44,937 bases of DNA, from NCBI GenBank assembly GCA_016185845.1, contig JACPMV010000022.1:1-44937 (forward strand), given 5' to 3'. Source of the stretch: Candidatus Woesearchaeota archaeon (GTDB lineage Archaea > Nanobdellota > Nanobdellia > Woesearchaeales > GW2011-AR4). The translations under genes were made by a program, and so were the position numbers. Positions 1-44,937 of this stretch are shown piece after piece. How positions within the stretch are numbered: the stretch's first letter is position 1; each line of letters opens with the position of its first letter. Below the pieces are notes generated by a model that was not told the origin of the DNA, ran no database searches, and saw nothing but the letters and a program-made list of their open reading frames with translations.

Positions 1-9
1 TCTGTCTTT

Positions 10-222
10 ATGGAAATTATATATACCTTGCATGCCAATGAGCAGATTAATGAACGAAAACTATCCAAGGTTTGGATTGAAGAAACAATTAAATCACCGG
101 ATGAAATAAGGCATAAAGGGCATAAGCACTATGCAACAAAGAAACTGAATGGAAATACGCTAAGGGTAGTGTATGTAAAAGAAAACTATATAAAGGTAAT
201 AACCTCTTATTTTATAAAATGA
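10..222 (+). CDS. DUF4258-like (RelE-fold) toxin
   Basis: 70 aa, IIYTLHANEQINER...LRVVYVKE..IKVITSY pattern; overlaps a DUF2283-like gene by 4 nt. Confidence 0.7.
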   Translation: MEIIYTLHANEQINERKLSKVWIEETIKSPDEIRHKGHKHYATKKLNGNTLRVVYVKENYIKVITSYFIK

Positions 223-425
223 AAATAAAATATGACTCAGATGCGGATGCCATGTACCTCACTCTAAAAAGAGATAAAGTGGCGAGTACAAAGGAGATAG
301 ATGAAAATACTATACTTGATTTTGATAAGAATGGCGAGGTTATAGGGGTTGAGATATTGTTTGTGAAAGAGAGAAATCCAAATATCTTGAAAGAATTACA
401 GATTGAGAATCTTATTTCTGTTTAA
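219..425 (+). CDS. DUF2283-family protein (putative antitoxin)
   Basis: MKIKYDSDADAMYL...ILDFDKNGEVIGVEIL signature. Confidence 0.8.
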   Translation: MKIKYDSDADAMYLTLKRDKVASTKEIDENTILDFDKNGEVIGVEILFVKERNPNILKELQIENLISV

Positions 426-640
426 ATTTAATTATTTTCCTTATTGAAATTAAATAAAAATAGGATATTTTTTAATATATTCTATATTGAAAATAATTTG
501 ATTAAGATAAAAATTCGCCAAACGAATGTTTGACGAACTTTACAATTTACTTTCAATTTTTTCCATATAGTAAAAAATCCCAATAAGCAAATCCAAAACT
601 TTAAATATCGCGCTCCAATGCTTTTATCAAAGGGGTGCAC

Positions 641-1207
641 ATGCTCAGGCTAGGCATTTTAGCGTCAACAAGAGGAACAGATATGCAGGCCGTAATTGAC
701 GCTATAAGCTTAAAAAAGCTTAACGCAGTTATTTCTGCAGTAATCTCAAACAAGCAGGATGCTTATGCTCTGGAAAGGGCAAAAAATCATAAAATCAGGG
801 CTGTTTTTATTGATACAAAAGCCAGGACAAGAGAAGAATACGACAAGGAAGTTTCAAAAATTCTGGATAAAAACAATGCTGACCTTATTTTATTGATAGG
901 CTACATGCGCATCTTAAGCCCGTGGTTTGTAAAAAGATACAAAAACAGGATAATTAACATTCATCCGAGCCTGCTCCCAAAATATCCCGAAGAAAAAATA
1001 ACAGGAGCAACTTTGCATTTCGTTGACGAGTCTGTAGATGGAGGCCCAATCATAATGCAAAAGGAAGTAAAAATAGAGCAAAATGAAACTCCTGACACCT
1101 TAAAGGCAAAAGTCCAGAAGGCAGAGCAGGAAATCATTGTGAAAGCCATAGATTTATACGAAAAGGGAATGATTAAAATAAAAGGGCATGAGGTTTTAAT
1201 AAAATGA
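641..1207 (+). CDS. purN: Phosphoribosylglycinamide formyltransferase, with apparent internal in-frame deletion
   Basis: GILASTRGTDMQA, LIGYMRIL, INIHPSLLPKY, TGATLHFVDESVDGGPII; GGGGTG RBS before ATG 641. Confidence 0.9.
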   Translation: MLRLGILASTRGTDMQAVIDAISLKKLNAVISAVISNKQDAYALERAKNHKIRAVFIDTKARTREEYDKEVSKILDKNNADLILLIGYMRILSPWFVKRYKNRIINIHPSLLPKYPEEKITGATLHFVDESVDGGPIIMQKEVKIEQNETPDTLKAKVQKAEQEIIVKAIDLYEKGMIKIKGHEVLIK

Positions 1208-1626
1208 GGGAATATTTCATAGACCAGCCGGTGCAGTGGTATAAGGACAACAAGCTGATGATAGGGGTAGTACTTGTTGTGATAAGCTTCATACTCGGAT
1301 TTTGGGGAAAAGTGCTCATAGTGTCGGAATTATACAGGCCTGTTGAGCTGATGACTGGCATCTCAGTTTACGCTTTCAGCTGGATTTTGCTGTTCCTTGG
1401 CGCATTTATAGTTGGGTGGCGTACTGTCAGAAGAATACGGCAGAGGATAAACCATCATGTAAAAAAGACATACCATCATGCAAAAAGCCTTCCGGGAAAA
1501 GGATATGACCATGCAAAAAGGCTGCACAGGAAAGGCTACAATCATGCAAAAAATCTGCACAGAAAAAGCATGGACAGAATATCCACGGCATCAAAAACAA
1601 TTGCGGAAAAAATCAGGCAAAAATGA
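1204..1626 (+). CDS. Membrane protein (2 TM) with His/Lys-rich 11-aa repeats
   Basis: Two hydrophobic segments then YHHAK/YDHAK/YNHAK repeats; translationally coupled between purN and purH. Confidence 0.75.
   Translation: MREYFIDQPVQWYKDNKLMIGVVLVVISFILGFWGKVLIVSELYRPVELMTGISVYAFSWILLFLGAFIVGWRTVRRIRQRINHHVKKTYHHAKSLPGKGYDHAKRLHRKGYNHAKNLHRKSMDRISTASKTIAEKIRQK
1471..1569 (+). repeat. 3 x 33-bp imperfect in-frame tandem repeat
   Basis: Units start at 1471, 1504 and 1537; all contain CATGCAAAAA. Confidence 0.85.
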
Positions 1627-3152
1627 TCAAAACGGCATTAATTTCAGTCTCTGATAAAAACGGAATAGTTGAATTTGCAAGGGGATTAGCCAAACTGGGA
1701 GTAAAAATAATTTCAACAGGCAACACCGCAATGCTGCTTGAAAAAAATAATATAAAAGCAGAGCATGTTTCTGAAATAACTAAATTTCCTGAGATGCTGG
1801 ACGGAAGGGTCAAGTCAATCCACCCTAACATTTTTGCCGGAATTCTTGCGGACAGGAAAAACAAGAAGCACATGAATGAATTAAAAAAGCACAATATCGG
1901 CCTGATTGACCTGGTTGTTGTAAATTTTTATCCTTTTGAGGAAACAATAAGAAAAACAAACAAGACAAAGGAAATAATAGAAAATATCGACATTGGCGGC
2001 CCTTCTTTGGCGAGGGCGGCTGCAAAAAACCACCAGAATGCCCTTGTCGTTGTTGACCCTAAGGATTACGGCAGCGTCATTGACAAAATTAAAAATAAAA
2101 AAATCAGTAATGAATATAGGCAAATTCTTGCTGCAAAGGCATTCTCGCTGATAGCCCATTATGATTCATTGATAAGCTGGTATTTCAACGGCTTGGGAAA
2201 AAATGATTATCCGCAATTATTAAATTTAACATTCAGGAAGATACAGGATTTGAGGTATGGCGAGAACCCGCACCAGTCAGCCGCATTCTACAGGGATATT
2301 TTTACCGAGCAAGGGTTCGTTTCAACTGCAAGGCAATTGCACGGAAAGGAATTGTCGTACAACAACATTCTTGACATTGACGCGGCATTTGAGCTTGTTA
2401 AGGAATTTGAGAAGCCAAGCGCAGCTGTCATAAAACATACAAATCCAAGCGGAGCTGCGTCAGCTGAAAAAATAGAGGATGCTTACATTAAGGCCCATGA
2501 GGCAGACCCGAAATCCGCTTTTGGCTGCATTGTAGCTTTGAACAGGAACTGCAATGCTGAGATTGCAAAATACATGAAGCCGCTGTTTATTGAAGCTGTA
2601 ATCTGCCCAAAATTTGAGAAAGGCGCTTTGGAAATTTTAAAAGAAAAGAAGAATTTGAGGCTATTGGAGACGGGCTCGATAAAAAAATTAAAGACAAGGT
2701 ATGATTTGAGGAAAGTTACAGGCGGCTTATTGGCGCAGATAGAGCCCTATACAGAATTGAATGAAAAAAATCTTAAATTTGTAACTAAAAGAAAGCCGAC
2801 AAGAGAGGAGATAAAATCACTGATTTTTGCATGGAAGGTCAACAAGCACGTAAAGTCAAATTCCGTTGTTTTTGTAAAAAATGATGTCACGGTCGGCATA
2901 GGCGCAGGCCAGATGTCAAGAGTCGATGCAGTAAATCTTGCCATAATGAAAAATAAGGACAAGATAAAAGGCTCGGTGATGTCATCAGACGCATTTTTTC
3001 CATTCAGGGACGGAGTTGACCAGGCGGCAAAAGCAGGAGTGACCGCAATAATCCAGCCCGGCGGCTCAATTCGGGACAAGGAAGTCATTCAGGCTGCAGA
3101 TGAGCATGATATTGCTATGGTGTTTACAGGGATTAGATTGTTTAAGCATTAA
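1623..3152 (+). CDS. purH: Bifunctional AICAR transformylase/IMP cyclohydrolase
   Basis: ALISVSDK, GRVKSIHP, ENIDIGGPS, LRYGENPHQ, SDAFFPFRDG, IQPGGSIRD, RLFKH. Confidence 0.97.
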   Translation: MIKTALISVSDKNGIVEFARGLAKLGVKIISTGNTAMLLEKNNIKAEHVSEITKFPEMLDGRVKSIHPNIFAGILADRKNKKHMNELKKHNIGLIDLVVVNFYPFEETIRKTNKTKEIIENIDIGGPSLARAAAKNHQNALVVVDPKDYGSVIDKIKNKKISNEYRQILAAKAFSLIAHYDSLISWYFNGLGKNDYPQLLNLTFRKIQDLRYGENPHQSAAFYRDIFTEQGFVSTARQLHGKELSYNNILDIDAAFELVKEFEKPSAAVIKHTNPSGAASAEKIEDAYIKAHEADPKSAFGCIVALNRNCNAEIAKYMKPLFIEAVICPKFEKGALEILKEKKNLRLLETGSIKKLKTRYDLRKVTGGLLAQIEPYTELNEKNLKFVTKRKPTREEIKSLIFAWKVNKHVKSNSVVFVKNDVTVGIGAGQMSRVDAVNLAIMKNKDKIKGSVMSSDAFFPFRDGVDQAAKAGVTAIIQPGGSIRDKEVIQAADEHDIAMVFTGIRLFKH

Positions 3153-3226
3153 AGAAATTTTGATAACTTAACAGTTACTATTTTTAACAATATTAGAGAA
3201 ATATTTAAATAGAAATATGTTTCCCC

Positions 3227-4507
3227 ATGCTTATGGCTGGATCTTTTTCAAGAGAGCGTAGGGATTTCTTAACCAAAAGTGTACTTGCTACAGCAGCACC
3301 TCTTGTTGGCGCTCAGGCAGCAGAAGCACAGGCAGTGAATTCTGGCAGCACAAGAGTTTATCGAAGCGGTGAAACCATTGATGACAGAGTGGCTAAAATC
3401 TCGGTAGCTGGTTGGGGAATAACATATGACTGGAACGAAACCCTTGATTATCTAGGAAGAACCGGCAGGAAAGTAGACGTTGTTTTTAAAGCCGAAAAAA
3501 CTGTACCAGCTTTAGGTGATTTATTTGTTGGAGAAACTGCTTATAGGGACGGGAAAAGGTACGAAACATTTAGGGCGTTGCCAACTACAATTAACGATCG
3601 TGCATATGTTCACATTTTTGAGAGTGAAGGAGATAAGAATGATCCTTTTGACAACGCCAAAAATCGGATAGTAGCGGAAAGGGTTTATCCAGTTGCACTA
3701 GATTTTCATACTTCTGGTGATCCATTCCGAAGAACACTAGGGGGCCATACACCTAATCGAAATCATATAGCGATTTTTTCTGAAATTCCGCTTGATCAGG
3801 GTCTTCTTGGGAAAGTTTTGGAGTTGCATTCGCTATTTTCTGAATTGGGTTTTGCCCCCCCTATTTACATTGAAAATGCAACAGATCAAGGTATATTTCC
3901 TTCTTCAAGGAGTGATGGAATAAGAATTGCTTCTGCAGTAATGACATACGAAAAAGAAGGACTTGCAAAACTTTATGCGGAATTATCACGGCAATTGCCC
4001 GAGCAATTATTATGGAAGGATATAGATCCAAGGGCAAACACTAGATTAAGGGATATACACTCTAATTTGATGCAATCTGCCCAATTTGATAATAGTAAAT
4101 ATCAGGGTTTTGTCAATCCAGCCAATCGCATGACTGAAGAGCAGTGGAGAGACTATAAAGAAAAAGTTGCAGGAACCCCAACAGTGAAAATTTTTGATCT
4201 TGATAGTTATATCAAAGGGGATATAAACTTTAGAGTGGATTCTAGGTATCAATCAAACAGCATGTATTTTAGAGAAAGGGATTTGTTTGCGTCAGCAATG
4301 GCAGTTTTTAGATACTATCCAGAAGAATTCTTAGATAGATTTAGGAAAATGAATCCAACAGAGAGAGTTATGGTTTTCAATGTTGGCAATGCGGTATTAG
4401 ATTATTTAGCATCATTTGCAGGTGAAGGGGTAAGAGATCAATTAAAACTAACTGGAGTACTACCCTACTATCATGTAATAAAACAAGAATTAAATAAACC
4501 CAACTAA
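3227..4507 (+). CDS. Hypothetical protein with twin-arginine-like signal peptide
   Basis: 426-aa ORF; ERRDFL followed by an Ala-rich stretch ending AEA. Confidence 0.7.
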   Translation: MLMAGSFSRERRDFLTKSVLATAAPLVGAQAAEAQAVNSGSTRVYRSGETIDDRVAKISVAGWGITYDWNETLDYLGRTGRKVDVVFKAEKTVPALGDLFVGETAYRDGKRYETFRALPTTINDRAYVHIFESEGDKNDPFDNAKNRIVAERVYPVALDFHTSGDPFRRTLGGHTPNRNHIAIFSEIPLDQGLLGKVLELHSLFSELGFAPPIYIENATDQGIFPSSRSDGIRIASAVMTYEKEGLAKLYAELSRQLPEQLLWKDIDPRANTRLRDIHSNLMQSAQFDNSKYQGFVNPANRMTEEQWRDYKEKVAGTPTVKIFDLDSYIKGDINFRVDSRYQSNSMYFRERDLFASAMAVFRYYPEEFLDRFRKMNPTERVMVFNVGNAVLDYLASFAGEGVRDQLKLTGVLPYYHVIKQELNKPN

Positions 4508-4517
4508 CTTTGATTAT

Positions 4518-4895
4518 TTATTTCTCCAACCTTATCCTATAAATCCCGACACTTTCATAAACATCATCAGAGCTTATGATTTTATCCTCGCCGCAAAAAG
4601 AAGCGTGAAATGCATCAAAAACATTCAAGTTATATTTTTCTATATACAATGCAGCCCTCATGCAAACCGAGTAAGTTTCGCCATCAACGTCAATAATTTC
4701 AAAAATATGCGCAAATGTATTCATCGTGTTTACTTTAAATTTTTTGCACATAAGCGCCATTTCAATCATGACGGAAACCGAAGTCCTTATTTTACCTTTA
4801 TTCTCTTTTAGTATATTTACGGCATTTTCCTTAAGCCAGTCAGTATCTTTTACTAAGGCAAGAATAAAGTCAGTATCGGCGAACATGCCCGGCAC
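4518..4895 (-). CDS. PIN-domain (VapC) toxin
   Basis: FADTDFILAL, FDAFHA, IISSD acidic PIN motifs. Confidence 0.85.
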   Translation of the reverse strand: MPGMFADTDFILALVKDTDWLKENAVNILKENKGKIRTSVSVMIEMALMCKKFKVNTMNTFAHIFEIIDVDGETYSVCMRAALYIEKYNLNVFDAFHASFCGEDKIISSDDVYESVGIYRIRLEK

Positions 4896-5142
4896 CGGAA
4901 AAAGCTTCCTTTTCAGCCTCGTCTCTTGCTATTTTCTTAAGCTCAGCTATTGTATATTTGTCAATTCCGGCTTCCCTGCCGATTTTTGTAAGTTCTGCAA
5001 CAGGGTCTTTTGCTACCGGAACCAGCACAATCTCTTTTGGCGTGCCGATTACAGCAAACTTCTTTCCGTATTTATGCAGGAATTTTGTTCCCAAGACAAT
5101 TCTCCCTCTTTCGTCAGCCAATGCAGTTTTCATCTTAATCAC
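4870..5142 (-). CDS. AbrB/MazE-like antitoxin
   Basis: DERGRIVL N-terminal motif; overlaps the PIN gene. Confidence 0.75.
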   Translation of the reverse strand: MIKMKTALADERGRIVLGTKFLHKYGKKFAVIGTPKEIVLVPVAKDPVAELTKIGREAGIDKYTIAELKKIARDEAEKEAFSGAGHVRRY

Positions 5143-5237
5143 CTGTGGGAAAAATAGCTAATTTGCGGGTTTATAAATGTTTTGGTTATGGAAATCTTTA
5201 TAATATAGAAAAATATTGGCCTATTGAGGTGGATTTT

Positions 5238-5657
5238 ATGGCGCAGCCTGTAATAAACTATCTGGCAGTTTTGGCAGCGGCAGTTGCTTCTATTGTTTTG
5301 GGTTTTCTTTGGTACGGTCCGTTGTTTGGGAAAACATGGGCTCAATTGATGGGCTTTGACAAGAAGAAGATGGCAGAAGCCAAGAAAAAAGGCATGCCTC
5401 CGCAGACATGGGTAGTGATGGTTATAGGAACTTTGATTACCTCATACGTGCTTGCGCATTTTGTTGATTATCTTGATGCAGCAACTGTTGCAGGAGCTTT
5501 GCAGGCAGGATTCTGGCTCTGGCTCGGATTCATAGTGCCGGTGCAGCTTGGAATGGTGCTGTGGGAAGGAAAGCCGTGGAAATTATATTTCATTAATGTG
5601 GCTTATTACCTTGTGAATTTGTCTGTGATGGCGACAATACTTGTGCTGTGGGCTTAA
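5238..5657 (+). CDS. DUF1761-family membrane protein
   Basis: INYLAVLAAAVASIVLGFLWYGPLFGKTW; GAGGTGG RBS before ATG 5238. Confidence 0.85.
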   Translation: MAQPVINYLAVLAAAVASIVLGFLWYGPLFGKTWAQLMGFDKKKMAEAKKKGMPPQTWVVMVIGTLITSYVLAHFVDYLDAATVAGALQAGFWLWLGFIVPVQLGMVLWEGKPWKLYFINVAYYLVNLSVMATILVLWA

Positions 5658-5663
5658 GAAAAT

Positions 5664-6452
5664 TTAAATTTTAGGTGTGTTCTGGGCAAGCCACTTATGC
5701 CACTCCCTAACAGGTATTTGAGCAACGACATAACCGCATGCCGGGCTGCCAAGATAGACATCAAATCCGTGATTCATTCCTTTTAGCTGTATAAATGACG
5801 CAGCCATCTGTCCACGCTGAGTGCCTCTTAAATAAGACTCTACTTCGCGTCTCCTGAAGAGGCCTATTCTTGTTTTGTCTGAATGATTGTAAGCCTGAAA
5901 GTCAGCATCAGGATAATTCAAGCCCTGTAAATGTGAGAACAGCAACATCTCAGCAACATTTGCTTGGCTGCCATCGCCCAGAATTTCAAAGAAATTGTAA
6001 TTGGTATTGTGTCCTGGAAGAGAAGTAGCTGTTGGGTATTCTAAAATTACAAATCTTGCGACTTCTGTACTCGAATCTCTCCTGCCCCTAATCCTTAATT
6101 TTTGTGATTCATCTGGTGACAGAACTTGAACATACCCATTTAGTATTTTGCTGATATTGCCGGTGTCAAACGGATTATTTGGCTGATTCATAATATAAAG
6201 AACTACATCTCCATCCTCTATAGCATAGGCTACTGCATTGCCCCCCAAGATGTCTTTTCCACGCAACCTATGCGGACCAATAATTTGAGGCTCAGTATCT
6301 CGTTCCATCAGCAGAAATCTTGAATTGCCATTCATTCTTGCAGCCTGAACTTCCGAAGTTGTCAATAGCCACCGCTTTTGCAGGCTCTGGACAACAGGGG
6401 CATTTTCACTGCTTACAACCACAAGCCTTGACTCCAAATTATTTGCTGCCAT
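5664..6452 (-). CDS. Hypothetical protein
   Basis: Long ORF with no recognised motif; ATG 6452 chosen as start. Confidence 0.6.
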   Translation of the reverse strand: MAANNLESRLVVVSSENAPVVQSLQKRWLLTTSEVQAARMNGNSRFLLMERDTEPQIIGPHRLRGKDILGGNAVAYAIEDGDVVLYIMNQPNNPFDTGNISKILNGYVQVLSPDESQKLRIRGRRDSSTEVARFVILEYPTATSLPGHNTNYNFFEILGDGSQANVAEMLLFSHLQGLNYPDADFQAYNHSDKTRIGLFRRREVESYLRGTQRGQMAASFIQLKGMNHGFDVYLGSPACGYVVAQIPVREWHKWLAQNTPKI

Positions 6453-6530
6453 AACCCTGGAATTCAAGCACCATTCTTAAATATTTCCCCAAAAACCAAC
6501 CCTTATAAATATCTAAAATATTCCCTTTCT

Positions 6531-8411
6531 ATGCTATCCGAAGAGCTTCAAAAAGAGATTTATTTTCCTTATTCTAAAGTCAGGGATATTCAGTCCAATA
6601 TGATTTCTGATGTCTATAATTCAATAAATAACAAAAAGCACATAATAATGCACGCTCCAACAGGCATTGGCAAGACAATTTCCGCTTTGGCACCTGCGCT
6701 GTCATTTGCTATTAAAAATAATCTAACTATTTTTTTCCTGACATCAAGGCAAACCCAGCATAAGATTGTAGTGGATACTTTGAAACAAATAAAAGAAAAA
6801 TTCAACATAAGCTTTGAAGTCGCTGACTTGATAGGTAAAAAAGGAATGTGCCTGCAGAATGAAGTAAAATCCATGGGAAACGGCTATTTTCATGAATTCT
6901 GCAAGTCGCTGAGGGACAAGGATGAATGTGAATTTTACCTGAAATCAAGGCAAAAGAACGGCACAGCAACTTTTGAGGCAAAGCTTGCTCTCGAAGTTCT
7001 TAACCAAAAAAGCCCATGCAATGTGCAGGAATTTATAGAAGCTGGAAAAAAGAATGCAATGTGCCCCTACGAGCTTGCCATGCTCAACGCTGTCAGGGCA
7101 AAAGTGATAATTGCAGATTATTATTATATGTTTAACCATACTATCAGGGAAGGTTTTCTCATGAAAATTAACAAGGATCTGAAAGATGTTATTCTGGTGG
7201 TTGACGAGGCCCACAACCTTCCGAGAAGGATAAGGGAATCTTTAAGCCAGGAGACTTCCAGCAGCATAATAGAATTCGCAAAAAAAGAAGCCATGCGGCT
7301 TGATTATAAGGAAACATTTGATAATCTTGAAATAATTGAAAATACATTATTTGAAATTTCCAGGGAGTTATTGGAGATGGAAGGGGTGATAAGCAAGAAC
7401 GCATTTGTCGAAGCTGTAAATAAATACAGGAATTACGATGATATTGTTGCAGAGCTTATTTTTATCGGGGAAGATATAAGGGAGAAGCAGAAGAAAAGCT
7501 TTGTCCTGGGCGTTGCAAAATTTCTGGAGGCATGGCTGGGTTCTGACATAGGCTATGGAAGGATTCTGACCAAAGAAATTGCCGATAAAAAGCTTAAAAT
7601 CAGCCTGTCTTACAGGTGCCTTGACCCTTCACTTGCTGCAAAAGAAGTGATTGAAAAAAGCTACTCAACAATTCTCATGTCAGGCACTCTGACTCCGACA
7701 TCAATGTACAGGGATATTCTTGGCTTTAAGGATAACGCTGTTGAGAAAGAGTACAAGAGCCCTTTCCCTAAGAAAAACAGGTTAAACCTAATCATACCAA
7801 AAACAACCACAAAATTTGTTGAAAGAAGCACGAGGCAATATGCCGATATTGCGAAAGTCTGCGGGGATATTGTTAATTTAGTTGAGGGGAATGTTGCTAT
7901 ATTTTTCCCAAGCTATGATTTAATGCATAACATTAAGGAATTTATTTCCAAAGAAACCTCCAAGCCTACTTTTGCCGAAAAATCAGCAATGTCAAAGAAT
8001 GAAAAAGAATCTTTATTGGCAAATTTCAGAAACAAGCAGAATGGCGCAATACTTTTAGGCACTTCAACAGGCTCTTTTGGAGAGGGCATTGACATGCCAG
8101 GAGTCTTGCAGGCTGTCATAATTGTCGGCCTGCCTTTGAACAAGCCGGACATTGAGGCTAGGCTATTGATAGAATATTATGACGACAAGTACGGCAAGGG
8201 CTTTGAGTACGGATATGTGCTGCCAGCAATAACAAAATGTCTGCAAAATGCGGGAAGATGCATACGTTCAGAGACCGATAAAGGCGCAATCATTTTCCTT
8301 GATGAAAGGTATGCATGGCAGAACTATTACCAGTGCTTTCCCGATGAATGGGATATGGAAGTTGAGATGGATTATTTGGGAGTGTTGAAGGAGTTTGTAG
8401 ACAAAAAATAA
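6531..8411 (+). CDS. XPD/Rad3/DinG-family Fe-S DNA helicase
   Basis: APTGIGKT, Cys cluster ending CPYE, DEAH, MSGTL, QNAGRCIRS. Confidence 0.93.
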   Translation: MLSEELQKEIYFPYSKVRDIQSNMISDVYNSINNKKHIIMHAPTGIGKTISALAPALSFAIKNNLTIFFLTSRQTQHKIVVDTLKQIKEKFNISFEVADLIGKKGMCLQNEVKSMGNGYFHEFCKSLRDKDECEFYLKSRQKNGTATFEAKLALEVLNQKSPCNVQEFIEAGKKNAMCPYELAMLNAVRAKVIIADYYYMFNHTIREGFLMKINKDLKDVILVVDEAHNLPRRIRESLSQETSSSIIEFAKKEAMRLDYKETFDNLEIIENTLFEISRELLEMEGVISKNAFVEAVNKYRNYDDIVAELIFIGEDIREKQKKSFVLGVAKFLEAWLGSDIGYGRILTKEIADKKLKISLSYRCLDPSLAAKEVIEKSYSTILMSGTLTPTSMYRDILGFKDNAVEKEYKSPFPKKNRLNLIIPKTTTKFVERSTRQYADIAKVCGDIVNLVEGNVAIFFPSYDLMHNIKEFISKETSKPTFAEKSAMSKNEKESLLANFRNKQNGAILLGTSTGSFGEGIDMPGVLQAVIIVGLPLNKPDIEARLLIEYYDDKYGKGFEYGYVLPAITKCLQNAGRCIRSETDKGAIIFLDERYAWQNYYQCFPDEWDMEVEMDYLGVLKEFVDKK

Positions 8412-8978
8412 TTATTTTAACCTTACCCTATCCCATACAAAATGATTTATAATTGGATAAGATTCTACCAACCTTTCAATGGCCCTATGGTGCATTGATG
8501 GCAGTTGTTGTTCTAGATCAACTTCAAATTCTCTCATTAATGGTACTAAATCTTGTGGCAAGGGGCATACAGGACAAGGTGGCATACTCTTCTCAACTCT
8601 GAAATCCCCTTCGAAATATTCTGCAACTACATGGCAATAAGATGTCCAAAAGGCGAAATCGTTAGTAACCATATAACCCTCAGCTAATTCATGAACCATT
8701 AAGGCAACATTGGATAGTCTATCCCTTTGTTCCCATCTTAATCTATGCAGGTATAAAACACTAAAATCTTCCTGTACAAGCGCTCCTGCATCTGTTTCTT
8801 CACCATTGATAAATAGCCTATCTTCGAAAAGAAGACTAATCCAATCGAGATAATCATCAAATGCGCCAAAGAATTTATGATCTCTATCAAACATATAAGG
8901 CCTAGAGCCCTTTAACCATCTAGCTGCTTCCACTGCTTCATCGATAGAGCCAACTTTCAAGTTTATAGATTCTTGCAT
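8412..8978 (-). CDS. Hypothetical protein with HExxE motif and CPxCP
   Basis: 188-aa ORF; LMVHELAEG...CHVVAE, CPVCP. Confidence 0.55.
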   Translation of the reverse strand: MQESINLKVGSIDEAVEAARWLKGSRPYMFDRDHKFFGAFDDYLDWISLLFEDRLFINGEETDAGALVQEDFSVLYLHRLRWEQRDRLSNVALMVHELAEGYMVTNDFAFWTSYCHVVAEYFEGDFRVEKSMPPCPVCPLPQDLVPLMREFEVDLEQQLPSMHHRAIERLVESYPIINHFVWDRVRLK

Positions 8979-9097
8979 GTTACAAACTAATCATTATTAC
9001 ATTTAAAATCTATCTGTTCTCAATAATCAATATACCTTTCCCTATACTAGTATCTTAAATCGAAACATTTATATACTTGTTCTGATTCTTTATCTAA

Positions 9098-9508
9098 ATG
9101 GTTATCCTCTTTGACAGGTTTAACCTACCTGAAGATATATATGAAGTTGTTTTTGCGACAAAGCAGCAGATAATTGTTGCCAAACTGCTCATAGAGATGA
9201 TAAAGGACAATGGCGGCGAAATCGGGAAAACAGAGATGTCTTTGTTCGCGACCAAGCTTCATGAAGGCAGCTTAATAACTGATTTGATAGATGAACCTCC
9301 GTACAAGGGCAAGAAAGTCAAGGTTTCATACAACAAAAGGCAGTTTTACGACAGGATACTGACGCCAATGAAAAGCATGGGACTGATTGATTACGATCTT
9401 TACAAGAAGACCTACAAAATATCAGACAAGCTCAACAAGGACCTGCAGCATATAGGCCTGCTGTGGATAAGGGAGATGCGCAAGCCCCCCAAATCATTGG
9501 TAAGGTAA
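9098..9508 (+). CDS. Hypothetical protein, possible winged helix
   Basis: YNKRQFYDRILTPMKSMGLIDYDLYKKTYKIS resembles a wHTH wing; TTTATATA upstream. Confidence 0.7.
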   Translation: MVILFDRFNLPEDIYEVVFATKQQIIVAKLLIEMIKDNGGEIGKTEMSLFATKLHEGSLITDLIDEPPYKGKKVKVSYNKRQFYDRILTPMKSMGLIDYDLYKKTYKISDKLNKDLQHIGLLWIREMRKPPKSLVR

Positions 9509-9768
9509 ATTTAATATTAATGAATAATAGGCGAGCCCGAGTGTCTGGCAGACAACGAGGGCAAGCACAAAATATTGTGCCGAAGGCACAGATTGAATAA
9601 AAAAGACCCAATTATAAGTAATAAAACAAAGAGGTGCAAAAACTCAGTCTCTTCATTGGCCCCCTCACTAAGTTCTTCTCAAACCACCCCCACGTATAAA
9701 CCCAAAGAGCGGGGCCAACCCTTTTTCAAAAGGTTATTTGGGTTAAAATCAGTTTTGCTTTTTTTAAG

Positions 9769-10125
9769 ATGAATAAACACAACCTGTCCCACAAAGATCT
9801 TGTAAAGCTTGGATTGCATGAATCCTCCCATGGGCGTTCTTTGAGCCAGATTGAGGCAGATTTCCACAGAATGGGCATAGACAGGAATGATTCTATCAGG
9901 GCCCTTAATGATCTAGATTCTCTGAAGAAAATTGAAGAGAGGAAAGCTGCCAGTGAACATCATGCTAAACCTGATAATAAGGGTGAACATACAAAAGAAG
10001 CTGCCGGCAAAAATAAGTCCAGTTTCCTGTTTTGGATTTTAGTTTTGTTAATTCTGCTGGGAATCGGGTATCTGTTCTATGAAGGGATGCTGAGCCTTGA
10101 AATCCTCGGCATAAATCTTAAATAA
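9769..10125 (+). CDS. Hypothetical protein with C-terminal TM
   Basis: 118 aa, hydrophobic FLFWILVLLILLGIGYLF. Confidence 0.65.
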   Translation: MNKHNLSHKDLVKLGLHESSHGRSLSQIEADFHRMGIDRNDSIRALNDLDSLKKIEERKAASEHHAKPDNKGEHTKEAAGKNKSSFLFWILVLLILLGIGYLFYEGMLSLEILGINLK

Positions 10126-10177
10126 ATCAGGCTTTTGAATAACTTATTAAACATTCTTAGATTACTTGTTTCTTCTG

Positions 10178-10249
10178 GGGCCCATGGTCTAGTGGCTAGG
10201 ATACAACCTTCACAGGGTTGGGGTGGGAGTTCAATTCTCTCTGGGCCCA
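10178..10249 (+). tRNA. tRNA-Val(CAC), intronless, CCA not encoded
   Basis: Acceptor GGGCCCA/TGGGCCC-A, anticodon arm CAACC-TTCACAG-GGTTG, T arm GGGAG-TTCAATT-CTCTC. Confidence 0.93.
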
Positions 10250-10250
10250 T

Positions 10251-10508
10251 TTATTTTTCATATTTTATCTTAAGAAAAAGCTGATATAAAACTATAATCC
10301 CAAAAATAATATTCATCACCAAAACAGGACTGGATTTAATAAAATAACCATATATAATCCAAAAAATTGTTCCAATAAGAGTTGCAATAATCATCCACAA
10401 GGACAAATCTGCAACGCTTCTTGTTTTGTAAGATTTAATCACTTGAGGAACGAAGCTAATCATAATAAAAATCCCGCCAAGATAACCTATAATCTCCTGA
10501 ATCATCAA
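10251..10508 (-). CDS. SemiSWEET/PQ-loop transporter
   Basis: SFVPQVIKSYKTRSVADLS, three TM segments. Confidence 0.88.
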   Translation of the reverse strand: MMIQEIIGYLGGIFIMISFVPQVIKSYKTRSVADLSLWMIIATLIGTIFWIIYGYFIKSSPVLVMNIIFGIIVLYQLFLKIKYEK

Positions 10509-10801
10509 ATCCCCAGCGCAATCCTCGCTTCCTCTGTCATCTTGTCAGGGCCCCATACAGGGCTGAAAGTAATTTCAACATCAACTTCAGAAACTCCGTC
10601 TATTGAAGAAACATGACGCCGTACATCGTCAAGCAAAGCAGGCCCGTAAGGGCACATCGGGCTTGTAAAAGTCATCAGAACTTTTACTTTATTCCCTTCA
10701 ATTTCAATATTATAGACAAGCCCTAAGCTCCATATGTCCAACTGTATCTCAGGATCATAAACTTTCTTCATTGTCTCTATAACTTCGTCTTTTGTTACCA
10801 T
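10505..10801 (-). CDS. DUF59/SufT-like Fe-S cluster assembly protein
   Basis: VYDPEIQLDIWSLGLVY, TSPMCP, FSPVW. Confidence 0.92.
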   Translation of the reverse strand: MVTKDEVIETMKKVYDPEIQLDIWSLGLVYNIEIEGNKVKVLMTFTSPMCPYGPALLDDVRRHVSSIDGVSEVDVEITFSPVWGPDKMTEEARIALGI

Positions 10802-10888
10802 AGCCTGGACTAAACCAATAAGATATAAAAATGTTTTTATAAAATACCAACAAAAAATTTAAGTATCTATTCACATTTATCTGTCAGA

Positions 10889-11530
10889 ATGATACAAAAA
10901 GCAGACTTGATGAATTTTTGGAAGGAGAATTTCGGCTTTAGAAGTGCAGAATTAAAATCTTTCAAAGAGGTGAACAGGGAAGACTTCATTCCTGAGAACC
11001 TAAAGCACGCGGCATATCATGATGTTCCATTGCCTTTGCTCAGAGGCAAGACCATATCACAGCCGACAACTGTGATGATAATGACCCATGCTTTGGAATT
11101 AAATCCGGGAGAAAAAGTTTTTGAAGTAGGGACTGGCTCCGGCTATCAGGCGGCAATAATCGCAAAAATTGTAGGTTCGAAAGGAAAAGTGATAACAACA
11201 GATGTTGTGCCTGAGCTTGTGCAGTTTGCAAGGCAAAATCTCAAAAAGGCTAAAATAGGCAATGCGATTATTCTTGAAGAAGACGGATCAAAAGGCATGC
11301 CAACTGAAGCGCCATTTGATAAAATCATAATAACTGCCGCATGCAGGGAATTTCCAAAAGAGCTTCTTGAGCAGCTAAAGCCAGAAGGCATAATAATAGG
11401 GCCAATCGGAAATGCCCAGGAGCAGGAGATGGTTCGCGGCAGAAAAGACAAAAAAGGGCATTTGGAACTGGAATTCTTCGGACCATTTCTCTTCACGCCA
11501 ATGTATGGGAAGTACGGGTTTGAGATTTAG
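10889..11530 (+). CDS. pcm: Protein-L-isoaspartate O-methyltransferase
   Basis: TISQP, EVGTGSGYQAA, APFDKIIITAA. Confidence 0.93.
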   Translation: MIQKADLMNFWKENFGFRSAELKSFKEVNREDFIPENLKHAAYHDVPLPLLRGKTISQPTTVMIMTHALELNPGEKVFEVGTGSGYQAAIIAKIVGSKGKVITTDVVPELVQFARQNLKKAKIGNAIILEEDGSKGMPTEAPFDKIIITAACREFPKELLEQLKPEGIIIGPIGNAQEQEMVRGRKDKKGHLELEFFGPFLFTPMYGKYGFEI

Positions 11531-11570
11531 GAAGATAAGTTTTAAATATTAGTTCGTTGATTGTTAGGTT

Positions 11571-12266
11571 ATGAGGAAATATTTTATTCTGAGTTCACTA
11601 TTGATATTAACTTTATTGATTGTTTCTTGCAGCAATGAGAAAAATAGTGGTCAGTTGCAATCGTACGAAAACAAAGATTTAGGAATTTCTTTTCAATATC
11701 CTGTAAATTTTAAGGTATATCAAAGCGATAAGAGTTCATTAACTATAGACAGCAGCTATGAAGACGCAGAACATCCTTTAGCAAGCATCCAGATTGGAAT
11801 TAAAAAGTACAGCCAGGATAGGGTAAGCCTGCAGGAGATTGAGTCAATAGTAAATCCGGATTTTTCGGGATTTATAAAAATTCTTGAAGCAGCTATAACA
11901 GAAGAAGGGCGTGAAGAGTTAAGAAGGCAAATAGAATTTACAAAAAGAACTAATCCAGAAGGATATAATCTTGCTTATGGAGATAAGAGTATAGATGAAG
12001 CGCTTGAAGAACAAGTAAAAACAATTCAAGAGCAAATTAAGGATATAAAGACAAAAAGAGCGTATAAAATTTTAAACAAAGTCAATTATGATATTATAGT
12101 TGTTGATTCTGCTGATAAGTATTATCCATACTACCTGCTAAGCGATAAAGGCACATTTATTGTGGACCATCTGCAGACATGGCAAAATGGGTTTGTTCCT
12201 GAGCAGGAATACAATTCGTACAAGGAAAAGTTTGATTCAATAGTAAACTCAATAAAAATTATTTAG
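11571..12266 (+). CDS. Putative lipoprotein
   Basis: Signal peptide with lipobox-like IVSC; YENKDLGISFQYP and FDSIVNSIKI resemble PsbP-like proteins. Confidence 0.7.
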   Translation: MRKYFILSSLLILTLLIVSCSNEKNSGQLQSYENKDLGISFQYPVNFKVYQSDKSSLTIDSSYEDAEHPLASIQIGIKKYSQDRVSLQEIESIVNPDFSGFIKILEAAITEEGREELRRQIEFTKRTNPEGYNLAYGDKSIDEALEEQVKTIQEQIKDIKTKRAYKILNKVNYDIIVVDSADKYYPYYLLSDKGTFIVDHLQTWQNGFVPEQEYNSYKEKFDSIVNSIKII

Positions 12267-12310
12267 TTTAGTTAACTTTAAATACATCCTTTCCAAAGAT
12301 AACAAAAAAG

Positions 12311-14923
12311 ATGGTTAAGATAAAAAAATTTGTCTCTTTAATTTCTGTAGTTTTTCTTATCCTAAGCAATCTTGCTTTAGCCCAATCTGACCCAAGCTCT
12401 TACGAAGGCAGGCCAATAGACCCTTCAAGGGAAGGCATTGATTATTACAGGGAAGGCAATGTTATTGTCTATCCTGCTGAAATGGGCTCCGAAGAGCAAA
12501 GAATGATGGAGCGCTTCAGCAGGGGAGAACTATCAGAGGAAGAAATGAGAAAAATGGCCAGGGAAAAATTTGGCGATAAATTTGACGAGATGGAGTTCAA
12601 AAGATCAATGATGGAGTCCAAGGAAAGAATGGAGAGAAAAGACACCTTTTCCTATGAGAATGAAGGCTATCAGGGATATTATCAAAGCCCTTCTTATGAA
12701 GGATATTCCAAGGAAAACATGATTTTTGGCATGCTGTTTGAGCACATAGGGGGTGACATAGACCCAAGGGATATAAAGCAAAACTGCAATGAGCCTGACA
12801 AGATAGCTGATACTATATTAGCCAAGCTGAAAGAGAAAGTCGGGAATTTTCAGAGCATATGCAGCAGGGCCAGGGAGCAGGAATCAAAGTGTGAGGAACA
12901 GTCCAAAAAAGGCTGCTCTCAGATTGGCGCAGCTTTCGTAAGGGAAGGCGCCACAGAGATGGAAAAGCTTAATGCAGTTGCATATTCATGCCCTCCAAAC
13001 AAAGATGCTGTAGTCGAAGCCTGCAAAAAAAGAAATATGCTGCAGATGGAGCAAAGGCTCAGCAATCTTGACGAGGAGTGCAGAAAGAGGTTTGATTACG
13101 AAGGCGAAAGGCTTGCAAAAGAGTGCGACAGATTCAAACAAAACCAAATTTGCGACAAAGAAAAGTACATGGAAAGGTGCATGGGCGGAGTTAAAAAGGA
13201 AGAAAAGTCAATATGCCCCGCTTATCCAACTCCCCAATGCGAATCCGGCTCAGTTTTAAGAAGCAAGACAGACTCCAATGGATGCGCTTATCATTATTGC
13301 GAGACAGAGATAAAAGCATGTACTGCAGAGGCAAAGCAATGCCCTGACGGAAGTTATGTGTCAAGGACTGGGACTAATTGCGAGTTTGCGCCCTGCCCTG
13401 AAACAAAATGCCCGGAACCTACAAAGCCTGTATGCGCAGAAAGCCAGGCTCTAAAATCAAAAACCGACAGCAATGGCTGTGTTTATTATTTCTGTGAAAC
13501 TGCCGCAACAGCGTGCCCTGAGCCAGTAACTCCTGCATGCGCTACTGGAACTCACCTGGAAAAAAGCGCTGATGAAAGAGGATGTGTTTATTATTATTGC
13601 AAGCAAGATGAATGCGCTCAGGTTTCTAAGCCGGCTTGCGCTTCCGGAGAAAGGCTCGAATCATACTATGACAACAGAGGCTGTGTAACAGGCTACCAAT
13701 GCATTAAATACGAAACTGCCTGTCCTGATGTAACAAAGCCAGTTTGCTCTGAAGGCCAAAGCCTGACAGCAAAATATGATGATAAAGGATGCACCAGCTA
13801 TGAATGCGTTTCTGTGACTTCGACTACGGGCAATGCAATAACAGGCGCTGCGGTTCTTTCGACTTATGGTGACTATCTAAGACATTGCGAAAACTCGTGG
13901 AATGAGCAGCAAAGGATTTGCTCAAATACGCCCCAAGCCTGCGATAAGGAGGATTTTGTAGAGAAATGCAAGGAGCAGGAAAGGAAGCACAGCAGCGACT
14001 TGAATGCCCAAATCGAAAAGAACTGCCAGCATGCCACTGAATCAGAAATAAGGCATGCAGAGGAAAGATGCTCAAGGATAGACGATGAAAGAGCAAGATG
14101 CCTTGAGCATGGCACAAAAAGATGCGAGCAAATGAAAGGCAATGCGGAAAAATGCGTGGAACTGATGACCGAGGAGCGCGTAAGAAAATTCATAGCTGAT
14201 GAAGCCGCAAAAAGGTGCAAGTTCAAGGACATACTTGCTGACGAAGAGGATGTAAAGGGATCAGATAAAGCTGAGATTATCCTGGCCGTATTGAGCACTG
14301 CAACCGAAGGGGACATTGAAAAATTAAATCTTTTTATCGATGATCTAAAGGAGGACTTAAAGCTTCAGGACACGACAATCTACAAGGGAACAATAAATCC
14401 AAATAATTTTGGCGATGTAAAGCTGCTGCCATTTGTTGTCAACGCGAAGATAAGCGCAGCCAAAAGCTCTGAAAGGGCAAAAGATGTCAAGGAAAGTATT
14501 GTGGCAAGCAGCAAGGTTGAGGAAGCTGCCTCAAAGCTTGCTTCCCTGAGAGATTCTGATGTGCCTGCCGAATACCTGTACATAATTGAGGACAAGGCAA
14601 GCGAAGTTCTTGACGCTTCTGATGAACTGGAAGACGTTGAGAATAAAGAGGGGCAGAAAGGAATTGGCTATAAGATCAAGCTGTTCCTTGGCCTGGCAAA
14701 GGCGGCAGAGCAGGAAGAGATAAAGCAGCTGGAAGAAAGCAATTCCAAGTTGCAGAGTTCAATAGACACTTTGGCAAAACTGATTGATGAAGTGCCAAGC
14801 GATGTTGCAAAAGCGATTTTGAAAGAGCAGGTTGAAAACCTGAAGGAACAGCAGGCTGATACCAAAGTCCTTATCGAGTCAAAAGAGAAGAAAGCAAAAG
14901 GATGGTTTGGGGTTTTTGGGTAA
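12311..14923 (+). CDS. Large secreted Cys-rich repeat protein
   Basis: Signal peptide ending ALA; central Cys repeats; Cys-studded helical flanks; coiled-coil C-terminus. Confidence 0.85.
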   Translation: MVKIKKFVSLISVVFLILSNLALAQSDPSSYEGRPIDPSREGIDYYREGNVIVYPAEMGSEEQRMMERFSRGELSEEEMRKMAREKFGDKFDEMEFKRSMMESKERMERKDTFSYENEGYQGYYQSPSYEGYSKENMIFGMLFEHIGGDIDPRDIKQNCNEPDKIADTILAKLKEKVGNFQSICSRAREQESKCEEQSKKGCSQIGAAFVREGATEMEKLNAVAYSCPPNKDAVVEACKKRNMLQMEQRLSNLDEECRKRFDYEGERLAKECDRFKQNQICDKEKYMERCMGGVKKEEKSICPAYPTPQCESGSVLRSKTDSNGCAYHYCETEIKACTAEAKQCPDGSYVSRTGTNCEFAPCPETKCPEPTKPVCAESQALKSKTDSNGCVYYFCETAATACPEPVTPACATGTHLEKSADERGCVYYYCKQDECAQVSKPACASGERLESYYDNRGCVTGYQCIKYETACPDVTKPVCSEGQSLTAKYDDKGCTSYECVSVTSTTGNAITGAAVLSTYGDYLRHCENSWNEQQRICSNTPQACDKEDFVEKCKEQERKHSSDLNAQIEKNCQHATESEIRHAEERCSRIDDERARCLEHGTKRCEQMKGNAEKCVELMTEERVRKFIADEAAKRCKFKDILADEEDVKGSDKAEIILAVLSTATEGDIEKLNLFIDDLKEDLKLQDTTIYKGTINPNNFGDVKLLPFVVNAKISAAKSSERAKDVKESIVASSKVEEAASKLASLRDSDVPAEYLYIIEDKASEVLDASDELEDVENKEGQKGIGYKIKLFLGLAKAAEQEEIKQLEESNSKLQSSIDTLAKLIDEVPSDVAKAILKEQVENLKEQQADTKVLIESKEKKAKGWFGVFG
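13214..13808 (+). repeat. Five ~31-aa four-Cys repeats plus one CTAEAKQCPDGS module
   Basis: CPAYPTPQC, CPEPTKPVC, CPEPVTPAC, CAQVSKPAC, CPDVTKPVC, each followed by DxxGC..Y/F.C. Confidence 0.85.
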
Positions 14924-15026
14924 TTTAATCTCATAAACGCAGACTTTTTTCTGGTGTATTAATAGAAAGATTTAAATATAAGTATATACTTATTAGATAT
15001 AAATATATATAAATTATACATATAAA

Positions 15027-15308
15027 ATGCCTCAAACAATTCATATTAAGGAAAGAGAAAAACTAGCGCATTCTCCTACTTTAAATACTATTCTCATGGT
15101 TGAGGAAGTATTAAAAAATGGCGATTTAATGACGTTGTCTGAATTAAAAATGAAGTTGCCAAAAAAGGTGATGCACCAAACTCTGCTTCAAATATTAGAT
15201 TACCTACAACTTAGCGGTAAAATAATTATTGGAACAAAAGGAATTCTATGGATATACGCAGAAAGAAAAGAATTGAATGAGTTAATTAGAAGAGGAACTG
15301 AGTTATGA
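15027..15308 (+). CDS. Winged-helix protein, putative antitoxin/regulator
   Basis: SPTLNTILMVEE...LPKKVMHQTLLQILDYLQLSGKI; coupled to the next gene. Confidence 0.7.
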   Translation: MPQTIHIKEREKLAHSPTLNTILMVEEVLKNGDLMTLSELKMKLPKKVMHQTLLQILDYLQLSGKIIIGTKGILWIYAERKELNELIRRGTEL

Positions 15309-15676
15309 ATAAACCAGTTAGAGTAATCTTTCTTGATGGGGCTGATTCTGAGTACAAGAAATTAAACGAGATAGTTGGACAGCAAATCAAAGAAAGCAAG
15401 GAAAACACAGAAGAAATGCAATTGCTCCGTTCAATAAGGCAGAAGATTGATTTTGTCAAAGCAAATCCGTTCTATGGAGATAATATTTCAAAAGCACTTA
15501 TCCCGAAAGAATACATTGTAAGATATGATGCAAAAAACTTATGGAGAGTTGAATTGACAAATTATTGGAAGATGTTATACACTATCAAAGGCGACCAAGT
15601 TGAAATAATTTGCTTTGTTCTTGATATAATCGACCATAAGGGGTATGATAAGAAGTTTGGGTATAGGAAGAGATAA
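15305..15676 (+). CDS. RelE-like toxin
   Basis: LWRVELTNYWKMLYTI...LDIIDHKGYDKKFGY. Confidence 0.7.
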   Translation: MNKPVRVIFLDGADSEYKKLNEIVGQQIKESKENTEEMQLLRSIRQKIDFVKANPFYGDNISKALIPKEYIVRYDAKNLWRVELTNYWKMLYTIKGDQVEIICFVLDIIDHKGYDKKFGYRKR

Positions 15677-15733
15677 ATTGTTGGGATTTTTGAAGCAAAG
15701 TATTAAATAATAAAATATAAATTTATAATTAAA

Positions 15734-16015
15734 GTGAAAACTTTATCTACAAATCAGATATTTGGAATGCTTGTTTTATTGATGTATTCTTTTTTTGTTT
15801 TTATATTATTCAACAAGGTTGATGGAGACTCATTAGTAAGAGATGTAGCTATTACTCTCTTTATTTTGATTGGGTTAATTAATCATTACTTATATGCTAG
15901 ATATAGAAAAATATTTTGGGCTCTACTGATAATAGCAACAATTTATTTCATATTTTTAATGTACGGATTATACCAGTATTATTGTTGTTTTACATATGAA
16001 ATTGGAGAATTGTAA
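15734..16015 (+). CDS. Small membrane protein
   Basis: 93 aa, three hydrophobic segments, AT-rich, GTG start. Confidence 0.5.
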   Translation: MKTLSTNQIFGMLVLLMYSFFVFILFNKVDGDSLVRDVAITLFILIGLINHYLYARYRKIFWALLIIATIYFIFLMYGLYQYYCCFTYEIGEL

Positions 16016-16116
16016 AATCTCTCAATGAGTTGGCAATATAAAAATCCAATTAAATAGACAAATCTGTTTTTTGAGTGTGCCCCTTCTCGTAAAAGCCTCG
16101 AAAAAATTGAATATAA

Positions 16117-17493
16117 CTAGTTTCTCCCCTGATAGCTTCCCCTGTTCTGGCTCCTGTGACGGCTTTGCCCGTAACTGGGCCTGTCACCGCTGGAATATGA
16201 TTTTCTTTCTCCGGAATGGCTGCTTTGGCTTGAGCCTTGCGAACTGAATCTTCTGCCCCTGCTGGCGTATTGCACCCTGACTCCACCATGGCTTGGCCTG
16301 CGGCCATAGCCCTCTCCCGAACGCCCTCTTTGATGATGCGGCCTTCCGTGCCCAAAAGACTCCCTTTTTATGTAAGGCATGAAACCAACTCTCGGAAATT
16401 CCGGCACCGGCAGATGCTGTATTGTGATTGACCTGTCTTCAAGGACAGCCCTCATGTTTTCATGGTCTTCCTCTGAAAGTATTGAGATTACTTTTCCCTC
16501 TGCGCCTGCCCTTGCAGTCCTACCTATCCTGTGTATGTATTCCTTTGACGTCTTTGGAATGTCATAATTGAAAATGTGGCTTATGTTCTTTATGTCAAGC
16601 CCCCTTGCCGCGACATCGCTTGCAACAAGTATCTTTGAGCTTCCGCTGTGGAACATGTCTATAGCCCTTTTTCTCTGGTTCTGGCTCAAGCCTCCGTGGA
16701 TGGCAATTGCATTGATTCCGTTGGACTCCAGATTTTTGCTTACTATATCCACCCTTCTTCTCGTGGCGCAGAATATAATTGCAAGGCTTGGATTTTCATG
16801 CTTTAATATGTGGACCAGCAAAGAAAATTTGTCTCTTGAATTGATTGAATAATAAAACTGCGGCAGCATATGCTCCTCGACATAGGACTGCACTTTCACC
16901 TTTTCAGGATTTTTCATATAATGCCTGACTATCTCGTGCACCTGTGTTGACATTGTCGCGCTGAAAAGCAGGGTCTGCCTTTCTTTTGGAGTTTGTGAAA
17001 CTATTGTCCTTACGTCCTCGATGAATCCCATCTCAAACATCTTGTCTGCCTCGTCAAGAACAAGAATTGCAAGTTTTCTAAGATTCAGCGTTCCCCTCTG
17101 CAGGTGGTCGAGAATCCTTCCAGGAGTTCCTACAATGACATCTGCATTTCTAATCTGCTGGAACTGAGGGTTTATTGACACGCCGCCGTAGATTGCAGTT
17201 ATGTTCAATCTTTTGTATTTTGAGAATTTCCTGAGCTCTGACATGACCTGCTCGCACAGCTCCCTTGTTGGTACAAGGACAAGTGCCTGCAATCCGCCAT
17301 TATGGCTGATTTTTTCCAACAGCGGAAATCCGAAAGCTGCCGTCTTTCCCGAGCCTGTCATTGACTGGCCAATCACATCTTTTCCCTGCTGGATTAATGG
17401 TATTGCTTTCTGCTGTATCTCTGTCATCTCCTGGAATCCAAGCTCCAGAAATGCCTTCTTTAAATCCTCATGTAAATGTATTCCTGATATCAT
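16117..17493 (-). CDS. DEAD-box RNA helicase with Arg/Gly/Ser-rich tail
   Basis: TGSGKT, PTREL, TPGR, DEAD, SAT, ARGLD, HRIGRTAR. Confidence 0.96.
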   Translation of the reverse strand: MISGIHLHEDLKKAFLELGFQEMTEIQQKAIPLIQQGKDVIGQSMTGSGKTAAFGFPLLEKISHNGGLQALVLVPTRELCEQVMSELRKFSKYKRLNITAIYGGVSINPQFQQIRNADVIVGTPGRILDHLQRGTLNLRKLAILVLDEADKMFEMGFIEDVRTIVSQTPKERQTLLFSATMSTQVHEIVRHYMKNPEKVKVQSYVEEHMLPQFYYSINSRDKFSLLVHILKHENPSLAIIFCATRRRVDIVSKNLESNGINAIAIHGGLSQNQRKRAIDMFHSGSSKILVASDVAARGLDIKNISHIFNYDIPKTSKEYIHRIGRTARAGAEGKVISILSEEDHENMRAVLEDRSITIQHLPVPEFPRVGFMPYIKRESFGHGRPHHQRGRSGEGYGRRPSHGGVRVQYASRGRRFSSQGSSQSSHSGERKSYSSGDRPSYGQSRHRSQNRGSYQGRN

Positions 17494-17695
17494 TTTAGTT
17501 TCCTCGCCTATTTTACGTCCAGTTGGTGCAATAATCTCAGAAATATCGCCTTAATTTTTGACCAAGGACTGATAGCCAAGGCATATTTCTGCTCTCTTTG
17601 CGCGAAAGACAAAACAACAACGCGCTTTCACAATTATTACTCTATTCTTCAGTATAACACTCCCTTTTTAAGGGTTTCTATCTGATTTAAAACAG

Positions 17696-18601
17696 TTAAT
17701 TTTCAATTAAGATGGTTTCTTTTCTTCTTTTAGGAGAAATTCTGCATTCCCCAGAGCAGCTTTTATTGTGCATTTCTTTGCAGTTTTCACAGCAGATAAA
17801 CAGCTTATCGCAGTCAAGATTGTGGCAGTTCATGTAATCGTCGCACTTCTTTTTGCACCAGGCGCATTCTTCCAATGGCCATGTATTGAATCTGTTTATT
17901 TGAATAGCCAGCCTGTCGTCAAAGACAAAGCATTTTCCTTCCCAGTAAGTGTCGGGAAATTCCTCGCCGTATTTCAGGATGCCGCCTTTGATTTGGCAAA
18001 CATCTTTGAACCCATTTTCATTAAGAAAGGCAGTTGCCTTCTCGCACCTTATCCCGCCTGTGCAGTATGCGACTATTTTCTTGTTTTTAAGGCTTTCAAT
18101 ATTTTTTACAGCTTTAGGCAAATCCCTAAAATTTTCAATGGGCAGGCTTATTGCATTCCTGAACCTGCCAATCCTGAACTCGTAGCCATTCCTCATGTCA
18201 ACCAAAGCAATGTCCTCATTTCTGTCAAGCATTTCTTTTAATTGTATAGGTGTCAGGAACTTGCCGGTGTTTTTTAAATCAACATCCAGTCCGGAGTAAA
18301 CTATCTCTTTTCTTACTCTTACAAACATCTTCCTGTAGGCAGGCTTTTCAGTATATGTGTCTTTAAACTCAATGTCTGAGAATAGGGAATTTTCCATTAA
18401 TCCGTTTTTATATTCTTCAATCTGTCCCTTTGTTCCGTAAACGCAGCCGTTTATGCCTTCTTCACCAACAAGAATCCTTCCTTTCAGGCCTAATAACAGG
18501 CAGAATTCAAGGTGCTTCTGCTGGAATTCCAGAGGATTGTGTATTTTGACGTACTTGTAGAATGAGGATACAATTTTTATCTCTGGAATATTATTTTGCA
18601 T
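17696..18601 (-). CDS. trhO: Rhodanese-domain tRNA U34 hydroxylase (UPF0176)
   Basis: GRILVGEEGING, YCTGGIRCEK, GGILKY, WEGKCFVFDDR, C-terminal Cys cluster. Confidence 0.88.
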   Translation of the reverse strand: MQNNIPEIKIVSSFYKYVKIHNPLEFQQKHLEFCLLLGLKGRILVGEEGINGCVYGTKGQIEEYKNGLMENSLFSDIEFKDTYTEKPAYRKMFVRVRKEIVYSGLDVDLKNTGKFLTPIQLKEMLDRNEDIALVDMRNGYEFRIGRFRNAISLPIENFRDLPKAVKNIESLKNKKIVAYCTGGIRCEKATAFLNENGFKDVCQIKGGILKYGEEFPDTYWEGKCFVFDDRLAIQINRFNTWPLEECAWCKKKCDDYMNCHNLDCDKLFICCENCKEMHNKSCSGECRISPKRRKETILIEN

Positions 18602-18605
18602 AAGC

Positions 18606-20081
18606 CTACCCCAAAAATCCCCTTATGAAGCCTGCCCTTGTTATGTTCTCTGTCAATAGCCTGTGGTCTTTTTTCTTCAAATCATCAAGTATTATAGAGG
18701 TAACTTTTTTGTGTTTTGAATTCTCTTCGTATTCAATCATGCCTGCGACTTTTTCTATTTTCTTGGATATTTCACTGGGAAATATGTGCAGATTGTCCTT
18801 GTTAAGGTATTGCAATGAATCTTTTAAATCATTGTCAAAATTAGCGTATATATCCTTAATGTAATCAATTTCCCTTTCTTCCAGCGCATTCAGCCCTATA
18901 AGTTCAGGAGGCAGTCCATAAGAGTACAAGGCAGCGCAGAAGGTTATTGCCCTTGGCAGTTTTAAATCACCAATGCTTCTGGAATATCCATAAAGTCCTA
19001 TGTGCAGTTTTCTTTTTCTCCTGGATGGTATATAGGGGGAGATATTGTTTATGAAATCGGCAAGCAGCCTGATTTGCTTCCTGTACTCGTGCATTATCTT
19101 GTCAATTATTGAAATGCACTTTTTCTCATCAACCTGCACCGGCTTCCCGGGCCTTGACTCATTCAGGAACTCGACTGCATTTGTAACATCAGTTATGTTG
19201 TAATCATACTTGAATGCTGACTGCAGTGTATAGGTATGCACGCTCGGGTAGCCCTGTATGCAGTTTTTGATATTGGTCGGCTTGAAGTTCCCCCTGAAAG
19301 GCGCTGAGCCGCACCCGAGTATGGGCAGCAGGTCAACAGACATCTTTTCCTGCAGACCATGTATTTTCTGGAATGCAACCTTGAGCATCAGCACAGTGGC
19401 AAGATTCCCGTAGTTCAATGCAGGATCAGATCTTGCAAGCCATACTCTCTGATAGTCCTCAACTTTCTCTTCTTTCAGATAGCCTTCCACAATCTTGTCT
19501 GCATTCAGGATAGTATCTTTTTCTTCAATCAATGGAATTATCCTGAGGCTCTCAGGCTGGAATTTTCCAATCCATTGTGCTATGGTTACGTCATTCCCCA
19601 ATTTATGGTGCTGTTTTCCTACAACATGGTTCTTGTAGTAATTTGATATCCTGATCAGTTCCCTGTAGTCTGTAGTCATGGGAAGCGCAATCTCAAAGAT
19701 TGGGGCGATGTCATCATCATAGAACAGCTTGGCAGTGTCAAAATTCCTTGGTATGCTTTCCAAAGTCTCAAGCAGTATTTTAGCTTCATTTTTCTCCACA
19801 GAGGGGTTTGGCACCCTTAATGTAAGGAAAACATCCTTGCCAAGGACATGCTTCTTGAAATAAGGCTCATATTTTGTAAGTAATTTTTTGACGACAAAAT
19901 TATCGACTTCCTTTCCCTCGCAGTCCCACAGCTGCTCCTTGCAGCGGATATGCGAGTAAGTGTAGAATACTTCCTTTATTTCATCCTCTCCAGCAAGCTC
20001 TGCATTGTCCGAGAAAAAAGGATGGTTTACATTGTCAGGATGCTGCGTTGACATAGCTCTCGAGACGTTGTATTTTGGCAT
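18606..20081 (-). CDS. ppcA: Archaeal-type phosphoenolpyruvate carboxylase
   Basis: MSTQHPDN, WDCEGK, ARSDPALNYG, GSAPFRG, LPRAITF. Confidence 0.95.
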   Translation of the reverse strand: MPKYNVSRAMSTQHPDNVNHPFFSDNAELAGEDEIKEVFYTYSHIRCKEQLWDCEGKEVDNFVVKKLLTKYEPYFKKHVLGKDVFLTLRVPNPSVEKNEAKILLETLESIPRNFDTAKLFYDDDIAPIFEIALPMTTDYRELIRISNYYKNHVVGKQHHKLGNDVTIAQWIGKFQPESLRIIPLIEEKDTILNADKIVEGYLKEEKVEDYQRVWLARSDPALNYGNLATVLMLKVAFQKIHGLQEKMSVDLLPILGCGSAPFRGNFKPTNIKNCIQGYPSVHTYTLQSAFKYDYNITDVTNAVEFLNESRPGKPVQVDEKKCISIIDKIMHEYRKQIRLLADFINNISPYIPSRRKRKLHIGLYGYSRSIGDLKLPRAITFCAALYSYGLPPELIGLNALEEREIDYIKDIYANFDNDLKDSLQYLNKDNLHIFPSEISKKIEKVAGMIEYEENSKHKKVTSIILDDLKKKDHRLLTENITRAGFIRGFLG

Positions 20082-20125
20082 AAGCTGAAGTAGAAATAAG
20101 GGGTTTAAATAGGTTATGAATGGCT

Positions 20126-20833
20126 TCAGCGCCCTCCCAGATAGATGTGCTGTATTTTCTTTGTCTTCAGCAATGACTTATCTCCTCTCAGTGCCACCTT
20201 TCCGTCCTCCAGGACAAATATCTTGCCTGCTATCTGTGTTGCCTGCTTGGCATTCTGCTCTACTATCATTATAGCAACTCCTTCTTCATTTATTTCCTGT
20301 ATTTTCCTGAACAGTTCCTTCATTATTTTCGGCGCCAGCCCAAGCGACGGCTCGTCCAGCAGCAATAACTGGGGGTCCTGCATCAAAGCTCTTCCTATTG
20401 CGAGCATCTGCTGCTGGCCTCCTGATAAATTAAAAGCATAATCCTTTAGTTTTTTCCTCAAATCAGGAAAATGTTTTTCCAAAACTTCTTCCATCATTTT
20501 TTCTACCAAATCTTTTTCTTTTGTCAGAAAAGCGCCCATTTCAAGATTTTCCCTCACAGTTAAAGTCTGGAAAACCTGCCTTCCCTGGGGAACATAGCTT
20601 ATTCCCAGTTCTATTAATTCATGCGTCGGAATTTTTGTTATATCCTTGTTTTTGAACATGATTTTTCCCTTATAAACGTCAACCAGGTTGAAAATGCTTT
20701 TCAGCAATGTTGATTTTCCTGCCCCATTCGGCCCTATAATAACAGCAATATCCTTTGGCTTTACATTCAGGCTTATTCCGAACAAAATCTGCATCTTTCC
20801 GTATCCTGAATCTAGGTTTTTTATTTGTAACAT
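20126..20833 (-). CDS. livF: Branched-chain amino acid ABC ATPase
   Basis: GPNGAGKST, LSGGQQQML, LDEPSLGLAP, VEQNA. Confidence 0.92.
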   Translation of the reverse strand: MLQIKNLDSGYGKMQILFGISLNVKPKDIAVIIGPNGAGKSTLLKSIFNLVDVYKGKIMFKNKDITKIPTHELIELGISYVPQGRQVFQTLTVRENLEMGAFLTKEKDLVEKMMEEVLEKHFPDLRKKLKDYAFNLSGGQQQMLAIGRALMQDPQLLLLDEPSLGLAPKIMKELFRKIQEINEEGVAIMIVEQNAKQATQIAGKIFVLEDGKVALRGDKSLLKTKKIQHIYLGGR

Positions 20834-20929
20834 TTTAAATTATTTTTTATTGATTTTTGATAATGTTATTTTATTTAATGTTTGTCGTTAATGCGTTTTC
20901 GTCATTGAATTAAATTTTTTAAAATATTC

Positions 20930-21697
20930 TCATTTCCCCAGATAAGCCTCCAAAACTCTTTTGTCCTTTACAATATCCTTTGGCCTGCCTTCCCGCAAAA
21001 CCCTGCCCTCGTTCAGGACAATAACCCTGTCGCTTATGTCCATAACAAATTCCATGTCGTGCTCTATCAGCAAAATAGTTTTTCCTTCCTTCCTTAAATT
21101 TTTCAGAATTGCCCTTAATTCCTGCCTTATCCTTGGATTAACGCCTGCAGTCGGCTCATCAAGCATCAAAAGCTTGTGCGGCATCAGCAATGCCCTTGCA
21201 ATTTCAAGCAGCCTTTGCTGCCCATAAGAAAGTTCAGATGCAATTGTATCGAGTGATTTCTCAAAATAAACTCCCTTTAGAACTTTTTTTATTTCTTCAT
21301 CATTAGTTTTCTTTGCAATTAGCATGTTATCCCTTACAGACAGATTTCTGAACACTTTTGTAAGCTGGAAAGTCCTGCTTATCCCGCTTTGCGCAATCCT
21401 ATAAGAAGGCATTCCGGCTATGTTTTTCTTTTCCAGCCTTATTGCTCCTGCATCTGGCTTTGCCAGTCCGCTTATTATGTTGAAGACTGTTGTCTTTCCA
21501 GCGCCGTTCGGTCCTATAAGAGATGTTATTGTATTTTCTTTTACTTCAAAACTGCATTTATTTACTGCTTTGACTCCTCCAAAGCTTTTTGAAATGTCGG
21601 AAATCGACAATATAGCATTTTTATTCTTCCGATTCGATTTCCGAGCATGCTCAAAAATGCGTTGCATTTTTGACACATTCCTTAGCAATAGCATCAT
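20930..21697 (-). CDS. livG: Branched-chain amino acid ABC ATPase with N-terminal 27-aa insertion
   Basis: KSFGGVKAV, GPNGAGKTT, RTFQ, LSYGQQR, IEHDM, EAYLG. Confidence 0.9.
   Translation of the reverse strand: MMLLLRNVSKMQRIFEHARKSNRKNKNAILSISDISKSFGGVKAVNKCSFEVKENTITSLIGPNGAGKTTVFNIISGLAKPDAGAIRLEKKNIAGMPSYRIAQSGISRTFQLTKVFRNLSVRDNMLIAKKTNDEEIKKVLKGVYFEKSLDTIASELSYGQQRLLEIARALLMPHKLLMLDEPTAGVNPRIRQELRAILKNLRKEGKTILLIEHDMEFVMDISDRVIVLNEGRVLREGRPKDIVKDKRVLEAYLGK
21597..21673. mobile_element. Two-arm palindromic mini-element inserted in frame in livG
   Basis: TCGGAAATCGA..TCGATTTCCGA + GCATGC + TCAAAAATGC-gtt-GCATTTTTGA; same architecture at 40044-40180. Confidence 0.7.
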
Positions 21698-22548
21698 ACA
21701 TCAACCTTCCCAAACATTCCTCTTGGCCTGTAGATTAAAATTAAAAGAAGGATTAGCATTAAAAGCATCTGCCGCATCGCGCCTATCAATTCAGGGCTTA
21801 TATTTGTAAAAACAAAGCTTATTGCGCTTAGCAACAGGCTTATAACGGTTACACCCAATATTGAGCCGCTTATTGAAGCCAAACCGCCCACTATCAGCAT
21901 TGCCAGTATTATTACAAAAAATTCCAAGTCAAAAATGGTTGGATCTATAAAACTGATGTAATGCGCAAACAGGCTTCCCGCAATGCCTGCAAAAAAGGTG
22001 GATATTGTTATTGACAGGACCTTGTATAAATATGTGTTTTTGCCAAGAACAGCAGCCGCAGTTTCATCGTCTCTTATTGCCTGAAATATCTTTCCGGTTT
22101 CTGAATTGGTTAGCCAATACAGGAATACAACTGATAACAGGGCAACAGCAAATAAAAACAGCATGTAGTAGAAATTGTTTTTTATTATATCAGGAATTCC
22201 CGGCAATCCCAAAGCGCCTCTTGTCAGTGAAATCCAGTTTCTGGACACCGCAATAGCTATAAAAGCAAGCCCAAGAGCAACTATCTGGAAATAGTCGCCT
22301 TTAAGGCGCACAGTTATCGCAGCAATCACCGCGCCAAAACTGCCTGCAATTAAGCCCGATGCCGGCAGCGCAATATACCACGGGATTCCGTGCAAAGTCA
22401 GTAATGCCGAGGCATAAGCGCCCACTCCGAAAAATGCCATATGCCCCAAATTGACCAGGCCGGTAAAGCCAAAAGCCAGGTTGAGAGATACAACTAGTAT
22501 TATATAAATAAAGATGTAAGCAAACACTGCGATTAAATATTCATACAT
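21694..22548 (-). CDS. livM: Branched-chain amino acid ABC permease
   Basis: GFTGLVNLGHMAFFGVGAY, RLKGDYF, AIRDDETAA, RPRGMFG. Confidence 0.92.
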   Translation of the reverse strand: MYEYLIAVFAYIFIYIILVVSLNLAFGFTGLVNLGHMAFFGVGAYASALLTLHGIPWYIALPASGLIAGSFGAVIAAITVRLKGDYFQIVALGLAFIAIAVSRNWISLTRGALGLPGIPDIIKNNFYYMLFLFAVALLSVVFLYWLTNSETGKIFQAIRDDETAAAVLGKNTYLYKVLSITISTFFAGIAGSLFAHYISFIDPTIFDLEFFVIILAMLIVGGLASISGSILGVTVISLLLSAISFVFTNISPELIGAMRQMLLMLILLLILIYRPRGMFGKVDV

Positions 22549-23428
22549 TTCGCATCTTCACCCCTAAAATGCCCTGAGGCCTGAACAGCAGGAACAATAA
22601 TAAAACTGAAAAAGAAATAACATCCTTGTATCCGGTCGGCAAATACAAAACTCCAACGTTTTCCGCCAATCCTATAAACAAGCCGCCGATAATAGAGCCG
22701 GGAACAGAGCCAAGCCCGCCAACGACAGAGCTGATAAATCCCTTGATTATTATCGGCACGCCCATTCTGGGATACAGGTTTTGCTCAAGCCCCAGCAGAA
22801 TCCCCCCAAAAGCCCCAAGCACAGCTGCAATTATGAAAGTGTAATTATAGATTTTTTCCGGATTGATTCCAACAACCTGAGCCACGTCTTTGTTGTCCGC
22901 CAAAGCGCGCATTGACTTTCCAAGTTTTGTTTTTTTGAGGATGATCCACAGAAACAAAAATAGAATTAACGCCGAGACAATGATTGCAGTTTGTACCAAA
23001 GTTATAGTAAAAATGCCAAAATCAAAAGTTTTGTTGTGTTTTGCTAAAGATATTGCCTTTGTGCTTGAGCCGAAAAATGCAAGCATCAGGGATGATGAGA
23101 ATATGAGCAAAACAATAGATGCTATCAGTATTATTGCAGGGGTGGCCTTTCTTTTTCTTAATGGCAGATAAAGGAGCCAGTTAGACAGCAAGGTTGCAAT
23201 TACGCATCCAATAACTGTCAAAATCCCTGCCAGAATATAATTTAATCCCATAAGATTCATGAATGTAAAGAACAAGTATGCGCCTATGGACATTATGGCG
23301 CCATGCGAGAAATACTGGAATTTTACAACATAATAAATCAATGAGAAGCCGGAAGCAGCCAAAGCGTAGATAGAGCCTGCTATCAGTCCATTTACAATAA
23401 GCTGGGGCAATATGTCAAGTAATGGCAT
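22541..23428 (-). CDS. livH: Branched-chain amino acid ABC permease
   Basis: NGLIAGSIYALAASGFSLIY, GKSMRALADN, GGLGS, RPQGILG. Confidence 0.92.
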   Translation of the reverse strand: MPLLDILPQLIVNGLIAGSIYALAASGFSLIYYVVKFQYFSHGAIMSIGAYLFFTFMNLMGLNYILAGILTVIGCVIATLLSNWLLYLPLRKRKATPAIILIASIVLLIFSSSLMLAFFGSSTKAISLAKHNKTFDFGIFTITLVQTAIIVSALILFLFLWIILKKTKLGKSMRALADNKDVAQVVGINPEKIYNYTFIIAAVLGAFGGILLGLEQNLYPRMGVPIIIKGFISSVVGGLGSVPGSIIGGLFIGLAENVGVLYLPTGYKDVISFSVLLLFLLFRPQGILGVKMRNV

Positions 23429-23501
23429 TTTTAGCTGTCTTTGCTAAACTTTTATTTAAAACTTGTCAAAAACAAAAAATAAAGAAAAAAAGAATAAAAA
23501 A

Positions 23502-24662
23502 TCACTTCAAGATCACAAGTTCGCCGCTCTTCACCTGCTTGACACTGAAGTCCATGACAACATCGCCTTTCCCGTCTATTGTCACTTTGCCGCCTGCTCC
23601 TTCATAGCCGTCAACAGCGTAGAGGTAGTCTCTTATCTTTTCACCATCGTAGCCGTTTTTAGCTATGGCATCTGACACAAGGTAGACTGCATCATAGGCT
23701 GCAGACATATAGAACGGAAATGGCGCTTCCTCATTTGCCTGCTGCTTGTATTTGCCAAGCACTGCAGCAGCTTTTGGCGCTTTGTCGTCAAATTTCTGCT
23801 CGACCCCTATAAGCCCTTCCAAGTCAGCGGCATTCTCAGCTATTGTGTTCCTGCCAAGAAGAACTTCCGGCGTCAGCAATTGCTTTGTAACTCCTGCTTC
23901 CTTGACCTGCTTTACCAGCAAAATGCCTTTTGGAACAGTCTGTGGCACGAGGTATATTACATCAGGATTTGATGCCTTGGCTTTCGTGACTTGTGTCCTG
24001 AAATCAGTGTCTTCAGGATTAAATGTTTCATCAGCCACTATTTCGCCGCCCAGTTTTGCAAAGTTTTCCTTGAAAACCTTTCTCAATCCCTGCGCGTAAT
24101 CAGTTGTTTCTGAGATTACAGCGGCTTTTTTTGCCTTCAGGTCATTGAATGCGTAATTAGAGGCTACAACTCCTGCAAATGCATCGCTTGGCGCCAGCCT
24201 AAAAACAAAGTCGCCTGCATTTGTTATGTCCGGGTTTGTGGCGCTTGGCGATATCAGGACTACCTTTGCTGCTTCTGTTATTGGCGCTGCCCCTAAAGTT
24301 TCTCCGGAGCAAACTCCTCCAATTATTACCTTGACTTTGTCCAGATTAACAAGCTTTTGAGCTGCTGCATTCCCGTCTTTTGGGTTGCATTTGCTGTCCT
24401 CATAAATAACTTCAAGCTTTCTGCCGTTTACTCCGCCTTGCGCATTAATCTCATCAATTGCTATTTTTGTTGTTCTTTGTATAGGCAAGCCGTAAGCTGC
24501 GCCGTCTCCGGTTAAAGGATACATTACTCCGATCTTGTAAGTGCCTTGTGCTTGAGCTGGCTTGACTTCCCCGCCAGTCGGCTGCTGAGCCTGCTGCTGT
24601 ACTTGACAGGCAGACATAATTAAAATAAACAATGTCAGAATTGCTAATATAGTCTTTTTCAT
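23502..24662 (-). CDS. Branched-chain amino acid ABC substrate-binding lipoprotein (LivK/LivJ-like)
   Basis: Lipobox-like MSAC; KIGVMYPLTG, INAQGGVNGRKLEVIYEDSKCNP, FRLAPSD, AYDAV. Confidence 0.9.
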   Translation of the reverse strand: MKKTILAILTLFILIMSACQVQQQAQQPTGGEVKPAQAQGTYKIGVMYPLTGDGAAYGLPIQRTTKIAIDEINAQGGVNGRKLEVIYEDSKCNPKDGNAAAQKLVNLDKVKVIIGGVCSGETLGAAPITEAAKVVLISPSATNPDITNAGDFVFRLAPSDAFAGVVASNYAFNDLKAKKAAVISETTDYAQGLRKVFKENFAKLGGEIVADETFNPEDTDFRTQVTKAKASNPDVIYLVPQTVPKGILLVKQVKEAGVTKQLLTPEVLLGRNTIAENAADLEGLIGVEQKFDDKAPKAAAVLGKYKQQANEEAPFPFYMSAAYDAVYLVSDAIAKNGYDGEKIRDYLYAVDGYEGAGGKVTIDGKGDVVMDFSVKQVKSGELVILK

Positions 24663-24709
24663 AGATTACACCCCCTAATATTATTTCCATAGGGTATTAT
24701 AATCCATAT

Positions 24710-27418
24710 TTAAAGTTTTCGCCGAAAAAGTTGGGGTTTTGTGGGAAATATGTGATAAATCTTACCCCCCCATCTTCTCATCAACAAACTGTTAGAAACA
24801 ACAGAAACAGAGCTGAACGCCATCGCAGCTCCTGCAATTATCGGATTAAGCAGGAAGCCAAAAAAAGGGTACAAAATTCCTGCTGCTATCGGAATTCCAG
24901 CCGCATTGTAGAAGAAAGCCCAGAACAAGTTTTGCTTTATTTTTTTGATTGTGTAAGAGCTTAGCTTTATTGCCTTGACCACATCCCTTAAATCATTCTT
25001 AATCAAAACTATAGAGCCGGTTTCTATCGCAACATCAGTTCCTGCCCCTATTGCAATGCCGACATCTGCTGCAGCCAATGCAGGGGCATCGTTTATCCCG
25101 TCCCCGACCATTGCAACGACTTTTCCTTCGGACTTCAGTTTTTTTACTTCAAGTTCCTTGTCCTGCGGAAGGACATTTGCAATCACTTTTTCGATCCCGG
25201 CTTGCGCAGCTATTGATTTTGCGACTTTTTCATTGTCGCCGGTTATCATAACCGCTTCAATATTCATCTTTTTCAGTTCTGAAATCGCTTCTTTTGAGCT
25301 TTCTTTCAGGGTGTCAGCAACGCCTATGGCTCCGACAATAAGCCTGTCAAGCGCCACGGCCACAGTAGTATTTCCCTGCTCCTCAAGCTGCTGCATTTTG
25401 GCCCTGACGTCAGCGCTTATTTTCGCATTTTTTTCCTCAAGCAGCTTTTCATTGCCCACAATTATATTGTAGTTCCTGTATTTTGCAATTATTCCTTTTC
25501 CGCTGACAGCTTCAAAATGAGATGCGTCAGGAACATCAATCTTTTTTGATTTTGCATGGTTAAGTATTGCCTCGCCTATCGGATGCTCTGAGCCTTTTTC
25601 GGCAATCGCCGCAAACTTCAGAATATCCTCTTCATTGTATTTTCTGCTGAATACCTTGATATTTGTAACATCGGGCTTTCCTTTCGTCAGGGTTCCCGTC
25701 TTGTCAAAAATAATTGTCGTAAGCTTATGGGCTGTCTCAAGAGCCTCAGCATTCTTGATTAAAATCCCGTTTTCCGCGCCTTTTCCTGTGCCGACCATTA
25801 TTGCAGTCGGTGTTGCAAGCCCCAGGGCGCATGGGCAGGCAATTATCAGGACAGCGACAAAAACAGTAAACGAAAAGATGAAAGGCGAAGGAGTTAATGA
25901 AAGAAAATTTGGAGCAAGAAAATACCAGAACAAAAATGAAAGTATTGCTATTGCCATGACAATAGGCACGAATATGGATGAAACTTTGTCTGCCAGCCTT
26001 TGTATCGGCGCTTTTGAGCCCTGAGCCTCTTCAACTAGCTTTATTATCTGGGCAAGCATCGTGTCAGCTCCAATCTTGCTCGCTTTAATTTTCAGAAAGC
26101 CGTTCTTGTTTATGGTTGCCCCTATGACCTTGTCGCTAATCTTTTTTGAAACAGGAATGCTTTCTCCTGTAAGCATCGATTCATCGACATAAGAGCTTCC
26201 CTCTTCAACAATCCCGTCAGTCGCTATCTTCTCTCCGGGCTTTGCAATAAAAATATCGCCAATCTGCAATTCATCGATTTTAACTTCTCTTTCTTTTCCG
26301 TCTTTAATGACAATTGCTGTCTTTGGCTGCAGCCCAATAAGTTTTCTTATCGCTTCTGAAGCCTTTCCTTTTGTCAATGCCTCAAAATACTTGCCGAGCA
26401 AGATGAATGTTATGATTACAGCGGCAGTGTCATAATACATGCCTCCTGTAAATGCTTTTGGAAACAATGTTGCCAGCAAACTGTATATATAAGCCGCAGA
26501 TGTGCCTACAGCTATCAAAGTGTCCATGTTTGCTGTCCTGTTTCTCAAACCAATCCACGTTCCGGCGTAAAATCTGTACCCAAGATACAGCTGGACCGGA
26601 GTCGCAAGCGCAAGCAGGATGTAATTCTGGAATGGAACTGTTATTTTAAACCATTCCGGGAATGAAAGGATAAATATCGGAATGCTCAGGATAAATCCAA
26701 AAATAACTTCCCGCTTAAGCTTTGTTATCTCTTTTTGTCTTGCTATCTTCTCAGTGTCCTCTAAAGCGCCTGAAACCTCAATCAGCTCATATCCTGCATT
26801 CTTTATTGTTTTTTTTATCCTGTCAGCATTTGTAATCGCGGGGTCGTACTTTATGAAAGCGTTCTGGTTCACATACAGCTCTTTTGAAATTATTCCCTGA
26901 ATCGTGTTTAAGGCGCCTACGACAGTTCCGACGCAATGCGGATTGTCCATTCCGATGACTTTAAGCTTAATCTCTGCAATATTTCCGGAAGTCTTATGCC
27001 CCTCAGCAATCTTGTACCCGGTTTCCCTAATTATATTTTTTATTGAATCTTCATTTGTCTTATCCGTGTCAAATTCCACATTTGCCTTTTCCGAAGCGAA
27101 ATTAACATTTGCTTTTACAACACCATCAGCTTTAGAAATGGATTTCTCTATTGTCTGCGCGCATGTGGCGCAGTGCATGCCAGATATAGGCAAAATTATT
27201 TTTTGGATATTGTTTTGCTGGGTTATTTTTCCATTGATTTTTTTTATTGGTCCTATTTTTGGCGTTTTTTTAGTTAATGCATGGTTTTTGCTGCTTTTTT
27301 CCATAAACTTGTCATGGCAGCTTTTGCTGCAAAAATAGTATTTTTTACCATTCTTTACAGCACTGAATTTAGCTTTTTTCTCGTCAACTTCCATTCCGCA
27401 TACCGGGTCTTTTGGCAT
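24710..27418 (-). CDS. copA: P1B-type copper-translocating ATPase with YHS and HMA domains
   Basis: DPVCGM..YYFCS (YHS), GMHCATC, TGES, CPC, DKTGTLT, GDGINDAP, YN and MAFSS motifs. Confidence 0.95.
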   Translation of the reverse strand: MPKDPVCGMEVDEKKAKFSAVKNGKKYYFCSKSCHDKFMEKSSKNHALTKKTPKIGPIKKINGKITQQNNIQKIILPISGMHCATCAQTIEKSISKADGVVKANVNFASEKANVEFDTDKTNEDSIKNIIRETGYKIAEGHKTSGNIAEIKLKVIGMDNPHCVGTVVGALNTIQGIISKELYVNQNAFIKYDPAITNADRIKKTIKNAGYELIEVSGALEDTEKIARQKEITKLKREVIFGFILSIPIFILSFPEWFKITVPFQNYILLALATPVQLYLGYRFYAGTWIGLRNRTANMDTLIAVGTSAAYIYSLLATLFPKAFTGGMYYDTAAVIITFILLGKYFEALTKGKASEAIRKLIGLQPKTAIVIKDGKEREVKIDELQIGDIFIAKPGEKIATDGIVEEGSSYVDESMLTGESIPVSKKISDKVIGATINKNGFLKIKASKIGADTMLAQIIKLVEEAQGSKAPIQRLADKVSSIFVPIVMAIAILSFLFWYFLAPNFLSLTPSPFIFSFTVFVAVLIIACPCALGLATPTAIMVGTGKGAENGILIKNAEALETAHKLTTIIFDKTGTLTKGKPDVTNIKVFSRKYNEEDILKFAAIAEKGSEHPIGEAILNHAKSKKIDVPDASHFEAVSGKGIIAKYRNYNIIVGNEKLLEEKNAKISADVRAKMQQLEEQGNTTVAVALDRLIVGAIGVADTLKESSKEAISELKKMNIEAVMITGDNEKVAKSIAAQAGIEKVIANVLPQDKELEVKKLKSEGKVVAMVGDGINDAPALAAADVGIAIGAGTDVAIETGSIVLIKNDLRDVVKAIKLSSYTIKKIKQNLFWAFFYNAAGIPIAAGILYPFFGFLLNPIIAGAAMAFSSVSVVSNSLLMRRWGGKIYHIFPTKPQLFRRKL

Positions 27419-27461
27419 TGATTGTTTATATGAAATGTTATGTTTATCTTATCTGTTACTT

Positions 27462-27662
27462 TTATTGATTTTTATTATCAATACCCAACAGGTTATGCAG
27501 CCAGCACCATCCGAAAAAGCTCTCGACTAGTGAAATCCAGCCCACAGCAAATATTGCCCAGTTTACCCATACAATGCTGTATTGCGGCGCCCAAGGGCCG
27601 AGCCACCAAAATGCCAGCGCAAACCTTAAAATTCTGTCCACTCTGCCTAAGTTTTGTTTCAT
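27462..27662 (-). CDS. DUF2892 (YgaP-like) membrane protein
   Basis: NLGRVDRILR...FGWCWLHNLLGI. Confidence 0.85.
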   Translation of the reverse strand: MKQNLGRVDRILRFALAFWWLGPWAPQYSIVWVNWAIFAVGWISLVESFFGWCWLHNLLGIDNKNQ

Positions 27663-27671
27663 TTTTCCGCC

Positions 27672-27818
27672 TCAGCTAACCAAGTCATGCACATATTTTT
27701 CAACCGATGTCTTTTTCCTGCAGATTGAGCATATATAAATTCCTCTAATTGGCCTCTTTAATGTGGTTCTTCCGCAAATTTGGCATTTTACTGATTCAAA
27801 ATTTTTTTCTTTTTTCAT
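27672..27818 (-). CDS. 48-aa zinc-ribbon protein (absent from the ORF track)
   Basis: Manual translation MKKEKNFESVKCQICGRTTLKRPIRGIYICSICRKKTSVEKYVHDLVS; fills the operon gap, purine-rich upstream. Confidence 0.7.
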   Translation of the reverse strand: MKKEKNFESVKCQICGRTTLKRPIRGIYICSICRKKTSVEKYVHDLVS

Positions 27819-27833
27819 CTTTTCCTTCTTGCT

Positions 27834-28373
27834 CTATCTTGATTTTTTAGATAAATCCCTCCACAATCTGAATATCCACAGATAAACAAGAATCACAAGG
27901 CCGATTGCCAGCAGAACCGCCAAAAAATTAAAAAAAGCGAAATAGCCATATCCATTCTGCCCCATCATTCCGTACCCAAAATTGTATGCCATCATGTTCA
28001 TCATTCCTCCATAGTTTGCTTTTCCGTAATTTCCCATCATGCCGTATCCAACAATGCCATAGTTAACGGCATCGTTCACGTCATTGCAGTACAGCCTTTT
28101 TGCCATAGAAATGTGCGTAAGCCTCAGGCTCTCGCTACCTTCGCCACCCATAATTTTGTCCATTGCTTCATGGGCTTCTCCTGGATGCATCTGCTCCATG
28201 AAGTAGTCCCCCAACGCTTCAAGCTGCGGCTCGCTTAATTTTGAGCATGGAGTCTTGGCGTCAATGATTTGTTTGGCTTCTGCAAAATCTTCGGTGTCGG
28301 CTGCAGCAATGCCAATAACTAAAATAAATATCGCCAGATACAAAATTTTCTTTTTCATTTTAACCGCCAGCAA
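27834..28373 (-). CDS. Exported Met/His-rich membrane-anchored protein of the copper locus
   Basis: Signal peptide, MEQMHPGEAHEAMD, GMM repeats, C-terminal TM. Confidence 0.8.
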   Translation of the reverse strand: MLAVKMKKKILYLAIFILVIGIAAADTEDFAEAKQIIDAKTPCSKLSEPQLEALGDYFMEQMHPGEAHEAMDKIMGGEGSESLRLTHISMAKRLYCNDVNDAVNYGIVGYGMMGNYGKANYGGMMNMMAYNFGYGMMGQNGYGYFAFFNFLAVLLAIGLVILVYLWIFRLWRDLSKKSR

Positions 28374-28390
28374 TTTTTATTTGGTAACTA

Positions 28391-28459
28391 TATATCCATT
28401 TTTGATATATTATACTGATAAGTATATAAACTTTTCTATTTATATCAAAATACGATATA
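28391..28459. promoter_or_regulatory. Two TATATC-N7-GATATA inverted repeats (putative operators) in the divergent promoter
   Basis: Copies at 28391-28409 and 28441-28459 flank a minus-strand TTTATATA box. Confidence 0.6.
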
Positions 28460-28497
28460 TCAAAAAAAGAAAGTTATTTATATAAGAATGCATTTCA

Positions 28498-28914
28498 ATG
28501 CCGAGCATGGCAGATGTTAAAATAAATAATATTGTTAAGTTCTATACTCTATGCCTTCTGGCTAATGAGCCAAAGCACGGGTACGATTTGATTCAAGAAT
28601 TAAAGGAAAAGCTAGAGAGAAAAATAAGCGCAAGCAATGTATACCCATTTTTGGATATTTTAAGAAAAAATAAGCTGATTAAATTTGACAAGATTGGGAA
28701 AAGGGATAAAAAAACATATTATCTGACGCAGGAGGGGGAAAAATTCACAAAGCAGATGTTCAGCAAGTTTGGGGATTTGATTAACCTGGCAATAGAGCCA
28801 AGAATAACAACATGCCCGTGCGGATGCAGGATTTATTCCGGCGGCCACACAAAAAAAGTCAGGGGAAAGGCTATGAAATTCTGTTGCCCTCATTGCGCAA
28901 AGATGTATAAATAA
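28498..28914 (+). CDS. PadR-family regulator with C-terminal Cys-rich (TRASH/YHS-like) domain
   Basis: PKHGYDLIQEL, VYPFL, KKTYYLTQEG; CPCGC...FCCPHC. Confidence 0.88.
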   Translation: MPSMADVKINNIVKFYTLCLLANEPKHGYDLIQELKEKLERKISASNVYPFLDILRKNKLIKFDKIGKRDKKTYYLTQEGEKFTKQMFSKFGDLINLAIEPRITTCPCGCRIYSGGHTKKVRGKAMKFCCPHCAKMYK

Positions 28915-28918
28915 AAAG

Positions 28919-29707
28919 CTATATCTTTCTTCTTAATCTGAACAACATATAGGTTCCAAATAAAAAAAGCGGAAAGCTCAGCAGCTGCCCCATAGTGAAA
29001 TAGTTTAGAATAAACCCAATCTGCTCATCCGGCTGCCTGAAAAACTCGGCAATTGTCCTCAGCAGGCCGTACATTGCCACAAAACTCCAGAACATGAAGC
29101 CTTTTGGAAGCTTTTTGCCTTTAATGAACCATAATGCGGCAAATATAAAAAAATTCTTCAGCGACTCGTAAATCTGCGAAGGGTGCCTGCATCCTTCTGG
29201 AACATCCTGTATAAATTGATTTTTAGAATAATCAATGCACCAGGAAAAATCAGTAATCCTTCCATACAATTCTCCGTTAATGAAATTCCCGATCCTGCCA
29301 AGGGCAAGCGCAAGCGCCACAGGCACTACTGTGATGTCTGCAATGTCATAAAATTCAATTTTCTTCTTCCTGCAAAACAGATATGCCGCGAATATTGCCC
29401 CCAAGAAGCCGCCATGGAAGCTTAGCCCTCCGTGCCATAGCTTAATGATCTCAGCAGGGCTGTTTAGATAAAATAGGGGATTATAAAAGATTATATAAGC
29501 CAGCCTGGCACCGAGAACAACACCTATCAGAAGGTATAATATAAAATCTGCTGCGTCGTCTTTGCTTAATTTTATGTTTTTTATTTTTGCAAGACTGGGA
29601 AGCATAAGATATGCTATAATGAACCCCAGGGCATAAAACAAGCCGTAATACCTTACTTCAAAAGGGCCAAATTCAAACAATGCCGGGTTTAAGTTATGAA
29701 AAAACAT
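28919..29707 (-). CDS. lgt: Prolipoprotein diacylglyceryl transferase
   Basis: VRYYGLFY, GARLAY, GGLSFHGG, GRIGNFINGELYGR, RHPSQIYE, EFFRQPD, TMGQLLS. Confidence 0.95.
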   Translation of the reverse strand: MFFHNLNPALFEFGPFEVRYYGLFYALGFIIAYLMLPSLAKIKNIKLSKDDAADFILYLLIGVVLGARLAYIIFYNPLFYLNSPAEIIKLWHGGLSFHGGFLGAIFAAYLFCRKKKIEFYDIADITVVPVALALALGRIGNFINGELYGRITDFSWCIDYSKNQFIQDVPEGCRHPSQIYESLKNFFIFAALWFIKGKKLPKGFMFWSFVAMYGLLRTIAEFFRQPDEQIGFILNYFTMGQLLSFPLFLFGTYMLFRLRRKI

Positions 29708-29708
29708 C

Positions 29709-30497
29709 TTATTTTGCTTCCCTCGCCGCAGAATAAAATAAAATCCGGTTTATTAAGATTATAAAATAAATCACTGCATTGACTATGATAATTGCTGACG
29801 TTTTGAAATAAGCGTATGCTTTCAGGTACAGCAAGTAATTTCCAGATGTAGAAACTCTGATTAGATATCCGGCAATTAAAAACAGTAACCCCAAAACAAG
29901 AAAAGCCAAAATAATAGCTCCAATAGTTTCCCTGTAGGATTTCATATTTCCAAAAGTTAATGAGAATGATTTTCTTAAGGAATTTTTCAGGGAATTTCCT
30001 TCATTAAAAAATGAATGGGCTAAACTCAGTATTGCATATAAAAAGAGGAAAATTGGAATTCCGGTTATTATAAAAAAATAAGGCCTGTAGGCTTCTTTTA
30101 TGCCGCCTAATACGAAATTAAACGTAATGAACAAGGGAAAAATTAGGATTATATTAAGCAGGTAAAACTGCCCAAGGCGCCTGAATGAAAATTCTGTTTT
30201 CTGGAACAGCGATTTTATGAAGTCCAAAACAGAATACTTGAAAAAAGAGTAAACAAATATCTGGAGCAGCCTGTAAATAAAATCAAATAAGAGGTAAGCA
30301 TAAATAAATGCCCCTGACTGCGGCCATAAGACAGCGCCTGCAGTGTAGCTCAAAAGCAACGGAAGAATGTAATAAAATGAGGCCAAAAAAGAGATATCAA
30401 ATAAAACCATCAGGCCTACTTTGCCGGGATTTGATTTCGCAAGGTTGAAGCTCTTTGCAAACAATGAATCTTTGATTAAATTTCTTATTTTCATCAA
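29709..30497 (-). CDS. Multi-pass membrane protein
   Basis: About six hydrophobic segments; stop 1 nt from the lgt start. Confidence 0.75.
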   Translation of the reverse strand: MMKIRNLIKDSLFAKSFNLAKSNPGKVGLMVLFDISFLASFYYILPLLLSYTAGAVLWPQSGAFIYAYLLFDFIYRLLQIFVYSFFKYSVLDFIKSLFQKTEFSFRRLGQFYLLNIILIFPLFITFNFVLGGIKEAYRPYFFIITGIPIFLFLYAILSLAHSFFNEGNSLKNSLRKSFSLTFGNMKSYRETIGAIILAFLVLGLLFLIAGYLIRVSTSGNYLLYLKAYAYFKTSAIIIVNAVIYFIILINRILFYSAAREAK

Positions 30498-30544
30498 AAC
30501 CTGTTGGGTTCAGAATACTATATAAATGTTTCATTTTGCCAAAA

Positions 30545-31379
30545 CTATCCTTTATAATAATCTTTCAAATCCTGTTCAATCTTATAGACTTTTCTTGCAT
30601 CATTTACAATGCCTAAATCAACTTCTCTAATTAAAACTGATTCTCTGTTGTGATTTAAGATGCCTACAGTGCCATAGAATGGAAGGGCAATCTGGGTTTT
30701 CCCAAGCAAAATGTTCTTTGTCCCATTATAATTGAAAGTTCCCGCTGCATTTGCATAAACAAAAACTGTCTCGCTTTCAATAGCCCTTGCGGAAACAAGC
30801 TTTGTTACTTCATCCGGAATTTTATTCCTGAAATATTTGTAATTGTACACCTTGGAATATTGCGAGGATTTTGAGCACCAGAATGAAGGGCAGAAAACAA
30901 TATCAGCTTTTTTGAGCATCAGTTTTCTGGTTATCTCAGGATATAATAAATCCCTGCAAATCTCGAGTCCGATATTCCCTACCTTTGTCCTGAAAACATT
31001 GGCTTCGTTTCCTGCTTTGAGCCTTTTTGCCTCTGTATTTTGCACCAAGTGATTTTTCCTGTAATTTCCGATGATTTGCCCATTATTATCGAATAAATAT
31101 GAAACATTGTACAGCTTGCTGCCGATTTCGTCAGCAATGCTGCCCATAACCCCGAAAATCCCGTAATTCCTGCATAAGCTGGAAAAAACTCCCTTTGCCT
31201 GTTTTGGAATTTCCGGATTGTATTTTTTCCTGCTCATCCCCGCAGTTAAAAACACCTCCGGGAAGCAGATTATATCGCAGTTGTTTTTACCTGAAGAAAT
31301 TCTCCATTCTGGAAATATTTTTACTGAAATCATTGTAAACATTGCATTGCACCGCACATATCTTAATTTTTTTTGGCAT
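30545..31379 (-). pseudogene. Carbon-nitrogen hydrolase (nitrilase family), frameshifted near 31290
   Basis: FPE, YRKNHL, EICRDLLYPE triad; the family-like N-terminus MPKKIKICAVQCNV...ENFFR from ATG 31379 is in another frame and stops. Confidence 0.75.
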
Positions 31380-31503
31380 ATCAGTTTATTTTTGCATTTC
31401 AATTTAAATAATTTGCCAAAACCGCAACATTTAAATACCATTATATTATAATCTAACAGTAAATATATAAAATACTATAAAATATATTTTATAATATATC
31501 AGC

Positions 31504-31644
31504 ATGAAAAAGCCAATAAGCGCTACAATTGACGAAGACCTCATTGATTGGATAGAAAAAGAGGTCAATGATAATAAAAAATACAGGAATAAGTCACATC
31601 TCATAGAATCTGCGCTTGAACTGATGAAATCAAATAAAAAATAG
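31504..31644 (+). CDS. Ribbon-helix-helix (CopG-like) protein (absent from the ORF track)
   Basis: MKKPISATIDEDLIDWIEKEVNDNKKYRNKSHLIESALELMKSNKK; 18-bp palindrome at 31476-31493 upstream. Confidence 0.8.
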   Translation: MKKPISATIDEDLIDWIEKEVNDNKKYRNKSHLIESALELMKSNKK

Positions 31645-31669
31645 TGATAAGTCAAAAAAAGAGGTAAAC

Positions 31670-33972
31670 ATGGCATTATTCGGAGAGACCAAAAAACCCT
31701 TCACTTACGACATAGCGAAGGAAGGGGAAGAAACAATACTTCTGATAGACTTGGAGCAGTATCCTCATACTCCTTCCATTGAAGATGATCCTGTATGCAT
31801 GTCAAGGACAATAGACATTCTTTCAGAAGCTGGCACTGTGACCAAGATAGTATTCGCCCAAAAAGAAATTACGAATACGACTACAGCCAGACATCAATGA
31901 TTCAGGAGATTGCAAAGCTCTACTCACAGCTTACAAAAAAAAAGGGCCTGGCGAGCTATGCAAACCTTATTTCAGAGCCGAAGGCGGCAAAATGGGCTGC
32001 GCAGTGGTATGCGGACATGCAGAATATAATATCCAACATTCTTAAAAGGGACCCTATAGGGGCGTATGTCGAGCTGAAAAGGGCTGCAAGGGACGAAAGG
32101 ATAAGCATAGACAAGTCTTTTGACCAGGATTACATAAATGCAGCCAAGAAATACATAACAGTTCTGCAGTATCTGATGTCTTTGATTGAAAAAACAAAAC
32201 TGCTTAGCCTGGCAAAGCAGTTCCTGCCCGGCTATAAACTAAATGAGCGCTCCGTCTACAGGAGGATTTTCTCTCCTGACATAAGGCCGGACTTCATGTT
32301 CACAAAGATCATGTCCAGCTATCCGGCTGAAGGCGAGGAAATAGACAATTATTTCATAGACAAGAACACAGAAGTAACCATCTTCGAGCTGCCCGACAAC
32401 GTCCAGTATCTGTACCACCTGACGCCTCCTGAGTTCAAGCTAAGCGAGGAAAAATACGAGATTCTTGACACTGCAAGAAAAATAATGGCAGAGCACAAGC
32501 CGACAAGGCAGGAATTTATTGACCCTGAAAGGATGAGGCAGGTCTTCCATAACATAGGCTCTGACCTGATTGAGGAGCTGGTTCAGTATAGGAACCTGAA
32601 GCTGTCTTCCGACGAGATAGAGGAGATGGCAAAAATTCTTGTCAGATACACTGTTGGATTCGGGCTAATCGAGGTTTTGCTCCAGGACGAAAAAGTGCAG
32701 GACATAACGATAAATTCCCCAATGGGGGAAGTCCCGATGTTCATAGTCCATCAGGATTATGCAGACTGCAGGACAAACATAGTGCCGACTTCTCCTGAAG
32801 CAGAATCATGGGCATCTAAATTAAGGCTTATTTCAGGCAGGCCATTGGACGAAGCCAATCCTATTCTTGACACGGAGCTCAGCATTCCCGGCGCAAATGC
32901 AAGGATAGCAGTAATCTCTGCGCCGTTAAACCCAAGCGGGCTGGCGTTTGCTTTCAGAAGGCATCGTGACAAGCCATGGACTCTGCCCTTGTACATCCAA
33001 AACAAGATGATAACTCCAATGGCTGCAGGCATCCTAAGCTTTTTGATTGACGGCTCAAGATCACTATTGATTGCAGGAACAAGGAGCGCCGGAAAAACAA
33101 GCCTGCTCGGAGCTGTCTTGGTTGAGCTGATGAGAAAGTACAGGATAATTACCATAGAAGATACGCTCGAGCTTCCGACAAACTCCCTTAGAAAGCTGGG
33201 ATACAACATCCAGTCAATGAAAGTTGCCGCTGCACTGACAAAAGGATCATCAGAGGTGCCGGCAGATGAAGGCATAAGGACAACATTAAGAATGGGTGAT
33301 TCCGCATTGATAATCGGAGAGATAAGGAGCAAAGAGGCCCTGGCTTTATACGAAGCAATGAGGATTGGGGCATTGGCAAATGTAGTTGCAGGCACCATAC
33401 ACGGAGACTCCCCTTACGGGGTTTTTGACAGGGTTGTAAACGACTTGGGAGTGCCGAGGACAAGCTTAAAGGCAACAGACGTGGTTATTGTGGCAAATCC
33501 GATAAAAAGCGCAGACGGCCTGCACAGATGGAGAAGAGTCACCCAAATAACAGAGGTAAGGAAGCACTGGGAAAATGACCCGCTGACAGAAAATGGATTT
33601 GTAGATTTGATGAAGTATGATTCCAAAAAAGATGAGCTGGAGGCAAGCGAGGAGCTGATAAATGGAGACTCTGAAATTTTGAAGGCAATTGCCGGAAATG
33701 TCAAGGAGTGGGCTGGCAACTGGGATGCTGTATGGGATAATATACTGCTCAGGGCAAAAACAAAGGAAACACTTGTTGATTTTTCAAATAAGACAAACAA
33801 TCCGGATTTGCTTGAAGCGGAATTTGTAATACAAGCCAATGACCAGTTCCATAAGATATCGGAGAATGTCAGGGAGGAGATCGGGATTTTGGATTCAAAA
33901 AGGATATTTTTCGAGTGGGATGAATGGCTCAAGAGGCATGTGAAGAAGATGGATTTTCACAGCAAGCTATGA
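31670..33972 (+). CDS. Type IV pilus/type II secretion ATPase (FlaI/VirB11-like), one frameshift near 31860
   Basis: GAGGT RBS at 31670; one extra A in the A5 run joins VFAQK to RNYEY; GTRSAGKT, TIEDTLEL, IIGEIRS, GTIHG. Confidence 0.88.
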
Positions 33973-34040
33973 TTAAAATTAAATAAAAATAATCAGGATA
34001 TATAAAACAAAAAAAGAGGTGAATGACTTTTCTATAAACC

Positions 34041-36215
34041 ATGCCATCTGAAATAGACAAGCAGAAATTACTGTCGTTGATGGAAGTCTACAAGAATCAC
34101 CTAGAGAAAGAACTGGGCGCCAAGATAGAAGACGTAAAATCGCAGCCTATAACAAGAGAATACCAGGAATTCAAGGCTGATTTTCTTCCAAAGCACATGA
34201 CTTGGTACGAGAAATTATGCAACCTGAGCGAAAAAACACTTAAGATAAAGCCCGATGCAAAAAGGGCAGCTGAAATCCAGGAAGCCATTGAAATAACCCA
34301 TTTAGGCATAACTCCTGCAGGCGCTGTATCTTTCTCTTATCTCATGCCGATAGTGGTTGCTGTATTCGGCTCGCTTTTTGCATTTGTTGTGTTCAACTCA
34401 ATGTTCTTTGTCTTTTTGTTTTTGATTGCATCCTTGCTGATGATAAAGCCGTTCGGCAGGCTGCCTGAGTTTATGGCAAACAACTGGCGATTAAAAGCAA
34501 GCAACCAGATGGTGCTTTCAGTTTTCTATACTGTAACTTACATGAGGCACACTTCCAATCTTGAAAAGGCAATAGAATTTGCGAGCCAGCATCTGGCTCC
34601 CCCATTGTCATTGGACCTGAAAAAAGTGCTTTGGGATGTTGAGACAGAAAAATATTCCTCTGTAAAAGAGTCTTTGGATATCTATCTTGAAACATGGAAG
34701 AAATGGAATATAGAGTTCATTGAGGCATTCCATCTTATTGAAAGCTCCTTGTATGAAGGAGACGAAGCGAGAAGGCTCAATGCGCTTGACAAGGCGCTTG
34801 ACGTGATTCTTGACGAGACATATGAAAAGATGCTGCACTATGCGCATAACCTGCAGAATCCGATTACAATGCTGCACATGCTGGGAATTATACTGCCAAT
34901 CCTTGGGCTTGTCATACTTCCATTGGTGGTCAGCTTCATGCAGGAGGCAAAGTGGTATCATCTTGCTGTAATATATAATCTTCTGCTCACTGTTACAGTG
35001 TATTATCTTGGCAAAAATATACTGTCAAGAAGGCCAACAGGATATGGGGACACAGATATCTCAGAGGAAAATCCAGAGCTGAAAAAATACAAGAACATAT
35101 TGGTAAAATTAGGAAATAAAGAAATCCAGATAACCCCGCTGATAATAAGCATTTTTGTCGGATCTTTGTTTCTCCTGATTGGCTTAAGCCCGCTATTATG
35201 GCATGTTGTTGGCCTGCCTGACTTCGGGATTGGAGGGGAAGACCTGACGACTTCATGCAGCCGGAGATTCTGCTTTTTGGAGTACAGGAGCGACAAGGCA
35301 GGAGGAGAGATCGGGCCTTACGGCTTAGGCGCTTCTTTGGCAAGCCTGTTCGTGCCGTTAAGCATAGGACTTGCTGTAGGAATTTATTACAGGATGAGGT
35401 CAAAAAATATCTACAAGATAAGGGAGAAGGCAAAACAGCTGGAGCTTGAGTTTGCAGCTGCCCTGTTCCAGCTCGGAAACAGGCTGGGAGACAATCTGCC
35501 TGTTGAGATTGCTGTCGGCAAGGTTGCAAGCGTAATGGAAGGCACAATATCAGGAAGTTTTTTTCAGCTGGTGAGCCTGAACATAAGAAGGCTTGGAATG
35601 AGCATTGAAAAAGCAATATTCGACCCTGCGCACGGCGCATTGGCTGCATTCCCAAGCAACCTGATTGAAAGCTCGATGAAAGTACTTACGCAGGCAATAA
35701 AAAAAGGCCCGTTGATTGCAGCCCAGGCGCTTACAAATGTATCAAGATACATAAAGGAAATACACAAGGTGAATGAAAGGCTGAAGGATTTGATGGCTGA
35801 TGTTATTTCTTCTATGCGCTCCCAGATCAAGTTTTTGACTCCTGCAATTGCAGGCATTGTGATAGGAATAACTTCGATGATAACTTCAATACTTGGAAAA
35901 TTAAGCCAGCAGATACCGCAGACAATTGGCGCAGGCGGCTCAGAAGGGACTTCCTCTGCCCTGCTGGATATATTCGGCGTTGGCATTCCTACATACTATT
36001 TCCAGGTCATAGTCGGAGTCTATGTTGTCCAGATAACTTACATATTGACTGTAATATCAAATGGAGTGGAGAACGGCGCTGACAAATTAACTGAGAAATA
36101 CCAGCTGGGCAGCAACATGATCAGGAGCACAGTTCTGTATATTGTTATATCCGCGATTGTCATGATAATGTTCAATTACATAGCCGGAGAGATTCTGACA
36201 AGGACAATAACTTGA
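34041..36215 (+). CDS. Type IV pilus/type II secretion membrane platform protein (FlaJ/TadC-like)
   Basis: Multi-TM protein with two cytoplasmic domains, directly after the ATPase. Confidence 0.8.
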   Translation: MPSEIDKQKLLSLMEVYKNHLEKELGAKIEDVKSQPITREYQEFKADFLPKHMTWYEKLCNLSEKTLKIKPDAKRAAEIQEAIEITHLGITPAGAVSFSYLMPIVVAVFGSLFAFVVFNSMFFVFLFLIASLLMIKPFGRLPEFMANNWRLKASNQMVLSVFYTVTYMRHTSNLEKAIEFASQHLAPPLSLDLKKVLWDVETEKYSSVKESLDIYLETWKKWNIEFIEAFHLIESSLYEGDEARRLNALDKALDVILDETYEKMLHYAHNLQNPITMLHMLGIILPILGLVILPLVVSFMQEAKWYHLAVIYNLLLTVTVYYLGKNILSRRPTGYGDTDISEENPELKKYKNILVKLGNKEIQITPLIISIFVGSLFLLIGLSPLLWHVVGLPDFGIGGEDLTTSCSRRFCFLEYRSDKAGGEIGPYGLGASLASLFVPLSIGLAVGIYYRMRSKNIYKIREKAKQLELEFAAALFQLGNRLGDNLPVEIAVGKVASVMEGTISGSFFQLVSLNIRRLGMSIEKAIFDPAHGALAAFPSNLIESSMKVLTQAIKKGPLIAAQALTNVSRYIKEIHKVNERLKDLMADVISSMRSQIKFLTPAIAGIVIGITSMITSILGKLSQQIPQTIGAGGSEGTSSALLDIFGVGIPTYYFQVIVGVYVVQITYILTVISNGVENGADKLTEKYQLGSNMIRSTVLYIVISAIVMIMFNYIAGEILTRTIT

Positions 36216-36223
36216 GAAAAAAG

Positions 36224-36422
36224 TGGGGCAGAGGAGATTTGAACTCCTGACACTACGGTATCAGACATTTCATTGCCTTTCGGCTCAAAATACCGACTTC
36301 AGCCGTCTAAGCCAACTTTTCAGTTGTATGCTCTTTCCTGATGGAAAGCTCGGCTAAGCCTGCTTTAATACCCAGGCTGAGCTACTGTTCTGGTTCTACA
36401 AACAAAAGCTTATAGAATCCCC
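36224..36422 (-). tRNA. tRNA-Phe(GAA) with four introns (4/5, 20/21, 27/28, 37/38)
   Basis: Exons 36422-36419, 36387-36371, 36334-36328, 36306-36297 and 36259-36224 join to GGGGCAG TA GCTC AGCCTGGGA GAGC A TACGG CTGAAGA CCGTA GTGTC AGGAG TTCAAAT CTCCT CTGCCCC A, a fully paired 74-nt cloverleaf. Confidence 0.88.
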
Positions 36423-36439
36423 ATAATATACTCAGCCAA

Positions 36440-37228
36440 CTATGCGAGAATTAATGTTTTATTTATATGGTTTTCTGTTATAATTTTTAATCTTGCTCCC
36501 TTAGCAGAATCTTCTATACCTACAAAATCCCTGAATTTGATTAAAGAATCTTTATTCTTGATTTTTAGTCTTACAGGTCTTATCCTTATACCATCACGTC
36601 TAAGATTAAAGGTATTATCTAAAAATGGGTTTGTTGTCTTAATTTCAAAATATTCATTCAAATAAGATTTTATTTGAGTAAAAAAATTTAGTCCGTCTTC
36701 AATTAAATCCTCGGATTTATACATTTGGATTTCAATACACTTACTATACAAATCAATACTACCCTCACAACTAAATAATCTATTAACAAATCTGGCAAAT
36801 AAATATTTGTCCTTTAAAATCCATTCAGGAATAGAAAACTTAGTCAATACCTTAGCCCCTGCAGGTGCTCCAAGCAATCTCAAAATTCTTATGAGGGGTC
36901 TACAATTGACGCCATAATTCATTGTACCATAATTATTAGTAGTGCATTTTCTTATTTTTCCTCCAATCTTGAAAATATTGTAAACCTCCGCGCCAAATCT
37001 ATTAAGTTCTTCAGTAGATTTTGATGTATAATCCAACCTCATTCTAAGTGGGGTGTCTTGCACATGCCCATCCCCCATCAAATCTGCGATTATTCCAGCT
37101 AAATTTGGCGAAGCTACTAGTGGAAACCAGTAAGAATACCTCGAAAGTGCTTTTACTCCATGCCATCTAGAGTTATAAGTATTAACAACATCTTCAAAAT
37201 TTAACAAAATATTTTTATCAAATTCCAT
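36440..37228 (-). CDS. Free-standing two-motif LAGLIDADG endonuclease-like protein
   Basis: LAGIIADLMGDG and FVNRLFSCEGSI motifs, IPEWI linker; AGGTGA RBS. Confidence 0.85.
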   Translation of the reverse strand: MEFDKNILLNFEDVVNTYNSRWHGVKALSRYSYWFPLVASPNLAGIIADLMGDGHVQDTPLRMRLDYTSKSTEELNRFGAEVYNIFKIGGKIRKCTTNNYGTMNYGVNCRPLIRILRLLGAPAGAKVLTKFSIPEWILKDKYLFARFVNRLFSCEGSIDLYSKCIEIQMYKSEDLIEDGLNFFTQIKSYLNEYFEIKTTNPFLDNTFNLRRDGIRIRPVRLKIKNKDSLIKFRDFVGIEDSAKGARLKIITENHINKTLILA

Positions 37229-37505
37229 TTTAAATCACCTATTTTTTTAAGGTTGAAACTATGTAAACGATTTAGTTTAAATACTCCACGTCGGTAAATG
37301 TCCAGTGGTTGTAGGATATATATTTTAGAAACCATAAATCATAATTTGGTAGTTGAAATATGTTTAATGTGATTTAAAGTGATAATAATTTGAGATATTA
37401 AATTTGAGTAAAGTTTTTATAAAACCAAATATACATTAAACTGATGAATAAAAAAAGTGAAAAACCCGCCAAAAGAACAAAACAATAATTTAAAAGGCTT
37501 TCTAT

Positions 37506-37928
37506 TTATATCTCCCCATCATCAGAATCAGCATCTTCAATATTCTCTTCTTCTACATTTATATCTTCGCCTGAATTATCCTTATCATATTTCTCCAACG
37601 GCATGTTTGTCCTTATGACAGAATCGCTGCCTGCTTCGGCTTTTCCGACAACTTCCATTTTTCCCATCCTTCCGGTTGTCAGCTGCATCTCTCCCTGCCA
37701 TTCGTTGACATAGCCGTTGGTTAAATGGATTTTGTCTCCTGCCTTCACTTTGTCAATGTCCTCATTCCACAAGGTTAGCTTTATGTCGCCTGTCTCGTCT
37801 TTTGCGATTGCTGTTGAAACTCTTCCGGGCTTTCCGAACTTGTTGAATTCCCTGACATCGCCTATGTCTACAACATCTACAATAACATCAACACTGCCCT
37901 GCTTTGGCTTTAAGTCTTTTATCTGCAT
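37506..37928 (-). CDS. ssb: Single-OB-fold ssDNA-binding protein with acidic tail
   Basis: IKDLKP, DETGDIKLTLWN, NGYVNEWQGEMQL. Confidence 0.88.
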   Translation of the reverse strand: MQIKDLKPKQGSVDVIVDVVDIGDVREFNKFGKPGRVSTAIAKDETGDIKLTLWNEDIDKVKAGDKIHLTNGYVNEWQGEMQLTTGRMGKMEVVGKAEAGSDSVIRTNMPLEKYDKDNSGEDINVEEENIEDADSDDGEI

Positions 37929-38275
37929 TTTATATATGAATTATTGAGCATTATATTTAAATTTATTGATATGTTGGGCAATAAACAAAAAAAGAAATAA
38001 AAAAATTAATCTTAATTTATGCCTATGGAAATCAGCAGTTGCATCAATCTTCAGTTTGCTGCCCTTTTTTCTTCTTTGCCATTTCAGACACCTCGCTTGT
38101 TCAGTTTATTGCCGGCTCATCTGCCGATTGAAATTTAATTTATATGCTTTGCGAAAAAGCTCGTAAGGCTGCGTTTTTGTTGATATTGAAAGAAATCAGT
38201 TTATGAGTAATGGATTGCTATATGGAAAAGAATCACCACAACATTTAAATAATATGCAAACCTGCTTAATTTTAA

Positions 38276-38342
38276 GCGCATGCTCGCACCAAACATTGTG
38301 CAGAGAGTGTGCGTGGAATTTGCTGTTAAGGGAATTCTACGC
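38276..38342 (+). ncRNA. Structured leader or small RNA upstream of rtcB
   Basis: Begins about 25 nt after TTTAAATA (38244-38251); hairpins GCATGCTC/GAGTGTGC and GCGTGGAATT/AATTCTACGC. Confidence 0.5.
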
Positions 38343-38467
38343 TAGTAGCTAATTAATGATATCAATTGATGAAGTTAATGCAATGAAAAGAAATTCAATA
38401 CGAACTGATACATTACGAAAAAAATAATCATCAACTATTGTAATAAAAAACAGGAAGGAGGAACTAA

Positions 38468-40040
38468 ATGGAACAGAATTTTGAAAAGCCAAAGGATGTA
38501 AAAAAAGTAAGCGAAACTATCTGGGAAATACCAACCAGTTATAAGAAAGGTATGTTGGTACCAGCTAGGATTTATGCTACAAAAAAACTCCTTGATGGAA
38601 TGGATAATGGGGTTTTTAACCAGGTAACAAATGTTGCTTGCCTTCCAGGAATTCAAAAGTATAGTTTCTGCATGCCAGATGGGCACTGGGGATTCTGAGT
38701 AAGTTAATTCTTATTCAGCCCTTGACGGTTTTCCCATCGGCGGAGTTGCTGCTTTTGATTCAGAAACAGGAGTTATTTCTCCGGGCGGAATCGGCTTCGA
38801 CATAAACTGCGGAATGCGATTAGTTACAACTAATTTAACTTTCAAGGAAGTCCAGCCAAAATTAAGGGAATTAGTTGACACAATGTTCAGGACAGTTCCT
38901 TCAGGCGTTGGCGCTAAAGGTTTTGTCCAGGCTACAAAGCCGCAATTCAAGGAAATAATGACAGACGGCTCAAGATGGTGCGTTGAAAACGGATTTGGAT
39001 GGAAGGAGGATTTGGAGAGAACAGAAGGATATGGGAAGATTGAATGGGCCGATCCTGAGAAAGTTTCATCAAAAGCATTGGACAGGGGCATAAATCAGCT
39101 CGGTACATTAGGCTCAGGAAACCATTATCTTGAAATCCAGGTCGCAAAAGCAGAAAATATTTTTGATGAAGAAATGGCAAAAAAATTTGGAATCCATACC
39201 CCTGAGCAGGTTGTCATAATGGTTCATTGCGGCTCAAGAGGGTTTGGCCACCAGATTGGCACGGATTATCTAAGGATTTTTGAAGAGAATACAATGAAAA
39301 AATATAACATTCATGTTTACGACAGGGAGCTTGCATGCGCGCCTTTCCAGAGCAACGAAGGCCAGGATTACTATAAGGCAATGGCGTGCGCCGCAAACAT
39401 GGCATTTGCAAACCGCCAAGTCATTTTGCACAGGATAAGGGAAGGATTTTCAAAAGTTTTCCATACAGATGCTGAAAAGCTTGAAATGCACATGATCTAT
39501 GATGTTGCGCATAATATCGCAAAACTGGAAGAGCACACTGTTGACGGAAAAAGAAAAAAGCTTGTTGTGCACAGAAAAGGAAGCACAAGGGCTTTTCCTC
39601 CAAAACATCCCGAGCTTGCGCCGATTTTCAAGGAAACAGGACAGCCAGTCATAATAGGAGGCTCGATGGAAACAGGAAGTTTTTTATTGGTTGGGACGCA
39701 AAAAGCAATGGACGAGACATTCGGCTCAACAGCCCACGGCTCAGGAAGGACAATGTCAAGAACTGCTGCAAAGCACCAGGTTCGCGGAGACCAACTGCAG
39801 AAAGACATGGAAAAAAGAGGGATATATGTCAAGGCAACTTCAATGTCGGGGCTTGCTGAGGAAGCCGGATTCGCATATAAGGATATAAATGATGTAGTTG
39901 ATGCTGTTTCAAAAGCAGGAATAAGCAAACCGGTCGTGTCGCTTTTCCCTCTGGGAAATATCAAAGGGACTGCTAACTTGAATATTATAAATCTGTTTTT
40001 TGCAGCAATATTGCTTTTATTTTTGATTTTAGTTCTTTAA
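38468..40040 (+). CDS. rtcB: tRNA-splicing ligase RtcB, two exons join(38468..38693,38725..40040), 513 aa when spliced
   Basis: GGAGG RBS; MPDGHWG-Y-GFPIGGV restored by splicing; GFDINCG, GTLGSGNHYLE, HCGSRG, HNIA, HRKG, HGSGR, YKD. Confidence 0.93.
38694..38724 (+). other. 31-nt BHB intron in rtcB mRNA
   Basis: GGGG [AT|T] CTGAGTAAG ttaatt CTTATTCAG CCCT [TG|A]: 4-bp central helix, two 3-nt bulges, 9-bp intron stem, in-frame TGA. Confidence 0.88.
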
Positions 40041-40043
40041 ACA

Positions 40044-40180
40044 TCAAAATTCCACTAGTCTATTTGACTAGTGGTTTGCTGTCACAAACCAAATTGAGTG
40101 GAATTTTGAGCGTGCTCAAAAACCACTGAATAACCATTGCGATAGCAGCATGCTACCAGTCTCTGACTAGTGGTTTTTGA
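40044..40180. mobile_element. Two-arm palindromic mini-element (intergenic copy)
   Basis: TCAAAATTCCACT..AGTGGAATTTTGA + GCGTGC + TCAAAAACCACT..AGTGGTTTTTGA, with nested hairpins. Confidence 0.7.
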
Positions 40181-40234
40181 CATAACCAATAACTTTATAT
40201 ATTACTTAATATTAAAAGATATATATTAATATTA

Positions 40235-40465
40235 ATGGATATTTCACAATATGATTTGGTGATTAAGAGGCATGTTTTTGAGCGCGCTATGCAGCGCGGA
40301 ATACATCCTGATATGATTGAAGATACTTTGTTAAAAGGAAAGATCAAGAGATTCGGAAAACACGGAATAAAATTCATCAATAAGGGTTCGAAAAGAACAA
40401 CAGTATGTGTTGGTGAATTGGTCGGGAACAGGCTAAAGATTTTAACAATTGAGGAGGGCAATTAA
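40235..40465 (+). CDS. DUF4258-like toxin
   Basis: RHVFERAMQRGIHPDMIEDTL...LKILTIE. Confidence 0.7.
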   Translation: MDISQYDLVIKRHVFERAMQRGIHPDMIEDTLLKGKIKRFGKHGIKFINKGSKRTTVCVGELVGNRLKILTIEEGN

Positions 40466-40466
40466 A

Positions 40467-40769
40467 ATGAGAAAATGCACGGAATGCAGCGGGTCTATGC
40501 AGCAGCTAAAGGCAAAAACTCCTGAAGGAGTTGAGTATAGTTACTTTAAATGCCTAAAAGACGGAGAAGAAATAGTTGACATGAAACAATTGCATGAAGT
40601 TGCAGAACGCTATAGAACATTAAAAAAATATAATGTAAAACTCTCGAAATGGGGCTTGAGTCTCGGATTAAGGATTCCGAAAGAACTTGTTGAAAAATAC
40701 AAATTAAAAAATGAAAAGGAAGTCTCAATTGTTCCGGAAAAAACCGGACTGAGAATTATAACATCTTAA
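40467..40769 (+). CDS. Zn-ribbon plus AbrB/MazE-like antitoxin
   Basis: CTECSG..FKCLKDGEE; SKWGLSLGLRIPKELV. Confidence 0.78.
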   Translation: MRKCTECSGSMQQLKAKTPEGVEYSYFKCLKDGEEIVDMKQLHEVAERYRTLKKYNVKLSKWGLSLGLRIPKELVEKYKLKNEKEVSIVPEKTGLRIITS

Positions 40770-40783
40770 GCACCATAATCAAA

Positions 40784-41456
40784 ATGCCAACAACACTATT
40801 ACTCATTTTGGCATCTGTGCTTATTGTCAGCCTTGTTTCTGTTCTAGGAATTTTAATATTCCTTAAGAAAAAGACTCTTAACAAGTTTCTGTTTTATCTT
40901 GTAAGCTTTGCCGCAGGGACTTTATTGGGAGCTGCATTTCTTGATTTGCTGCCAGAGGTCATTGAGGAAGGTTTCAATGGATTTATTCCGTTGCTTATTT
41001 TGGCAGGCATACTTTCGTTTTTCATTCTTGAGAAATTCCTGCACTGGCACCACCATCACACCGAGCATGAGCATGAAACCCACGCTTTTACTTATCTTAA
41101 TCTGGTTGGAGACGGCATACATAATTTCCTTGACGGCGCGGTGAGAGATCGCTGATTTCTCTGTCCTGATTTACGGCGGCTTTTCAAAAATGAAGGCTCT
41201 TGTCTATAATTTCCTTACAGCTCTGACAGCTATGATAGGCGCTCTTCTAACTTATTTCTTCTCGAGCGCGATTGAGGGCTCGCATACTTACATTGCTGCA
41301 TTCGCTATAGGCGGCTTTGTTTACATTGCAGGCACTGACCTGATTCCGGAGATACAAAAGGAAAAAAATGCCAGAAAATCCCTACTCCAGCTTCTGATGC
41401 TTGCCCTGGGCATAGCCTTGATATGGATTGTAGGAAAGGTTTTTGAAGGGCATTAG
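40784..41456 (+). pseudogene. ZIP-family zinc transporter with internal deletion and frameshift near 41144
   Basis: SFAAGTLLG, HWHHHH, GDGIHNFLDG, then a jump in another frame to EIADFSVLIYGG..YIAGTDLIPE; the HEIP segment is missing. Confidence 0.8.
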
Positions 41457-41471
41457 ATTATTCTTTTTAAC

Positions 41472-41900
41472 ATGGTTAAATACAAATTTCTTGAGGATAT
41501 TGCAATAGCGGATATAGCCTACGAGGCATACGGCAAAGACTTGAACGAATTGTTTGAGAATGCCGCTATGGCAATTTTCGAGCTGAGCGCGGACATCAAA
41601 ACAGTCGAAGCAAAAGAAAAAATTGAATTTGAGCTTGAAAATGAGAAACTGGATAATCTGCTTTATGACTTCCTGTCTGAAATCCTGTTTCTTAAGGATT
41701 CAAAATACATGGTGTTCAGGAAAGTAAAAGTGGATTTGGAAGAGGGAAATCCGAACAAACTGAAGGCAGTGATGCATGGCGATACCATCAATCCAAACAA
41801 GCAGCATCTTGAGAATGACATTAAGGCTGTGACAATGCACATGTTTGAGCTGAAAAAAGATAAAGGAGGGTATACTGCAAGGATTGTATTGGATATTTAA
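41472..41900 (+). CDS. Archease (RtcB cofactor)
   Basis: YKFLED..ADIAYEAYGKDLNELFENAA, IKAVTMH, ARIVLDI. Confidence 0.93.
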   Translation: MVKYKFLEDIAIADIAYEAYGKDLNELFENAAMAIFELSADIKTVEAKEKIEFELENEKLDNLLYDFLSEILFLKDSKYMVFRKVKVDLEEGNPNKLKAVMHGDTINPNKQHLENDIKAVTMHMFELKKDKGGYTARIVLDI

Positions 41901-42130
41901 AACAGCTTATTTCTGAAAAAATAAAATCCCATCTTTATGAAATAGTAATTCAGCTCATAAAACAGCCCAAAATACCAAAAAGACAGGGCTACGGCAACAA
42001 AATACTTTGTTTTACTGAGCATAATGGTTGTCCAGAATAAGTCATATTTAAATGTTACGTTTTTGTATATTGATATAGGAAAGAGTATATTTAATTAAAA
42101 ATTAAGCGAACTTTTGAAAGATTTGGCATT

Positions 42131-42784
42131 TCAAAGATTTGGAGAATGCGGAGATGTTGTAATGCCGGTTTGTTCTAATCTGCTCAATAATTCTTCCAAA
42201 GAAGCTGCTGGCTGTGCAGTTCCTCGATTATCTACCAATACAATCCCTGGAAAATCTGATTTTGCTATTTCTTGTTCTGTCCCAAAAAATAAAGGCGGTT
42301 GGTTTTCCATATATGCAAATCTTCCTCCACCAAACAAAGAATTCTGCAGACTGGCTGCTTCTGGCAAAAAATCAGAATTTGCCACATATTCTCCTTCTTC
42401 ATTTCTTGCTGTTAATAAAAAATAATTTCTATTAAATAACAAATTTGGGTTAAAATGAGGCTGAATTCCTTCAACTTTTATTGCATACTCTATCGCTAAT
42501 TTAACCGCTACAATTTGTTCAACAGCTTGAGGTGGTGTTAAGGTAAAATCATATGGACGAAAATGTAAAGTAGTATCGTCTGAAGTTTTAAATATTAAAT
42601 TTGTTCCTCCCAGAAAGGTTCTTTCTGGCACAACTAATCCGGAAGATTCAATATACTTCCTAAATGTAGATCCAAATAAATCTAGCGGGATACTTTCTTT
42701 TAAATCCAATGATATGGTGTAAATTCCTTTCATTTTTACATTAAGTAATTTAAGTAAAGAACTCTTTTTTAATATAGGGAACAA
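42131..42784 (-). CDS. Hypothetical protein
   Basis: About 200-aa ORF, no motif recognised; true start may be MKGIY. Confidence 0.55.
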   Translation of the reverse strand: MFPILKKSSLLKLLNVKMKGIYTISLDLKESIPLDLFGSTFRKYIESSGLVVPERTFLGGTNLIFKTSDDTTLHFRPYDFTLTPPQAVEQIVAVKLAIEYAIKVEGIQPHFNPNLLFNRNYFLLTARNEEGEYVANSDFLPEAASLQNSLFGGGRFAYMENQPPLFFGTEQEIAKSDFPGIVLVDNRGTAQPAASLEELLSRLEQTGITTSPHSPNL

Positions 42785-42803
42785 GTTTAGCTTAAAAATC
42801 TAT

Positions 42804-44444
42804 CTAAACCGGGCAAATCTCCTGCCCCAGCTTCTTAACTAACTCATAATTCTCGGAATAGTCAACAGGCACATCGATTATGCAGACTGTGTCCTGCTTC
42901 AATGCGTCTTTCAGCATTTTTGAAAAATCCTCGGCTTTTTGAACCTTATATCCCTTTGCCCCGAAACTCTCAGCATATTTTACGAAATCGGGATTCATGA
43001 AATCATTTCCAAAGCTTTTGTCGTGATGTATCCTCTGCTTCCACTCTATCATCCCGTATTTTGAGTCATTGAATATCACAATTACGAAGCTTAATCCAAG
43101 GCGCATTGCAGTCTCGATTTCCTGGCTGTTCATCAAAAAGCCGCCGTCTCCGCAGACAACAACAACCTTTTTGTCAGGATGCACCAGTTTTGCGGCTATT
43201 GCGCCGGGCAATGCAATCCCCATTGAGCAAAGCCCGTTGTCAATAAGGCAGGTATTCGGCTCATAAGTCTTGTACATCCTTGCTGTCCATATCTTGTGCA
43301 TTCCGACATCGGAAATCACAATGTCAGAATCTGCCAAAGATTTTCTTATATCATAGATTATCCTCTGCGGCTTTAACGGAAAAGAGCTGTCATTTATTTT
43401 TTCCTCGTGATCCTTGACAATAGCCTGCCTTAGCCTGAAAAAATACTCCGGATTCCCTTTTGGCTCATTTTTTAGCTTTTCCCTCAAAACCCACAGTGTG
43501 TTTGAAACATCCCCTATGACTTCCAGGTCAGGATTGTAATATTCGTCAACTTCGCTTGGCTTAAAGTCAATATGAATTATCTTCCTGTCTTTTCGCTTGT
43601 TCCAGTGGAAAGGCGCGAACTCAACTACATTATAGCCCAAAGTGATAATTAAGTCTGCCCTGTCAAAGCCGCAAACAAAATAATCCTTTGCATTTATTCC
43701 TGTTGTAAATAACGAGTATTTTGACTTGTCGCTTATTGCTCCCTTTCCCATCTGGGTATGGACAATTGGAATTCCTCTTTCCTCGACAAAAGCATTAAGC
43801 TGCTTGCTGACTCTTGTCCTTATGCAGCCGTTGCCGGCCAATATCAAAGGATTTTTTGCTGCTTTAATCATCTCAACTGCCTGGGCAACTGCCTTGTCAT
43901 CGGCGCTTGGCCTTCTTACTTTTATTATTTTTAGCGGCTCGGCTTCAATGTCTTTTTTTGCAATATCTTCAGGCAGCTCCAAATGGCATGGGCCTGGCCT
44001 TTCCATTTCAGCTGTTTTGAACGCCTTTCTTACTGCTTCAGGAATGATTGAGGGTATTGTAATCGATGCATTCCATTTTGTGATTGGGCGAAAAGCCCTT
44101 GCAACGTCAATGAACTGGAAATTTTCCTTGTGAAACCTGTGCAGTCCTGCCTGGCCTGTAATGGCAACAACCGGCATATTCCCGAGATGGGCATCAGCCA
44201 AGCCAGTTGTCAGGTTCATTGCTCCGGGGCCTAAAGTTGAGAGGCATACTCCGGCTTTTCCTGTTAATTTTCCGTATATAGCTGCCATGAAAGCAGCTCC
44301 CTGCTCATGCCTTGTGGGAATGAACTTGATTTTAGAATTAATTAAAGAAAGCATGATATCTTCATTTTCCTCGCCCGGAACGCCGAAGATGTACTCTACC
44401 TCTTCATTTTCAAGGCATTTTATGAATAATTCGCTTGCTTTCAT
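42804..44444 (-). CDS. Acetolactate synthase large subunit-like TPP enzyme
   Basis: FGVPGEEN, RHEQGAAFMA, TLGPG, GDGGFLMNSQE TPP motif. Confidence 0.92.
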   Translation of the reverse strand: MKASELFIKCLENEEVEYIFGVPGEENEDIMLSLINSKIKFIPTRHEQGAAFMAAIYGKLTGKAGVCLSTLGPGAMNLTTGLADAHLGNMPVVAITGQAGLHRFHKENFQFIDVARAFRPITKWNASITIPSIIPEAVRKAFKTAEMERPGPCHLELPEDIAKKDIEAEPLKIIKVRRPSADDKAVAQAVEMIKAAKNPLILAGNGCIRTRVSKQLNAFVEERGIPIVHTQMGKGAISDKSKYSLFTTGINAKDYFVCGFDRADLIITLGYNVVEFAPFHWNKRKDRKIIHIDFKPSEVDEYYNPDLEVIGDVSNTLWVLREKLKNEPKGNPEYFFRLRQAIVKDHEEKINDSSFPLKPQRIIYDIRKSLADSDIVISDVGMHKIWTARMYKTYEPNTCLIDNGLCSMGIALPGAIAAKLVHPDKKVVVVCGDGGFLMNSQEIETAMRLGLSFVIVIFNDSKYGMIEWKQRIHHDKSFGNDFMNPDFVKYAESFGAKGYKVQKAEDFSKMLKDALKQDTVCIIDVPVDYSENYELVKKLGQEICPV

Positions 44445-44453
44445 CTTTTACCC

Positions 44454-44937
44454 TTAATAAACATTAATCCCTTTCACATTGACAAACTCCCTTAATCCGT
44501 ATTTTGAAAGTTCCCTTCCGATTCCTGATTTCTTCACTCCGCCAAACGGCATTCTAGGGTCTGATTTTACGACAGAGTTTATGAAAACGCATCCTGCCTC
44601 TATTTTTCTTGCAATCTTCAATGCCTTGCCTTCATTCTTTGTAAATATGCTTGCGCCTAATCCGTATTCACTGCTGTTTGCAATCTCGACTGCTTCTTTC
44701 TCGTCATTGGCTAGGATTATTGGAGCAACAGGACCGAAAACCTCTTCTTTCACGACTTTCATGTTGATATTCACATCAGCCAAAACTGTAGGCATGTAAA
44801 AAAATCCTTTCCTGTCAAGCCTTTTTCCTCCAGTCAAGACTATTGCCCCTTTTTTAACCGAATCATTTACCTGCTCTTCAATCTGCTCAACCTGGTCTTC
44901 GTTGACCAAAGGGCCCACATCGGTTTCCATCAGCATA
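44454..44937 (-). CDS. NAD(P)-dependent aldehyde dehydrogenase, 3' part (truncated by the window edge)
   Basis: EEVFGPV, YGLGAS, PFGGVKKSGIGRE. Confidence 0.92.
   Translation of the reverse strand, partial: MLMETDVGPLVNEDQVEQIEEQVNDSVKKGAIVLTGGKRLDRKGFFYMPTVLADVNINMKVVKEEVFGPVAPIILANDEKEAVEIANSSEYGLGASIFTKNEGKALKIARKIEAGCVFINSVVKSDPRMPFGGVKKSGIGRELSKYGLREFVNVKGINVY

Follow-up and report, generated by a model that had tools for sequence, protein, structure and literature searches.

The stretch of DNA analysed here (the window, 44,937 nt) carries on its minus strand a locus that reads as a tRNA-Phe(GAA) gene in five exons separated by four inserts, preceded by a short leader and an A/T-rich box and followed by a run of thymines (Table 1). 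The terminal CCA is not encoded, and comparable T runs lie downstream of the tRNA-Phe genes of relatives. A gene for the tRNA-splicing ligase RtcB lies 2.4 kb from the tRNA-Phe gene.

Table 1. Features of the tRNA-Phe locus and the neighbouring ligase gene in window coordinates; intron sites and exon extents are given as tRNA positions.
Feature	Position	Strand	Length (nt)	Description
TATA-like box	36457..36468	−		A/T-rich, ATATAAATAAAA; candidate promoter, ~20–30 nt upstream of the leader motif
5′ leader	36423..36437	−		GGCTGAG at 36437–36431, complement of D-arm CTCAGCC
Leader 3′ end	36424–36423	−		AT; contributes to the central helix of intron 1
Exon 1	36419..36422	−	4	GGGG; positions 1–4
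Intron 1	36388..36418	−	31	Site 4/5, acceptor stem; 10-bp inner hairpin
Exon 2	36371..36387	−	17	Positions 5–20; remaining acceptor 5′ strand, D-stem 5′ strand, most of D loop
Intron 2	36335..36370	−	36	Site 20/21, D loop
Exon 3	36328..36334	−	7	Positions 21–27
Intron 3	36307..36327	−	21	Site 27/28, anticodon stem; 5-bp hairpin with GAAA loop
Exon 4	36297..36306	−	10	Positions 28–37, anticodon GAA inside
Intron 4	36260..36296	−	37	Canonical site 37/38
Exon 5	36224..36259	−	36	Positions 38–73; anticodon-stem 3′ strand, variable loop, T arm, acceptor 3′ strand, discriminator A73
Six-T run	36217..36222	−		One base past A73; archaeal-type terminator signal
RtcB tRNA-splicing ligase gene	38814..40040	+		Pfam PF01139, E = 1.4e-142

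When the five exons were joined by their coordinates (4+17+7+10+36), the product was a 74-nt sequence that ARAGORN called as tRNA-Phe(GAA) with discriminator A. Removal of the inserts restores a canonical cloverleaf in which all 21 of the 21 stem pairs are Watson–Crick. The conserved and identity positions of tRNA-Phe (GAA, A73, G37, U8, A14, G18-G19, U33, G53-T54-T55-C56 and C61) are all present in the structure as drawn by ARAGORN. The spliced product has ~80% identity with the tRNA-Phe of G060, a relative belonging to a different family, in which this gene is uninterrupted. Re-reading of the sequence showed that the coordinates, the exon and intron lengths (including exons as short as 4, 7 and 10 nt) and the splice motif strings of the original prediction were all correct, and its claim of four introns at 4/5, 20/21, 27/28 and 37/38 with a fully paired product was borne out by the ARAGORN call, the stem pairs and the 23 orthologues described below.

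Four freely placed gaps might allow a cloverleaf to be made from almost any region, in which case the gene would be a product of over-fitting or of the assembly. Free-gap spliced alignment does over-fit at low scores, an example being a ‘tRNA-Thr’ at C6 with 7–8 gaps and a score of 62, which is doubtful and probably over-fitted. The score at the tRNA-Phe locus was 120, whereas 250 random 260-nt windows from the same genome gave a mean of 10.8 (sd 7.1) and a maximum of 35. The 17-nt and 36-nt exons are moreover typical D-arm and T-arm/acceptor sequences of a tRNA, and the gene recurs in independently assembled genomes. We consider the probability of such an artefact to be practically negligible.

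The unspliced locus was called neither by ARAGORN, with or without its intron option, nor by Rfam at the gathering threshold; at a permissive Rfam threshold it gave 13.7 bits (E = 4.2). The expectation that standard scans would miss the gene thus holds for these two programs, and tRNAscan-SE 2.0, which strips non-canonical introns iteratively, may be able to detect it. The genome is a metagenome bin of 60 contigs and 81% completeness, and within it neither Rfam nor ARAGORN found a second tRNA-Phe, BLAST with the spliced product found no second 3′ half, and a windowed spliced alignment with the uninterrupted tRNA-Phe of G060 as the query returned the four-intron gene as the sole Phe locus. Given the 60 contigs and 81% completeness of the assembly, a second Phe gene could be unassembled. 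The locus would then be a decaying pseudogene that has collected insertions, with a working tRNA-Phe in the unassembled 19% of the genome, and the existence of an uninterrupted gene in G060 is in keeping with that arrangement. A pseudogene is, however, unlikely to hold 21/21 Watson–Crick pairs once exactly four inserts are removed, and here every insert has an endonuclease motif and the gene is flanked by a promoter-like box and a T-run terminator.

The four splice motifs were compared in the archaeal bulge-helix-bulge (BHB) register, in which four exon bases are followed by two bulged exon bases and the cut, and the partner strand is formed by the four intron bases before the last two. With the bulges in brackets and the cuts as slashes, the core strings returned by script were ATGG[GG/A]..CCAG[AA/C] for intron 1, CCTG[GG/T]..CAGG[AA/A] for intron 2, GAGC[AT/A]..GCTT[AG/A] for intron 3 and CTGA[AG/T]..TCTG[AT/A] for intron 4. 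The canonical bulge register fits all four introns, with 3/4, 4/4, 4/4 and 3/4 central-helix pairs, respectively. In intron 1 the shortfall is a single A-G mismatch, and two of the bases of its central helix come from the leader. The helix of intron 2 (CCTG/CAGG) is fully paired, as is that of intron 3 (GAGC/GCTT), where one of the pairs is G-U. In intron 4 (CTGA/TCTG), which is seated on the anticodon stem, U33 lies opposite a pyrimidine; this mismatch is common to 14 of 14 distinct sequences.

Helices flank the BHB core on both sides in introns 1 and 4. Introns 2 and 3 have 0 bp of outer helix adjoining the central helix, the D stem being reached from intron 2 only past a 2-nt gap, and these two are relaxed (HBh′-like) rather than strict (hBHBh′) motifs. 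For the 74-nt product, introns 1, 2 and 4 each allow a single placement of their borders. Intron 3 can slide by +1 or +2 nt with the product unchanged, and only the 27/28 placement yields a 4-bp helix with an adjacent 5-bp hairpin. The border of exon 3 is fixed by the 27–43 pair, split by introns 3 and 4, which covaries across them: it is a T-A pair in this genome and G008, and a C-G pair in the others.

In alignments of the relatives, the structures proposed for introns 1, 3 and 4 were paired in 95.0%, 96.3% and 89.9% of cells, compared with 32.5–53.1%, 11.1–55.6% and 21.6–47.1% in the respective slid controls, percentages that are descriptive since the relatives are kin and not independent samples. 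One compensatory change was seen in intron 3. Covariation in introns 1, 3 and 4 did not separate significantly from shuffles; the changes are mostly one-sided and compatible with G-U pairing. When the four introns were used as BLAST queries against the rest of the genome, only chance-level matches of 11–21 nt (E >= 0.26) were returned.

The genus is represented by 43 genomes, 25 of which have a recognisable tRNA-Phe locus. We analysed 23 complete orthologues, 22 from the genus and one (G037) from another family of the same order, leaving out G005 (L008; 10 masked N in the D-arm intron), G024 (L012; contig end) and G062 (L103; no assignable 5′ end). All 23 gave, when spliced, a 74-nt tRNA-Phe(gaa) by ARAGORN with 21/21 stem pairs each. 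Every insert was either exactly present or exactly absent, and where an insert was absent the flanking exon bases were joined at the predicted point. The inserts occupy eight sites: 4/5 in 10 genes, 14/15 in 1, 18/19 in 5, 20/21 in 15, 27/28 in 12, 37/38 in 18, 46/47 in 6 and 59/60 in 11. The combination 4/5 + 18/19 + 27/28 + 46/47 also occurs in family f2. For L007 and L017 the 37/38 intron ties with 35/36, and the border was taken as 37/38. The 20/21 intron occurs in length forms from 23 to 36 nt. The central helix has 4/4 pairs in the 18/19 introns of relatives and, in most cases, in those at 46/47 and 59/60.

The number of introns per gene ranges from two (4 genes) through three (9 genes) and four (7 genes, including the present one) to five (3 genes). 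The five-intron genes (G034, G025 and G032) all lack the canonical 37/38 intron. Since three congeners have five introns, four is not the maximum of the clade. The precise presence or absence of each intron among the 23 orthologues is the decisive support for the intron assignment, and the gene appears to be one instance of tRNA introns multiplying and turning over throughout the clade.

The comparison also bears on the pseudogene explanation: the 23 genomes show compensatory stem changes as well as precise presence or absence of the inserts, and no intron-free copy of tRNA-Phe was seen among the loci found in them. We regard a pseudogene as highly improbable. The locus is best read as a functional, and probably the only, tRNA-Phe(GAA) gene of this archaeon, with four protein-spliced BHB introns and a processing pathway that we infer from the motifs; we put the probability of this reading at about 0.88.

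The acceptor-stem intron is predicted to depend on sequence outside the mature tRNA. Its central helix is formed by G1-G2 together with the last two bases of the leader. The sequence GGYTGRG goes with the 4/5 intron throughout: each of the 10 genes that have this intron carries the motif, 13–15 nt upstream of G1, and all 13 genes that lack the intron lack the motif as well. The helix between this motif and the D arm is 100% paired in the seven aligned loci, where C/T and A/G variants still pair through G-U. The precursor with its leader folds at z = −3.94, and both the MFE and the centroid structure are predicted to have the leader:D-arm helix (around the intron-1 hairpin) and the intron-3 motif.

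The position of the promoter-like A/T box differs between the two groups of genes. The box starts at −29 to −33 in 12/13 genes without the 4/5 intron and at −41 to −44 in 7/10 genes with it; in the other three, including the present gene, a ATATAAATA-like box lies still further upstream. The distance from the box to G1 is thus ~12 nt longer in relatives with the 4/5 intron. This arrangement fits transcripts that would be near-leaderless without the intron and would have a leader of ~13–15 nt with it, if the boxes act as promoters and set the start site accordingly. What is new here is that, in the genes compared, the 4/5 intron is always accompanied by the leader motif and a shifted putative promoter box.

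The insert at 4/5 might alternatively not be an EndA intron at all. The upstream GGGG would then be a coincidence, the true 5′ end would be made in another way (by a 5′ piece supplied in trans, or with an aberrant acceptor stem) and the gene would have three introns, no more than is already known. Exon 1 is only 4 nt long and GGGG by itself is weak evidence; intron 1 has an A-G mismatch in its central helix, which depends on the two leader bases. In G062 the 3′ end of the 4/5 insert is present and the upstream sequence has no leader, GGGG or hairpin, which shows that a locus can lack the 5′ part. A search for its 5′ piece elsewhere in G062 gave pattern matches only in apparent coding sequence, without a hairpin, and this tRNA-Phe could be a split gene.

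Against these points, AT-GGGG, a 10-bp hairpin and CCAG, CCAT or CTAT with a 3-nt bulge are kept in the same register in ten orthologues from two families; in two of these (G036 and G037) the intron partner is CCAT or CTAT, which gives 4/4 central pairs. The other thirteen orthologues join GGGG directly to the next exon base, exactly at 4/5. The presence of the leader motif and the shift of the box track that of the insert perfectly, and if the insert were retained the 7 nt before the D arm would be unable to pair with the 3′ acceptor strand. A three-intron gene is therefore very unlikely, and we treat the 4/5 insert as an intron in what follows. Short matches to GGGG and the intron-1 region on other contigs of the relatives suggested that the same intron might also occur in other tRNA genes. 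We rejected this after checking nine places. Only the one in G037 is a tRNA-Phe homologue; in six, TTATGGGGATT lies in ordinary sequence with, by eye, neither a tRNA-like gene nor the intron-1 hairpin, and in the last two (L114 and L116) the search motif is absent from the stretch.

The genome encodes both EndA and an RtcB-type ligase. Neighbours of this RtcB among public sequences bear the labels Nanoarchaeota, Nanoarchaeia or Woesearchaeota, with some auto-labelled Methanosarcinales, and on these grounds we place the organism, which has a small genome, in that DPANN group. Its EndA has 200 aa and contains the N-terminal and the catalytic domain in one protein (PF02778 and PF01974). Two matches to PF01974 were found, which raised the possibility of an alpha/beta pair; this was rejected, as the two are full-length copies with 92% identity, each adjoining a contig end, and elsewhere in the genus exactly one copy is present in every genome with a match (33 genomes). 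The second copy reflects either mixed strains in the bin or a duplication of recent date. At E <= 10 the genome yielded no diverged paralogue. We saw neither separate catalytic and structural subunits nor a three-unit fusion of ~390 aa, but one subunit type of ~200 aa, so the enzyme is a single alpha-type and not (alpha-beta)2 or epsilon2. Presumably it works as a homotetramer.

The closest solved EndA chains are 3IEY_A, the catalytic subunit of Nanoarchaeum equitans (E = 1e-33), and 1A79, the alpha4 enzyme of Methanocaldococcus jannaschii (1.9e-29). Residues 53–200 align pairwise to 1A79, an enzyme of strict specificity, with almost no difference in length, so that no published specificity loop could be located. 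The Tyr, His and Lys residues of 1A79, which we take to be the catalytic residues, all have aligned counterparts. The relaxed-specificity EndA that had been proposed from the overlapping motifs was thus not recovered in either of its classical forms: the determination of the subunit type gave a single two-domain alpha-type enzyme without a beta paralogue.

The pathway that we propose runs as follows. Transcription would begin ~15 nt before G1. In the leader, GGCTGAG would pair with the D-arm sequence CTCAGCC; together with AT and G1-G2 it would make up the outer and central helices through which intron 1 is presented to the endonuclease. Introns 2, 3 and 4 would fold as local motifs of a 4-bp helix and two 3-nt bulges. 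The single alpha-type EndA would cut two bases into each bulge, RtcB would join the exon ends and CCA would be added after transcription. As the motif of intron 1 needs the leader, excision of this intron should come ahead of 5′ trimming by RNase P. RNase P RNA is encoded in 37 of the 43 genus genomes (in the present one as a 95-nt fragment at a contig start), so that the leader can be removed once intron 1 is spliced.

The original prediction took the sharing of exon bases between motifs to mean ordered splicing. The overlap itself stands. The leader helix occupies C11–C17, the central helix of intron 2 uses C16–G18, the only candidate outer helix for intron 2 is the D stem, and the central helix of intron 3 uses the 3′ strand of that stem. 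The motifs of introns 1, 2 and 3 therefore overlap in the D arm and cannot all form together, and splicing would have to be stepwise or dynamic. Ordered splicing is plausible on these grounds, and its support is a thermodynamic model, a partition-function calculation over the full set of 15 intermediates with at least one intron left. In this model the cost of forming the core was 1.7 kcal/mol for intron 1 in every state, 0.1–3.1 kcal/mol for intron 3, and 5–12 kcal/mol for intron 2 (9.0 in the primary transcript and 5.0 once intron 1 was removed). The model weakly suggests that introns 1 and 3 would be removed first, and intron 2 after intron 1. For intron 4 the cost was 9–13 kcal/mol throughout, in agreement with the earlier description of this motif as the weakest; the canonical 37/38 intron is thus the poorest motif on paper.

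That archaeal tRNA genes are described with up to three introns, as the original prediction stated, is confirmed by two papers: the tRNAscan-SE 2.0 paper states that they ‘can contain up to three’ (PMC8450103) and Fujishima and Kanai (2014) give ‘a maximum of three introns’ (PMC4033280). Searches of the open full-text literature turned up no tRNA gene described as having more than three introns. Four introns are therefore exceptional by comparison with the published maximum, but not within this clade, where three congeners have five and a tRNA-Met of the same genome also has four. Acceptor-stem introns as such are already known, according to a 2025 paper (PMC12397907). The novelty would lie in a known mechanism taken beyond its documented limit, in a new lineage and with a predicted leader-dependent acceptor-stem intron.

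The nearest comparison is with the multi-intron tRNA genes of Thermoproteales such as Pyrobaculum and Thermofilum (Sugahara et al. 2008, as cited in PMC4033280 and PMC8450103). Both systems have short BHB introns at canonical and non-canonical sites (in Thermoproteales the D arm, T loop, variable loop and acceptor stem), removal by EndA and joining by RtcB, and very short exons; in both, the removal of one intron may have to precede formation of the next motif. They differ in that the published maximum for Thermoproteales genes is three introns, compared with four here and five in three congeners, and in that their enzyme is (alpha-beta)2 with a Crenarchaea-specific loop, whereas the EndA here is a single alpha-type. 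The lineages are TACK and DPANN, respectively. Intron transposition is described in Thermoproteales (PMC4033280), whereas no spread of an intron sequence to other tRNA genes was detected in the present genome.

The split tRNAs of N. equitans and the tri-split tRNAs of Caldivirga (Randau et al. 2005; Fujishima et al. 2009, both as cited in later papers) are alike in that sequence outside the mature tRNA, a leader or a trailer, pairs with its partner to present a BHB-like motif to EndA, a role predicted here for the 5′ leader of the 4/5 intron. It is also an N. equitans subunit to which the EndA is closest among solved structures. Unlike in those systems, all pieces lie in cis in one transcript and the leader pairs with its own D arm. 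Ectopic BHB introns also occur in nuclear tRNA genes of the red alga Cyanidioschyzon merolae, where they lie in the D arm, at 37/38 and in the T loop; their order of removal was shown by RT-PCR intermediates (PMC3728597) and rationalised by motif free energies, the same logic as that modelled here. That system differs in being eukaryotic, in having at most three introns per gene and in that the genes are also permuted.

For DPANN archaea, Kaneta et al. 2018 (PMC5829648) link alpha4-type EndA to tRNA gene disruption, take gaps in tRNA sets as a hint that disrupted genes have gone undetected, and tie broad EndA specificity to an ‘L3’ insertion. The present clade fits the first two points; in the pairwise alignment with the M. 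jannaschii enzyme no insertion was seen that would correspond to the third. A 2026 preprint gives 26–54 tRNAs per complete Nanobdellota genome by tRNAscan-SE and considers that gaps are possibly split tRNAs.

A wider interpretation, which we favour slightly, is that tRNA intron gain and loss has run away across the clade with a plain single-subunit alpha-type EndA that has no recognisable specificity insert, and that the leader was recruited into the 4/5 splice motif. The clade would then comprise the genus and at least one sister family, with two to five introns at eight sites in one tRNA species; promoter position, leader and 4/5 intron would evolve as a unit, and splicing would precede cleavage by RNase P. 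Such a history would contradict the accepted view that heavy disruption of tRNA genes goes with a heteromeric or loop-bearing EndA, and the ‘missing’ tRNAs of many DPANN genomes would be multi-intron genes rather than losses or split genes. The gene illustrates the extent to which an essential RNA gene present in a single copy can be broken up, and congeners that differ by single precise gains and losses offer a natural series for the origin and disappearance of BHB introns. The substrate needs of an alpha-type EndA can be tested in this clade, and the leader-dependent intron predicts an order of processing.

The tRNA-Phe gene has company in its own genome. An initiator-like tRNA-Met(CAT) at C1:20564-20732 has four BHB introns, at ~30/31, 37/38, 43/44 and 59/60, and its spliced form is a perfect cloverleaf; the tRNA-Phe gene is thus not an isolated oddity. 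A tRNA-Asp(GTC) at C29 has three introns after curation, from four apparent gaps. These two were the genes curated in a census made with cross-family queries. In the same rough census, several further tRNA genes, uncurated, have two gaps each. The Rfam tRNA model recovered 13 tRNAs from this genome, 11, 16, 14 and 20 from relatives that are 93–100% complete, and 38 from G060. Multi-intron genes offer a concrete alternative to split genes for the tRNAs that appear to be missing from near-complete genomes in which Rfam finds 11–20.

Multiple introns were also found in other tRNA genes of the G000 genome assembly, at loci lying outside the window. Four introns with bulge-helix-bulge (BHB) motifs split the gene for tRNA-Met(CAT), which is initiator-like in its A1-U72 pair and in the three G-C pairs of its anticodon stem; removing the introns produces a perfect cloverleaf. 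The gene for tRNA-Asp(GTC) contains three introns, each with all four pairs of the central helix formed, and the CCTG/CAGG helix of its D-loop intron is identical to that of intron 2 (20/21) in tRNA-Phe. The tRNA-Val(CAC) gene within the window is ordinary and lacks an intron (Rfam score 58.5 bits); therefore, disruption is not universal among the tRNA genes of this genome.

In several lineages of the order, the majority of tRNA genes are missed by the standard model. At E ≤ 0.001, the Rfam tRNA model gave only 11, 16, 14 and 20 matches in the relatives G036, G021, G051 and G043, respectively, in genomes that are 93–100% complete. The same threshold gave 38 matches in G060, a relative from another family that itself has an uninterrupted tRNA-Phe.

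The tRNA-Phe locus of another relative, G062, has introns at 20/21, 27/28, 37/38 and 46/47, and of the 4/5 intron it keeps the 3′ end. The stop of an ORF is 24 nt upstream; no leader, GGGG or hairpin was found upstream of the gene, and a search of the rest of this 78%-complete genome found no credible 5′ piece. The gene may be split or decayed, or the assembly may have a gap here.

Two of the tRNA-Phe introns contain sequences that mimic or complement the neighbouring exons. At its 5′ end, the 37/38 intron carries CGGTA, which duplicates the anticodon stem's 5′ strand and is able to pair with TACCG, formed by the last intron base and the 3′ exon. The relatives G028 and G007 have A-T as the stem pair, and their intron has CGATA instead; the mimicry thus follows the exon. 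This could produce a competing helix, or could be a relic of the origin of the intron. Within intron 2, CAGGCT is complementary to the exon sequence AGCCTG, and a 28-nt form of the intron additionally holds a near-copy of the exon sequence GCCTG. Intron 2 looks like a hairpin derived from a duplicated D-loop segment. When the precursor is folded without its leader, the MFE structure pairs the exon with the internal copy in intron 2.

Features of the tRNA-Phe region and of other G000 and G062 loci
Feature	Location	Strand	Detail
tRNA-Phe intron 2 (20/21)	window 36335-36370	-	
tRNA-Phe 37/38 intron	window 36260-36296	-	
tRNA-Val(CAC)	window 10178-10249	+	
LAGLIDADG-like ORF	window 36440-37228	-	262 aa; with L002:749-1888 (+)
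SSB-like gene	window 37506-37928		
tRNA-Met(CAT)	G000:C1:20564-20732	+	
first intron	G000:C1:20595-20620	+	central helix 3/4 pairs
second intron	G000:C1:20629-20653	+	central helix 3/4 pairs
third intron	G000:C1:20660-20681	+	central helix 3/4 pairs
fourth intron	G000:C1:20698-20718	+	central helix 4/4 pairs
tRNA-Asp(GTC)	G000:C29:9495-9654	-	
D-loop intron	G000:C29	-	36 nt
intron near 37/38	G000:C29	-	16 nt
intron at 59/60	G000:C29	-	31 nt
EndA copy	G000:C16:229-831	-	
EndA copy	G000:C44:90-692	+	
RNase P RNA	G000:C17:1-95	+	27 bits
tRNA-Phe of G062	L103 (G062:C11), about 640-860		

Two copies of the gene for EndA, which cuts the BHB motif, are present in G000. Because they are 92% identical, each is at most a few hundred bases away from the end of a contig, and every other genome of the genus with a match has a single copy, the pair points either to a mixture of strains in the bin or to a duplication of very recent date. 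The sole RNase P RNA signal in G000 is a fragment truncated by the contig start; 30 relatives have matches above the family cut-off, most of them full-length.

Between the SSB-like gene and tRNA-Phe lies an ORF with a weak LAGLIDADG-like match, ending 3 nt ahead of the tRNA-Phe leader. Many relatives instead have an acidic-tailed ORF that ends directly upstream of the promoter-like box of tRNA-Phe. On C44, another LAGLIDADG-like ORF comes after the EndA copy, and both ORFs may be mobile insertions.

What the first reader, a model, noticed from the sequence alone, without database searches (positions are those of the whole stretch)
38468..40040. The tRNA-splicing ligase gene rtcB carries its own BHB intron: a possible splicing feedback loop
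Seen: the rtcB frame stops at MPDGHWGF* and resumes in another frame 31 nt later. The insert folds as GGGG[AT|T]CTGAGTAAG-ttaatt-CTTATTCAG-CCCT[TG|A]. Cutting after the second nucleotide of each bulge (intron 38694-38724) gives GGA TAC GGT TTT CCC, i.e. HWGYGFPIGG. Shifting the boundaries 1-2 nt upstream gives Asp instead of the conserved Tyr. Established: archaeal EndA cuts BHB motifs, RtcB with archease ligates the exons, and protein-gene introns are rare in archaea (crenarchaeal cbf5 is the classic case). Inference: unspliced mRNA yields a 76-aa fragment lacking the DINCG, NH and HGSGR catalytic motifs, so RtcB synthesis would depend on EndA and on RtcB itself. That could act as an autoregulatory switch or as an addiction device for the splicing machinery. 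The outer exon-exon helix is imperfect (relaxed BHB).
Basis: partly seen in the sequence, partly recalled or inferred. Interest (0 to 1): 0.95.

Follow-up and report, generated by a model that had tools for sequence, protein, structure and literature searches.

The report
BHB intron inside the rtcB ligase gene
The only gene for the tRNA-splicing ligase RtcB in this small groundwater archaeon is broken by a 31-base intron of the kind normally found in tRNAs, so the cell apparently needs existing ligase to make new ligase, and related species carry similar introns at several nearby sites.

Summary
The rtcB frame stops at 38698 and resumes in another frame. Removing 38694-38724 (31 nt) gives HWGYGFPIGG, exactly as in intact orthologues of the same genus.

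The insert folds as a slightly relaxed bulge-helix-bulge (BHB) motif. The junction required by the coding sequence is the BHB cut site. It is not an assembly artefact, because DNA contigs from two studies bridge it. It is not a pseudogene: rtcB is single-copy and dN/dS is about 0.04-0.09.

In the genus (43 species genomes, 31 readable at this site):
- 9 carry this intron (29-33 nt).
- 9 carry a different 33-nt BHB intron 7 nt upstream.
- 13 carry none.

Four further BHB sites lie within about 110 nt in relatives. On 25 sequences, 92% of cells pair against 63% in shuffles, with many compensatory changes. Synonymous exon sites next to the introns are unusually conserved. Intron type is scattered on the exon-2 tree.

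EndA and archease are present and uninterrupted. SecY is never interrupted. cbf5 carries BHB mini-introns in 6 relatives.

No RNA data exist, so splicing and any feedback role are inferred. Seven literature searches found no report of an rtcB BHB intron.

The parts
38468..38693 (+). rtcB exon 1 (75 codons plus the first base of the split Tyr codon). Read unspliced, it ends at the TGA at 38696-38698 and gives a 76-aa peptide.
   Evidence: Pfam RtcB profile positions 1-24. dN 0.02-0.11 against dS above 1.2 versus relatives.
38694..38724 (+). 31-nt BHB intron (type A)
   Evidence: Fold. It is the only coding-compatible cut and equals the BHB cut. Homologues of 29-33 nt sit at the same site in 8 other species of the genus and in 2 more distant loci.
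38688..38691 (+). 5' strand of the central helix H (exon nucleotides GGGG). It pairs with 38719-38722.
   Evidence: pairs 10-44, 11-43 and 12-42 are kept in 24-25 of 25; the outermost pair 9-45 is G.U in 12 and unpaired in 13
38692..38694 (+). 5' bulge (A T | T). The cut falls after 38693.
38695..38718 (+). Intron hairpin h': 9-bp stem (38695-38703 with 38710-38718) and a 6-nt loop
   Evidence: Stem pairs show C-G to U-A and G-C to A-U exchanges among relatives. The loop varies in length and sequence.
38719..38722 (+). 3' strand of the central helix H (intron nucleotides CCCT)
38723..38725 (+). 3' bulge (T G | A). The cut falls after 38724. The minimum-energy fold draws it as a 4-nt bulge, 38722-38725.
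38674..38688 (+). 5' strands of the exon-exon outer helices (38674-38676, 38678-38683, 38685-38688)
   Evidence: kept in 11 of 11 type-A sequences. Synonymous sites here are 0.90 identical among type-A alleles against 0.61 among intron-less alleles.
38726..38741 (+). 3' strands of the exon-exon outer helices (38726-38729, 38733-38738, 38739-38741)
   Evidence: 0.89 against 0.67
38725..40040 (+). rtcB exon 2 (last two bases of the Tyr codon through to the stop codon). It contains the DINCG, GSGNHY, HCGSRGFGH, AHN and AHGSGR stretches.
   Evidence: Pfam RtcB profile positions 26-426, 528.5 bits.
39969..40037 (+). Unusual hydrophobic C-terminal tail (about 23 aa) after the end of the RtcB domain
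   Evidence: shared with two congeners, L008 and L011; absent in 13 others aligned
41481..41897 (+). Archease gene, the RtcB co-factor, 1.4 kb downstream. It is uninterrupted.
   Evidence: It lies on the same contig as rtcB in most congeners.

Best explanation
Positions 38694-38724 are a genuine archaeal bulge-helix-bulge intron in the pre-mRNA of the only rtcB gene of a Woesearchaeota-type (DPANN) archaeon.

Mechanism (inferred):
1. The transcript folds so that exon nucleotides GGGG pair with intron nucleotides CCC(U). A 9-bp intron hairpin lies on one side and long exon-exon helices on the other.
2. The alpha-type splicing endonuclease EndA cuts after the second nucleotide of each bulge.
3. 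RtcB, with archease, joins the 2',3'-cyclic phosphate and 5'-OH exon ends. This recreates the Tyr codon and a 513-codon frame with HWGYGFPIGG.
4. The 31-nt intron is released, probably circularised.

Because the product is the ligase itself, new RtcB can only be made if RtcB is already present. This is a self-dependence, that is, a positive loop (inference).

The intron is one member of a set of short BHB introns at six sites within about 110 nt of the catalytic N-terminal part of rtcB in this family of archaea. Their scattered distribution points to repeated gain, loss or exchange by recombination in this highly conserved DNA, rather than to a fixed regulatory device (inference).
For: Shown by calls:
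1. The frame break is repaired by a unique cut that equals the BHB cut.
2. The fold is significant (z = -3.88).
3. In the genus, 33 of 43 genomes have rtcB and 31 are readable at the site. 9 have a type-A intron (29, 30, 30, 30, 30, 31, 31, 31, 33 nt). 9 have a 33-nt type-B intron between the His and Trp codons. 13 have none.
4. 26 unique intron-bearing sequences include more distant Woesearchaeota MAGs and a third site inside the Trp codon. In all 26 a coding-compatible cut has BHB geometry, with 3-4 of 4 H pairs.
5. Three further sites pass the same test: a 12-13-nt mini-intron in PGG|IGFD, a 32-nt intron in DI|NC and a 31-nt intron at D|INC.
6. On 25 sequences, 92.0% of cells pair against 62.9% in shuffles (0 of 500) and 36-49% when slid. 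Cells changed on both sides number 67 against 26.2.
7. dN/dS is about 0.04-0.09 in both exons of intron-bearing genes, like the intron-less pair.
8. Third-codon positions in the 5 codons flanking the intron are 0.90/0.89 (A) and 0.90/0.74 (B) identical, against 0.61/0.67 in intron-less alleles.
9. The own genome has a single rtcB, two 92%-identical EndA alpha genes and archease. Aragorn predicts introns in 13 of its 19 tRNAs.
10. DNA contigs of two studies bridge the insert with 0 differences.
11. Controls in the 43 genomes: SecY 0 of 42 interrupted, EndA 0 of 34, archease 0 of 36 with stops.
Against: - There is no RNA evidence. No listed sequencing run holding the locus is RNA, so splicing, the exact cut sites and the circular intron have not been observed.
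- The BHB is not canonical. The fourth H pair is G.U, and the minimum-energy and consensus folds draw 3 bp plus a 4-nt bulge. In type B that position is a G/A mismatch (pair 9-45 is unpaired in 13 of 25).
- Only an alpha-type EndA was found. By older views that type cuts only strict BHB motifs; passages read in PMC5829648 say that DPANN alpha4 enzymes with the L3 loop go with disrupted tRNA genes.
- The genome is 81% complete, so a second rtcB cannot be fully excluded.
- My own genome-wide scan found no excess of ORF-joining BHB motifs: 679 against 637-686 in controls, and 42 against 31-42. rtcB is therefore the only case seen in this genome.
- In one search, types A and B are two sites. Part of the 'covariation' is between sites, and related rows inflate the shuffle tests.
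Confidence: 0.88

Rival explanations
1. The intron is an adaptive autoregulatory switch. RtcB level, or the load on the splicing machinery, sets how much rtcB mRNA is completed, and the arrangement is kept by selection for that control.
For: - The dependency follows logically from a single rtcB with an intron.
- Six BHB sites crowd into about 110 nt of rtcB, while SecY, EndA and archease have none.
- Intron stems and exon flanks are strongly conserved although dS is above 1.
Against: - 13 of 31 readable congeners lack any intron at sites A or B.
- Intron type is scattered on the exon-2 tree, and a single clade is rejected for both types.
- The loop is positive (less ligase gives still less ligase), which is not homeostatic.
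- cbf5 carries similar mini-introns in 6 relatives, so no ligase-specific logic is needed.
- There are no expression data.
Confidence: 0.15
2. Decaying pseudogene: the 31 nt are an insertion that killed rtcB.
For: The frame is broken, and the unspliced product is 76 aa.
Against: - It is the only rtcB in the genome, and aragorn predicts introns in most of the tRNAs it found.
- dN/dS is about 0.04-0.09 upstream and downstream of the insert.
- The full-length Pfam match is 528 bits with no other stop.
- The same insert is kept, with compensatory changes, in 9 species. In four intron-bearing genomes that are at least 90% complete (G001, G003, G016, G056) the interrupted locus is the only rtcB match.
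Confidence: 0.03
3. Translational recoding: ribosomes hop over, or shift across, the 31 nt as in T4 gene 60, without RNA splicing.
For: A stop codon lies directly after the break, and a stable hairpin sits in the gap.
Against: - The conserved Tyr codon has to be built from one base before the insert and two after it, which hopping cannot do.
- There are no matching take-off and landing codons.
- Inserts at six different codon phases and positions all share BHB geometry at the coding-derived junction.
- Lengths of 12-33 nt vary freely.
Confidence: 0.03
4. Assembly or binning artefact: a chimeric contig or a misjoined strain variant.
For: This is a metagenome-assembled genome with 2.3% contamination. 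One congener scaffold (G012) does join two alleles across an N-gap, and G032 has a gap artefact.
Against: - Independently built contigs from runs of two studies cover 38568-38731 and 38678-38737 with no difference.
- Homologous inserts are present in 17 other species-level assemblies of the genus and in further MAGs.
Confidence: 0.01

Closest known systems
BHB intron in the cbf5 pre-mRNA of Crenarchaeota (Watanabe 2002, recalled; Yokobori 2009, PMC2738675, abstract read)
   Same: Both are short BHB-type introns inside a protein-coding gene of an RNA-processing enzyme. Both are presumed to be removed by the tRNA splicing endonuclease and ligase. In both, presence or absence varies between related species.
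   Different: - The host gene here is the ligase itself.
- The lineage is DPANN (Woesearchaeota-type), not Crenarchaeota.
- Only an alpha-type EndA was found here, whereas the cbf5 case was linked to hetero-oligomeric EndA (title of Yoshinari 2006, seen only in reference lists).
- cbf5 shows one gain and about two losses (abstract). Here there are six sites and a scattered distribution, with clades rejected.
- Splicing of cbf5 was shown experimentally. Here it is inferred.
Non-canonical (relaxed BHB: HBh', hBH) tRNA introns of archaea with broad-specificity EndA (Kaneta 2018, PMC5829648, passages read)
   Same: The motif logic is the same: two bulges around a short helix plus at least one flanking helix. 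The lengths are similar (11-60 nt). The lineage is one in which aragorn predicts introns in most of the tRNA genes it finds.
   Different: The substrate is an mRNA. The exon strands of the motif are coding sequence, which leaves a footprint on synonymous sites.
Unconventional cytoplasmic splicing of HAC1/XBP1 mRNA, ligated by RtcB in metazoa (recalled; mentioned in the listing abstract of PMC8718801)
   Same: RtcB joins the two halves of an mRNA after an endonuclease has removed a short stem-loop-bounded intron, and the reading frame changes as a result.
   Different: The endonuclease is IRE1, not EndA. It is a regulated stress response. The target is a transcription factor, not the ligase.
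Inteins in RtcB at the DINC motif (seen here in relatives; the Pyrococcus RtcB intein is recalled)
   Same: Both are selfish-looking insertions in the most conserved, catalytic part of the same gene, and both are patchy among species.
   Different: An intein is removed at the protein level and is much larger. It is unrelated in sequence and mechanism.

Membership tests
Archaeal bulge-helix-bulge (BHB) intron | Two 3-nt bulges on opposite strands, separated by a 4-bp helix | tested here: met
   Met in relaxed form. The 5' bulge is 38692-38694. The helix is 38688-38691 with 38719-38722 (three G-C pairs plus one G.U). The 3' bulge is 38723-25. The energy-minimal and consensus folds prefer 3 bp plus a 4-nt bulge.
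Archaeal bulge-helix-bulge (BHB) intron | Cuts at symmetric positions in the bulges give the functional mature RNA | tested here: met
   Cutting after the second bulge nucleotide is the only cut that restores W-G-Y and the frame. The same holds in 26 of 26 unique A/B/B' sequences and in the mini, C and C' introns. The cleavage itself was not observed.
Archaeal bulge-helix-bulge (BHB) intron | Flanking helices (h' inside the intron, h between the exons) | tested here: met
   h' is 9 bp. The exon-exon helices total 13 bp and are kept in 11 of 11 type-A sequences, but the nearest one competes with the fourth H pair.
Archaeal bulge-helix-bulge (BHB) intron | Structure, not sequence, is conserved among homologues | tested here: met
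   92.0% of cells paired against 62.9% in shuffles and 36-49% when slid. 7 of 9 pairs have changes on both sides. Within type A there are C-G/U-A and G-C/A-U exchanges. Caveat: the rows are related and come from two sites.
Archaeal bulge-helix-bulge (BHB) intron | A splicing endonuclease EndA is encoded by the organism | tested here: met
   Two 92%-identical 200-aa genes with PF02778 plus PF01974. EndA was found uninterrupted in 34 of 43 congeners.
Archaeal bulge-helix-bulge (BHB) intron | A spliced RNA and a released or circular intron exist in vivo | not testable with these tools
   No RNA run holds the locus. The single read-laying run showed DNA contigs only.
RtcB 3'-phosphate RNA ligase (PF01139) | A full-length match to the family profile | tested here: met
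   Profile positions 1-24 (exon 1, 24.8 bits) and 26-426 (exon 2, 528.5 bits)
RtcB 3'-phosphate RNA ligase (PF01139) | Metal-binding and guanylylation motifs are present | tested here: met
   DINCG, GSGNHY, HCGSRGFGH, AHN and AHGSGR are all read. Their roles are recalled from the Pyrococcus structure literature and were not tested here.
Crenarchaeal cbf5-type pre-mRNA intron | The host gene is cbf5 | tested here: not met
   The host is rtcB. The own cbf5 (G000:C46:766-1107) is uninterrupted, although 6 congeners carry a BHB mini-intron in cbf5.
Crenarchaeal cbf5-type pre-mRNA intron | Goes with a hetero-oligomeric (alpha-beta)2 EndA | tested here: not met
   Only alpha-type copies were found. 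There is no further paralogue at E <= 10 in the 81%-complete genome.
Translational bypass (T4 gene 60 type) | Matching take-off and landing codons flank the gap, and the product needs no codon built across the gap | tested here: not met
   The Tyr codon is split 1+2 across the gap.

The most novel reading that the evidence does not exclude
Woesearchaeal BHB introns are mobile elements that repeatedly enter, or are exchanged by recombination within, the DNA coding for catalytic motifs of RNA-processing enzymes. rtcB has six sites in about 110 nt. cbf5 has one, at its catalytic Asp.

In rtcB they create a self-referential circuit: the ligase must splice its own message. That makes the splicing machinery impossible to lose and RtcB expression bistable.
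Probability: 0.25. Interest if true: 0.9.

Novelty: new variant of a known kind. Interest (0 to 1): 0.8.

Why it matters
- In the papers I could search, protein-gene BHB introns in archaea rest on essentially one case, cbf5. Schwarz 2020 (PMC7714728, passage read) speaks of 'one mRNA'. rtcB would be a second host gene. It is in another superphylum, with a homomeric-type endonuclease, and it is common: 18 of 31 species in one genus.
- The host is the enzyme that completes the splicing reaction. This gives a natural self-dependent circuit that can be rebuilt and tested.
- The many sites and their scattered distribution make this the best available data set for asking how BHB introns are gained, lost and moved.
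- In practice, gene callers will report rtcB (and cbf5) as broken or missing in many DPANN genomes. That distorts metabolic and completeness inferences.

Tried and rejected
RNA evidence. The look-up of sequencing runs listed no RNA holder. That is no evidence either way. The 21 listed runs are DNA metagenomes, mostly groundwater.

Read laying. It showed a joint from 38691 to 38725 with two other letters between, in one DNA contig. This is an intron-less allele of a relative in the same community, not a spliced RNA.

Genome-wide scan for other mRNA introns in the own genome.
- The first script timed out and was rewritten (31,701 BHB-like candidates).
- Candidates whose removal joins two open frames numbered 679, against 637-686 with shifted ends. 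With a strict filter the count was 42 against 31-42.
- There is therefore no detectable excess. One strong-looking hit near window 42800 is an ordinary junction between two genes.
- The scan cannot exclude a handful of true cases.

Search for copies of the intron elsewhere. blastn-short of the nine first introns against the own genome found only the self-hit.

Other points.
- The G032 'split' rtcB is an N-gap scaffold artefact.
- Literature: seven searches found no paper describing a BHB intron in rtcB. Supplementary files were not opened, and subscription journals are not covered.
- Not tried: structure prediction, complex prediction, protein database searches, the metagenome and viral collections, and a survey beyond the family.
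- flags five more interrupted rtcB genes in other genera of the family (G064, G067, G071, G073, G080). I did not fetch them.

Tree caveats.
- One search used 77 rows. One search dropped 17 loci whose downstream part was short or missing, and 8 duplicates.
- The AU tests used 34 of the 77 rows, and the groups were tested after I had seen the first tree.
- In one search the 'last 200 codons' values for pairs with L001 are out of register because of a one-codon insertion, and should be ignored.
Full report
1. What is in the window.

The ORF 38468-38698 (+) reads as the N-terminus of RtcB and stops after MPDGHWGF. A second frame, open from 38703, continues as GFPIGGVAAFD...DINCG and runs to the stop at 40038-40040. 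Pfam RtcB matches the first piece at profile positions 1-24 and the second at 26-426, with 528.5 bits. Exactly one profile position is lost at the break.

RNA folding of 38670-38745 gives -30.6 kcal/mol, against -19.2 +/- 2.9 for shuffles (z = -3.88, 0 of 200 as good). The fold has these parts:
- a 9-bp hairpin with a 6-nt loop;
- a GGG/CCC helix with a possible fourth G.U pair;
- a 3-nt bulge on the 5' side;
- a 3-4-nt bulge on the 3' side;
- 13 further base pairs between the two exons.

Cutting after the second nucleotide of each bulge removes 38694-38724 (31 nt). It creates GGA-TAC-GGT, which reads HWGYGFPIGG.

2. The junction is right.

Seven congeners fetched have an uninterrupted rtcB reading CMPDGHWGYGFPIGG at this place. 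For the window, only one of ten possible cut offsets restores W-G-Y, and it is the offset the BHB geometry predicts.

3. It is real DNA and a live gene.

- Contigs built independently from runs of two studies cover 38568-38731 and 38678-38737 without a difference. The best holder may be the source sample.
- The own genome (1.11 Mb, 60 contigs, 81% complete) has one rtcB locus.
- It has two 92%-identical alpha-type EndA genes, each with the N- and C-terminal endonuclease domains.
- Archease lies 1.4 kb downstream of rtcB.
- Aragorn finds only 19 tRNA genes and predicts introns in 13 of them. The organism therefore appears to depend on this pathway.
- Between intron-bearing species, dN is 0.02-0.13 and dS is 1.1-2.3. 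This holds for the 55 codons before the intron and for the 160 codons after the DINCG motif. The intron-less pair gives the same picture.

4. A family of introns.

The genus holds 43 species genomes, and 33 have an rtcB match. The N-terminal region is readable in 31.
- 9 have the window's intron type (A), with lengths 29-33 nt that differ in the loop.
- 9 have a different 33-nt intron (B) between the His and Trp codons, 7 nt upstream.
- 13 have neither.
- 2 (G014, G023) lack the region at contig ends.

Relatives also carry other introns:
- a 12-13-nt mini-intron in PGG|IGFD;
- a 32-nt intron in DI|NC;
- a 31-nt intron at D|INC;
- a 31-nt intron inside the Trp codon.

A script that enumerates the coding-compatible cuts finds, in every case, one cut with four of four (mini, C, C', B') or three to four of four (A, B) central-helix pairs and the expected bulges.

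Titles of the closest public records name Candidatus Woesearchaeota, Nanoarchaeota or Nanoarchaeia MAGs. Some of the intron-bearing loci are only 69-77% identical in protein to the window. A family-level search (70 genomes, 12 genera) flags five more interrupted rtcB genes outside the genus. I did not inspect them.

5. Structure is what is conserved.

The test used 25 unique A and B sequences, aligned in register with the cuts. The nine pairs tested were the central helix plus the five outer pairs of the intron hairpin.

| Measure | Observed | Shuffles | Slid partners |
|---|---|---|---|
| Cells forming standard pairs | 92.0% | 62.9 +/- 2.5% (0 of 500 as high) | 36-49% |
| Cells changed on both sides | 67 | 26.2 | - |

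- Within type A alone, C-G/U-A and G-C/A-U exchanges occur, with a G.U intermediate.
- The tool warns that related rows inflate such tests. Part of the signal here is between two sites.
- The weakest element is the outermost pair of the central helix. It is G.U in type A and a mismatch in type B.

6. A footprint in the exons.

Third-codon positions in the five codons on either side of the intron are 0.90/0.89 (A) and 0.90/0.74 (B) identical among alleles. Among intron-less alleles of the same genus the values are 0.61/0.67. Further away all classes sit at 0.4-0.6. The RNAalifold consensus of 11 type-A sequences keeps the exon-exon helices in all of them. Exon nucleotides are therefore constrained, or co-inherited, with the intron.

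7. Distribution.

On a tree of 77 exon-2 proteins, the 9 type-A rows need 9 changes and the 11 type-B rows need 11. This is no better than shuffled labels. Well-supported branches alone force at least 6 and 9 changes. AU tests on a 34-row subset reject one clade for A (p = 4e-12) and for B (p = 9e-11) (the groups were tested after the tree had been seen).

No sequence carries A and B together. Type-A introns with about 15 nt of flank are nearly identical between taxa whose RtcB proteins differ by 25%, while dS is saturated.

I infer repeated loss together with transfer of the intron-bearing segment between lineages. Homologous recombination in this extremely conserved stretch is the simplest route. 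True intron mobility is not excluded.

8. Is rtcB special?

Across the same 43 genomes:
- SecY: 42 matches, no stop or frame split.
- EndA: 34 matches, none interrupted.
- Archease: 36 matches, no stops.
- cbf5: six species carry a 12-26-nt insert in the catalytic GTLD|P motif with perfect BHB geometry. The own cbf5 is intact.

My scan of the own genome found no excess of ORF-joining BHB motifs. The introns are therefore not pervasive. They are also not confined to rtcB. Both hosts are RNA-processing enzymes, and both sites code for catalytic motifs.

9. Mechanism and rivals.

The best reading is ordinary EndA/RtcB splicing of an mRNA. Its consequence is that RtcB synthesis needs RtcB.
- That loop is positive, and the intron is dispensable in 13 of 31 congeners. 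I rate a selected regulatory role at about 0.15.
- A pseudogene, ribosome hopping and an assembly error are each contradicted by several results (see the rival explanations).
- The main gap is the absence of any RNA data.

10. Novelty.

Seven full-text searches found no report of a BHB intron in rtcB. Passages in PMC7714728 (2020) still name a single mRNA intron, cbf5. The reference list of PMC12397907 (2025) still holds only the cbf5 papers. The kind is known. What is new is the host gene, the lineage, the endonuclease type, and the multiplicity and scatter of sites.

Supplements were not read.

Noticed in passing
L133-L138 (G045, G009, G001, G056, G024, G048); own copy at G000:C46:766-1107: cbf5 of six same-genus species carries a 12-26-nt insert inside the catalytic GTLD|P motif. 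It has perfect BHB geometry: 4 of 4 central pairs and an outer helix of 5 or more. The window's genome and G010 have no insert.
   Followed up: yes
L022, L023, L067, L094; L042, L043; L108; L068: Relatives have more BHB introns in rtcB. These are a 12-13-nt mini-intron (PGG|IGFD), a 32-nt intron (DI|NC), a 31-nt intron (D|INC) and a 31-nt intron inside the Trp codon. Some genes carry two introns.
   Followed up: yes
L035 (G012), L044 (G041); also flagged by long open frames: Several relatives have an intein-like insertion directly after DIN, at the catalytic Cys of RtcB. The same short stretch therefore hosts both inteins and introns.
   Followed up: partly
window 39969-40037: RtcB has a hydrophobic C-terminal tail of about 23 aa after the usual ...IKG end. 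Two congeners (L008, L011) share it. In 13 others a stop codon replaces it.
   Followed up: partly
L043 (G042): In addition to two introns, this rtcB lacks 48 nt (VAAFD...SPGG) between two GGCGGA repeats. This may be a real deletion or an assembly collapse.
   Followed up: no
L041 (G050:C49:1600-2300): An isolated 5' remnant of rtcB lies 2.7 kb upstream of the complete type-B gene. It ends exactly at ...CATTGGGG, the type-A intron site, and then runs into an unrelated lipoprotein-like ORF.
   Followed up: no
G000:C44:90-692 and G000:C16:229-930: There are two 92%-identical EndA genes on two short contigs, while congeners have one. This could be a strain mixture or a recent duplication.
   Followed up: partly
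own genome, all contigs: Aragorn finds only 19 tRNA genes in an 81%-complete genome and predicts introns in 13 of them. Many tRNA genes are probably too disrupted to be recognised.
   Followed up: no
window 40235-40769: Two small overlapping ORFs (76 and 106 aa) lie between rtcB and archease. They were not analysed.
   Followed up: no
L033 (G032), L035 (G012): Both scaffolds contain N-gaps that duplicate or join rtcB alleles. These assembly artefacts mimic split genes.
   Followed up: yes
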